From Vitrella brassicaformis CCMP3155 (taxonomy: Eukaryota; Protista; Chromerida): DNA of 64,000 bases. Below the pieces are notes generated by a model. It saw only the letters and a list, made by a program, of their open reading frames with translations. It was not told the DNA's origin and did no database searches. The stretch's first letter is position 1. Each line of letters starts with the position of its first letter. The translations under genes were made by a program, and so were the position numbers. Location: contig CDMY01000138.1 of assembly GCA_001179505.1 (NCBI GenBank), positions 1 to 64,000 on the forward strand, in the 5' to 3' direction. This document shows positions 1 to 64,000 of the stretch, piece after piece.

Positions 1-246
1 CGCCGGCCGCTTCGACGTTCCAAGTCCATCCTCAAATCGCCACACACGTGTGCATGAGGAGGCACGCGGCGATGCTCGCCGTTCCCGGAATGCAGCAGCA
101 GCCACCAACACACCAACCCCCCACACAACAGACGCCGCAACCAATCAATTGAAACCCTCCTCCCCTCGGCTACCTTACAACACACCCTCCCGCCCTCCCG
201 CCCATCGCACCACCAAGAAACGCATTCAAATCACTCACTGACTCGG

Positions 247-2675
247 TCACTCCTCGTCTCTGTGGTCCCCCTTGTCGGCCTCTCTGGCCCCCCCACGGCC
301 GATCCCGCCAGGCCGCAGCACCTTGCCCCTGCCCCACCCACCACCAAGACCAACAGGGCGTGGCGGGGGCGGTGCGCCGAGGGCGTGTTTGGCCGAGCTG
401 GGCGGCGTCGGCTCGGCCTCATTGTGGGTGTCGAAGGAGGCCAGGCGGTTCGGACGGTTGAACGGCGGCTGTTTGCGGTCGGGGGGAGGGCGTCTGCCCT
501 CTCCCTCTCCCTCTCGCCAGCCGCCCCCCACCCTCTCGCCGCGTGGAAACCGCCCCCCGCCGCCGCCGTATGGCCGCTGTCCGCCGATGTTGTTGTCGCG
601 CATCATGTCGCGGGCTCGGCGGTCGTCGTCGAGTGTCTCTCTGGGCGGGAGCTCGATGCCGCCTGGCGGGATGGGGGGCTCGTTGTCGCCGTGTTTGGGG
701 GGCGTGGGGGTGGGGCGGCTGCGGTTGTCCTTGACAGAGGCCAGACCCAGAGACCTGAAGGCGAGCAGGGGTGGAGAAACGTGTGAATGTGTGTGGGCTC
801 CCCGTGTGCCTGTCTATGGCTGGTGTGCATTGCATACTTGGAGTGCTCTCGCCAGTCGATGGCGAAGCTGTCGCCCAGACGAAGCACGCGCTTCAGCGCC
901 TCGCTGATGACACACACAGACACAGACAGTGAGATGCCTTCCACAGACCATGTGCATGCGTATGTATCTCGCAGCCCCTCTCACACACATGAGTTGGTCG
1001 CGGACTTCCGGCGTCTTGCTCTTGTGCCACAGAGACAACGAGTCCTCCTGAATCGATGGGAAACAGACACCACAGCAGGCAGGTCCACAGGCGTGTTTGT
1101 GTGTGTCGGGTGGTTGGCTGGCTGTCGTGCTCACCCCGCGGCGCACAGAGATGACGGCCCCGCAGATCTCGTCGGGGTCCTCCGTCTGGAACTGCTCACC
1201 GATCAACGCCAACACCTGCAAATGCCGCCCCCACACACATGCACAGAAGCCATCCGGCCGTCTCACTGTATCGCCGACTGACCATGTCCTCCCAGATGGC
1301 CGCAGTGATGTCCTTGGGCACTTTGACGATCAAACGACCACCTGCACACACAGGTGAAGGGCAATGACGGGGCCATGAGAGAGAGTGTGTGCGGCAGGTA
1401 CCCTCTCTGTTTTCGGCGTCTTCCCATGAGGGGACGACGCCCTCACGGAACAGATGGTAGTCTAAACACACACACACACAGGCAGGCAGGCGGGCAGGCA
1501 GAGAAAAACGCGTGTGTTGTGTCGGTGCATGTGTGTGTTTCCCCACACAGCCACCCACCCGATCTGTGAGCCATGCGATCAGCCTTGCGGATGCGATTGT
1601 ACACAAACCAAAACTGCTCTACCTGACAAACACACACACACACACACCAGACACAGACACAGACACACACCAGACACATCAGACAGACGACACGCAGGGC
1701 ACCCACCCCCTCAGCTCAGTGCCTCACCGACCGTGTCGAAGGTGTAGTATTCGTGGAGTGCGTCCCGCCAGTTGGCGGGGTTCTTGTTGCCCGTCTTGGT
1801 GAACCACAAGCACCACGCACGGTGCAGCTTGTGGTGGCTCGACTTGTCGCCCAAATCCTTCACCGGCGGACGCCAACCGTCCTGTTTCCCACACACAGAC
1901 ACAGTATGCACCGCACCCATACGTCAGTCACATGTCATGTGTTGCATGTGTGTCGTGGCCATTAATGCATTCCATTGCGTTGCACTGAACTGACCTCTTC
2001 CTCTTCGTTTGGTGCGGGGTGCGGCCCGGGCGATGGCGAAGGGCGGCGATTGATGCGCTGACCCCCACGCATCACAGGGCCGTTTCGACGGTCCATGGGC
2101 GGCTCCCGCTCCCTCTCCCTGTCGCGATGGTCACGGGGCAGCCCGTCCCTCTCCCTCTCCCTCTCCACCCGGTCTCTGTCACGATCTCGGTCACGGCCGT
2201 AGCTATCCCGGTCGTGCCGCTCACGGTCACGATCTCTGGGCGGCACATCTCTCTCGCGCTCCCTGGGCCCGACCTCCTGCAGACAGACAGACAGACAGGC
2301 GTCCATCCCTTGGTGTAGGGCTCCGTATCTGTGAGAGCACGGGGGCGCTGTGCTGTGTGTCCACCACACCTGCTGTTGCCCTCCGCCCCCTCCTCGCAGG
2401 TCGTCAGGGCGGCTGAACCGGTCCCTCTCTCGCACATCGTCAGGGTGGAACCGGCCTCCACCACCACCACGGTCTCTGTCCCTCTCACGGTCCCTATCCC
2501 TGTCCCTTTCCCTGTCACGATCTCGGTCTCGCTCACCACGCGGCGGGAAATCTCTCGGCGAGTGCTCCATGGTCACCTCCTCCCTCATCTCCCGCCTGCG
2601 CGCCGGCCGCGAGCGGCCAGCGATGTGCCAGCCGGCGTTGCCTCGCGCGTCGTGATCGGGCGATTGGTCACCCAT
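247..2675 (-). CDS. eIF4E: eIF4E-family cap-binding protein with an N-terminal Arg-Asp/Arg-Glu repeat extension and a C-terminal Pro/Gly/Arg-rich extension (multi-exon)
   Basis: Exons splice in frame at GT-AG sites to give HKLHRAWCLWF..ANW..TFDTVEQFW..DYHLFREGVVPSWED..GGRL..IWEDMVLALIGEQF..ICGAVISVRR.EDSLSLW, the eIF4E tryptophan pattern. ATG at 2675, TGA at 247-249. Confidence 0.9.
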
Positions 2676-2944
2676 GGGTTGGGATGATGCGACGAGGCGA
2701 CGGAGCGGGAGCGACGGCTGCAGCGGGGAGATGAGGCTTGTCGGATGGTGCGGAGGCGTCTTTCGGCTCTCAGCTTCGTTGCAGCGGGGGGAAACGGGAA
2801 AACACAGCCGAGAAAAAGGGGAGCTTCTTTCCGTGCGAGCTCAAGGAGGAGAGGAAGGCACCTCCGTCGAAATGGGAGGAGAACGACTTGACGGCAAGGA
2901 CAGGTGATACTCTGGCAGGAAATCTGCCCATTTATCGCTTTGTG
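2676..2944. promoter_or_regulatory. Putative bidirectional promoter between eIF4E and cytosine deaminase
   Basis: Head-to-head start codons about 270 bp apart with no microsatellites between them. Function is inferred from geometry only. Confidence 0.45.
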
Positions 2945-3595
2945 ATGGTGGAGAGAGAGGTTGATGACGTGGCATTCATGCGGATGGCTTTTGAGGAGGC
3001 AAAGAAGGGCGCTCAGGAGGGCGGCATCCCAATTGGAGCTGTGCTCGTCTTGCTCGAAGACCCACCCAAAGTGCTGGGCCGCGGACACAATCAAAGGTGA
3101 CAGTCATGGCCGCACCGACGTCGACTTCACTCACTCATCGTCGCGTGTGTGTGTGTCTATCTGACTGCAGGGTGCAGAAGCGGTCAGCAACGCTCCACGC
3201 AGGTCAGTTGGAATGATGGCATCGGAATGATGCATATCACCGGCCGCCTCATTCACTTCCGTGTTTGCCGCGCATCGCATGCGCTCTCTGTCTCGTTTTG
3301 CTTGGCAGAGATGGACTGCGTCGAGAACGCCGGCCGCCTGGTCGGCAGCGTGTACAAGAATACTTGCCTGTATACCACTCTCTCGCCGTGCGACATGTGC
3401 ACCGGGTGCATCCTCTTGTACGGCATTCCGAGGGTGGTGATCGGCGAGAACCACTCGTTCAGGGGCAAGGGTGAGGAGCTGCTGCGGTCGAGAGGAGTGG
3501 AGGTGGTGGTGCTTGACGACGCTGAGATACGGGGGTACTTCTGTGAGTGGATAAGGCGGAATGAGGGGCTCTGGAACGAGGATATCGGCGTGTGA
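2945..3595 (+). CDS. FCY1: Cytosine deaminase, fungal FCY1-type (zinc-dependent CDA fold), 3 exons
   Basis: Spliced protein MVEREVDDVAFMRMAFEEAKKGAQEGGIPIGAVLV..VLGRGHNQR|VQKRSATLHA|EMDCVENAGRL..LYTTLSPCDMCTGCILLYGIPRVVIGEN..WNEDIGV. It has the HxE and PCxxC zinc motifs and the C-terminal WxEDIG of yeast Fcy1. Confidence 0.9.
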
Positions 3596-3997
3596 GTGCC
3601 GGCCGCCCAGCCGGCCGGCCATCGATCCGGCCACTCCGTGCGCCGACATGCATCAGTCCGTGCACCCATGATGGGTGTGTGGACTGGTCTCCGTCGTCGA
3701 GCGGAGTGGGCGCATGGATGTCATGGCCACCATACCATACATGAGTGTGTGTGTGTGTGTTGGTGTTTTCTTGGTGTGCAGCGGATGGCTGCCGTGCCGT
3801 GTGGAAGAACATGCTTCTACGTGTGTACAGTAGGTAGAGCAGCTCTGCTCTGCATGGGGGCTTTGTCATGACTGACACCAGCAGGGGACGGACTGTCAGT
3901 AACGGTTGACCAGATCAATAACGTCCAAAGCAAGCCAGCCACTTTTCGACCATGTGAAATGAACGTCAAGACAGAAACAACACAGCCGTCGGCTCAT

Positions 3998-5838
3998 CTA
4001 TCTGACGTCCTGCCTGCGCTTCTTGAAGCCCATCGCACGCCCACCTGCACACACACAAACGACACACCCGTCGGCGTGGCGCCACGCACTGACCAGCCAT
4101 CTTGATGTCTCACCCTGGCCCTTGCTGCCCCGTTTCCTCGATCCGAGAAATCCCTCCCCAGCAGAAGTGGGCACCGACTGAGTGCTCCTCAGCACATCGC
4201 GAGACTGACCGATCCACACACAACACATAAGACACCCCAACACAAACACATCAAATGCAGCCATGGGGACGGTCTGGCCTACCTTCTCAGTGGCCGCGAG
4301 GTAGTCGCCGAGCGCCCCTCCCCTCTTGTTTGATGGACCGGTCTTCTTTCCCCTGCTGCCTCTGACCCGCTGTGACGCCCCACTGCCTGCCATGGCGATG
4401 GTGCTGTCGGCGAGGCTCGTCAGGTCCGACAGCAGCATCCCGGTGCTGTCACGAGAGAGCTTGCCCTTCTCGCGCAGACGCTTCAAATCTGCCCAAGGAG
4501 ACACACACACACACACACACACGGGTGTTGTGTGGTGGACTGGCGGCATGTGCGTACCTCTTTTTTCCTTTTTGTTGATTTGTATGCGTCTGAAGCTCTC
4601 CTCCTCTATCTGCTGCCTTTCCACCTGCCGCCTCATCAGCGCGGCCGCCTCGGCGTCACGACGCAAATCGGACCCGCCGACCTCCTCAGGCACCTGCAGC
4701 CAGACACAGACACGCAGACACACACACACACACATGAGTAGGAGTTCGGTGTGTGTGTGTGTGTGTGTTTACGTCAGAGATTTCTTGTCTGAGTGAGCGG
4801 ACGTATTCGGTCTTTTTGAGCCTCTCCCTCTGCCTGTCCGCCTCGCGATGCGCCTTGGCAGCTGCCGACAACTGAGACAAGACAGCCATGGCACATGGGA
4901 GGTCGACAATAGCCAACCGCTGCATGCCGTGGTTTTGCTGTGTGTGCGCACTGCACGTACGTGGTCGCCCGTGTACTCGACAGCCAGAAGCTTCGGCGGC
5001 TTGTAGACGCCCTTGGCAGCCACCTCTCCCTCTCCCTCTCCGTCTTCCGCAGGCACCTCCCCTCCGCCCTCCTGCTCATCGCTCTGCTCCATTGGCTCTT
5101 CGTCGGCTTCATTTGGATTCATCAGCTGGTCCAGCCAGGGCCTCAGCGGCTGCGCAGCCTCACTGGCCGCCTCTGACATACACACACATACACGATTTCG
5201 TTGTTGCGTGTGGGGTGGGTGCATTGTGCGTGGCTGAGTCGAGTCACCTTGGATTGGTTTGGCGGCCATGTCGAGCAGTCTGTTGACCTGGTATGCCAGG
5301 CGCTAGTCAATGGGGCGCATCTTCTCCATCAGAGTGCGCAGCAGCACCAGCTCGTCAACCACGGGGTGGGGGCTGACCGACTCACCCTTCACCTGAACCA
5401 CATCAAGTAGATCAGTACACACACGTGTGTGTGTGTGTGCGTGATATGGATGGATGGCTGCGCCTTGACGTCGAGATACGAGATGCCCTAACACACACAC
5501 ACAGCACGTTTATCTCCCTCTGCCTCTGCCTCGCCCATCCCTCTCCTCGCCCACCTTGTCCACATGAATGCTGGGCCCATCAATCGTCTCGTTGAGCGAC
5601 TCCAGCTTCTTCCGCAGACTCTCAGCCTTCCCCTTCAGCTCGCCAAGCGCAGTCAACACTCCCTCATCAGCCGCATCCTCACCATCCACACGCAGCAGCT
5701 CATCCCTGCTGCTGCCCTCACGTCGAAAGGAGTGGGATGTGCCATCTGGCGGGGCAGCGAAGCGGCGAGCGCCTCATAGTCCACGAGCGGGTCCTCGACA
5801 GCATCTCTCTCGGTGTGGGCGTCATGATCTCCATTCAT
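3998..5838 (-). CDS. NGDN: Neuroguidin/Lcp5 (Sas10/Utp3/C1D family) SSU-processome factor; disrupted as assembled
   Basis: Motifs GISYLDVK, HPVVDELVLLRTLMEKMRPID*RLAYQVNRLL, YKPPKLLAVEY, VRSLRQEISDVPEE and EEESFRRIQINKKEK. The 3' exons splice cleanly to TAG at 3998. The 5' half has an in-frame TAG (5303-5305) and two apparent frameshifts. Start codon uncertain (5838 or 5745). Confidence 0.8.
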
Positions 5839-6242
5839 CAGCTCGGTTTGCGGTTTCAGCAGCGTTTGCAAGGTCTCGTAGTCGCCAAACCGATGAATCC
5901 GATCCTCACTGACAGTGGTCAGCTCGCACCTTCCGGGCGGATTGCGTGCGGCTCGTCGGTGAGGGCACCGGCGGGCGAACGACAGCACATGCATGGCATC
6001 CACCGATTGTGTCACCTTCCTGCGTGTGTCACATGTGTGCAGGCAGTGCTCGTCAGATCTCTCACCGCATTCATTGCCGCCAGACAGAGCCGTGAGAAAG
6101 GCACCCACACACACATGCAGCACGGTGGACACACCGGATGACGCTGCGCCTCATTCTTGGCGTGTCAGATCTGGTGTCGGGGTCAGTGGGCGTGTGTGCG
6201 CGTGCGCGTGCCGACACGACACAGAGAGGTCGGCCTGCGCAC

Positions 6243-6758
6243 ATGAGCACACCCGTGGCCAAGCCTGCGGCCATCCTTGTGTCATCTCACGCCATCAGGT
6301 GCCTTAGTGGTTTGTGTGGCGGGGCATCATTGCGTTCCGTGACGGCCTGACTGCCATTCTATTGCTCGCCCTCAGGCACACCAGGTGTGGATGCACACAG
6401 AGATGAGACAGACAGACAGACAGCCTCACACACACACACACACCTGTTCGCCTGCGGCATCTGCCTGGAAGGCGCAACGGAGCCGGTCGTCACGCGATGC
6501 GGACACCTGGTAAGGGAGAGAGAGAGACCACGATGGACGGACGAGGCACCACACAGGAATATGGGTGTGTGTGCCATGTAGTATTGCTGGGCGTGTCTGC
6601 ACGAGTGGCTGGTCGGCGGCAAAAAGGAGTGTCCCATGTGCAAGGCGGCCGTGACGGTCGACAGCCTCATACCGCTGTATACGACAGGAGGCGATGAGCA
6701 GGACCCCAGGTACATAATCCATCAAAGATACTCATTGCACAAACCGATATGGTCACCT

Positions 6759-6793
<35 letters not shown>

Positions 6794-7098
6794 TTGCGTG
6801 CTGGCTGGCTGGCTGGCTGGCTGGCTGCATACAATCAGGCTGCGTGGGATTCCCCAGCGGCCGACAGCCGAGCGGACGCCGAACAGCCATAGGTGTGCAA
6901 CCCGAGCAAACCGACCATTCACGATGAATGCATTCGCTCACGTGTCGGTGTGTGTGTGTCAGTGTGGCCAACAGCGGCGGTGCGCCGGTGAGGACCTCAG
7001 CTGCCGGCACAGCTGGACCGCAGCCGAGCGGCACGCAGCAGCAGCAGCAGCAGGTCACCAACCCCACCACCACAGCACAGCAGGCCAGGGAAAAATGA
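6243..7098 (+). CDS. RNF5/RNF185-like C3HC4 RING E3 ubiquitin ligase
   Basis: Spliced FACGICLEGATEPVVTRCGHL|YCWACLHEWL..ECPMCKAAVTVDSLIPLYTTGGDEQDPR|LRGIPQRPTAERTP. The 5' exons and start codon are uncertain. One 3' option ends QQQQQQVTNPTTTAQQAREK* at 7098. Confidence 0.78.
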
Positions 7099-7155
7099 GC
7101 AGGGACAAGATATACACACCTCGCCATCTGTCTGGCTTATTTGCCCCCTTTGCAG

Positions 7156-7459
7156 CGACAATGACGGCTTCACTCTGATGTCATCTGGTGTGCGGTATCG
7201 CATCGTCACCGAGGGCACCGGCAGAGTGACGACGCTCAACGACCGCGTCAAGTTCGACGGCATTGCGTGGGGTGATGCATTCGACGGCCAGGACAAACGC
7301 ATCGATCGCCGTGGGGAAGTGTGCTGTGTGACTGATACGGTTGGGTGGCTGCGTGAGGCGGTGCTGTCGATGCGGGGTGAAGAGGTCAGGCGAGTCATGC
7401 TGCCACCCGGATGGTATGCACCTTACCGCCAGCTGCATTTGGTCAGCATACTAGAGTAG
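7156..7459 (+). CDS. Divergent FKBP-like (Mip-type) domain exon, possibly an alternative last exon of the RING gene
   Basis: The acceptor ttgcag is followed by DNDGFTLMSSGVRYRIVTEGTG..DRVKF..AFDG..RRGE..VGWLREAVLSMRGEEVRRVMLPP..Y, which resembles the FKBP pattern SG.Y....G.G / GW.E....M..GE.R....PP. Confidence 0.55.
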
Positions 7460-7751
7460 GACAGAGTGCACAAAGTCACGTGTGGGCGTCTCTGTGGGTC
7501 ACACACTCATGCGTGCGACAGGGGGCTTCTCCCTCTTTGCCTGGCTGCCTGCGTGCCTCGGCTTTGAGGGAAGGATTGAGTGTGTCATGCATGAGTTTTG
7601 GTGCAATGTCGCCGTACTCGGGGGCGATTTTATCACCGAGTCAGTCAGTGTTTGTGTGCGTGTCGCATCTTTTCTCCCATCACTGCATCCTGCCTGCCTG
7701 ACTGCCATGAGTGTGCCCGGGAAATATGCTGGGATATTTGTCGGTGGGCAG

Positions 7752-7904
7752 GTGCGTCGTGTGTCTGATACATTTGTGGGAGGGTGGGCGGTGGTGTGAG
7801 GCGTTGTGCTGTCAATGCGGGAGGGGGAAGTCAGGCAAATCATCAAGCCAGCCGGATATTATCCCGTTCGCTACGCTCAGCTGCGGTTGACCAGCATTGA
7901 GTAG
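7752..7904 (+). pseudogene. Degenerate tandem copy of the 3' half of the FKBP-like exon
   Basis: Aligns by eye with 7319-7459 (VVLSMREGEVRQIIKPAGYYPVRYAQLRLTSIE* versus AVLSMRGEEVRRVMLPPGWYAPYRQLHLVSILE*). It carries an upstream TGA and indels, and similarity continues into the 3' flanks. Confidence 0.6.
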
Positions 7905-9798
7905 GAGCGAGTCCACACACACCCGTGGGCGGCTGTGTGCGTCACACACTCACGTGTGTGGCCTGGCCGGGGGCTCTTCCATCGTCACACGGCTGACTGC
8001 GGGGGTCTGTGTGTCTTGGCTTTGAGCGAAAGAGTGAGTGTGTTGTCGGTTTGCAAGCCGCCCCGCCCTCATGTGGCAGTTTTTGCGTGCTTGCGTGTGT
8101 GCGTTTCCTTCTCACGCAGAGAGAGCGACAGAGTTTTTCCTGCATGAGAGTGACGGTGCGTTGGTTGACTGGGGTTATTGTGGCTGTGTGTGCTGTCCGT
8201 CGGCCGGCCGTGTGCGATCCGCACTGCATGCAAACACACTGGCCGGACAGAGACCGGTTCTCCCCTTCTGTGTGTGGTGGCAAGATGGCTCTTCCCGCGC
8301 TGCCTGGCTGCCTTTGTGTTTTTTGTGTGTGTGCTCTGCCTTTGTGTTTTGGTGTGTGTGCTCGCTTTGATTGGACACCGTGTGTGTGGTGGGGGTGGGG
8401 GGGAACACCGAGATGCGGCCAATCAATCAGACAGACAGACACAAAACATTTTTACCTCGCCGCTGCCTGTCTGTGTGTGTAAGTGCGTCTGTTTGTGTGT
8501 GTGTGTGTGGTGTCCACTCTCTCTCTCCCCCATGTCTACTTTCCGTGTGTGGTGGGCCGTGCGACCCGGTCCCATGTTGCTGTATGCTTTGACTACGTCT
8601 CGCTGTCTGCCACGTGTTCATTGAGTGGCACCCCGTCTCGGTGAACGGTCGGCAGACACCGATGGGTGACAAGGAGCATACGCTTTGGGTGGATGGAGTG
8701 AGAGGTGAGGGTGCTGCTGCTGCTGGTGATGAATCAATGGGTGTGACAGTGGGCAAGGACCGCGGATGCTTGACTGGATTGCGTAACACTGTTCGAGAAC
8801 CACCATCCATCCGGTGCGTTTTAAGTCGTGCAGTGGGAGGCTGGGTGACGATGGATGGATGGATGACATTGCGTCCGTCGCTCGACAGGCGCCAACATGC
8901 ATTCACTCTGCCTAGCTGCCACATTGCATTGTATATACGCCCGTCTTGGCCTGTTCGTGTCGGCCAAGCACATGGATGGCCGGCAGTGAGCACACAGCAC
9001 CGCTCCGCACCACGTGTCGGTGCGGGCAGGTCTGTAGTGTCTGTCTGTCTGTCTGTCTGTCCACGGTTTTTCGTCTATCGGCCACGAATGAGGCCGTCCG
9101 TTCGTCTCACGACAGACCAACAAGCTTCGTTGGATGCACTGCACCAGCGGCAGGCCGTTTGTGTGCATTCAGGTATGTAATCTACGCACGAGTGTTGGGC
9201 AAGGAGGGATAAAGGGGGCCTGTCGGTCGGTCATTCTTGAGGGTGGGGAAAAGAACAGGGGCTTCTCGCTTTGCCCTCCTTTGTCTCTTCACAGCCTGCC
9301 TGCTTGTCTGTCTGACTGCCTGCGGTTTCCCCACCGGCCGTGTCGTGTGTTGGTCGATGCTGGCTGATGGGTCATGTGGTCGATGGATGGATGGATGCGT
9401 TTCGACATCAACGCATAATTACATCTAGACGGTGTGGGTGCTGTCGCGTTGTACGTGTAATGAGTGTGTGTGTGGATGGCATGGCAATTCATCCAACTCA
9501 AATGCTGCCTCTTTTTCTCCACACACATGAGACGATGGATGGATGGACGCTGTGCGTGACATTGCATCTGCCTGCCTGCCTGCCTGCATATATGTGCGTG
9601 TTTCCTGCTTGTACTCTGACACGACGGCTGAGTGTGAGGACGGGCGCAGAATAACCCTTAAGGCAGAGAGATAGGTGCGCGTCAGCAATCACAGGCGCAT
9701 CAACGACAGATGTCACCACTGCGTCTGTCCATCCGTCACGAACGTACACAGACAGCCATCAGCACCCGTCCATCCATACGCACTCGTGCGTGCATCAA

Positions 9799-11383
9799 TC
9801 ACAGCTTCGAGAAGGCCGTCGGCTGTGTCTTGCCCCTCCCCCCCATGTGTGCAGCAGCGGCAGCTGCAATGCCGACGTCCTCACTCTGCAACGCTGCCAT
9901 ATTCCAAATCCGCTGCATCACCAGACCGTCCTGCACGTACACGCACACACAGGTGTAAAGACATGGACAGACACACAAGCACATCCGTACCTCAACAGAG
10001 TGGTCTCGTGAATAGTTGAGGGCCGCCTTGGTGCCGCAGACAGCCACGGGGCTCTTGGACGCTATCACAGATGCCAACTTGAGCGCACCATCTAATGAAT
10101 GGACGACCAAACACAGTGTCTTCTGTCAGCGAGGCGGGTCGTCAATTGCATACCTCTCATGGCTTCGGCCGTCGGCTCTATCGCGCTGACCAGCCCGCGC
10201 TCATAAGCCTTCACTCGAGAATGCCGACACACCCACACCCACACCCACATACAACAATCGCCTCTTGCGTGTCATTCGCTCCACAGTTTCCCATTTCATG
10301 TACCGTACCGCACCTCCCTCACCTCCATCTCTACCTCCCTACGTACCTCTCGTGCGTCAAACCGGCGGGCAGTGTAGGCAAGCTCACGAACCTGACAGAC
10401 AGACAGACAGACATGAGCACAACTGTACGTGTGTACCCATCCATTCATCGATCCATTCATCCCTGATGGTCCTCTCCTTCCTTCTCACCAATCCGCCTAC
10501 CCACCTCGCATACACGTGGCAATCGTTGAAGCGTCCCTGGTCAATCAATTCATCACACACACAGACAAGACACATGTCGCCCTCCCTGTCGGCTCGTTGG
10601 TTCGTCCGTCGGCGTACCCAGGTCGGCCGCAAGCCCCAGGTCAATCTCTTGACGGTGAACCAGGCGTCGTGCGTGTACAGTCGGATGTCGCACGCACAGA
10701 TGAGGTCCACACCGGCGCCCACGCACCCGCCACGCACCGCAGCGATCACGGGCTTCGAACACCTCTCTGAACCATCGATCACCCAATCAGCCGTACAATC
10801 GGATGTGCACGCCACGCACACTCGGTGTGGTGTTGGTGTGCGTACTTACCGAGAGACGACACGCAGTCCTGCAGGTGCTCGACGAAGGCTTTCAGCTTGA
10901 AGGCCCTCCGAGCCACATCTGTGCGATATACATACGTGTAACAAGGCAGGCAAAGCATGCATGGACGAATGGTCAAAGCCAGCCGTTTGCTCCCCGGCTC
11001 TCTCGCTCACCTTCCCCCTCCTGCTGGGCCATATGTGCCATTGCGAACGTCACTGAACGAACAAACGGGCCGACAGAGAAGCAACTGTTCGTCTGCCGGC
11101 AACCTCATGAAGCAAGCGCGTCACTCACAGTCGATTCCCTGAAAGCACACACATGCAACCAACCAACCAGTGAGTGGTGAACAGTGCATAGTACAGGCCT
11201 GCTGGCTGGCTCGTGGCTTGCATACCTCAGTGAAGCGTGACCCTCGTCCCGATCTTCAGAGAAGCCAAGCACACAGGCTGTACGCAGATTGGAGTGATTC
11301 ATTGTCTTTGCTTACAGGATGATGCATCGGCATGACGCATCGGCAGACAGACGATCGAGGAGTAAGCATGAGGTGAATTCATG
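9799..11383 (-). CDS. ECH1: Delta(3,5)-Delta(2,4)-dienoyl-CoA isomerase-like crotonase; one frameshift, 5' end not found
   Basis: Spliced CRCIILSGRGSRFTEGIDL..DVARRAF..ERCSKPVIAAVRGGCVGAGVDLICACDIR..VK/EIDLGLAADLGTLQRLP..VRELAYTARRF..SKSPVAVCGTKAALNYSRDHSV..FSKL*. The C-terminal SKL is a PTS1-type peroxisomal signal. Confidence 0.85.
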
Positions 11384-11568
11384 CTTTCTGGCATGTACTC
11401 GCGCGTGCAAGGCCCCACTTTGTCTGTCTTCCCATCACAAAGAGCGACTGGTCGGTGGTGTCTCTGCGTCTCCACCGCTGCGCCGCTGATGAGAGAGAAA
11501 GGGCGACGCGAGCACTGCACACTGCTTTCTGTGTGTCTCTTTGTTACCTACCCCTTTTTCATCTTGTT

Positions 11569-12142
11569 TTGAAGGTGAAATAGCTGACGCATTCGGGCAG
11601 CAAGGGGACCAGGAATGGCTGAACGAGATCCGTAGACAACGGGTAGCCTTGTCTTGTACTGATGTGTGTGCGTGTGCGTGTCTTGTTGCTTCCTCACTCT
11701 TGCTCTGACAGAGTTCGTACAGCAGGTCCATCTTATGTCGGAAGTATTTCTGCGCCTCGTACATCTCCTTGTAGAAGTTGATCGACGATGTGATTCCGTA
11801 ACTGCGCATAAAGGACACATAACGACCAGAAATTTCGTGTGTGCGTGTGTCCCACGCGAATATGCATGAGCCGATGATCATTCCCCAAACGGCGAAGTGC
11901 CGCTCCTGGGGGGTGGTCAGCAGTGGCGAGCCATGACCGACAGACGACATGCTGAGCGTCGCGTTGATCGAGACACAGAAGAGGCACAGAAACACACGTA
12001 CATTTGAAATGCATATGTCTCGTGTTTTGTCTGCTTTCGTGATTACGGACGTCTGCAGCGTCCACACGAGAGCCAGCAGGTATTGCTTGGCATGTGCCTC
12101 GCCTTCCACCTCATTCACAGCCAGCCACTCCCTGCCATCATC
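11569..12142 (-). pseudogene. Fragment of a KCNH/CNG-like cation channel (pore helix, filter, S6, start of C-linker)
   Basis: Spliced QYLLALVWTLQT|MSSVGHGSPLLTTPQERHFAVWGMIIGSCIFA|YGITSSINFYKEMYEAQKYFRHKMDLLYE matches the Y..AL.W...T.T.VG.G...T..ER.F....MI.G...FA pattern. No S1-S4 or cyclic-nucleotide-binding exons were found. Confidence 0.55.
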
Positions 12143-12592
12143 CTGAATCACGCTCACACACATCATGAAGAAGGGTGATGGGGGAGGGGCTGAAGGCGGC
12201 CGCTGACGAGCAGCAGATCAGGAGGGCCATGCTATGTGGAGATGCATGGTGGCCCGGCTGACAAAGCCTTCGAATAAAGTGGCTGCCTCACGCCGCCTTC
12301 AGTGGCCTGCAGGCCCTCGATATCCACATGACGCACAAAACGCCGCAGCAGGAGGCCTGCCAGACCAACACACATACACACCTCCTCAAGTGGACACCAC
12401 AGGATGGAGTGCATCCAATGGCTTTTCGAAGTACTTTTGGCGTCTGTCAGGTTCCTCCAACGAAGCAAGAGAAAAGGGAACTGGCAGGGGAGATCTCCGC
12501 GTCTGCGAGCTTAGCCGCGAGCTTAGAATTCACAAACGCACGATTGGGCAGCAGGCCGCAGGGCAATTGCAAAGCATCCTGCTGGTGTGAGC

Positions 12593-15429
12593 ATGGCGGA
12601 CCTTGAAGAAAACCTGGAATTCAACCCGGTAAGACAGAGTTGCATCATAGAAACAGGTCAGATCTGGCCTGTGCGATGTGATTGATTCATCCTCTGCAGC
12701 GGCGTTCGGCCGTCTACTCCCTGCACGGCATGGTGGCATCGTCTCAGCCGATGGCCACCAACCTCGGCCTGGACATCCTCAAGAAGGGAGGCAACGCAGT
12801 GGACGCTGCCATCGCCGTATCGGCCGCACTCGCGTAAGGCTGGCACACCACACAGACAGAGTGGGCGGCGCTGCTCATTGTACTCACTATTTGACTTTGC
12901 AGAGTGACTGAGCCCCGTTCGACGGGTATCGGTGGTGATTGTTTCATGCTCTACTTCAGCAACAGCGACAAGAAGGTCTACGGGCTCGATGGCAGCGGAC
13001 GCAGCAGCTCACAGTACACACAGATGCTCACAGAGAGGCGGCTGTGTATGTCTGTCTATGGGTGTGCTGTGCGGGTGCTTGCTGTAACTAACGTCAGGTT
13101 GACGTGTGAGTACGTGCAGCAGACGATAGGCGCGTTTGAGGGCGACAACAGGTTCCACGCCCTCTCCGTGACGGTGCCGGGGGCCATTGCCGGCTGGATG
13201 GACGCACTTGGTAAGAAGCTGGCAGCTGCCTTACTCTACGCACCACTCCACCCATTCATTGCTGCTGTGCTGTGCGCCTGATCTCGTGTGCAGATCGGTG
13301 GGGCAGCATGCCGCCATCCGATGTGTTGGCCCCTGCCGTCAAACTGGCCAGAGAGGGATTTGCTGTAGGTAAGCGAACGCAATAGATCGATGGATCCGAT
13401 CCACGAACGCATCCATCGCTCTCTGCGGCCGGCGTGTGTCAGCCCCCTTGACGGCCTACCACTGGAAGAGGGGAGAGGCATTCATCAAACGAAATGACGA
13501 AAGGCAAGACAGACAGACATGCAACGACACATACGATAAAGGCCTGTGGCACCCTATGGCACCAATCAATCAGGAGTCGCGGCGCCCTGCTGATCGACGG
13601 CAGGGCGCCGAGGGCAGGAGAGCTGTTCAGAAACCCCAAACTGGCCGACAGTAAGCTGACACTGCCATGCAGACAGGGGAAGAAAGGCGGTATCTATCGT
13701 GTCTGTCTGTCTGTCTGTCTGTCTGTCGTGTCGTCAGCGTTGGAGCGTGTGGGTGCGGAGGGCGCCAAGGCCTTCTACACGGGGCTTACTGCCGAAGCCA
13801 TTGTCAAATGCGTCAACAAACACGTACGCAGCCGGGGCAGGGGATGCACTGTATTTATTCACCCACCCCCCCGTCTGCGTCTGTCTGTCTTGTTGTTTTT
13901 TAGGGTGGCGTCATGGCCCTGGATGATTTGTCGAGCCACACGACCACCTTCCCTGAGCCAATCAGTGTCAACTACAAAGGTGAAATGACCACGGCTCTCT
14001 CTTAGTGATCGCTCTCATGCTGCATGAATCTGTGCGTGCCTGTGTGCTCTATGTGTTTGTTCAGGGTATGAGGTGCATCAGATCCCTCCGAACGGCCAGG
14101 GGCTCGTGGCCCTCCTAGCCATGAACATCGTCAAAGGTAGACGGCTGACTGGCTGGTGGAGGGATACGTGCCGTATGTCAGTCCACTCACTCATCCACTC
14201 GCAGGCCTGGACATTGGCTCATTTGGCCACAACTCCGCCCTCTACTTGCACCGCTGCATCGAGGCGCTCAGACTCGCATTCGCAGACGGAAAGAGGTAAC
14301 AATAACAGACCAACCTCACACACCTGCTATCAGTGTATCACACGTGTGTGTGTGTGTGGTTGTGCAGGTACATCGGTAACCCTGAAGTCGGCCCGGCGTG
14401 TCCTGTGGAAGGTCTGCTGTCCGACGCTTACACGCAGGACCGCATCAGGTGCGTCCTGCCTGACCATGCGAACCCCGCCATCAAATGCGGCACACCCGTG
14501 GCATCATCAAGTGAGTCGGGACATCAGCCAATGTGCAACACCCCTGCATGTGTCTTTGTGTGGGTGTGCGGGTGGACAGGCACGGTGTCGTTCCAAGTCG
14601 TTGACGACGGCGGCAACGCAGTGTCAATGGTCAACAGCAACTGCAGTGGGTTTGGCACGGGTACGCAAACGAATAGAATACACACACAGGTCAGGGCGTG
14701 GAAAGGTCGCTGGGTGGTGGGGCGTGTCTGTCTGCATTTGATTTGGGCCTGCAGGTCTGATCCCTGACGGCGAGGGGTTCCAATTGCAGAACAGGGGCGC
14801 CAATTTCTGTGTGGACCGGACGTCTCCCAACTGTGCCGGGCCGAGGAAGCAGCCGTACCACACCATAATTCCAGCCATGGTGACCAAGGACGGCGAGCTG
14901 TGGAGCACCTACACCAACATCGGCGGCTTTATGCAGCCACAGGGACACCTCCAGGCGGGCACTCATGCAGTGCAATGGTCTGCGTGTCTGTCTAACTCCC
15001 CTTCCCTTTGTGTGTGGATGAATGGATGGATGTGTACAGCTGTTGCTGGATCAGGTGGAATACGGCATGGACCCCCAGGCGGCCCTCGACCAGCCCCGCA
15101 TCTGCCTCACACCTGAGAGGGACCCACCCACAGTCAGCCTCGAGGACGGCATCACCCCGCACGTGGCCAACGAACTCAGGCAGATGGGCCACCGCATCAA
15201 CGATGGTGCGGATGTCCCGTCCGCACGACGCAGCACAAACGATGCGTAAAGGCTCGGTGCGTGCGTAGTCCTGTTTGGTTGTGTGATGGTGTGGCGTGCA
15301 GGTGTGGGGGGCCAGGACAGGGCCTTGTTCGGTCGTGGCCAGATAATCAACCGAACGGTGTCTCACGGGCAGCGTGTGTGGGTGGGCGGCAGCGACGGAC
15401 GGGCCGACGGCTGCTGCATGGGCTACTGA
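12593..15429 (+). CDS. GGT: Gamma-glutamyltranspeptidase / glutathione hydrolase (multi-exon)
   Basis: All exons traced in frame: [71 protein letters not shown] (Thr nucleophile)..[43 protein letters not shown]. Two introns use GC donors. Confidence 0.93.
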
Positions 15430-16783
15430 GTGAGTGAGTGAGTGAGTGAGTGAGGGAGGGAGGGATGGGGGCAACGCATTCCATTGGAGCTGTGGTGGGT
15501 GCGCAGCAGTCATGGTTGGTGCGCTTTGTGGATAAGACAACCTAGGCAGCTCGCTATGGTGTGAGTGCGTGGTTGGCGACGCACATCTCAGTGGATTGCT
15601 TCCTTTTGAATTGATGAGTGCACAAATGTGTACGCACATTCGAGGACGCAGTCCTCATGCGCACCCCAAGCATGCATGTCACACACCATGCACAAACACG
15701 CCCGAACTTGAACACGTACACAAACGCATCTGTTTCTTCAAAAGACACTCTCAGCTCGATAAAGCCCTCAATCGCGCTGGATTGACACCGTAGGGACGCA
15801 GCTATCGTCTTGCTGCAGACAGAGAGACGTAGATCAACGAATGCAGCTGGTGGATGGCTGCTGAAGTTCAACGACGATTTGGCCCGGAAGATCGCCCCTC
15901 TCGTCCTCTAAAGTCACATGAGTCGCGGGATGCGCCTTGTGCATTGCAGCCTCGTCTGTGCTCCACACAAGCCCTCCGGCGCGCTGCATGAGTGCACGCT
16001 GCAATGGGGCTCCAATGCCTCACACAATCTGCGTCTCCAAACCGTCTCTGGTCGGCTTGTTCTCGCTCAGGAAGCAGGTTGCTGCACGTGTTCGACGCTG
16101 CTGAGCCTTCTGTCACTCAATTGCAGTCGAAGTGGCCTCCTTCGAAGGACTTCTCCCCGATCGGGATGTCCATCCATCCATATATCCATCCATCTGTCGC
16201 ATCTCGCACGCACCTCTCTCTGGCTATGCGGATGGTTTCAATCGGTGAGATGCTTGCTTGATTCAATGCCTGTGGTGTGCCTGGCTACTGATATCGTTTT
16301 TCTTCTGCATGTGTGTGCGTGTACGTGTGCGTGTGTGCCCTTCATCTGCACGCCTTCAGACAACCAAGGTGCACACAAACAAACAGACAGACAGACAGAT
16401 GGATCCACGCGAGAGTGAGAGAGGCGTGTTGATGGCCAAGCGCCGCTCGAGTGAGTGCGTCGAGAGCGTGGGACAAATAGAGGGCGGTACGTTAAGGGGT
16501 CCCAGGATGAGACCATACATACTGGGGTGCATATTTCGAAGAGACACCCACACACGCGTAAGTACGCCCATGCAGACCAGACGCACATCAGTGTCTTCAG
16601 CGTGGGACTGACGAGACAAAGCATCAGGCTGTGGAAACATTGATAGATGCTCCACGCATTCACCAAGACCGGTAGATATCCCACACACACAGCGTCTCTC
16701 AGCAGGCACCAAACACACTCTCACGAGCAGCGAGTACAGAGCAGGTCGCCAGAGCACAGCCCGCAGGTCTACATACTAGGTGT

Positions 16784-19047
16784 TTAGTTGACTGGCACGA
16801 GCAGCTCCTCCTCTTGCCTCCTCCGCGTCAGGGACGTGCACGAAACGGTCTCGTATCCCAGGTTCTTAATTATACCCTTCATGTGGCCCAAACCAACCAC
16901 TGCCACCATCCTGACAGACAGACGTCACACACGAACAGACAGATAGCAGATAGAGACGCACACACACACAAAGGGGCACCACCACTCTCTGCAGAGAGGT
17001 GTGCCTGCCCTGCTACCTACCGTGGCTGGTCGCTCTCGCGTATGCGCGCGGCCATGTACTCGTCCCTCTCCTGGATCATCACGGTGTACACCTGCACAAC
17101 CACCACCCCACCCCCCCACGCACAGAAGGTACGCCTCAACCGGATGCATGGATGGATGGATGGTTTAGTTATCTCGCACAAGTCAGTCTCTTTCCTACCT
17201 CAGGGAGTGCGTCCTTGAATGACTCGAACATCTCTTCCGCCACCGCCGGCTGCTTGATCACCTCTACCAGTGACCTGAACGCATCCAGCCAGCCAGCCAT
17301 CCATGGAGCGAGCAAAACAAGAACCCAAAACGGGCCGTTTCGCTGTGGTGTGTGTGCACTATCGCACCTGAGCTGCTCTGGGGTGAGTTGATCGATGTCA
17401 TTGGGGTCACCCACACCGGCCTCTGTCAGGGCGTCCTGCACACACACAGGCATGTCTGGCGCGTGTGCGTTGCTGTCGTGGGTGCTTTGGTGTGCGAGAG
17501 CATGTTAAGTGTACCATCACTCTGGGGGAGAACTCGATGGTCTCGAGGCGTTTGAGCAAATCGTTAAGGCCAATGCTGTTGAGGGCGTCGCTCAACCGCC
17601 GCAGGGTGGTCCGCACCGGACGGTCACCCAATATCAGCTCCGCATTCAGCCTAACACATACATTCGTTTGGAGGACAGACAGACAGACACCTTATGTCTG
17701 CTGTCGTTCAGACAGACACCTTATGTCTGCTGTCGTTGCTCGTTAGGCTAGGTGTGTACCTGTCAGCCTCCAGGGCAGCCACCAGGAACTCTTCGCTGCG
17801 ATGGACCCACACAGACACAGACACAGACACAGACACAGACAGACGGACAGACAGACGGGCAGACAGAGGGCGCGGCACACAACAGAGGAGGATTGATTAT
17901 TCAGCCGGTCGAGGGAGAAGTGCGTGAGTTTGGACCGAACGTACCCCGGCTTGAAGCCCTGCTTGGCGATGGTTTGGTAGAGGTTGCCGATGGCATAGCC
18001 AATCACGGCGGCATTCACGTCCCTCCACTTGTCACTCCAACTCTGCACACACAGGCGGTTATGTGTGCAGAGTCGATGCCACATGTGCGTGGGGCGATGG
18101 ATGGATGAGATCATCCGTCGTCCTGTTCTCATCTGATCTCTACTCACGACGTCAGGTCGCAGGATGATGTTCCTCAACTGGCCCATAGCTTGCAGCCAGC
18201 CTGGGCGAGCACTCTGTCCGAACGAATGGCACGCACACACACACGCACACACATCTTCACAGAAACCTGTACCCATCTGTCTGTCTGTCTGTCTGTGTCA
18301 ATCGATGCTCACCCCGACTTGTGGGGCGGCGTCGTTGCCGTCTGGCAGTCGGAACCTGCTCTTGTCAAGCTCGACGAACACAGCCGTCGGCCTCGTCTCA
18401 TCGATAATGCTCTTGACCAGATTGGCACTGACGCACGAGCGGATCACAGACAGGCAGACAGGCAGACAGATAGACAGACAGGCAGACAGGTATGAGGCCG
18501 AGCTGATCGAGTGGGTGGGTATAGGCAGGCACCTGACGGTCGAGATATGTGCTGTGCCGACGAGGACGACCTCCCTCCCCGTCTGGCGGTCTCGTAGAAT
18601 AGCCACAGTCTCGTCACACAGGACGGACGACGCACACGCCTGCACCATCCATCAATCAACAGCCAGACACTTACAAGCAGCTTGATGTGCGAACATCGAG
18701 TGCCTTTCCGCCCGCCGAGTGCAGTGCATCTACCGCACCTCTTTGGGCAATGTGAGCACATGCCATCCTACTGCTGCAGACGCCAAAGTGGTCCCAGCAC
18801 CAACAAGCCGCTGAGAAATGAGCTCCCTCCGGCTGCTCGTTGAGTCATGCGGCTCTTTCCTCTCTCTCTCTCGTCTAAGGGGAGAGTGGTCCCTCACGCT
18901 GTGGAGATCCATGCTCAAGCGTTGCAATGCCCTTCTCCCCGGTCGCCTGGGAACTGCTGGCCGCTGCAGTGATCGTGACGGCACAAAGGATAGATCTGCA
19001 CGGGAGCATGCTGCAAGCTGCATCACGGAGGCGATGAGCAGAGTCAT
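16784..19047 (-). CDS. TraB/TIKI-family protein with an N-terminal signal plus transit-like leader
   Basis: Motifs EVVLVGTAHIS, IIDETRPTAVFVELDKSR, VYTVMIQERDEYMAARI and MVAVVGLGHMKGI. The leader is MTLLIASVMQLAACSRADLSFVPS. The 3' end is approximate. Confidence 0.8.
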
Positions 19048-19147
19048 TGGCCCTCCCCTCTCTGCATGCTAAGCTCGCAAGCCGATCGCCTCTTCTTTTT
19101 TGAACGCTGGAACGCACGGTGGGGCGGGTGGGAAGACGGCAGAGACG
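19048..19147. promoter_or_regulatory. Very short putative bidirectional promoter
   Basis: About 100 bp separates the divergent ATGs at 19047 and 19148. Confidence 0.45.
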
Positions 19148-20906
19148 ATGTGGCCTGCCGTTTGTTTGTGCGGGCTGCTGGCACCGCTTGTGGAGTCGAG
19201 ATCTTTCACTCGAACACCGTCAGCATTCGTCCCCCTCTCCCCTCCCTCTCGCCCCGCCTCACCACCACCAGCCTCCCCCCTTGCCCCCCTCTACCCCTCC
19301 CCGTCTGCATCTCCCTCTGCATCTGCACGCCCGCCACGGCACCCCACCGGCGTCGAAGGCAGGAGCACTCTGCGGATGGGCATGCCGACGGTGACGATTC
19401 CGCGTACGATGCGTCCTCCGAAGGTGCCGCGTGACTACGAGAGGCTGCTGGAGAGCCGCAGCCCCGAGGACATCAACTACAACACGCGTCTGAGGGACCG
19501 TGACGACGTGGACATATACCAGATCGACCACCTCTACGGCCGCATCACCGACAAGGACGTGCTGCTCAAGAACATGGAGTATCTCATGTTCCAGGACGAC
19601 TTCCGCTCCGTCTACCGGCTGCTCAGAGACAACCCAGACGTCTTCACCAAGGAGGAGGCCTCGCGCATTCTACACAACTGCGTCAGGCTCATCCCCGTCT
19701 ACCCCGTGCGGGCAGACAGCGGGCTGCTGGACAAGCGGGCGGCTTTTGAATTCGCCAAGCGCTTCAGTGCCGTCTGGGACGGTCTCTGGGAACACGGCGC
19801 TCTGAAGCCAAGGCACCTTGCCAAGAACAGATGGAAGATGAAGAGAAAGGTCAGTCAGCCCGAGGGAGGGAGGCAGGGAGGGAGGCACGAGCTTAGCCAT
19901 GGGTGGATGCGTCATTGTGTGTGTTCCTTGGTTGGTGGCTTCGTTGTTCGCTGGTTGGTTGGTTGGTTTGTTTGTTCAGCAAAAGCTCGATGAAGTGTCG
20001 CCTTACCTGTCTGAGCCGCGTCGCCCTGACCCCGCCATCCGCGACAAGGCCAACAAGGACTTCACCGACGCACTTGCCGCCAAGGACGTCGAGAAGGCTT
20101 GCCTCGCACTCAGGAAATACACGAGGTCAGCCACAAGACAGAGTCAGAGAAAGAGTTTCGCACGAGCATATATGGGTGAGGTGACATGTGCGGTGTGCCG
20201 CGGTGTGGTGTGGTGTGGTGTGGTGCGGTGTGTCATGTCAGGTATATCGCGATGGATGCCGAGAAGCTGAACCGTTACTTGAATCTGTTCCAAGACATCC
20301 ACAGCGGTGAGGAGCGTGACGAGAAGAGGGAGGCGTACCTGCGGAAGGTCTGGTGGACCACCACACGCAAGAGCAAGGTCCTCATCAAACTCATGGAGCC
20401 ATTCGGCGAGGAGGGCGCCGAGGAGGCCAGGGAAGACTTCGACAAACAAATGGACATCTGGAAGTGAGAGATTAACCAATCCACACACCCACACAAACAC
20501 CCCCATCACCACCTCTCTGTGCTTGTCGATTCGATCAGGGCTGAACAGTGGCAGAAGAACGTCGACAAGTGGCTGGAGAAGGGCATCGACGTGCGCAAGT
20601 TCAACCGCGACTTCAGCAATGCGGTGCCGATGGACGCCGTGCCGGTGGTGGACGACCCCTACACATTCGACCTCGACGCATACTGGGAGCAGCTCGAGAG
20701 GGAGGGACGCCTGCCAAAGGTCAACCTGGACCACGAGGTCGTCGGCGAGGTGGCAGACGATGCCGCAATAGCTGAGGAAGAGGTCAGCCACAGCTCAGCT
20801 GCTTGTGGGTCTTCATCGATTGCCTCTGAGGTCCGTGCGTGTGCATGTGTCTGTTGCAGGCCGCCATCGAAGAGGGAGATGCGAGTGGGGCCACTGAAGC
20901 CAGCTG
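19148..20906 (+). CDS. Hypothetical protein with a bipartite plastid-type leader
   Basis: MWPAVCLCGLLAPLVESRSFTRTPSAFVPL followed by a Ser/Pro-rich segment. Long open exons with strongly C/G-ending codons splice in frame to TGA at 20904-20906. No family recognised. Confidence 0.75.
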
Positions 20907-21462
20907 AGCTTGAGTGTGTAGAGCCGCAGAGCACGACACAGGCGGGCGGCGCGTGGGTCTGCCTCCTTTCTGTCCCTTTGAGCAAGTGACGGCGCGTGTG
21001 CGCGTGTGTTGGTCTCAATGAGACGGCGGGCAGAGACATTCGCGTGTCTGCCTGCCCGTGTGTGGTTTGAGAACGAAGAGTCCGTTCATGGGCTGGCTTA
21101 GCTTTGTGACATACTCTATCTCGGATATTTCCGACGGTCGTACTGTCGTTTCGTGGGATTTGGAACCCATGCCATCGGATCATGGGGTTTCAATCGCACG
21201 AAATGCCAACACAACCGTCGGAAATATGCGAGTAGCTTGACGTCAAGTGGATCGACGCACTATTATTCCGGGAGCGTTTCCAACGGCGCGCCGTTAGAAA
21301 CGCCGGCCATTCCGAAACCAGCGAAGCCTTCCTCCTTTCAGCCTTTGCTCGTACTTTGCTTCCCTTCTCTCTCTCTTTTCGCTTTCGTGCTCCACACCTC
21401 TTGGTCCACAGCCTCCCTCCCTCCCTCTCCCTCCCTCTCCGCCAACCACCCACCCACACGAC

Positions 21463-22676
21463 GATGTCGGCTGCTCTGCTGAAGCTGCTCGGCTGCCTCC
21501 TCCTCCTCGCCGTCACCCTCAGTGAGCACACCGCCCGCAGCACGCCAGACAGAGACAGACAGACAGACACGAGCCGAGGTGCTCTCCTGTGCGCCTACAC
21601 CACCTTCTCCCTCCCCTGTGGCTGCTGACTGTCTTGTGCTCTCAGGTGCGGCTCAGCAGATCATCGTGGACGCCCTGGGCGATGTGGGCACGCAGCACAG
21701 CAAACTGCACGAGTGTCTCTGCTTCTCTCACTCCCTCCCTGTCTGTGTTTTGTGTGGTCCCCTTCCTCGTGTCGTGTGTGTCAGGATGAGCCTACCGAGC
21801 CGCCGAATCGCAAGCTGTCTTGTCCGAAGCAGTCCGCCCTGAAGGTCAAGGCGCCCATCGGCGGCGAGGCGTCCATCAAGCTGAGCGGCCGGGGCCACTT
21901 CGTGCGCGTGTCGCTCGATGCCGTGTCCAACGGCGAGATCAAGGGCGTCAGGACCACCTCCTTCAAGGTCTACGACAAGAACAGCAAAATCTCACAGAAG
22001 CCCCTCGGCGGAGGCAAAGTCACGCTCGGCGAGAGCTTCAAGGGCAAGAAGGTCGTCTTCAAGGTAAGTGGGTGGGACGGGTGGGCACCAGGTGGTGTGG
22101 TGTTGCGCATCGTGTTGTGTGTGTGTGGGCTGGTGTGCTGGCTGTGCTGTGTGTGGTGTGTGCTATGCTGTGATGTCAGCCGTCTGATGCGATCATAGCG
22201 GACGGCACGAGCGACGTGGGCGGCACTCTTTCGCTGAAGTGCCTGCCGGGCTCGTCGGCCATGACCGAGACTAAGAAGCTGACCTTCCAGATCGGCTACG
22301 ACATCGAGGTCAACGGCGCGGTCGTCAACGAGTTTGACGAAGTCTCCTGCATGGCCATCTTCGCCTGCAAGGACCCTGGTACGCACGGCACTGCACGGAG
22401 GGAGGGGAGGAATGGAGGGAGGGAGGAGACCCTCAACGCACTCGCTGTCTGTTCGTGTCATGTGTGCGCGTGTGTGGGTGCAGCAATGATGATCAAGAAG
22501 GCGGGGACGAACAACGCGGGCGCAAAGCAGGGGGGCTTCTTCAAGAAGTTCGGCAAGGTGCGGTGCGCGCACAACTAACCCAACACCATACACACCACAC
22601 CCACCTGTTCTGTGTGTGTGCGCTTGTGTCGTGGGTGTTGTGTCAGAACACCCTGTTGAAGCAGCAGCAAGTTTAG
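21463..22676 (+). CDS. Hypothetical secreted protein (Lys-rich, beta-strand-like)
   Basis: Signal peptide MSAALLKLLGCLLLLAVTL. GC3-biased exons such as KLSCPKQSALKVKAPIGGEASIKLSGRGHFVRVSLD and TLSLKCLPGSSAMTETKKLTFQIGYDIEVNG. Ends NTLLKQQQV*. Confidence 0.68.
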
Positions 22677-23249
22677 AGGGTGGTGGGGGCGGTCGGCTCC
22701 GAAATGTATTCGAACTGGACCGTACGTGACGTGACCGATGGATGGATGGCTGCCTGCCTGCTGGTGTGGTTGGTATGTGGTGCCGCCCATGTGATGTGAT
22801 GGTGGTTTGATGTGGTTGGCGTTTTCTTACTGCACGGCACGCTACACCAGAGCACACGTACGGCGTTCGTTTTGTTAGCCACTCGCACATTGTCTGCAGC
22901 TCCTGTGTTGTATACTCTGCTGGGGATGGGCGTGTGCGTGTTTCTTAACTCGTTTCTTACCTCTGACAGCTGCGTGGCACCATCGCACCATCGCAACAAG
23001 AATGTAAAGCGTCTTGTAGAACGTCTTGTCTACTGTTATGTTGGATGGGTTGTTGTTCGTCTTGTCACTGCACGTGTAGAGCATCGCATCTGTATCTTGC
23101 TGTCTTATGTAGTAGTGTTGTCTCCTGTGTGTTATGCATGGATTCTTCTGTCTCTGTTGGGCTGTAGTTCTACAGCGTCCTGCCTGCCTGTGTATATCTG
23201 TATTTGTTGGCTGATGCCTGCTTATGTACTTGTGTCTTTAATGTGGCTC

Positions 23250-23469
23250 TGAATGGGGGAGAGCGTGAGAGCTATAGCTAGCTGGCTGTTTGAGAGAAGG
23301 TCTGCATACAGGCACAAGAGACGGCATCTGAGGATGACTGAATGTGAATGTGTTCAAGTTGAATGGGGGAGAGCGTGAGAGCTATAGCTAGCTGGCTGTT
23401 TGAGAGAAGGTCTGCATACAGGCACAAGAGACGGCATCTGAGGATGACTGAATGTGAATGTGTTCAAGT
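23250..23469. repeat. Perfect 110-bp tandem duplication (2 copies)
   Basis: The unit tgaatgggggagagcgtgaga...aatgtgaatgtgttcaagt occurs at 23250-23359 and 23360-23469. Confidence 0.92.
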
Positions 23470-24453
23470 GTGAGTGACGTCGAACCGCCACGCCATGACA
23501 AGCGCATCAGCGCAGTTGTCACCAAAAAATTATCTACTGCGTGTCTTCGTATCGCGTCTTACAATGCCCCCTGCTCCCGTGCCACCACGGCACGTCGCAC
23601 ACGCAGTACACCATCCATTAAAACACAGACGTCACACCATGACAACACAGATGTCCAACATGCATCCGCCCTCAAAAAATCATGACTCAAAACGAGAGTA
23701 CAGGCCATCATCATAGCGCCCCACTCCAGCCCAGACAGAACATCAACCAAGCACCACCGAAGGCACGCTGCCTACCACTCAGCAGCTGGGTTGAACACTG
23801 CACGACCACTACGACTACGACTACACACAAGCGCACCAATCATCTCAATGAGCAATACGGCCAGTGAGAAAGGCAGGCAGGCAGGCAGGCAGGCAGACAG
23901 AGGGGGAGATATACACTCACTCAAGCCTGTCTGCGCGTGCAGCGCAGGCATCAAACAACAAAAGAAACATCAAACAACAAAAGAAACGTCTCCCCCGGTA
24001 TCGGGAGAGAGGAGAGGGAGGCCAAGCCAATCGAGACAGCCATCAGAACGCCACAGAGAGAGGCGATAGAACAACAGCACGCAGGGGCTGAGACGGCACA
24101 CACATCGACGTGCGCACAAGCGGCGCACCGCACCGCACACACGTGGAGGAGAGGAACGTACCAGAAGACACACAGACAGACAGACAGACCTTGACAAAAG
24201 CCGGACAGAGCACCCCACCCACAGAGACGCACAAGAAGGCGGACGAAATGCGACAGAAGTAGATCCCCCACAGACAGACAGAGAGACCGAAAGACAGAGA
24301 GAGAGAGAGAGACCCAAACTCACACACATTTGTAAACCACACACTTACTCTCGCGAGTACGAGAGAGGTGAACCACGCATATAAGTAAGTATAAAACCCA
24401 TGCATTGCATTGCGTTGCATTGGTGTCCGTCCGCCCACAGACTGTCTATCTAT

Positions 24454-26591
24454 CTACAGGCCTTTTCTTCGATGCAGACGGCGCCACTGGTTGACAAAAA
24501 GGAAAAGAATATTGGCCGCCGAGAGCACGATCGCCGCCAGACTGATCTCAGGCACGTGATGCGCCCAGATACCCTCACCGCTGTCAGCGAGAAACACCGT
24601 CAGAAGCTGATTGACCCACACAACCATCCCAGGGCACACTGAGGTGGATTCAATAGGTACGCGCTATGCCACCATCTGACCTGAATGGCGAGCATCGGGC
24701 CTGTGCCGACAAGGGAGAAAGGCTCCGCCCTCTGAAGGCGTCACATGAGACAACGTGGTGTCCATGACATGTTGCAGTGTGGTCGATGTCAGTGTGCTTC
24801 TTGTGTTGGTGGTGTCGCTGGGTACCTCAAAGTCATCACTTGGCAGTGGGATGGCGAAGAAGGGCAGGCTCCACAGGTGAGACCAGCAAAGATTCAGGAC
24901 ACTAATGATCACACCCACAGTCAGCACACGCATACACACAGTGGTATCTCTCTTCCTTGGTGCTCGGCACACCTGATGCTGAAGAATGAACCTGCAATGA
25001 CAGACAAGGAGGCACATACCATCAGCGTGAAACTCGCCAACGAATCCCCCCCGCCCCGTCCTGCCCTGCCTCGACTTCCGTCCTTGTCTCCTTTTTTCTC
25101 TCTGAGTGGCTGGCTCACCGAAGAGCACGAAGACCAGACCATATCCCTGACCGCCGTAGGGGCCCATCCCCTCCACCGACAAACTCTGCAGGTGGTGCTC
25201 GAAGTGGGTCTCTGGCACGCTGGACTTGCCGAGGCTCCCCGCCGCGCTCATGCTGGTGGTCGGGACGTTGGTGGTTGGCGTGGAAGGCGGGATGTTGTCG
25301 TTGCTTGACAGCTTGAATGAATCAGCGTTGCTGGGCAGCGACGACAACATCCTGCCGGCCTTGTCGGTCTTGCTCGGGGTGTCGGGGACGGAGAGCATGA
25401 CGGGGGCTGTCGTCATCTGCTTCGGGGGCTGAGGAAGGACGGCCATCCTGTCCCCTTGCTGCTCAGCTCGGGAAAAGTCGCCGTCCTCTGCTATCGGTGC
25501 TGGTCTGCCCTCCTGCTGATCCTGCGCGGGGGTGACGCCAGAGGGCCAGACGGTGTCATCCGACAGCATGCTCATGGCGAAAGATGGACAGTATGACAGG
25601 TAGCTGGCGTTGCTCCGGCCGCTCTCAGTGGCCACTGGGATTGCAGAGTGCTCCGGGCCGTGGGCAACCATATATTCCGCGTCACGAGATGGGAATTCGA
25701 GCAGCTCCTCCACTGGGATGGTAGTCACGGACCCACTGCTATTGCAGGGATCATCAGGCCCCAGGGGAAAAGCAGTGCCGTGGAACGTCACCGAGCGACG
25801 GGGCTTGTTGTCCACGATTGCCGTGTCAAAACTCGACATCTCTTTCAGGGCCGATCGACGCGAGGGGGCTGGGCGTTGAAGAAAGAAACTGCGGTAGAAG
25901 GGGTCAGCTTTCACCTGAAGGTGTGGGGAGCACGCCAGTGAGAGGGCAAAGTGATCGGTATGCCTGACTCGTAACCTCACCCATTGAATGTTCCTCCACA
26001 CCATAAAGCACTGGACACAGCAAGAAATCAACACAGGACGTCACAAAACACGGACACAATCGTTGCAGAGGATAGATACCTCATTGAACACAATCATGAG
26101 AAGCAGGTGTGCAACTCCACACCAAAAAAGAAGGCCGGTGTCGCTGCCAGCGAAGAGAAAGCCGACAAACACCACGTGCACCAAGGCACCCAGTGCGGCC
26201 AACACGGCCGCCATCACGCGCCTGGTACAAAGGATGACACACACATACAAAAGATGACAGCTCGGATCGGCCCCTTCGGCTTCGTCTTTTTGTACCATAT
26301 AACTGTCGTCCCGTTTCGCTTGCGGCTTTGGTACGCGGCCGCGGCGGTGAATAAAACGGCCAGCACCACGATGAACAGCGCAATGAAGGGCGAGGCCGAG
26401 ATGTCAAAGGGGCACGGCTTGCCGTATGCCTGCGCTGTGTTTGGGACGCTCAAGACCAGGAGCGACAGAGACGTGAACCTACAGCATGACAAGAAATCAG
26501 ACACATGCAACCGAACATGCAGGGGTGTCGTCTCACCGAGAGCGGTAGTGGTCGAGGTCGCAGCGAAAGCCCTGGGGTCATTCATGTACAC
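24454..26591 (-). CDS. Hypothetical multi-pass membrane protein with a large Ser/Pro-rich loop
   Basis: Hydrophobic exons (FIALFIVVLAVLFTAAAAY; VMAAVLAALGALVHVVFVGFLF; ISLAAIVLSAANILFLFV) flank a long open frame at 24664-26034. Exon structure only partly resolved. Confidence 0.5.
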
Positions 26592-27570
26592 ATGTTGGGT
26601 GGAAATCCGATCGTGAGGGTACCTGCTCGATCAGATCCTCAGGGCAGTAGCGGGGACCAGATATAGCAATGGGCTGCACATTGCATGATGTCAGACTTGA
26701 AAATAAATGGATTGGCGGCATCCTGTGGGTGCGTGCACGCGGCTTACCTCGACCTGGTCCAATACCCACTTGGTCACGTTGGCATGCAGAACACATCTTC
26801 GGGGTAAAGCGACAAATGCCTCACAGTCTGGATTTCTCAAGCACTGGCAGGAGAGAGGGAGAGAGAAGTGAAAGGAAAAGGCGTCGGGAATCGATGGACA
26901 TGTAGACATGGCTTACGTGTCTGCAGGAAGGAACAGAAGCGAGAAGCAAGAAGAGTTCAAACTTAGTGCGAAAGCGTTGCGCGCCTACCCATGGCACTCC
27001 TCGACAGATGAAGCGCTGCATCATCGATGGACACGGACAGAAGACGCATCCTAAGCCATTACGCGCTCATGAATATCTCTGCCGTTCGCCACTTACAAGG
27101 GCAAGTCGCGCACAATTGCCGAAGCATTCGGAGATGGCTCAACGCCAATCGTGTAACTGTTACAAACCCAGGCAAAAAGAGTTGAATGCTTCTCCACAAG
27201 ACGATAATGCACTCACCACCCGCAATGCGCTGGGGGATCTCGAAGCTCGCTCGACCTTATTGCGTAGGGTTTTGTCACTTGCAGCGATGGCGGCAGCCCT
27301 GTGCCACACAGAACTCAGAGCGTCATTGACAGTTTCGGTCAAATATTCGATTCCCCACTTGCCTAGGTCGCCTCTGTGAAAGTTCCTCTCCTCTTTACTT
27401 CCTCTCCTCCCAAACGCTGTCAACGAGACGCCAAGAGTAATACAATGCGGGAGCGCACGACTCTTGTTGGTGCGGTGCCGAATCTGTGTGTGGAACTTAC
27501 CACGCGCCTCTGGGTCAGTCGGGAGACCTGAGATTAAGCCAGCCATGACGGATGGACGGATGGATCACAG

Positions 27571-29087
27571 TCATGCTCGAGTGCTCTGACCATAATATAG
27601 ACGGGGATCAGCGGGCTCCATGTTGTGGCCGTCCTCGTGAAAAGGCGGCAAGTAAGGCTGCGGGACAGTAGCGTTGCCAGCCCCACAATCTCTGTCCTCT
27701 ATGTTGCCCGCTATTGCTCCAGGAAAGCACACTCGGGCTCTGTCAGTGTTGCGAAGGAAACACGCTGACAAACATGACAGCAGAGAAAATCGGCGAGCGG
27801 GATTTTCCCTTTTCTCTCGTGTCCTCTCGATTACCGCCTTCGACGATTTTCCCGTCGCGCGGCCATCTCTCGTACCAACTGAACTGAGTGCATATGGGCT
27901 GACCAAACGTACGCAGAATGCCCATGCAAATGTCATCTTTTGGCATCTTTCCCGTTTCCCTCGTACTGCTTGATGACATCGTTCGTGACATTCTGCGACA
28001 ACGACCATCCACAGACAGAGCCGAAGGACATCGGTGGCTCTAGTGTTCATCTTGTGCGTGGCCTTACCTTCGTAGGAGAGGACACTGCCCTGCTCGAATC
28101 CTGACCTGTGTGAGTGAGTCAGTGAGCGAGTGAGTGAGTGAGAGAGAGCACACCAGCAGTGAGGCCAGTGGGTCTCTCATGCGCCATACCGGTCTCCTTG
28201 GTACCAAAGAGTTGCCACATTCCTCTCGAAACAACCAGAGGGAACGCCACCTCCAGGACAACAATATACAAAGACAGAAAACATAGTCGATACGCAAGAA
28301 CGATCAATACGTCAATTCTGCTTGCGTGCCCGCCTCACCCACCTCTGTCGCAATCCAGAGACTGCTTTGCTCCACTGATGACGACAAACACACACATACA
28401 ACTCTCTTTACTGGCGTCCATTGATCAGCCGATGCACGCCTCTTCCACCTGACGATTATCTTGCCCGCGGTGTCGACGCCCGACTCAACTTCTCGCTTGG
28501 GCCGCCTCCCCTCGTCGCTGCTCTTCATGAGGCAGCCTCGTGGCGACCCCTCTTGGATCCACGTCCAAGCGTTGCAACGAGTATCATGGATACACGCGCG
28601 CGCACAGTCATAGGGTCTTGATACCATATGGGGCTGGCGGTATCAACAAGACAAGCTATGAAGCAAGCTATTCGTCGAACAGCCTCTTGTTGAGTGTGTG
28701 CTCTCTCACCTGTCCCATGAGCATCTCAATGTCGTGACCTTCGTACCTGCGAGCAACACAGATGTAGGGTCATACTGTCGGCCCTTCATTTGTCAGTCGC
28801 CTGTGAACAGGACTTACACAACGTCCCACTGCAACACACACAGACCCACAGCAATCAGATGTCTGGGAGCCACTTCTCACTCTCACCTCGTAGCAGGAGA
28901 AACCTCCAGGCAAAGCATCCCTGACCCAACAAAAGCAAAATTCCACACACATCAAGGTGCATGTGTGTTTCAATTCCCACCTGTCGGCTTCATGTGGAAG
29001 CAGCGCACGAATTTCTTTCGGAACGCTGACGGTATCTGCATGAACGGCCGTGATGCAAGCGGCGAGGGCCACAGCAAGGAACTGCAT
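27571..29087 (-). CDS. Secreted PAN/Apple-domain protein
   Basis: Signal peptide MQFLAVALAACITAVHA. The spliced Apple module reads CYE|WDVV|YEGHDIEMLMGQ|..PYDCARACIHDTRCNAWTW..GCLMKS..ESG. A possible second module follows (CFERNV..ICMGI..PICTQFSW). The 3' exons are uncertain. Confidence 0.65.
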
Positions 29088-29607
29088 CACTCTCCCCCTC
29101 TCCAAGAAGTCGCCGAAACCCCACACAGCTGTGACGCCTCTGGTCATCAGATGTTCAGAGGCGTGCTGATCTTCAGATCTGCACACACAGGTGTTCAGAT
29201 CAGAACACACAAGAGCACAGCAGTGCATCCTCTCGAATCTCTCTTACCCCCATCTCATCCGTGCCTCAGACGGTTGAAAACGTTCTACGCTCTCATCCCT
29301 AGCCCAGGACTGCCTAGCTCGCATCAGCCCAGGACTGCCTAGCTCGCATCAGATCTGCGATGCAGCCGTCCTGCGATGCAAAGACAGGCGACAGGGAGAG
29401 CTCTCTTTGTCTACGTGTCTTTCGCATACATTCTGTCTACCCTCAGACTCAGACCGCTTGCCTGCTTTGGTTTTTCAAACATCTGTCGGCACTTGCAGTG
29501 CAATAGCATCTGTGCGTCACTCACTGTATTCCCCGCCTATAGTGCTTTCTCACACCGACATTACGTTGAGGGAGACTTGAGTTGTTTTCCATCCTCCTCT
29601 GACGACC

Positions 29608-30231
29608 ATGAAGATCGTGCTATGTGCGCTGACCCTCCCGCCACATCCGATGCGGTAGCAGCAGCAGCATGCCACCAACACGACAGTAGGCAACGTCCAT
29701 CACCCAGCCAGCAACAATTGAGCGATTCGGTCAGCCTGCAGCCGTCTCTGTGTGTGCGTGTTCAGGCGCTTCGCGGATCTGTGAATGCCTCGACGGACGC
29801 CATCGATATGGACCCCAGCGGTGAGAGTCTCCCAGGCAGAAGAAGCCAGCAAGACAGATTGACTCTGCAGAGACGGCGCTCACGTGTGTGCCTGCCTGCC
29901 TGCCTGCCTGCCTGCAGCTGCCGATGAGAGTGAAGCTGAGAGACGTCAGCTGCAGAACCCGTGTGGCTTTGGTGCGTGTGCCTGCGCTGGCCAACGAAAC
30001 CAATACGGCCAGGGTGGTACGTGTGCCATATGGGAGGCGGGCCTTGTGCCCCTGTTGCGACTGACGTATACGCCCTGGTGCTACGTCAGTCGCAACTGCC
30101 CCTACGCACGCAATAGCAGGGAGAGGCCTGACCTGGCCTGGCTGATGCCCTGCTGTAATGGCGGTCAAGTCATCCGAACATCCCCCACGCATACAGAGCC
30201 GAACCAGAGCGGCGGAGGTGGCCGCGTGTGA
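29608..30231 (+). CDS. Small secreted Cys-rich protein with a kringle-like PWCYV motif; apparent frameshift in the signal peptide
   Basis: MKIVLCALTL/(P)ATSDA|ALRGSVNASTDAIDMDPS|AADESEAERRQLQNPCGFGACACAGQRNQYGQGGTCAIW..PWCYVSRNCPYARNS..WLMPCC. Exon phases are consistent. Confidence 0.55.
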
Positions 30232-30986
30232 GGGCCGTCGCCGAGAGGCGGGTTGGGTTGGGCCGGGTGGTGTGCTTTCTGGATGTCTGTATTCGCCCGT
30301 GTGTTGCTTTTGCATGGTTCGCCTGTCTGATGGGCGTTGGTCGATCGAAGCTGTGTTGCTGTGTTCAAAAAGCGTTAACTGACTGGTGAATGATATAGTG
30401 TCTAAGTGTCTGGTGAATGATATATAGATTCGGGCGTAGTGCAGTGTAATGTAGCCTAGTCTTGCTGTGTCGTTCTCCCTGCTTGTGGGTGCGTGGGTGG
30501 GTATGCAATCCATCATGCAGGCGTGTATGTGCCAGTCGATCGTCTTCATACTGACAGTGCTTCGATGCATGAGTGAATCAGTGGGTGCGTTTTCACTCTG
30601 CGGCAGCCAGGTCAGATTTTATAAGATGTGTACAATTAGTGCACATGAATGTGTTGTGAGACTGTGCGTCGGTTGTGGTTCTGTGAGCGGCGTGTGATAT
30701 GCCGTGTAGGCAGACGAAGGAAAAACTGTGTACCGGGTGACTGGTCCATTGCAGCAGGTGGCTAGGTAGGCAGTAATTCGTCGATTTAATAACTTAGTAG
30801 ATGCATGAAACGGGCGACGAAGTTCGTCTAAGCATCAGTTCGTATCAAGCAAATGAAGCGAAACAATACATGCAGAAACATATGGACAGCGCTCGTTGAC
30901 TGCGAAAATAGATGTCGCACACTGCAAACAAGCGCGAGACATGCAACATGACACGCACATGTAGAACCCAGGTCCAGCCAGCCACC

Positions 30987-31253
30987 TTACAGCCCCGCAG
31001 CGGGGCTGGTGTGTGGCCTGTATGGCCCGCGGCTGACGAAGTCCTCCGAAAACGCGCTGGCCCTCCGTGGCCCTCTGGCGGCCGCCGCGCGCTGCGCACG
31101 ACTCGCCACTTGAAACGCGTTGTGCTTCATCAGCTCGACGGACAGGAGCTGGCTCCAGTGGTTGACGATGCTCTCTCGGAAAGCTGTGTCCTCCTCCATG
31201 GGAATGGATGTGGGGCGAGGCTTTCGTTCGGCGAGCATCTTGAGAAAATCCAT
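30987..31253 (-). CDS. Short hypothetical ORF
   Basis: ATG-initiated 88-aa frame of ordinary composition (MDFLKMLAERKPRPTSIPMEEDTAFRESIVNHWSQLL). No homology recognised. Confidence 0.3.
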   Translation of the reverse strand: MDFLKMLAERKPRPTSIPMEEDTAFRESIVNHWSQLLSVELMKHNAFQVASRAQRAAAARGPRRASAFSEDFVSRGPYRPHTSPAAGL

Positions 31254-31906
31254 GGTCTTGATAAATACTTGGTTGGTACACGATTTAACTGATCTGTATG
31301 GGATGGAATGTTGGGAACATTTAAAAGTGACAGTGTCACAGCGTCTGTATATGCGTTTAATACGGTTGTGGTCATGTTACGCCCATAACAAAGTATTACT
31401 CACCTGGCCGTCTGAGAATTGGCACCCAGCTGAACCCCTACGGCGACAACCTTCTCTGGCGGCGCGACCTGCTGTGCGAGGAGTGGCGGCGCACAGCAGC
31501 TGTCAGGCTGGTCAAAAGGCTGTCATTGTGCCTTCAAGACTGTCAGGCTGCATGAGAAGGCCAGCCTGTCAGAAGCAAGTTGGCTGCTTGGTCAAGAAGC
31601 TGTCTTTTTGGATGAATGATCTGTCCTTTTGCAATGGAGATGTCTGCTGGTGTCGTTGCGCAGTGCAGACTGCGCAGCTGCGTGGCCACTGGCTGCGTGG
31701 TGAAGCGAGAAGGCTGTGAGCATCAGGAACGCAAGAAATCCCGGCAGTTTTCGTGCTTAATCGAAGTTCGATTCCAGCTTTGTGCTGTTCGACAGTCCCG
31801 ATGTGCTGTTCAGCGGCCTACTGGTCCGCGGCCCGAGATTTAATCCGACTCGGGGGGATCCGATTCGGCACAGTGCCCCCAGGGGCGCCCCCATCCCCGA
31901 CGAAAA

Positions 31907-33999
31907 ATGTTCACCTCCACGGCGCCCTCTACGAAGCCTGTTTCGGCCTCGCGAAAGCGCTCACCCCTCGCGGACAGCAAGAGTACTCCCTTCCTCTCAT
32001 CCGTCACTGGCGAGCAGACTAAAGGATTGAGCCATGCAAGGACGTCGTATCACACGCTCTTCACGTCTCTGGAGGAGGAAGATTTGGATCCAGGTACTGC
32101 ATATGACGATAAGCTGCAAGATGACTTATGCCTGTGCAGGTCCAGGCAGCTATGTAATGCCAAGCTCATTCGGGAGTCAAGTACTCAGCAGCAGAAGCAA
32201 TGCTCCCTCCCCTCCCATCCTTGAGAGGTACATCTCTTAAGGTCCTGTGTGGCTTCACAGCTTTTTGATCATCAGAAATATAAATAGTTGGAGTCGAGTC
32301 ATCATTACAAGAAATCATCTTTCGGTGAGCCAGTAGATGGTTCCCTTGCAGGGCTGCGATACTGGATTGTTCTCACACTTTCAGGACTTGAGGTGCAGAG
32401 ACACGCCGGGCGCAGGTAAGAGCACGTCTGGTCTGATCAGCGGCCTTCAGATTGATACCTACAGGTAGCTACATTCCACAGTATCCAGCTGAAAAGTCGG
32501 AACGAGGCCTCATCCGATTCGGTGCCATCCATGTCTGGGAAGCCCAAACAGTAAACTCGATGGCTTTTGCGTGTTTTCATGCAGGGAAGGCGAGACGTCC
32601 GCCACTCAGCATGCCGACCGATGGGTGAGACAAAGGCCCTCCGCAAGGAACGGCGGGCATGGATCGTGCCCTGTTTCGTTTGTGGACGTCGTTTTCAGCC
32701 CCAGCAAGATGTACAATGTGTCCGCTGCGGCGCTGAAATTCCCGTGCTGGACGACATGTCGATTTGGAGCAGAGAAAAGGTGAGGGACATTTTTTCCTTG
32801 AGGGGAACCAGCTCGGTGTTCTCGTGTATATCTGTCTCTGCTTCGCTATTCAGGTTTGAGTCCCTGGCGCGCGAAAGACAAGCCAAGAGTGGGAATGTCG
32901 GACCAGGTAGCTTGCCCTTCACAGGGATCATGACGCACACGAGATACAAGCCATGTCTTTTTCTTCCCTTTCTCGTTTTCGTCCAGGCCACTATGATATT
33001 TCTAAGTCATCCTTCGAAGATCGGCTAGCCAAGTCATTTGGCGTGGGACGACAGGCTTATGAGAAGGTTGTCACACCGGGCATGGATAAGGCATTTAAGG
33101 GCTCATTCGGAGCAGGTGTGCACACGTTCCAATGCAAGAAAGCAAACACGAAGCAAACACGGCTGTAAACAATGCTGCCCTTTCAGGCCCCGGCCCTCCT
33201 ATATATATTACGCCTGATCCGAACTCTATTCGAGTGTCGTTCACCAAGGCGCCCAAGCTGCGCAGTGGCGGTTTTGATGCTTCTCCTGGCCCTGGTGCAT
33301 ACTCATCTGATATCACGGTAAGAGGAGTCTTTTCCCTCCACGGATGCCTTATGTTTGTGTTTTTGTTGTCTCCGACAGCAGTCAGTGAGTTCGCTGTACA
33401 GGTGAGTCTGCCTTGTCTCTCGAAAGCTTGAAAAACAATCTGGTCGTTGCTGGGGATAACAGGAATTCGCCTGTCTGTTCTTTTGGCCCACCGCCTTCTC
33501 GAGCACGACTCAACCTGAGAAAAATGACACAGTTTGAGAACTCGGTGGGCTGTAGAGAGCAGCATGATTGCACACGAGTGCGTGTGTGCGTGTGTATGTG
33601 TGTGTGTGTTAGGTATGGGGGTTGTCGTAGTCCAGCATACAGCTGGGGACGCAGATTTGTCTGGCTTCTTCCTGGACAGAGAGAAACTTGGCAGACTTAT
33701 TTGCATTCATCGCGTGTGATTTCAATATCTGCCTCTTCCTAGCTGCTTACCAAACAAAGAAAAAGAATTATATACAGCCTACACGGACGAGACACGCCGT
33801 CTTGTTGGTGGACCATGTAATGCAGCCGCGTCTTCGCGAGACAAAAGGCAAGCTTCCCACTGTAAGTTCCCAGGTGCACGTCAAAATTTCATGTCAGACC
33901 TGGTCCTCTCCATGCAGTGGAAATCGAAACTGTAGAGGAAGTACCCAACGCAATCACATGAGCCCCAGGGTTGCATTTGACTGGACAATTTCCGCTTAG
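31907..33999 (+). CDS. SHIPPO/STPG (PG-rich repeat, ODF3-like) flagellar protein
   Basis: Repeated PGPG-x-Y motifs across exons: DP|GPGSY, VGP|GHY, GA|GPGPPIY and SPGPGAY, with F/W-G/T linkers. The 3' end is approximate. Confidence 0.65.
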
Positions 34000-34039
34000 C
34001 CTTCTGAGTGTTTCATCACTGATTCGATTCTCACTTGCA

Positions 34040-34680
34040 AAGGCAGAAGCGCAAATCAGAACCGAGCTCGTCTGCCGCTGCTGCTGCTTCTGCTGCGGCA
34101 CCATCGCCAGAGGACACGGAGAGTGAAGGTGAGCGGTCTGACGACGGATGGGAGGCCGACCCGGTACTTTTCGCTGAGGAAGGATGACTCTCATGCGCAA
34201 TCACTCCTGTTGCCTCTTGCTACCTTGTGTTTTGCTATTTTTGTCAGGTTATTTGTGACGACAACGAGCTCTTGATAACTGCTCAGGTCTTCGCCGACGC
34301 CGTCGAGGGGATCAAAGTTGACGATACAACCATCGAACCCGAGAAGGAAGTGGGGGAGCTCTTCGACGAGTATGAGATGTACGTCGTAAGCCCAGGCGAC
34401 TACATCCCCGAGGAAGACATGCCATCCCCCACCCGTCTTCCCGGCCCCCAACAGCAGGATCCCACTCCCTCTACCCTCCCTGCGCACATTCCGGCCCCGC
34501 ACCAAGGGCAACCAGTCGATCGTGGCGTCTCGCCTGCGGGAGGTGAAGAGGCCTGCCAGTGACGCGGGCAAGGAGGAGGAAGAGGCACGACAGTCTGGAA
34601 GGTGGGAGAACCGTCGTCGGTGTCGAAAGCGTTGCCTGCTCTGCCGGACCAACTCATTTTCAACGTCATTGACGTGAGCA
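34040..34680 (+). CDS. Hypothetical protein, possibly with a ubiquitin/SUMO-like (Rad60-SLD-like) domain; continues toward the gap
   Basis: Exon VICDDNELLITAQVFADAVEGIKVDDTTIEPEKEVGELFDEYEMYVV followed by an acidic Pro-rich linker. The resemblance to SUMO-like domains is weak. Confidence 0.3.
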
Positions 34681-35007
34681 ATCCAGACGCACACAGGATC
34701 CATCCTCTCTTCTGCATGCCCTCTCCCCCTTCTGTGTTGGCTACCTGTGCAAATCTTCCAGTATGTGTGGAAGAACGAGATATGGGGGCACAAGAACCAC
34801 AAAGTGCAGGCACCGTGGCGGTTTGAGGACATGCTCTGGAACACACATACACACACACACACACACACAGAGTTTTGTGTGTGTGTGTGTCCATGGCATT
34901 GTTCGTGTGAGTGTGAATGTGTGTGCATCTGCCCGGCCTGTTTGCTTGCAGGATGGTTCCCCCGACGCTGCTTTGCTGAACTGGGAGAGGGATTTCTGCT
35001 CAGCTCT

Positions 35008-35307
35008 NNNNNNNNNNNNNNNNNNNNNNNNNNNNNNNNNNNNNNNNNNNNNNNNNNNNNNNNNNNNNNNNNNNNNNNNNNNNNNNNNNNNNNNNNNNNN
35101 NNNNNNNNNNNNNNNNNNNNNNNNNNNNNNNNNNNNNNNNNNNNNNNNNNNNNNNNNNNNNNNNNNNNNNNNNNNNNNNNNNNNNNNNNNNNNNNNNNNN
35201 NNNNNNNNNNNNNNNNNNNNNNNNNNNNNNNNNNNNNNNNNNNNNNNNNNNNNNNNNNNNNNNNNNNNNNNNNNNNNNNNNNNNNNNNNNNNNNNNNNNN
35301 NNNNNNN
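35008..35307. other. Assembly gap (300 N)
   Basis: Run of n characters. Confidence 0.99.
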
Positions 35308-36399
35308 GGGGGGGCGGGGGGATGTGTCTCTGCTGCATTGATTTGACTGACGCAGCTGGTGGAGTGGATGACCAATGGGGTCATGCTCAGCTGTAAGTAC
35401 CTGTCTGTCGTGGCCGGCCGGCCTGCGTGCGTGCGTTGTGTAGTCTCGTCTCGTCTTGTTTTCCGTGCTGTGCTCTTCTCTCCGTCGGTGTGCTGCTCTT
35501 CATGGCTGCATGGCACCACACCACACGCCACTGATTGACGTGTGTGTTATGGGTTGATGTGACCAACACACTGGTTAGTAACGTCAGTCTCTTCATGTCA
35601 TGGTACTTACCATGCACACCATGCCTCATGCACTTGACTTGATGTGCGTATGCGTTTGTTTATGGGTGCCTGCCTTTCGGACGTTCCCTCTCTTACACAC
35701 TCACTCGATCGCAGGACGCACACACACATCCATCGCTTGTCATCTGGCACCTTTCCCACCACACCCACCACACCCCCTTACTTGCGCACCGACCCTATCA
35801 GCCAGCCAGCCAGCAAGCCAGCCAGCCAGCCATGCAGGCCCATCCATCCTATTGGCATCGCATCATGCGAGTGTGTCACTACATAAACACCAACCAACCG
35901 AGAGAGACAGGTCGACTGACTCCACCACACACAGAATTGACAGCAAGCAGTGAGAGAGAAGGTTCGTTCGTATGGAGTGAGTGGAGTGGGTGGCCGAGCG
36001 GGTTGAAGATATGAGTGGGGAACGTAACGCGTAGATCAACAACACACACAGCAGCCAGCCATTCGTGTGACCGTTTTGCCCCTCCCTCCATCCATCCATC
36101 CACCCGTCGCTCCCTGCTCAGTTGCGAGCAGAGAAGGAGAGGCCAGGGGAATCTGTGCAGTCATATGCGCGTTCTCTGCCTCGATACTCCTGAATAAACC
36201 CGTGTGGATAAGAAAAGTACCTCTACGCTCTCTGTCTGTCTGTCTGTCTGCCTGTCTGATGGGCAGAAAGACAACTCGGATCAACGCAAAACGTAGGAAG
36301 TAAAAAGCAAAAATTTAGCAAGAGTGGTAGAAACAGACAGAGACAAAGAGAGAACGCCCGAAACAAAGCACCCCAAATCGGAAAGAGCGACAGAGAGTG

Positions 36400-39195
36400 T
36401 CAACGACGCAACCTTCCAGCCCCCCGTTCCTGCCACGCATCGCCGAACCAGCCAGCCAGTCGAGTAAGTCAGTGGGTCAGCCCATTTCTTGCCCCTTCGG
36501 CGGGTCCAGCAAGCCAGCTCATTCAATCCATCAATCCCTCCCTCCATCCTGCCCAAATCGACCGGTCCCCTGTCGTCCCCCCCATCGCTGCCCCCTCGCC
36601 GCCCCCTTGCCGGCAGCTCCACAGACCGGGTCCCCCTCCCCCTCTCCCTCTCGCCCCGGCCATCATCCAGCACCCACCTTCGCACATACGTCACGCTGGT
36701 GCCGTCGTGATCATCGCACAGTGGTAGATGGGCATGCTCGCATCGTCGTGCTCGTCGCCGCGTTCGGCTGAGGCGTCGTCTGGCTCCTCGGGTATGGGCG
36801 GGAGACGGCATGATACACTCACTGTGCAGGGGGTGGGGAGGGGGCGGGGGCGCGCTGGGCAGAAGCGATAATGGGACAGGTCATGTTCCGACAAGGGGCC
36901 CTGCAGACAACAGACGGAGCACACCACAAGGGCGACAGACAGGTGCATCCGTGCCAACGTCAGTCAGCCGATGGGTGGATATGCCTGCGTGCGCTGCACT
37001 GCGCCTTGGCTGTATGCCAACCTTTCGGACTCTTGAAGGACCATATGCGTTTTCTTGACGTCATCGAAGTACAGCTCCCAGTCGTTGCGCTCGTGGTTTC
37101 CCTCCCAAGGTGCGCATCCCAACTGAGTCAGTCCACTGCTGCAGAGGGAAGAGACAAAGACAATATGAGGAAGGGCGATGAGTCTCTCTGCCTTGTTTAG
37201 ACTCACCACCAGCGGGCGTGTGTTGTCGTCTCCGAGCAAAGCGGCAGCCTGGTCACACTCGGCTGCCTTGGCAGCGTAGCCACGACGCCGAAGCTCGTGA
37301 GTGACACACCTTGACAACGCCGCCTGTGTTGGTCGTCTGCCGTATAAGGGACACGTTCTTGCGGCCACTCAGTCAGGGTCTGCACACAACACATGCCAAA
37401 CAGCCACACATGCCAAACAGCCACACATGTATGCGGGAGGGGTCGATAGTTCACCTTAATTGTCGAACTCGTCGAAGAGGTTGTCGAGCTGCGGTTTTCG
37501 TTGACTCGGATTCATAGAGTCCCACTCTGTCACACTCTCAGGAACACCGATGACCTGAATAAATGACACATGGGCAAGGAAGAGAAACCTCGAAAGGAGT
37601 ACATATGTGATCGCACGATGTCTCATTTGCTCACGTGGTGCTTGCAGATCCATCCCAATCCATCCATCCATCCCAAGAGGCCACACAGTGAGGCCGCCCC
37701 GCCACCAGTCAGCAAGGGGGCGACGACAACGCTCCGAGAGCGCCTGGTGAAGCGGCGTCGGCAGGCACATCACCAGACAGACAGACCTGCAACAAACATA
37801 CACAAACAAACATTGCAAACCGGCAGGTCTCTGTCACTCTCGGATGGATCTCTCACCGGGCAAATGACAGCCGTCCGTCGATGTCTGTCGCTGCACCGCT
37901 CACAGCGCTCTGCTCGCCCGCCTCATGGACGCACTCACTCCCACGTCGGCTGCACTGCGCGACGTGTCCAAGACCAAGGCTGAACACATAACATACACAA
38001 GGGAGAGAAGGCACTGGCTTATCTGCACTGTCTTCCTTCTGGCACCGCACCCAGGCGGCTCACCGCACATCAGATCTGCCAGATGACCCTCCTCATTCAC
38101 TCAGTCATGCCCTCGTGTCATCCTTGGCCGCTCGCGGGCGCTGCCCGCTGACAAACAGACAGAGAGGGAAGGACACCTGCAGTCCGACCAGATCTCATCG
38201 TCGCCCATCAGCAGTCTGTCTGCAGTGCTCTCTCTCCTTCGGTCACCTGGTTGGCTCTGATTCCTTAGGACCCCCGACAACACACATTTAAGCGCCAGAT
38301 CACCGCTCCCCTCAGAAGATCGTCCGTCACATTCAATTTCTGAGCTCCCGGGCCCCATCCAACGCACTTTGGCCCCATCGCCCCTTCCTCCCCTCCCCGA
38401 TCGCTTTGCGAGCTTAGCTCGGTGATTCGCAAATGAAGCATTCGCTCGCTGCTGCAGTCATTCCCTCGAGCAGGCCAGGGCCTGCCAGACACAACCAAAA
38501 CCGAAGCAGTCACGAGATTCTTCTTCGGTGCTGGCTTGTGTTGTTCTGACCTGGTGCTCATCCCCCTGCTGTCTGATGGCCCCTGGAGCATCTCATTGGC
38601 CTCTCCGACGTGGCTCATTCCCCTCTGTGGCTCTGAATTGCCCTTCGACTCGTTCCCACCAGCTGAGGCGAGAAAAGTGGCTGAGGTCTTCCCGCAGCAG
38701 TGCAGCAGAGCTGAGCTGAGCGTCAAGGCTGACGGCATCCAATCCATTGCACATCAGCCGCCGGATGCCACAGAGGCGCATCGCATCCGTGGGGGCCAGG
38801 GTGGTCTCCGGTCTCTCCTTCTCAATGCCTTTGGTTGCCTTGGCTGTCGGCCTGCTGGTCATGGCCCTGCTGCTGCTCAGTCGTGTCACGCGGCACGCCA
38901 AAAGGGCAGCCGAACGGCACGGCGGACGGCCTCGCCCTCCACACCTTCACAGCCAGATCAGACAGACAGACGATGAGATAGATGCTCATTGCTGACTCTG
39001 TTGGTCGCTGTGGTTGGTGTGGTTGTCCTTGATCAGATGCTCATCGTCCTGTTGTTGCTGCTGCGCTGCACTGCGTTGCGGTGCGTCGAGCAGTCGGCGA
39101 GCTATAGCCGAGACAGATCCGAATCCTTGACGGAACCACATCTGCGAGGCTTGGCGTGTACTGTCGTAGACGTCAAAGGAAACTGGTCTGTCCAC
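36400..39195 (-). CDS. Hypothetical multi-exon gene, divergent from the AP2-like gene
   Basis: Coding-like segments bounded by splice signals (MDRPVSFDVYDSTRQASQMWFRQGF; LLREDLSHFSRLSWWERVEGQF; PESVTEWDSMNPSQRKPQLDNLFDEF; PWEGNHERNDWELYFDDVKK). The structure is unresolved and may be more than one gene. Confidence 0.4.
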
Positions 39196-39584
39196 TGAGT
39201 TACAGGTCGGTCATCGTGCTGCTTTGATCTTTCCGGTCCCGCCGCCCGCGCCACAAAGCAGAAGGTGAGAGTCACAGTGAGTGGCAGCCAACCAGATCTT
39301 CAAGAGGACAGACGAGCAGGAGACTCACCCATCCCACCGCAGCAACCCTTTTGCGTGCCTGCCTGTCACTTCAGGCTTCGTCGCATCTTGTGCGTTTCAC
39401 CCGCTCCTGACGCAATCGGTGACTCAAGTGAGCTGAGCTGCACTCGCACAGCACTCTGCACCTCACGGCCACTGCTGCGCACCCACTTGTCAGAAACCGA
39501 TTGCCTTTCTGTGTGTCTCTGGGTGACTGACTGTGTGTAGGTGCTGCTTCCATCCGTCTCGCGGTCAGACATACTCGCGCGAAC

Positions 39585-41170
39585 ATGAGCAGCCGTGTTA
39601 AACGCCGGGTCGGCCATGATGGAGGTACGCGTAATTGGGTGTGCGCAAAACTGAAGTCGCCTCATCCATCTCCGTTGCGTGTGTCCGTGTGTCATTTTTT
39701 GTCCATCAGGTGCCACTGCTTTGTCACAAAGCTCAGGCAGGTGCGCGACCAGGTGGAGGCTCTGTACGTCTACGCAGACGAGAGAGGAGTCAAGGTCTGC
39801 CCCAAGAAGGCCTCCGGCAGGAACGTCAAGAGCTTCTCCGTCAGCACGTACAAGACCCTCCGCTCTGCCATTGAGTCGGCCATCCGCTATAGAAATGGGA
39901 TCTACAAGAGCCAGCCCATCATCGGGTGGGAGGAGCTGCTGGAGGCGCACACCTTCCCTGACGATAACGATCAGGTGAGGAGCACGGGGGCCGGGAAACG
40001 TGGGTCAAAGAGAGGATCGACGCGGTCAGATGTCTCTCGTCTGATCTCTGTGTACGTCTCCAGGACGCTGGCGGTTCGCGCAACGCCGACAAGAGCACCA
40101 AGCGGCGCCGGACAGGTAGGCATGGATGGGGGAACGGATGGGGGGCACATGTCTGTCTGTCGCTCATGGCGTCGTTGTCGTGTCACCTGTGGGTGGGTAT
40201 GTGTCAGGCTCCCGTCGCGACTCGGCCAACGACCACCACATGCCGCCCTCTGCAGAGGAGGTGCTCTTCCCTAATCCCCCGCCCAACACCTTGAACGGGG
40301 GCCAAGCTGCTGCTGCTGCTGCTGCTGCCGCTGGTGGCGGTGGTGGTGGTCCCCCCGCACTCGCACCGCCACCGCCACCAGCGGCGCACAACGGTGACCG
40401 CGTCAAGGAGGAGGTGGGAGAGGGCGGCGTCGGGGGTGCTCAGCCTGAGCAAAACGGTGGCGCCTTCGAGCGAGAGGGAGGCGCCGGTGCGGGCGGCGCT
40501 GCGCCCCAGTCTGAGGAGCACGGGGGCCACGTCAAGCGGGAGGGAGAGGGCGGGGAGGGCGAGGGCGGGGAGTGGGCTGGTGAAGGCCAGCCTGCCGGGG
40601 GGGGCGGCCGCGTCTACGTCAAGCAAGAGGAGGAGGGTCAGTCAACACACGCACAATGAATGTCATGGACGTGGACCTGTATGTCTGCATGTGTTTGTGT
40701 GCGTGTGTGCACTGCAGAGACGTTCGTGACGCTAGAGCTGTCCCAGCTCAAGACTCAGGACATCATCAACATATGGGGGCTGGACGCGAACCTCCGAGAC
40801 CTCGTCGGCAAAGTCGAGCAGGTACACACGCACACAAGTCGAGAAGGTGATGGGATGGGATGGGATGGGTGGGATGGGATGGTGTGTGTGTGGTTCGGTC
40901 GCTTTGTGTGTCTACCCATCTCTAGTTCAAGGTGCATGGCCAGTTGCTTGCTGCGGTCCTGGACATCCCCAACTGGCGCAACGACCTGAAGGTGTGGGAC
41001 AAGGCACTGGGAGGCCACTTCGTGTTGGGCGAGATGTCATACATCAACGGGTGGCTCAAAAGAATCGACCCACATGCGGTGAGTGACTTAGTGAGTCAGT
41101 CAGTCAGTCAAGCCCACCTGCGAGTGTGTGTGTGTGTTGGTTTCAGGTGCAGGTGCCTATCCTGGGCTGA
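39585..41170 (+). CDS. AP2-like (ApiAP2-type) DNA-binding protein with a C-terminal SAM-like domain
   Basis: VKSFSVSTYKTLRSAIESAIRYRN resembles the AP2 K.FSV..YG...A...AI..R motif. An Ala/Gly/Glu-rich linker follows, then C-terminal ELSQLKTQDIINIWGL..LVGKVEQ|FKVHGQLLAAVL..LGEMSYINGWLKRI. The first-intron phase is unresolved. Confidence 0.55.
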
Positions 41171-41990
41171 CGTAGACACACTGCCCGCCCTGACAGTGAT
41201 GCGGTGGGTGATGATATGTTCACAGAGAGAGTCCGCACTAGTATGCCATGACATCCCTGACGGCATCTGTCCTGTTTGTGTGTTGCAGACACATGGCTGG
41301 CTGTCCGGTACCTTCGGTGCGTGGCTTTGCTGTGAAAGTGTTTTCTTCTCTCACTCTCGCCCACCCACCCTGTCTTGTCGGCAGTGACGGGCTGTTTTGC
41401 TGACACGGAGGCCATCATCTGTAAGGACATACAGACATACAGACGTACATACATAACGCATATGTCGTCGGAGTGATGTCTGTCTGCATGGTTCATGTCG
41501 CCTGCGTGTGGCCCCCTCCCCCCCTCTCTCTCTCCCCCGCATGGACTTGTGTGTGAGTGCTTCATGTTTTGTGGCATGTGTGACGCGGAAGTCTCTGTGA
41601 GCGTGTCGTGTGGGACGGAGTCGATGCTGATATGTCGTCCTGCCTTTGCCTTTTATCCAGTCAGATGGTTTAAGATGATGCCTGTCGGTCTTGCATATCT
41701 CTGCCTTCTGCCTTCCTGCCTGTCTGCACGTGTGCGACCCAGCTGCCAATGGGCACCTTGCATGTCGTCTTGGTTGGCCCTCCTACGCATAATGACTGAC
41801 TGAATGAAGGACTTGTATTGTGTTGCGTCGTGTGGTGTGGTGTGGCGTTGGGTGGGGCGGGCCGGATTGATTGACTGATTGATCAGGTGCACGTGCCTGC
41901 CTTCACGTGTGCGACTTACTGACCAAACAGACAGACAGACAGACTGACTGACAGGCAGTGACTGGTTGCTTCAGAGCGACCTTTGTGGCC

Positions 41991-42810
41991 GTGTGTCGCT
42001 CACTCACCGATGAGTGGCGGCTGGATATCCATCATGCAGTCCGTCTGTATTGTTCTGATGCAGTCAGCGGTGCGGTTCGTGGCTGCCTGCGATGGAATCA
42101 CTGTCTGTGTTCATGTGCACGAGTGCGGGTGGGTGTGGGCCTGTGACGCGACGTGACGCGACGTGGTGTGGTGTGGCACGGCAGAGGGGCGTTTGTGTGA
42201 GAGAGACCTTAGTGTGTATGCGCTGCCTGTCTGCCACCGATTCTTTCAAGCTTGTGTGTGGCGTCTGCCGGTGTGATGTGACTGGTGTGATGTGACATCT
42301 CTGTCGTGCTGTGTGGTGGCTGCCTCCCTGCCTCCCTGCCTGTGCATCGCTCTCTTTTTGGTCGCCCGTCTTTTGCTCTATGGTGCCATGACAGACAGAC
42401 AGACGAACATACAAACAGACAGACAGACAGACAAACAGAGAGGGAGACAGCCAGACGGACGGAATGCGCGTGTGGCTGGTTGCTTGAGCGACCTGTGTGA
42501 AAAGTGGGGCGGATTGATTGATCGTGGTGCTTCATGACATGCACTCGTTTCGTGCCTGTCTGCCTGTCTGCCTGTGTGCGACACTGTCGATCGTCAAGCG
42601 TCCTTTTGTCTGTCACAGACAGGCAGCGGCTGAGAGCGAGAGGGGAGAGGAGTGGAAGGGATGCTCGTGTGTCGCACTCACCGATGAGTGGCGGATGGAT
42701 ATCGATGGACCGGTCTGTATTGTGTTGATGCAGTGGATCTTGCGTACCTGCCTGCGATGGAATGAATGTGTTCATGTGTGTGTGAGTGAGTGCGTGTGTG
42801 GGCGCGTGAC
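41991..42810. repeat. Diverged direct repeat pair (about 41991-42150 and 42668-42810)
   Basis: Shared core gtgtcgc..actcaccgatgagtggcgg.tggatatc..tctgtattgt..tgatgcagt..gcctgcgatggaat..tgttcatgtg. Confidence 0.7.
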
Positions 42811-43415
42811 AGCGACGTGAGTGCGGGCAAGTCCTTCCCACTTTTGTGGCAGCCATGACCCTGTGAGCGTCACCCTCTCTCTCCCTCTGTGCACGTGCTT
42901 CTTGGTTGGGTGTGCGTGGGGGCTGAGCCTGGCCGAGCCTGGCCGAGCCCGTGTGTGTGCTCTCCGCTACCCCCCAGCGACGCTCAAACACAACAGTACC
43001 CAACAGACGTTCTGCTTGTCCGTGTCGTGTCGTCTTGCCTCTGCCTTTTATTCGGTTATGACGTTTCAAGATGCATGACGTGGGCCACTGTGTTGCGCGT
43101 GTGATGACTTGGCGGGGTGTGGTGTGCCGAGGACACAGTCATTTCTTTGCCTTTTTCCTTTGTATGCCTTCCTGTCTGCCCGGCCCTCTCTGTGTTACTC
43201 TGTTGCCAGGCACCCACTCCCTCACGCGCACACGTGGCTCAATCGTCCAGCGCCTCTCTCTCTATTATCTCTATCTGAGAGTGCATGTGGGTTGTCCGCA
43301 GCCATAAGCGGAAACATTTCTGAGTCTGACTGTGCGATTGATGTGTCCACCCCCCTCCCCCCTCCTCCCTCCCTCTCTGCACGTCTGCGTGGTGTGCGCC
43401 GATTTTCGTAAAGTG

Positions 43416-43447
<32 letters not shown>

Positions 43448-44118
43448 CGGGTGCCTAGAGCACGTCACGGAGTGTGGGTGTGAGGTGAAGTGCGGTTCGT
43501 GTGGAACACTCGAGGCGAGGGTGATGCGATGCGACACGTGACTCGATGGATGTGTTGGCGAGACGAGGTCACTGGCTAGGTCACTGGCGCACAAAAGGTC
43601 TTGGTTCCACACAAGGGTCGCTGACCCGACCACTCACATGAACAGACAGGTAGAGAGGGATATGTATATATAGAGAGAGGGGGAGAGAGAGATGGGCGTG
43701 TCGGCGCATTTTGTGCATAAACAAGACGATGAGTTCAACACACAAAACTGTCCTTCAGTCACCTTTGCACTCGATCTCTATGGGCTCGTCCCATCGCACC
43801 TCAGCGCATCACCACCATGGCAGCTTGAATGGCAGCAGGCAGGCATGCCCATTCACATTCGGCTGTCCCCCGAATATGATGGCCTCGAGTTAGGGGAGAC
43901 TGTCGACGTATAATGCTGCGTCTTGCAAAATTTTGACGATTCCATGGGCGACGATGCGCGACATGGCGAATGAGGTGGCTCCCAGAGTCAACTGGCTGCG
44001 CCAAGAGGAGCTGATCAACGGTGCCGTCTCAAGTTCGTCGCATTGCCAAATGCAGTGGAGCCCCTCAATCACTCAGTCTGTGGCGTCGGCTGCGCAACGG
44101 CAGCTGAGCAAGACACAC

Positions 44119-47100
44119 ATGGTGAAGGGCTTTCTCCTCCTCGCCCTTCTCGTGGCGCCCGCATGCACTCAGTGCCCATCTGTCAGCAACTCCACTGCTA
44201 TTAATTGTCCTTCCCGCCTACTGGAAGTGGCCGCCGGTTCCCGCAGGCAGCCTATGATTGGAGGCTATGGCGACAGTGCGGACGACATCCATGGGCAGCT
44301 TGTCGGCCAGAGCAGGTGGCGTGAGATAGAGGGAAGAATGGATGCGGGCGAGAAACTGCCGCCCTGCCAGACGAGGCAGGCGGAGGTTTTTTCGCTGCGA
44401 CTGACCCGCAACGACAAGCGGCTGCCATGGAGCTGGCACGATGATGCTCAGGGCGCCAATGCCGAGGTGCTGGATGCAGAAGACCACCCACCCTTCCTGA
44501 GGCAGATGTACGCATGCACTTAATATACTCCGGACACTGCTCAGTCTTGTTGTTTGTGTCTCTGGCTCATGCCAGCACCGACCCGCACACGGGCCGGGAG
44601 GTCTCTTGGCTGGGCTTCGGTCCAGGTCGCTACCTTGTGACGCCACCTAATGGAGACCGCCGAGTCTGCTATCGCTGGGCAGAGAGCCAAAACGAAGGAT
44701 TCACCTCCGCAATCCTCATCGCTTTCGACCATCCTCCACCGCCTGGGAAGCCCATCGTCTTTCTCGACACATGGTTCGGCTTCCGTCTCGGCGCGTCCGC
44801 CGCCTATGACTATGAGCATGTCCAAGGCCATTCCGACAGTCGGGAGCTGGATGTGGACCCGGATGCGATCAACTTGGGGCTGATCGACCTACAAGCGAGA
44901 GAGCAAGACACGCCATTGGAGGAGGCTGGCAGCAAAGGGAGTCAGCCACAAGGGCACGCTCCGCCTGCCGCCGGGATGGTGCGGACGTGCTGGCGGTCGG
45001 CCGCGGGCTTCGTCTATCACTTTGTCATGTCGCAGTCGACTTTGCAGATCTTCAAGATGGGCAAGATGATCGGAGAGGTAGCTGTGCCAGCGGCCATTGC
45101 GACCAACATGCTGACACCGAGCCCTCTATCGCTGGGATGCGACCACAGGGGCAGTAACTGTTTGAAAGGGAGGGTGAGGTATATGCATTATGTCAACTCG
45201 GGCACTCTGACCTCCGACATGAGCGGCGCCGCGCAACAAGTCGCCGACAATAGTGTCTTCTTTCGTCCTGTGTCAATTGGATCGACAGAGAAGTGTCCTC
45301 CCTACGCGCAGGTGCTATTGGCTAACGGCGATCCTGTTGAGGCCTACGTCGGCAAGCCAGCCGAGCGACCGAGCATCACTCACGCTGCCAAATATCTCCG
45401 GCGGGCGATGCCTCACGGCTCGTTGCTGAGTCTCAGGTGTGTGACCGAGGGCGCCAACCTGACGTACCACGGGAGTGGCGTGGAAGAGGACACCATCAAG
45501 TGCGGCGCCGTCAAGAGCGGAGAGTGGCCCGCAAGGATACTCGAGTGCATGAGTAAGCCAGTATTCATATGCCAACTCAGACGCGATGGATCGATGGATA
45601 TTTGCCGGCTGTCTGTGTCTGCAGAGGACTGCGACCCGACCAATGCCACATGGTGGAATGATACCGACTTGGGTGGTGCCGCTGTCAACCCTCGGTACAA
45701 GCTCGTCTCCCCCCGGCGCGCCACGAGACTGCGACACGGCGAGAGAGTCCAAATGCAGTGCGGCCCGGGCTATCTGCCACCCGTCAATCTCCCCTCCGAG
45801 ACCACCCTCTGGTGCAACGACGGCCACCTCGATCAGCTGGATCTGCCATGCAAAGGTGTGCTAGGGAGGAAAGGTCCAAACATTTTGATTGTTTATTGTG
45901 TCGTTGTCTCACTCATGTCTGCCTGTAGATATGTGCCCTTCGTTGATCCTGGCGCCGCCCGACTACACTCAGCCTCTTTCCCGTGTGCGCTATCGTGTCA
46001 CGGGTGGCGAGCAGGGGCGCCCAGAAGGCGCCACCCGCACCATCCGATGTGCCGAGGACTACCGCCCCTCAACGACTAGCGGGTACAAGCAAGATTCCCA
46101 GGTCATCTACTGCCGCCAAGGAAACTGGACGGATGTGGCGCTCCAGTGCATCGGGAGCTGCGGCCAGTTCCGGTTCCCTACACATGTCGACGCCACACGC
46201 TATGTGACCGACCCGCCATACGGCGAGGTCGCCACAGGTGCGTCAGTGACGGTGTCGTGTGCTGCGGGGTTTGTGCCGAGGAAAGGGCAGAAGGCTTCTG
46301 AGCGACTCGACTGCGTGTGCTTCGGCAAGAAGGACCAGTGCGACGATGCCCACCGCTGGAGGTACACCGAGCCGCGCCTCGACTGCAAAGCCTCGTGTGG
46401 ACGCCATCCCTTCGACACCAACACCACGGACCTCTACACGGTCGACTACGGCAACACAGTGCAGTCAGTCAGTCACAAGCATGCAGCCCCCACTGTGCCC
46501 TACCTGTCGGAGGTGCGCATCACATGCAACGCCACGGCTGGGTATGGTGTGCGTTACGGTCTCGAAGAAGCAGTCACGTCCCAGTGCACTGGAGGAACCC
46601 GAGACAGCAGCGACCCGTACACAAGAGTGGACATCCAGTGCTACAGTCAGAGGGGGGGGGGGAGGGGATCACGGACAAATGAGCGGGCACAGGAGACACA
46701 AGCTGTTTCTCTTTGAATGCACGCTGTCCTTGCAGGGAAGTGCCTGAGCCCTCCTGAGTCGATGCTGCCGTCCGGCGATGCCAGCAGGAAGTATTTGCTG
46801 ACGTACACGGGAGGTGCGCCGCGGACGGTGCCTTTCCTGCACGGCAGCTCCGTGGCTCTCTCCTGCGCAGCTAACGCCCACAAGGCCACCGACCAGATGG
46901 TCGACAAACAGACACTCGTGTGCATGGACGGCAACTGGACTCAGCGGGCTCTCACCTGCAAAGGTAGGTAGGCAGGTACACTAGCAGACAGACAGACAGA
47001 CAGTATAAGCCGAGCAAAGCTTAGAAACATGCTGCTGTCTGTCGTGGATGTTTCAATTTATCGATCAGCTGACTGCGGCCCTTGGACGCCGCTACCAACG

Positions 47101-50100
47101 ACCCGTTTTCAGACGTTGCCCCCGCAAGAGGAGCTGGTGCAGAGTCCTTCCCAGCTTCATGGCTTTAGGGTGCGTGTACAGTGCCAGCGAGACCGATCCA
47201 AGGCTGCCGTCACAGACCGCGAGCTGCCCAACGAGGAACAGCACGTCACCTGCCTAGACGGGCAGTGGACCCCTCTGACGATCCTCTGCAAAGGCATGCA
47301 CACACACATGCACACACCCGCACACACAAGAACACAGAAGCAGAATACATCCGCATGTGCTATCTCAAGCGGCTCCCACCTGTTTGCAGTTCCATGTGGG
47401 AAGCTTTCTTTGAAAGGGCCGTCGTCTCTGCTGACTACCGCCGGCCAGGGGGTGTCGTTCAGGTGGCCGGAGGGAGCTGTGCCCGAGCCGCGTGCAGTGA
47501 GCGACATGTATGTCCTCAGCAGTGAATCGCCGCTAAGAAGTCCTTCGCCCCACGGCACTCGGGTGACGATAGAGTGTGACACGGCCCAGCACTTCCATCC
47601 CTTCGCCGGCCCCGACACAAAGGACATCGTATGCACCGACGGGCATTGGAGCCAGCAGGACATAATATGTGGACGTACGTACGTACACACAAAAAGGACC
47701 GACCTGGCACACCACACGGCGCTACATAACATACTGCACGGGCAGCACTGCACTGCACACATGTGTCTCCTCTCTCTTTCCCTTCCACCTCTGTGTGCCT
47801 GTGGGTGCCTGCAGCTGACTGCCCCGTCTTCCCGTCCTTCGGCCCCCCATCCTTCTACCACTACACCAGCCTGGTCCGCCGGGTCTCATCCGTCGATCGC
47901 GTCATCGCACCCGAAGCCGCCAAGGCACCCTCCCTCGAAGCCCCAGTCGCTGTCATCAGCCCAGTGGCCCAGGAATTCTACCGCAAGGCTAGCTACCAGC
48001 CATGCGGCGCAAAGCTGAGCGTCCAGTGCAACCAACAAGGGAACTTCGCCCCCAGGATGGGTCCACGCCCAATGCGATCGAGACGGTGACGTGCGATCGT
48101 GGACGGTGCGAATTTAGAAATGTGTCAGTTCTTGCACGTGTTGGTTACCCTTCATTTCAGCATCGTGGGCGGTGGCACTTTCGAGTAAGCGTCGAATCGT
48201 GGGCGACATACTAAGGTGGAGTCCCTCATGTGTCTCCACAACGCCGCAGGTGTATGGCGCCGTGTGGCCCCTACCCGATTGAGAGGCTGTCTTTTCCTGA
48301 GCTCTACAGCATAAGGCCTTTGTCGTCGGCGCCGCCGAGAGAGGAGGCGGGAGAGCCCGAGGAAGGGGGCGCTGAAGAGAGGCCCGCGCCACTTTTCGTG
48401 CATGGCAGCCGGCTGCTGATCAAGTGCGACACGGCCCAACGTGCCGCTGCGACGCCCAGAGAGCCCGGGCAGGTCTCTGCCGTGTGTGTCAATGGGACAT
48501 GGTCTCCCGTCCCGCCACCCTTCATCTGCTCACGTGAGCTGCGCCCACAGACATCCAGACAGACAGACAGACAGGCAGGCAGGCACCTGTGGATATGTGT
48601 GTGTGTGCGTATGTGTGTGTTGTGCTGTGTTGTAGAGGAGTGTGTGGCCCCGCAGCTGCCGGCCTCCTACGAGGTGATGGGCACGGTCAAGTCCGCCTAC
48701 AGGCACGGCGGGTGCAGATCCGGTGCTTCACCGAGAGGTCCTTCTACAACGCCACCGAGAGCAGGCCATCCAACCCACAGACCGCCACTATCGTCTGTCA
48801 ACACGGCCACTGGTCTGAGCCGAACCCACGACTCGAATGCCGAAGTGGGCAATCAAAGACAGCTGCAGACCGTGACCCCCCGCCTATATATTTTGTGTCC
48901 GCTCAGAGTCGTGCCGCGACCTCTCAGAGGTTATCGATCACGACAGGTTTCCTTTCCGCCTTGTCTCTGAGCCTGAGGAACTGCAAGAGGACGCGGTATG
49001 CGAAGGCGTCCCCCGGCCACGACCCACCGAGCCGCCATCCACCACGCCTTTGCCGGAAAACGCCAGTGCTCTCGTCAAAGCCCTCGCCATGATACCCCCG
49101 ATGGAGCCCGACCCTGCCGCCACCCGCCCCAGGATCGACTTCCTTCTGTCTGACTTCCCGCGGCACGGTTCGTGAACACACATGAAAGGCGCCCGTTCCG
49201 TCTCGCTGTTTGTGCCTCCCTCTGAATATGCCGTGTGTCTGTCTCTGTGCATGCCATGCAAGGCAGGTTCGTGTGTGATATTCGGGTGTGCGGTGGGCGA
49301 GGGGGCAGATGTGGAGTCATTGCAATGGCGGTCGGTGTCGTGTGCTGCGCCTGGGGACACGCGCGGCAACTGGAAGGATGTGTTTGGGTCGAATGACTGC
49401 ACGACGCTGCGGTGCCTGGATGGGCAATGGACGCCGAGAGAGTTTGACTGTAAAGGTGAGAAGACGATGTCAGGCAGGCTACACGAGCCTTGTACGCATG
49501 AGAGAGAGTGTGTGTGTGCATGTAGATGACTGTCCTCCGCCCCTCAGCAAGAGGCACCTGCCGGGTGTGGTCTATGTCGAGGAGCACAAAGACGTATACA
49601 AACACGGAGAAGTCGAGTACCTCCAGTGTACAGGCTATGATAGGATCGCCAGCGGCTTTGCGGCCCTCCCGCCCCACCCCACTGATCACATCGAGACCGT
49701 CACATGCGACGCAGGGCGCTTTGAGGACGTCACCTTAATTTGCAGAAGTGAGCGACCAAATGATACCGTCCTAAGAAAATATGCCATTCAAGTGGCCACA
49801 TGGTGATCAGAGCGGTGTCCCCCGTTCTTCCCCCCCTTTGCTCCACTCGAGGCGTATGTGGTGTCTCCCACGCCTGTGTTCGACCCCGCCCTTCTCGACG
49901 CCGACCGCAGAGTGTTCCTCTACCAGCTGAACCCCGCTGAGGCGGACATGAAAGCCATGGCGGCTTTGGAGCCCCACTTCCGGCACAACAGTGGCCGGTG
50001 GATAGAGTGCGCCAAAGGGTGGAGCGACCCCTCTTGGCCCGCGCCCCGCCCCGACTTTGTCGAGTGCTACAATGGCACCTGGGCCCACCAGATAATCAGA

Positions 50101-53100
50101 TGCAGACGTACGTACGCATGCACGATAGATAAATCGAGAAAGGGATAGAGAGACGACCGAAGACACCAACAATCTATCTATCGGTACGCACTCAGGTCAG
50201 TGCCCGGGTGTGGCATTCCACCTGCTCAATCCGGCCTTGTACAAGGTCGAGTACAGCGGCCGCCGCCCAGAGCCCAAGAAGACGACCCGCCAGGCGTCCA
50301 GCGACCCGCTCGCAGACCTTATCAACAGGCTGCTGCCCACCAAGCCCGGCGAGCCCATCGACACCTCGCAGACCACGCAGAGAGAGCGAGACACGGCATA
50401 TGTCTGGGGCGCCCTCAACCGCAGCCGTTTCTACGAGTGAGACAGACAAGGCGCCGCATTCAATTCACCGACCTGCAGCATCTCCTATGTGGCGCCGTGT
50501 GTGTGTGCAGCGACGGTGTGTTCATGAAGATCACGTGTTTGGAAGGTGACCTGACGCGGCCCATCGTGGCCATCAAGGCGGAGCAGCAGGCGGCCCGTGC
50601 AAGGGGCGAACAGTGGCTGCCCACTGAGCTCGAGGACTGCAGTGACCACCAGTGCGACGTCATGTGCGCCAGGGGCACCTGGACGGAGCTCAAACACTAC
50701 TGCCACCGTGAGTGAGCACGCCACACACCTTATGGCACATGATGGATGGACGAGCGCACACACGCACATCCGTCCACGTGTCCTTCTCTGTATGCCTGTA
50801 GGCCGTTGTCCGCCGTTCATCCCCCCGGAGAGATCCCGCAAGCAGTGCGACCCGCCAGAGCACTGCAAAGAACCGGAGGACCTCTCCACGGTAAGCGAGA
50901 CATACATACCATGAGCGAGGCACTGACAATTCGACACAGCTTCCTGTCTCCCTCCGTTGGTCGGTCTCTGCCAGGAGGAGAGGAACAATCCGTTCTTCTC
51001 CCCAGACGACGGTCTCTGGCGGCACGGCTCTACCTTTCTGCTCAAGTGCACCTCGCCATTTTGTCCGCACCCTGCGCCGGAGAACTCGACTGTCCGATGC
51101 AACGACGGGGAGTGGGAAAAGACCACACTCGAGTGCAGACGTACGCACATCTCTGTGTGTGTGTGTGTGTAGCCAGACACGTGGACGCGCCTATGTGTGT
51201 GTGTCATGCAGGTCCTTGTCTGGCCAGGATGGATGTGCGTCTGTACCGGCCGGACGAGGAGGCCCTGCGCTACCAGGTGGCTGACGCCGAGGACAATGTC
51301 CCGCCGACCGGGGAGGACACTCCACGCATCGACGGCGAGACGGGCCAGCCACTGCCCCTGTACATCCATGGGTCACGGCAGCTAGTGTCGTGCAACACTA
51401 CGGGCGGCTACCAGTCGGTGCTGCCACGCCCCGCCGACATGACCGCCTGCCAGGACGGCGTGTGGACCCTCACCGCCATCATGTGCAGGCGCGACTGCCC
51501 GCCGATTGCCGACTACTTCGCTGCCTTTGGGGAGAGTCAGGCGAGATATGTGGTGGAGGGCGGGGGCGACTCGACGCGCCACGGGACGGTGCTGCAGGTG
51601 TCGTGCGCACCGCGGCACTCGCCTGTCGAGGGAGAGGAGGCCGAGACCGTCGAGTGCAATGACGGCACCTGGTGGCCGCTCATACTCAGATACAGAAGTG
51701 AGTGAGGGAGTGCGCGAGGCCATCACACATGAAAGGTATTGGTTCGTTCGGTTAGAAATGTGCGTGGACTATATTAAGTGGGCTTCGGCGCACGATCCAT
51801 CCCTGCTCGACACGTCGCAGTATTGGATCCACCGGCCGCAGGAGCATCTGGTCGACAAACTCATGCCCGCCGGACGGTCCCTCACCGTCATGTGTGCGCC
51901 CCTACACTCATCAGTCAGTACGCAGCCACAGTACCATCCATCCATCCATCCCTGCAGGTGTGGGTGGATGTGCGCATCCGTCTGTGCAGTCCTTTCAGGT
52001 GGCAGGGAGCACCGCACTGGACCGTCAGCAGATCCTGTGCGAAGACGGCGAGTACACCAAGCGACTCATACACTGCGAAGGTAAGTAGGCACGTGGCGGG
52101 CGCGAGTGCGTGAGCCGGCCAAGGCACGGCACGCGCAACAATCACATGATCTATCCATCTGCATGTCCATGGATGTTTCACTCCCTTTCTCCCTCCCTCC
52201 CTTCTTCACAGCCAACTGCCCGGAGTACACCCCTGAGCAGGACTACGGCACCGACCCCGACTTCGGCGGAGGGCTTATTGTGCAGGACGTCGGGGTGGGC
52301 CTCGACACCATCTATCACACACACTCCATCCGCAACGGGGCCACAAGACGCATCAAGTGCTGCCAGACCGGAGAACTGGCCTATCAGCTCGGCTCGCTGC
52401 CGGATGACGCCGATACCAGCTGGTTGGAAAGCTCCATCAAGTGCAGGTGGGGGAAATCAAAGGGCGGGATGGGTGCAGCGGAGTCGGCGACAAGGGGGGA
52501 TGGGATGGCCTCTGTGTGTCAGGTGGAACTGGGCGTCTTACCTGGATGAGCCGCCGTATGAGGATGAGGTGCGCTGCTACAACGGACAGTGGACCTTGCC
52601 AGCTCTACAGTGCTACCGTAAAAAAGAGAAAGAACACACTGCACCCCACCCCAACCACATCAGATGTCTCCTTGGCTGCCTTTGCGGTTCTGCCTTGTCT
52701 TTCTGTCTGGCTGCGCAGCCATGTGTCTGCCTTTCGGCCAGGAGATGGTGCACGCATCCGGCAACAGCAGCGACTACCTCCACCCCGTCACTAAACACGT
52801 CCTCGGCCCCATCAACGGCCTAGTGCCACCCGGTGCAGAGGCGCAGGTCCGGTGCGACAAGGGCTACCTTCCCGAGCCGCAGCAAGACCTCTGGAACACC
52901 AACCCCCCCGTGACGGTGAGGTGCACACGAGGCTACATGACGGCCCCCTACGTCTGCATCAAGACCTGCCCCAAGCCATACCGGGAGAAGCCCAAGATGG
53001 TGCGGTACAACATCGGTGGCGGCGACAGTGCCGAGTACGAGGCCCTCACGTACGAGCAGCTGCTCGCCCACCGGCCCTGGATCGTGCGGCACCGGGGCCG

Positions 53101-54320
53101 ATACTTTGCCTTTTGTTACACGCCTGACTGCCGGAGTGAGAATGCGACATCGCTCAATGACACGATAGCGTCGCGCTGGAATGGGACGGGCCGTGTGGAG
53201 AAGGGCGACATCGACAAGGACGAGCGCATATTGAGGAAACGGAATGTCGTCGAAGTCAGGAAATATATCTGGGGTTCGGTGGATGGATGGAGGGGCAGAC
53301 AGACAGACAGACAGACAGACAGAGGAGCTCACTCACTTGCGAACCCTCTGAGGCCGGACACGCCCTTCAGGTGTCTCTCTCTCTCTCTCTCTCTCTCCCC
53401 CTCCTCTGTCGGTGTGTATGTCTGTGTGTTGCAGGGTGCTTGAACAGGCGGAGGTCGGTGACGACCTTCGATTATTACAACGCGTGGCAATGGGCGACGA
53501 CCGCCGGAGTGGCGGCAGCGGGTCTGGCATCTGCTTTCGTGTTCCCGCCAGCTGCTATCGTGACGGGAGTATTGTTGGGGCTCGGGGTTATCGACTTTGG
53601 CAGCAGCCTGCAGTACCTACTGGACCAGACAGACAGACAGACAGACAGACAGAAACACAGACCACAAGAGTGCTCGAGAGGCTGGCTGGCTGGTTCGTGT
53701 GTGTGTCTGCCTGCAGCATCTATTATTTCAAGTGGTTTTGGCCCAAGGCCATGCACAACGGTTTCGCGGCAAGGGTGTACGGGGAGTGGGGGGCCAAGCA
53801 GTACGAGTGCCTGTGGGGCGTGTGGGTGCCCCGCCCTGACGCCACACTCGAGTGTGAGCAATCAAGGTTCCAGCAGACGTGCATCGACGCACACACCACC
53901 GTATGGACAAGGAAGAAACACGAAGTGAAACCGAGACACAGCACCAACACCGACACCAAGGCAGCACCACGAGGCGGCCGGGGCTGGCTCGCGGGGTTTG
54001 CCAGCTCCTTCCAATCGCTTAGCGGCCGACTGCGGCTGATGTCCAACATAGCTAATGACGTCGAAGGTCGATCAAGTGGTGTCGGGTCACTTTTGACAGC
54101 GCTCTTAGAGCTTGTACTAGCTGGTGGTGGTGTGTCGAGGAGTGAGAGGGGCGGCGGGGAAGCAGTGAGATTGGATGGGCTGGAGCCGGTGTCTGCGGCT
54201 GAGGTGGAGGTGGGCGACCAGATTCTCTCCTATGGCTCGGGCCGGCCACGACTGACCGAGGTGCATCACTGGGGTGCGTGGGGCGGAGACACGGAGGGGG
54301 GGGCCATCCATCTACCTGTC

Positions 54321-54355
<35 letters not shown>

Positions 54356-55346
54356 GCAGGTTTATTTCAGAGAGTCGTACCCAGGTACCCACACGAACAG
54401 ACATGGCTAAGGAGGAAAACACACTGTGTGTGACACCTGCATGTATGTGTCCGTGTCCGTCGTCGCATACGGACCTTGACCGATCGCAGCCCAGCCGACG
54501 CGTGTCATCGACATTGACGTGGCCACCACACCCTGCCCATCGGGAGCATCGACTTCGTCATCGCTCCGGCTCTCGCCCTCACACCGTCTTCCCGTCTTCA
54601 GGCAGCAGCAGCAGCACGGGAGACACAGGCCACTGGTGCGCCGAGTGGTGAGGGCTGACGAGGTGCGACTGGGGGACATGCTTGCCACCGTCGTGGCGCA
54701 CACTGCCCCACCCCGCCACACAGGCCTCTATTGTGCCAGCCACGAGACAGGGAGGGCCAGGGGCGACAATGTGACGATGGGACTGGAGGGGGAGGGGGGC
54801 GTGTTTGCTCATAGCTATGGAAGGGTCACCGGTGTGAGGGGCGCTACCAAGGTATGGTAGCGACGGGAAGCAGCTGCCAGAGGCCTGTCTTGTCCCTGGC
54901 TGTGTCCCCGGCTGTGTCTCTATGTGTGTGTGTGGTCTGTCTGTCTCAGCGCTGTGGTCTGGAGCTGTTGTACATGTTGGATTCCCACATGGTGGCAAAT
55001 GGCCTGGTCATCACCGACAGCGACGAGCCAATGGACGCACACATGCCTTACACGTACCTCTCAAACCTCGACACACGGTGGGGTGGGCGGGCACCTTCTC
55101 CTCTCCATCCATCCATCTCTTACGGCTCCAGTCTGGCTGTCTGTGTGTGTGGATGCAGGATGGTGTATTGGCTGTTCGGTGCGGCGGGCGGGGTCAACTC
55201 CTCCATCTTTAGAGCATACTGGAGGTCTGTATGTGTTCAGGTGATGGACTCCATGTTGCTTGGCTTGCTCGTGTGTGTGTGTGTGTGTGCAGGTGGAGTG
55301 TTGGGCGGAGCGACTTTGTGCAGAGCATCGTCATGAGGCGATGGAT
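44119..55346 (+). CDS. Giant secreted protein: signal peptide, LamG/ConA-like domain, about 22 Sushi/CCP modules, hydrophobic segment, Hedgehog-type Hint domain, C-terminal tail
   Basis: Signal MVKGFLLLALLVAPACT. Repeated C-P..HG...C...C.DG.W....C modules are joined by phase-consistent introns. C-terminal Hint motifs: CIDAHTTV, EVEVGDQILS, LRLSPSHRLPV, VRADEVRLGDML, MVANGLVI. TGA at 55344-55346. Two -1 frameshifts near 48051 and 48711. Confidence 0.8.
44575..45290 (+). other. LamG/concanavalin-A-like domain (part of the giant protein)
   Basis: FVYHFVMSQSTLQIFKMGKMIGE..SPLSLGCDHRGSNCLKGRVRYMHYVN resembles the LamG-like H.........y.nG.......l.iG......F.G.i..v..yn pattern. Confidence 0.5.
45296..53860 (+). 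repeat. Array of about 22 divergent Sushi/CCP modules (manual count)
   Basis: Examples: HGERVQMQCGPGY..WCNDGHLDQLDLPC, HGSSVALSC..VCMDGNWTQRALTC, HGTRVTIEC..VCTDGHWSQQDIIC and HGTVLQVSCAPRH..VECNDGTW. Confidence 0.8.
53880..55030 (+). other. Hint (Hedgehog/intein) domain with two insertions
   Basis: First Cys at TGC 53880 (QQT-CIDAHTTVW). Further motifs PVSAAEVEVGDQILSY..LTE|VYFRESYP|AQPTRVIDI..LRLSPSH (block-B His), VRADEVRLGD and RVTGV..ANGLVITD. Confidence 0.72.
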
Positions 55347-55868
55347 GGACAAATGAATGAATGGAACGGCGGCGACTGGACTCCCTCCCTCCCTCCCTCC
55401 CTCACTGTATGGTGGCCCGCCTAGTGCCAGAGAAGTAGCTGTGCCATCCATCTGTGTCATCTACCAGACTTTGAGACTCTGTTAGGCTTGTTTCGTGTTT
55501 GTGGCGTCCCCGGTAGACCTCTGTACCGCCGGCCAAATGGGATGGCTCGACTTCGAAATATATGTATCGACGGGAGTCTAGCGCCGCTCTCAAGTGCAGG
55601 CATCCATCCGTCAAAGCGACACCAGCTAATTGACTAACTACCCACCCCACACCCACCTGTCTGTTACACCCACGCACATACGCAGTGAATGAATGCACAT
55701 AGATAACATACAGCCTATTTATTGACTTACTACTAAAGACGGAAACCCAGTGCATGAGTGGCACGGCACCTCCTTCCATCACGCCACACAGCCACGCAGT
55801 CACTCACATCCCATCGCACAAACAGAAGTGCTCGTCTCGTCCACCCGTCGGTCCGTCTATCTATCTAT

Positions 55869-58030
55869 CTACTGCACCTTCTTTCTCTCGGCTGCTGCCC
55901 CTGTTTGGGGGACGGGCCGCTTGTCGGTCGCTGTGGCACTTCTTGTGATGAGAGGCGCCAGTGCGATGACGGCCACGAGCGAGAGGGCCGCGAGTGAGAG
56001 GAAGAGGACGTCCCAGCCGTAGGTGTCGGTGATGGTGGCCGTGAGGCTCCCCTGCAATATCGACCCCACGCTGCCAACACCATTCACAAAACCTGCACAC
56101 CACCCCACAGCAGCCATGGCCAGAGACACACACAACTCGCGTGAGTGTTGTGTATGCCCTCCACTGTATGCAATGCATTGCACACCGACCCGACCGAAGC
56201 TTTGTACCTGTGGCAGTGCCCATGGCGGGCTGCGCGTTGTGTTTCTCGCAGAGGTCGCTGCACGCAGCCCCCCCGAGCACAGAATCGGGCCCCGCCACCG
56301 CCAGCCCCACCAGGAACATCAGCACCATGTTCGGAAGCAACCCGAACCCACCCGCCTGAGGGGTATAGGGAGAATGGACAGATAGAGAGAGGGTGATCGA
56401 TGGCTCATGAATGAGCGGTCTGGTTGGCGGGCGGGATGGGCGGGGTGTGTGCTTGAGTGCGTCACGTACATGTGCATACGCCGCTGCGAGTGCGCCTGTT
56501 GCTGCCGACATCATGCCCACGACCAGCAGCCGCCGACCGCCGAAGTACTTGTCCGATAACACACTGCGAGGTTGGTTCGTCAGACGGACACACACACACA
56601 GCACACAAACAAGGAGAGGGCAGACCATGGCCTGTCTGCTTGGACTGCGTCGACGTTTACCGACCCGCAAGCAATCGAGCCGAGCACCCCGCCCACATCG
56701 AACAGCGACGACATGAACGCTGATTGACAACAAGCAGACAGACAGAGAGAGAGTCGCGTTTCTTCCACGCCTGTCGGTCGGTCGATCGGCCTTATTTTAT
56801 TTATCTGCCTGGCCACCAGCTTGTGAGGGTGGGTATCCGCCCTGTTTGGTGAGGAAGTATGGCAGCCACATCATCATGGTGTACCGCACCAGCTTGATGC
56901 AAAAGTACGCCACGCCCAAGTTCATCAGCCCCGGGATCAGCAGCACCTGCTCACACCACCATCCATCCATCCATCCATCCATCGCACCCACGTCTTCTTA
57001 AGACGCTGCACCCAAAGGCACCTGTCCCAGCGTCATTCTGTCAGTCCCCTGCCCTTTGTCGCTGCTGCTGCTGTTGGTGCTGGTACTTGATGGTCCGGTG
57101 GGTGGGCTAGCCGTGGAGGCATCTGAGTCTGCGGGGGCCACAGATGACTTGGGCCTCTCTGGCGACGGCTGGCTGCTGCCTCCCGTCACCTCGGCAGGAC
57201 TCTCCTTCATCAAGGCGAAGATGGCCAAGCCACAGAGACCCACCTGACAGACAGACAGACAGACAGACACAGACAGACAGGGCGAGGTGGTCCAGCACTG
57301 AGTGGGTGAGTTTGAGTGTGGCCTATGCATATGCATAATGGGATGCCAACTCTCTGACTGACCCAAGCAGCTGGCAGAGTGAAGGCGCTCCGCCATCCGA
57401 ATGTGGTCAATGCGAAGCCTGCGATGCTGTTGGACAGGACACCACCGATCTGCTGACACGTTGTCCACACCCCTGCAAGAGTGAATGCAACCACAACAAT
57501 GCCACCCATCCACCCACCCACACATGTGCTTCCTGCCTGCCCGCCTGCCAGACCCTGGTTGCGTACCTACCGAGTGTTTTGCCCCTATTGGTGGCGTCCA
57601 TCCACGGGTTGAGCGCCTTGATCATCATGGGGAAGCCCCCGCTCTGGGTCAAACCGTTGACGCCCCAGCACACCACCATTACCCACACAGAGCCACTGCC
57701 GTACGCAGCGAACACCAGGGCCGCCACAGCCGACCCCAGGTATCCCACCGTCAGCACCCTTCGCGGCCCATACACGTCGCCCAGGGCGCCTGTGAGGAAC
57801 TGCCCCACTGCATAGCAGACGAGGAAGCCCGTGTCGATGGAGCCCAGCTGCTGCCTCGAGACGCCCAGGTCGGTCTCGAGCGCGCTCTTGACGATGGACA
57901 GCGGCTTCCGGGTGAGGTACAGCGACGCGTACGTCACGTACGTCAGCACAAACATGATGCGCCTCCACTGCTGCACGTGCAGGGCTGCCGCCTCGGAAGC
58001 AGACGGCCCAGGATCATCTGCAGACACCAT
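55869..58030 (-). CDS. MFS organophosphate transporter, SLC37/GlpT/UhpC-like
   Basis: Traced in frame: YASLYLTRKPLSIVK..FLVCYAVGQFLTGALGDVYGPRR..NGLTQSGGFP..RG..GVWTTCQQIGG..YFCIKLVRYTMMMWLP..FDVGGVLGS..GPDSVLGG..GFVNGVGSVGSILQG. TAG at 55869. Confidence 0.9.
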
Positions 58031-58317
58031 CTTAGCCCGAATTACGCACAGATCTTCTTCCCTTGCGAGGAGACAAGTGGAGTGCCTGCCCTTCGGGCAG
58101 GCGTATCCGTAAAACAGTAAAGGGGTGTTTGGAAAATCCGTGAAACTGGAAGGGATGGCCGTGAGTAGTTTTCTTTTTTCCCTCCTTTGTTCGGCTGCCG
58201 AACGACATGTGGATGGCACCAGAAGCGAGAGCATACTGTCTAGTTTTGCTTAACCAAAACAGCTCTCGCATACGCTGCATACACGCATCGGAATTCCAGG
58301 TGGAAAAAACCCCGGTT

Positions 58318-58610
58318 TTAGGGCTTTAAAGTAACGGAGAGCGACCAGATCGTCTGATCTCGAGTCTACCGGGCATCCATTCACGCAGGCAAGAGAGCAA
58401 AGTGCAGGCGGGATCACTACTGCAAGCAGCTGGGGACTCATCGCACAGAAAAGAGGCAGCATCGAGTCACACCACACGACACACACGCACACTGCAGAAA
58501 CCACACCACCGAGGCAGGCATGCCACACGCCATACACCAACGCGCACGCACCAGACTACCTGTCCGCGGCAGAATACAAACACAGTGCAACCTATTCCCA
58601 CTTGGCACAA
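58318..58610. repeat. Copy 1 of an approximately 295-bp near-identical direct repeat
   Basis: Matches 59781-60082 except for two substitutions and a small indel. It is cut off by the gap. Confidence 0.92.
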
Positions 58611-58910
58611 NNNNNNNNNNNNNNNNNNNNNNNNNNNNNNNNNNNNNNNNNNNNNNNNNNNNNNNNNNNNNNNNNNNNNNNNNNNNNNNNNNNNNNNNNN
58701 NNNNNNNNNNNNNNNNNNNNNNNNNNNNNNNNNNNNNNNNNNNNNNNNNNNNNNNNNNNNNNNNNNNNNNNNNNNNNNNNNNNNNNNNNNNNNNNNNNNN
58801 NNNNNNNNNNNNNNNNNNNNNNNNNNNNNNNNNNNNNNNNNNNNNNNNNNNNNNNNNNNNNNNNNNNNNNNNNNNNNNNNNNNNNNNNNNNNNNNNNNNN
58901 NNNNNNNNNN
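58611..58910. other. Assembly gap (300 N)
   Basis: Run of n characters. Confidence 0.99.
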
Positions 58911-59758
58911 CCCACCCACCCCAGCAGACGATGACCCCAATCGCGTACACGCTGCCCCACATGCGCTTATCCGGATTCCCTGCACACGCACACAAAGTCG
59001 CACAGACTCGTACTCACAGCAGCCAGCAGATGAGATGTGTGGGAGGTGTCAACCGCATTCATTCATTCACCGGTGTAGTATCCGAGTGCGTAGATGAGTC
59101 TGCCGACGATCCAGATGAAGCCCCCGATGGCCGAGGTGATTGGGTACTTGAGGCCGCCCAGCAGCATCACCGCCAGGAACATCGTCAGGTTCTCCAAAGT
59201 GTTCTGATGCGCACGCTGGTAGCAGTTGAACGCATCGCAGTCCTGATGGATAGATAGACAAGAGATGCATGGAGAGAGATGACACACACAGACACACACA
59301 CAGACACACATCTGGAACACACAGGCCAGCGCAGACGTCGAGTGCGTCGTGGCACCGACCGCATCAGTGAGTTCGAGGAGTCTATCGCCTTCGCCGCTGG
59401 CGTCCTTTCGGCGCGTGACGCCCTTGATGGCGTACATGTCGGGATACGACACGCCATATCTGCCGACACGACATCAACCACACACACAACCACACACGCA
59501 CACGCCCGCATCATGCACCAGTCTGGAGAGCCCCTGATGTGTTTGTCTGTGTGCCACCACACCGCACCTCTTGCGGGCGACTCCGACCATGATGCTCTTG
59601 AACATGAGCAACACAAAGGCCAGCACAACATTCAACACGCACAAGCCGTAGCCTGACAGGACGGAGGGAGATGAACCAAGTCGATAGATGTTGATGGAAG
59701 ATCCTGTAGCGAGTGTTTGCTTTCTTTGCTCACTTGCGTCAAGCTCGATGACAGCCAT
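58911..59758 (-). CDS. MGST3: MAPEG-family microsomal glutathione S-transferase 3-like protein; 3' end runs into the gap
   Basis: Spliced MAVIELDA|SYGLCVLNVV..VGVARK|RYGVSYPDMY..|DCDAFNCYQRAHQNTLENL..GGLKYP..WIVGRLIYALGYYT|GNPDKR. Confidence 0.88.
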
Positions 59759-59780
59759 GATGCCGTGCTGCTTGCTCTCT

Positions 59781-60082
59781 TTAGGGCTTTAAGGTAACGG
59801 AAAGCGACCAGATCGTCTGATCTCGAGTCTACCGGGCATCAAGACCATCCATTCACGCAGGCAAGAGAGCAAAGTGCAGGCGGGATCACTACTGCAAGCA
59901 GCTGGGGACTCATCGCACAGAAAAGAGGCAGCATCGAGTCACACCACACGACACACACGCACACTGCAGAAACCACACCACCGAGGCAGGCATGCCACAC
60001 GCCATACACCAACGCGCACGCACCAGACTACCTGTCCGCGGCAGAATACAAACACAGTGCAACCTATTCCCACTTGGCACAA
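59781..60082. repeat. Copy 2 of the direct repeat, lying in the MGST3/HisRS divergent promoter region
   Basis: Starts 23 bp upstream of the MGST3-like ATG (59758) and ends about 185 bp before the HisRS ATG (60266). Confidence 0.9.
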
Positions 60083-60265
60083 ACCCCGGTCGGAGAATTC
60101 ATATAGGGGATGATCAGCTTCTGCGAGCTTAGGGGCAAGAAAAAGATAGCGTTTCAAACCGGAGATCTGTCTGTCGCTGTATCGTGTGCTGGCGAGCGCC
60201 GCTCGTCCATCCGTCCCTCCGTCCCTCTGAAGCTGTCGTCTGGACGAGTGAGTGGTCCCCCGGGG

Positions 60266-63200
60266 ATGTCGCAGCAGATCATCGTGGGCGGTCGTGCCCT
60301 CACAGTGGGTGAGATCATAGCCGTTGCGCTGCGGAAGGCCAAGGTGGTGCTGGACCGCGCCACCCTCGACAAGGTGCAGCAGGACTTCGACAGGAAGTTC
60401 AGGGGCTCATCCACCACACCATGGCAGATCCCGCCATCCCCGGCCACACCCGCGCCCCTCATCCCATCATCTGGCGTCGGCAAATGCCCCCCTCTCCTCA
60501 GCCACGAGACCCTGCGGGCCGTCGTGTTGCTTCGGCTGGTGACGGTGCTGCACCAGCAGAGTGGGGTGCGGCCTCAGGTGGCCGGGTACCTGACCGAGCT
60601 GCTGAACAACGGCGAGGACAAGGCCGCCAGCGACATCTTGAGCGAGCTGCAGCAGCCCGCCCTGAGTGACCAGCAGGCGATGCAGCTGCTGCTCAAGCAT
60701 TACGGCGTCGAGGGCCTATCGGCCGAGGAGGCCTCGGTCTTCTGCTCGGCGGGGTACCCCTGGACGGTCGCACGGCTGGTCATGAGCTGGCAGCTGGGCC
60801 AGGTGCTCGCACAGATGGCCGACTGCTCGTCGGTGCTGGCCATCGAGGCGCTGCAGCTGCCGACGCCCTTTCTTGACCTGGACGGGCGGCGTCAGCACGA
60901 GGGTGCAGTGGTGGCGGCCAACCGCATCAAGTGGCTCCTGGAGGAGTCCAAGACGGCCAAGAAGCCAGACGAGACCCACAAGACGAGACTCATGGCCCGC
61001 TGCGTGTACGTCCATGGCGCCCTGGTCGACAGCCTCGAGCAGCTCATGCGAGCCATCAGACCGGAGCTCAGGGCATTCGCCAGCAGGAAGAGTGTGGCCG
61101 AAGGTAGGTACCTAAGAGACAGACAGCGAGTGCGTGAACTCATGAGCGCCGGGGGGAGGGAGGGAGTCATGGCGTGGGTGCTGTGCTGTGCTGTGCAGGT
61201 GATACTGCGTCTGTTGTCGAGGGCGATGAGGATCTGAATGCGTTGCCGCTGATGGTCCCCGCCATGTCTGTGAGGGAGGCCACCATACGCTGCGCCAAGA
61301 CTGCCATCCAGGTAGGTACACCACACCACTCATGGCTCACCGATGCATCACGGCACCGCACTTGACTGCACCTGGCTGTGGGTTGGCTGTGCAGGAGGCC
61401 GAGCTGGTTCTCGAGCGAAACCAGGCCACCATTCCAGAGGTGCGCACAGCTTAGCTAGCTTCACCGGGTGGTGTGCATCGTCTGTCTCATCAGTCAATCA
61501 AGCTGGTGTCTGCCTGTTAGGATGTGGCCCCGCTGCCCGACACCCCTGCCTCTGCGGACCGCACAAACATCACTGTTCCCCCCACTGCAGAGGTGGGCCA
61601 CATCACGGACGGATAATACAACAAAAGTATCAGCCCACGCCAACGCCCATGCCCACAACCTGTGTGTGTGTGTATGTGTGTGTGTGATGGTCGCTGCGCC
61701 AGACCCACTCGTCAGAGTCCCACGCGCGTCTCGAGGGAACTCTGAAGGACATCAAAACGTCGATTGCGGCATTCCAGACGTACGTGTGCGTCAGTCAAGA
61801 AGCGGAGAGATCGACGCAGAGAGCGATCGTGTTGTGTATGTGTGTTTGCCGCGTGTGCAGGAGTGCCCTCCCCAATGGCGACCTGCCAAGCGTCCTGACG
61901 GACGTCGAGAAGGTGCGTGTCCTGTCCTCTCTGGCCCATCTCATCTAGCCACAAATCCATCCTTCCATCCATCCATCCACTTATTTATGGGTTGCCTTTG
62001 CCTGCCTGCCTGCCTGGCTGCGTGCGCTTGTGCGTCACGTTGCAGTCGTTGGATCTCCTGAGGAGGAGTGTGCTGTGCGAGGCCGCCGGGGCGCTGCAGA
62101 TCTTCGCCAAAGAGGAGGTCGACAAGTACAGAAAGGCCCTGGAGGTGCGGTGGGCAGCTGACCGAACAAACACACCACAATGACAATGGACATCCTGCGC
62201 TTGGGTCGACGATGTGTGGCTGGCTGGCTGGATGGATGGGTTTGTGTGTTCGTTCAGGCGATGGAGAAGAAGAAAAAGAACGTGTCCACCAAGCTCACCA
62301 TCGGCAGGCCCGTCGAGAGATTCAGACAGTGCCTCAACTCAGTCGTCTACCAGGTGGGCACACGCACTCCCCCACTCACTCACACAGGTCCCCCTCTCTC
62401 TCTATCTCTCTCTATCTGTCTTGTCTGTCTCTTGTTTGTGCCTGTGGTGTTTGGGTCGTCAGGATGCCGGCGGCAGGATGGACAAGTGCGACGAGTGTCT
62501 TTTGGGTCAGCTGACGGCGGCATGTCTTATCGGCATGGCAGACAGCCTCGAAGACATACTCACCGTCAGAAATCAGGTCCGTTCCTCTGTGCGTGTGTGC
62601 GTCTATCGGGTCAGCTTTGGTCTGCTTGGTGTGCTGTGGTGTGCTGGTTGATTGGGTGGGTGCAGGAGACGCGCAAGCCGAAGGTAGCCAAGGGAACGCA
62701 GGACTACACACCCATACAGATGGCCATTCGAAAGCAGGTCCCTCCCTCCCTCCCTCCCTCCCTCCACAATTTCGCTCTCCACACCAATTGTATGTGTATG
62801 GCTGTGTAGGTGATGCGCGCCATCGCCGATGTGTTTGAGCGCCACGGCGCCGTGCAGATCGACACGCCCGTCTTCGAACTCAAGGTGCGGCCGGGCGTCC
62901 GTCAGACGGACACAGACAGACAGACGAAGAGAGAGCAACGCACCCACGCACCCCATCACTCACCTCACGTGTTGGGCTCGCCGCTTCGCTTCTGGCTCTT
63001 CAGGAGACTCTCATGGGCAAGTATGGCGAGGACCAGAAGCTCATCTACGACCTCAAAGACCAGGTAAAATACCCCCCCCCCCACACACACACAGACAGAC
63101 AACACAACCTCTTTCACCCCGTGGCTCATCAATCCAATCCAATCCTATCCTACACACACATTATGTTTGTTGCACCATACCACCAGGGTGGCGAGCAGCT

Positions 63201-64000
63201 GTCGCTGCGGTACGACCTGACTGTGCCCTTTGCGCGTTTCTGCGCGTTGGGCAACGTCGAAAAGATCAAGCGGTACCACATCGGCAAGGTGTACCGGCGC
63301 GACGAGCCGCAGCTGGCCAAGGGCCGCTTCCGCGAGTTCTACCAGTGCGACTTCGACATTGCGGGGACCTACGACACCATGCTGCCCGACGCTGAGGTCA
63401 TCACGGTGAGCGAGCGACTAAGTACTGACTGAGTGAGGAAGGGAGTGATGTGATGTGATGTGTGGACACATCGACGGGCAGGCAATATGTTGGGGGATGG
63501 GTGGCATGCAATGCAGGTGTTTTGTGAGATTTTGGACCAGTTCTTTCCCAACGGGGGCTTCCAAGTCAAGATCAACCACAGGTGCCTGGGGCCTCTCTGT
63601 GTGGGCGGATGGGATGCGTCTGAACGGAACGGACTAATGCGTGTGGGTGTGGTGTGCGCATGTGCGCGTCAGGAAGCTGTTGGATGCGATCATGGAGGTG
63701 TGTGGCGTGCCGCAGCAGAAGTTCCGCCCAATCTGTTCGGCCATCGACAAGCTCGACAAAGAGCCCTGGGACAACGTCAAACGCGAAATGATCGACGAAA
63801 AGGTCAGATCCATCCATCCATCCATCGGGGCAGTGCACTCGTCGTGTCTGAATCTCTCTCTCTCTCTCTCTCTCTCTTTGTCTCTTCGGTGTGTAGGGTT
63901 TGAGAGAGGAGGTGGCTGACCGCATAGGCGAGTACGTGGTGCTCAAGGGACGGCCAAAGGAGATGATCGAGCGCCTTGACACCATGACCAACCTGCTCAA
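60266..64000 (+). CDS. HARS: Cytosolic histidyl-tRNA synthetase with an N-terminal histidine-ammonia-lyase-like domain; continues beyond the window
   Basis: Core motifs [26 protein letters not shown]|[20 protein letters not shown]|[46 protein letters not shown] and KINHR|[14 protein letters not shown]. The N-terminal [54 protein letters not shown] is HAL/PAL-like. Confidence 0.93.

Follow-up and report, generated by a model that had tools for sequence, protein, structure and literature searches.

A single gene of Vitrella brassicaformis CCMP3155, with 32 exons on the + strand, accounts for the whole feature analyzed here, which lies within a stretch of 64,000 nucleotides (the window). The gene product is probably a secreted protein of ~2790 aa, N-terminal extension included. 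In this explanation, which we consider probable as a whole, a signal peptide is followed by a beta-rich domain (probably ConA/LamG-like), ~20 Sushi/CCP modules of extended length and, at the C-terminus, a Hog-type unit predicted to consist of a Hedgehog-like Hint fold and a conserved 62-aa tail. Hedgehog-like autoprocessing in the secretory pathway would be the most likely mechanism. The Vitrella protein is a member of the known Hog class with a cargo that none of the searched literature describes.

The protein is already public as CEL93093.1 / A0A0G4EC72 (here referred to as P0003, 2743 aa) under the automatic name Sushi domain-containing protein. P0003 could be mapped onto the window with 0 mismatches, and its 31 introns are of the GT/GC-AG type with 58-184 nt each. 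The exact match to 44254-55356 (+) places the gene where the initial annotation had located it. A gene model built by dynamic programming missed exons and invented micro-exons; it was replaced by the exactly mapping P0003. The locus is composed as follows:

44119-44253, + strand: N-terminal extension in frame, its start resembling a signal peptide (MVKGFLLLALLVAPACTQC), with an open frame contiguous with the public start at 44254
44254-55356, + strand: coding span of P0003, 32 exons and 31 introns (19 of phase 1), from exact mapping with rebuilt splice junctions
44577-45230, + strand: conserved beta-rich domain, candidate ConA-like / Laminin_G_3, P0003 residues about 86-300
45291-53275, + strand: array of extended Sushi/CCP modules of about 75-95 aa, P0003 residues 324-2289
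53435-53879, + strand: linker exons before the Hint domain, with a half-CCP-like piece (Y.CLWG.WV..PD..L.C) followed by the cleavage-site residues QQT at their end
53880-55018, + strand: Hedgehog-type Hint domain in five exons, P0003 C2403-D2681, from fold comparison, with no Pfam match
55019-55356, + strand: aromatic-rich C-terminal tail of 62 aa in three exons, placed where Hedgehog has its sterol/adduct recognition region

Three paralogous loci were compared, namely the P0003 gene, P0002 and the locus L002, and the order from Sushi to Hint was present in all of them. P0002 is a single gene model as well. An intact paralog is public as CEM24571.1. Relatives outside Vitrella were found neither by an exhaustive phmmer search with the first Hint exons nor by three word-indexed searches, which returned Vitrella paralogs only. 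The AlphaFold alignments therefore comprised three sequences, and both resulting models are of low confidence.

At the N-terminus, the frame of the public start at 44254 continues upstream to an ATG at 44119, and the public model lacks the signal-peptide-like extension in between. The hydrophobic segment of MVKGFLLLALLVAPACTQC reached a Kyte-Doolittle (KD) value of 1.71 over 19 aa, and the N-terminus of paralog P0004 showed a clear hydrophobic segment as well (KD 2.0), which agrees with the signal peptide proposed earlier. The N-terminus of P0002 looked signal-like by eye but stayed under the threshold of 1.4 KD of the hydrophobicity scan.

The following domain is the best-conserved part of the protein family, with 71% mean column identity. 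ESM feature searches with two paralogs led almost only to Laminin_G_3 / ConA-like clusters (0.90-0.92). There was no Pfam match and no match to PDB sequences, and fold searches (Foldseek and a wide VIA search) with the poor AlphaFold model, which is all-beta at a pLDDT of 37, gave scattered low-probability noise. The overall architecture put forward in the initial annotation was retained and is kept at the three paralogous loci; its LamG-like part corresponds to consistent language-model leads but found no counterpart among HMM or fold matches.

The Sushi array is made up of tandem four-Cys modules with a conserved Trp and Gly, as in Sushi/CCP (PF00084). The consensus derived from 48 modules reads xCP...Y...HG...C...P...C..G.W....L.C. 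A module HMM built here detected 15, 17 and 17 modules in P0003, P0002 and P0004, respectively (i-E < 0.01), and 0 modules in reversed or shuffled decoys. In P0003, 4 marginal and about 3 degenerate cysteine modules stand beside the 15 significant ones, so the earlier count of "about 22" is fair. The profile of 48 modules matched complement factor H (2.9e-10), factor XIII B (1.1e-7) and CR2. Pfam found no family, Sushi included, in the whole proteins of 2.4-2.7 kaa, and only sub-threshold Sushi matches in raw stop-free exon translations. Since whole-protein scans are insensitive here, the proteins were sliced. The slice P0003:488-727 then scored 21.3 bits for Pfam Sushi (gathering score 20.7), and 4/48 single modules matched at E <= 0.01, the majority being under the threshold. 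Furthermore, phase-1 introns coincide with most of the module borders.

A membrane anchor between the array and the Hint domain was considered and rejected, there being no conserved spanning segment; the hydrophobic residues 2323-2341 of P0003 are confined to this copy.

For the C-terminal unit, whole proteins, Hint slices and raw exons of the three paralogs were all compared with Pfam, and none of the Hint families PF01079, PF13403, PF14623, PF07591 and PF14890 was returned at E values up to 10; no Hint was found when the family profile was compared to PDB sequences. This branch of the Hint superfamily escapes the curated HMMs. ESM features of the unit pointed to Hint, Vint, PT-HINT and intein clusters, and the UniRef name of paralog P0001 is Hint domain-containing protein.

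By comparison of its predicted structure, the unit has the beta-fold of the Hint superfamily. The AlphaFold model of the C-terminal 340 aa is of low confidence (mean pLDDT 41.7). The PDB entry ranked first by Foldseek was 1AT0, the C-terminal domain of Hedgehog (probability 1.0, E 1e-3); the 36 matches behind it were all Hedgehog or intein entries, >30 of them inteins. VIA aligned model residues 175-322 to 1AT0 303-400 with Z 8.5 and an rmsd of 3.0 A over 98 aa. In the Swiss-Prot fold search the top 18 matches were all Hedgehog (including Desert and Indian hedgehog) or Warthog proteins, aligned to model residues 145-321. The model of the N-terminal domain, equally poor and with scattered low-probability matches, served as an internal control. 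The claimed Hint domain is thus backed by the fold, the low-confidence model having matched only Hint folds, whereas the Pfam Hint models fail on it. The structural alignments cover only the C-terminal two thirds, beginning at model residue 175 (VIA) and 145 (Foldseek); Cys1 is model residue 44, and the first Hint strand that carries it is outside both of them.

The following positions of the Hint domain are of particular relevance:

53880-53882, + strand: codon of Cys1 (C2403, QQT/CIDAHTTVW), invariant in three paralogs
53907-54167, + strand: variable insert between the CIDAHTTVW strand and the L-E-x-V-x-A-x-E-V-x-V-G-D strand, open and in frame in three paralogs
54372-54374, + strand: E2534, within the invariant YFRESY
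54582-54584, + strand: H2569 of SPSH, in LSPSH
55016-55018, + strand: D2681, the end of the Hint domain

The Cys of QQT-CIDAHTTV and the His of LSPSH are both found at the positions given initially. The domain begins with Cys, as expected for a Hog domain, and this Cys1 precedes the conserved L-E-x-V-x-A-x-E-V-x-V-G-D strand. Invariant in 3/3 paralogs are C2403 (T/CID....W), Y-F-R-E-S-Y, S-P-S-H, H-x-V-A-N and the tail. The active-site residues of Drosophila Hh are C258 and T326/H329 (PMC7906309). The motif L-S-P-S-H-R-L-P, likewise invariant in 3/3 paralogs, lies inside the structurally aligned range and is the equivalent of TxxH with Ser for Thr.

At the two ends of the VIA alignment, E2534 faces residue 303 of 1AT0 and D2681 faces its residue 400; these pairs are the ends of a range and do not come from a residue-by-residue alignment. 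Residue 303 is the catalytic Asp (D46 of HhC), which activates the sterol hydroxyl, and residue 400 is Cys143. At what appears to be the position of this Asp, the Vitrella domain has Glu (YFRESY), and Cys1 is preceded by Thr and not, as in Hedgehog, by Gly. For the motif-J Cys the Vitrella domain has Asp; in non-animal Hog domains this Cys is reported to be exchanged for Ser, Thr or Asp (PMC2362128).

The stretch behind CIDAHTTVW is an insert that was missing from the initial annotation and is unusual for Hint; it could affect the activity of the domain. Its length is about 58, 91 and 100 aa in the three paralogs. A reading as an intron was dropped, since the stretch is read through in frame without stops in 3/3 paralogs and is partly conserved there (SSFQSLS.RL). 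A hydrophobic helix is predicted at 54078-54134 (model residues 111-124 in AlphaFold), and hydrophobic 19-mers with KD 1.4-2.2 were present in 3/3 paralogs. If this helix spanned a membrane, the Hint fold would be impossible.

The tail is strongly conserved among the paralogs (DEPMDAHMPYT.LSNLDTR.VYWLFGAAGV...FRAYWRW) and rich in Trp, Tyr and Phe. A helix is predicted with low confidence at model residues 356-383. In length and position the tail fits an adduct recognition region, with no detected sequence similarity to the known ones.

Since the residues required for the first step of autoprocessing (Cys1, S-x-x-H and an acidic residue) are present and invariant among the paralogs, it is reasonable to infer from the sequence that the protein may cleave itself before Cys2403. 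In this process, Cys2403 would attack the carbonyl of Thr2402, aided by His2569 of SPSH, to form a thioester. The thioester would then be resolved by a nucleophile, which Glu2534 and the C-terminal tail may help to position, and the LamG-like/Sushi ectodomain of ~2400 aa would be freed from a Hint fragment of ~340 aa. Attachment of a lipid, be it a sterol or another one, by which the Sushi array would be anchored at the cell surface or in the wall, is speculative.

Alternatively, the Hint domain could be active only as a protease, with water hydrolysing the thioester or a small thiol attacking it; the Sushi array would then be shed in a soluble or wall-bound form with no lipid anchor. The adduct of non-animal Hog proteins is not known (PMC2362128), and the apparent change of the catalytic Asp to Glu, that of the motif-J Cys to Asp and a tail without detectable similarity to any known sterol-recognition region would all suit such a protease. 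However, the 62-aa tail and the hydrophobic helix of the insert are conserved among the paralogs, which suggests a role beyond plain hydrolysis, and the invariant acidic residue of YFRESY appears to stand at the place of the Hedgehog Asp needed for cholesterol transfer. We regard a protease without transfer as a possible but clearly less probable outcome than Hedgehog-like autoprocessing.

At the other end of the range, the Vitrella Hog domain may represent a distinct, membrane-coupled type of autoprocessing. Here, the helix of the insert and the aromatic tail would dock the domain on a membrane and recruit a sterol, a lipid or a wall hydroxyl, by which the Sushi adhesin of ~2400 aa would be tethered covalently to the cell surface or the sporangial wall. 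We consider this unlikely; if true, it would provide the first case outside animals of an adhesin that Hog chemistry anchors to a lipid or a wall.

The state of the copy in the window has to be considered as well. Two frame breaks, both within the Sushi array, were missing from the initial annotation:

48040-48105, + strand: frame break 1, from frame 0 (LSVQCNQQGNFAP) to frame 2 (DGSTPNAIETVTCDRGR), by tblastn of P0002 and a three-frame view
48690-48722, + strand: frame break 2, from frame 2 (YEVMGTVKSAYRHGG) to frame 1 (VQIRCFTERSFYN...RLECR), by overlapping tblastn segments and a three-frame view

At the first one, the homology to the paralogs switches frame with too little space for an intron, and P0004 agrees with P0002. 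The public model uses an upstream donor to dodge this break and thereby loses the third Cys of the module; at the second break it leaves out the 42-aa remainder of the module. Contigs derived from the reads of run X3 contained 71/71 sampled words of 48030-48730, including both sites. Because these contigs match the assembly, an assembly error is unlikely, although the reads are perhaps those behind the assembly itself.

Within 50000-55999, two small transcript-like runs (25-28 million letters) gave no coverage of 50000-55500 and no transcript joints. RNA contigs began only at 55533, with 100% identity to the adjoining DNA; their probable source is the convergent MFS gene. In view of the two frame breaks and the absence of detected RNA, the copy in the window may be a decaying member of the family.

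If the locus was decaying or non-functional, or its Hint domain a structural pseudo-enzyme, the architecture of the family would still be real and this gene would yield no processed adhesin. This would agree with frame breaks that oppose both paralogs and of which every sampled word recurs in read-derived contigs, with a public model forced to skip parts of two modules, and with the uncovered 50000-55500 next to DNA that is present at 100% identity from 55533 onwards. On the other hand, the other ~2500 codons are open, spliceable and conserved, all Hint motifs included, and more damage would be expected in an old pseudogene. A repeat protein may remain active although two of its about 20 modules are partly lost, and the RNA sets are small. 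We hold a decaying or non-functional locus, or a pseudo-enzyme, to be improbable.

The linker exons were conserved in 3/3 paralogs and bear on the question of whether Sushi array and Hint domain belong to one gene. At L002, one of the three public loci, two genes are annotated (CEM10021.1, then CEM10019.1), and the joining introns of the copy in the window are without RNA evidence; accordingly, the Hint exons might form a separate downstream gene and the fusion might be an artefact of gene prediction. However, the same linker exons are located between the two split models of L002, in the 212-nt gap and the end of the upstream model. They read GCLQRRRTIET, ...IWRIFRIGPPSSV and HVYYFKWFWPQQ, the last of which runs straight into the Met of the second model, and they are conserved with the single-gene paralogs. 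With order and linker kept in 3/3 loci, and with a Hog domain that would have nothing to process if it had no N-terminal cargo and signal peptide, two separate genes are very improbable, and Sushi and Hint stand in one gene as originally proposed.

Hog-domain proteins have been described from animals (Hedgehog), nematodes (Warthog, Groundhog, Quahog), choanoflagellates (Hoglet), dinoflagellates, Cryptosporidium, red algae and moss (PMC2362128). Like these, the Vitrella protein has a secreted cargo followed by a C-terminal Hint fold that begins with Cys and has (T/S)xxH, an acidic residue apparently at the position of Asp303 and an extension of ~60 aa, and Hedgehog C-terminal domains are its best structural matches. 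It differs from known Hog proteins in its Hint domain, which is without Pfam match and carries an insert of 60-100 aa with a hydrophobic helix after the first strand, and in its cargo of ~2400 aa, a LamG-like domain with a Sushi array, which was found in no paper. A full-text search gave no paper with both "Hint domain" and "Sushi domain". This agrees with the earlier suggestion that the combination is undescribed, HINT domains as such having been noted in chromerids before (PMC4501334).

With other CCP arrays (factor H, factor XIII B, CR2 and apicomplexan Sushi proteins) it shares the tandem four-Cys modules of the form C...C..G.W...C. The Vitrella modules are longer (75-95 aa versus about 60), with a long first half, and the array terminates in a Hint domain instead of a membrane anchor or a free C-terminus.

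The same Hint fold is found in inteins, BIL and pretoxin-HINT domains (Z 6-8 for many inteins as well as for Tetrahymena BIL2), and an intein-like block (LELLYMLDSHMVANGLV) is present near the C-terminus of the Vitrella domain. Unlike inteins, the domain has no C-terminal His-Asn, no downstream nucleophile and no C-extein, but ends with ...VANGLVITD-SD. In contrast to inteins, BIL and pretoxin-HINT domains, it is located at the end of a secreted protein and only the 62-aa tail follows, with no toxin or host-protein half. Hedgehog-type proteins ranked above inteins in both fold libraries (PDB and Swiss-Prot).

Hog-type Hint domains occur in many protists. To our knowledge, neither the cargo nor the attached adduct of Hog domains is known outside animals and nematodes. 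In Vitrella, a free-living relative of apicomplexan parasites, the cargo is a recognisable adhesion array that can be compared across three paralogs. Should the domain cleave, above all with transfer to a sterol or a wall polymer, Hedgehog-style lipidation would be an old means of surface tethering and not an invention of animal signalling. Cleavage would also turn the Vitrella family into a tractable model in which the adduct that a non-animal Hog domain naturally uses could be identified.

The first Hint exons, used as query against 1.84 billion representative proteins (phmmer), matched just two proteins. The product of the window's own gene, P0003 (2743 aa, CEL93093.1 / UniRef A0A0G4EC72), was found by a follow-up search under the automatic database name Sushi domain-containing protein. 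In the analyzed DNA of Vitrella brassicaformis CCMP3155 (assembly GCA_001179505.1), 44254-55356 (+) encodes P0003 with zero mismatches; the coding sequence is divided into 32 exons, and its 31 introns are 58-184 nt long. Many of these introns contain (GT)n or (ACAG)n microsatellites. The start at 44119 proposed in the initial annotation is an in-frame ATG which shares its open frame with the public start. The N-terminus gained from it is signal-peptide-like (Kyte-Doolittle hydropathy, KD, 1.7) and absent in the public model. The N-terminus of the paralog P0004 is clearly hydrophobic as well (KD 2.0).

Pfam was nearly blind to the Sushi (CCP) modules, whether it was given raw exon pieces or whole proteins; one slice of P0003 passed the Sushi gathering score (21.3 vs 20.7 bits), and 4 of 48 single modules matched Pfam Sushi. 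A module HMM iterated within the three paralogs recovered 15 modules from P0003, while P0002 and P0004 yielded 17 apiece; reversed or shuffled copies used as controls gave none with the same HMM. Four more matches were marginal, and the earlier figure of about 22 modules is a fair count of cysteine modules (15 by HMM, four marginal and about three degenerate). The 48-module alignment displays the CCP signature C-P...HG...C...C..G.W...C, and its profile matches complement factor H (2.9e-10), the factor XIII B chain (1.1e-7), CR2 and factor-H-related proteins. Signature and profile matches together argue that the array is composed of genuine CCP modules, extended to 75-95 aa each. Furthermore, 19 of the 31 introns of the window gene, which lie within 44508-55292, are in phase 1, and most module borders coincide with a phase-1 intron one residue past the fourth Cys. 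The modules accordingly form symmetric 1-1 exons, an arrangement shared with animal CCP genes.

The Sushi and Hint parts were claimed to belong to one gene, which is upheld by a fusion kept at 3/3 loci. The intact paralog P0002 (CEM24571.1, locus L001) is a single gene model with the same domain order as the window gene. At locus L002 (region 9480-10270) the annotation has two genes, with the Sushi protein P0004 (CEM10021.1, 2435 aa) first and, after 212 nt, the Hint protein P0001 (CEM10019.1, 400 aa). Linking exons were found between them, running directly into the Met of P0001, so that the split into two genes looks like an annotation artefact. Two small transcript-like runs had zero coverage of 50000-55500. 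Signal began only at 55533 and is probably that of the convergent downstream gene (55533-58234, -), which encodes an MFS transporter domain (57407-58234, Pfam 4.6e-22). Farther downstream, an aromatic amino acid lyase-like ORF is located at 60110-61237 (+) (4.2e-13).

The proposed Hint domain failed in the HMM comparison and held in the structure prediction. Pfam Hint-clan models had zero matches in any of the three paralogs, and the family profile hit zero Hint entries among PDB sequences. The AlphaFold model of P0003 residues 2360-2743 rests on an alignment of three sequences and is of poor quality (mean pLDDT 41.7). Its top PDB match was 1AT0, the autoprocessing domain from the C-terminus of Hedgehog (E 1e-3, probability 1.0); the D46H mutant of 1AT0, 6TYY, came next, and then more than 30 inteins. 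VIA-align superimposed model and 1AT0 with Z 8.5 and an rmsd of 3.0 A over 98 residues. In a set of 550,000 Swiss-Prot models, the top 18 matches were Hedgehog proteins (Indian, Desert and fly) and Warthog proteins, with alignments spanning model residues 145-321. For the N-terminal domain, a model of similarly poor quality had scattered matches only (probability <=0.2); low-confidence beta models alone do not yield such a uniform Hint list. Language-model features of the region likewise fell into Hint, Vint, PT-HINT and intein clusters, and the UniRef name of P0001 is Hint domain-containing protein.

Five motifs are invariant in the three paralogs: T-C-I-D....W, with the predicted cut point before C2403 (codon 53880-53882); L-E-x-V-x-A-x-E-V-x-V-G-D; V-Y-F-R-E-S-Y; L-S-P-S-H-R-L-P with H2569 (54582-54584); and L-E-L-x-Y....S-H-x-V-A-N. 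An aromatic tail of 62 aa is common to all three. At its two ends, the VIA alignment sets E2534 against residue 303 of 1AT0 and D2681 against residue 400; these 1AT0 residues are the catalytic Asp (D46 of HhC) and Cys143, respectively. Known Hog proteins, which carry Hint and tail as a C-terminal Hedgehog-type unit, differ from those of Vitrella, which have Glu at the probable Asp position, Thr before Cys1 (the first Hint residue, C2403) and a Hint insert. Reported active-site residues are C258 and T326/H329 (PMC7906309). The Hog domains of moss and red algae have Ser, Thr or Asp in place of the motif-J Cys (Burglin, PMC2362128), and the Vitrella Hint likewise has Asp instead. An intein was rejected, since the Vitrella Hint has neither a His-Asn end nor a C-extein.

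The insert, located between the first Hint strand (CIDAHTTVW) and the next conserved strand, varies in length among the three paralogs (~58, 91 and 100 aa). An intron was ruled out, the stretch being open, in frame and partly conserved in all of them. Each insert contains a hydrophobic 19-mer (KD 1.4-2.2). This predicted helix is more likely peripheral or lipid-binding than membrane-spanning, because a true membrane span would part Cys1 from the remaining fold.

Compared with P0002 and P0004, the homology of P0003 changes frame twice within the Sushi modules, with no intron-sized room at either site:

48040-48105, near 48045-48060, + strand: frame break 1, frame 0 to 2, at a C run
48690-48722, near 48700-48712, + strand: frame break 2, frame 2 to 1, at GGCGGG

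The public model bypasses both by alternative splice sites, at the cost of parts of two modules. The read-derived contigs of sequencing run X3 contained 71/71 sampled words of 48030-48730, which makes an assembly error unlikely. The window's copy may be decaying; outside the two breaks it is intact, Hint included. The linker exon before Hint encodes a hydrophobic stretch (53500-53560, P0003 2323-2341, KD 2.17) absent in the paralogs. Two 300-N assembly gaps (35008-35307 and 58611-58910) leave the gene untouched. Between 4 and 18% of 31-mers sampled from 48030-48730 were present in marine sediment and microbial-mat metagenome runs, which suggests close environmental relatives of Vitrella or of the Sushi-Hint gene family.

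The N-terminal domain shows the highest conservation in the family, and its predicted model is all-beta. Two language-model searches returned Laminin_G_3 / ConA-like clusters almost exclusively (0.90-0.92), in favor of the suggested LamG-like domain; HMM, PDB-sequence and fold comparisons did not support it. We consider the LamG-like assignment likely. In P0002 and P0004 the domain is followed by a small Cys-rich insert (CGDGEV...EECD, ~345-385), absent in the window's copy. Additionally, P0004 has an extra segment of ~150 aa before Hint (~2200-2390), whose acidic cluster WDQDPIKDDFVG recalls a C2-like domain.

Animals, nematodes, choanoflagellates, fungi and many protists, alveolates among them, have Hog proteins with varied cargos (PMC2362128). 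HINT domains were noted earlier in chromerids (PMC4501334), and the HINT examples in the supplementary list of that paper are Chromera genes only. A full-text literature search found no paper pairing 'Hint domain' with 'Sushi domain', in agreement with the view that the combination is undescribed; the Vitrella proteins are already public under automatic names only. Overall, the architecture leading from a Sushi array to Hint is confirmed, and a LamG-like part in front of it is likely. Lipid or wall anchoring of the array is speculative and rather doubtful, whereas autocleavage before Cys2403 may reasonably be expected and is somewhat probable. What is new is the very large cargo joined to a divergent Hint with an insert.
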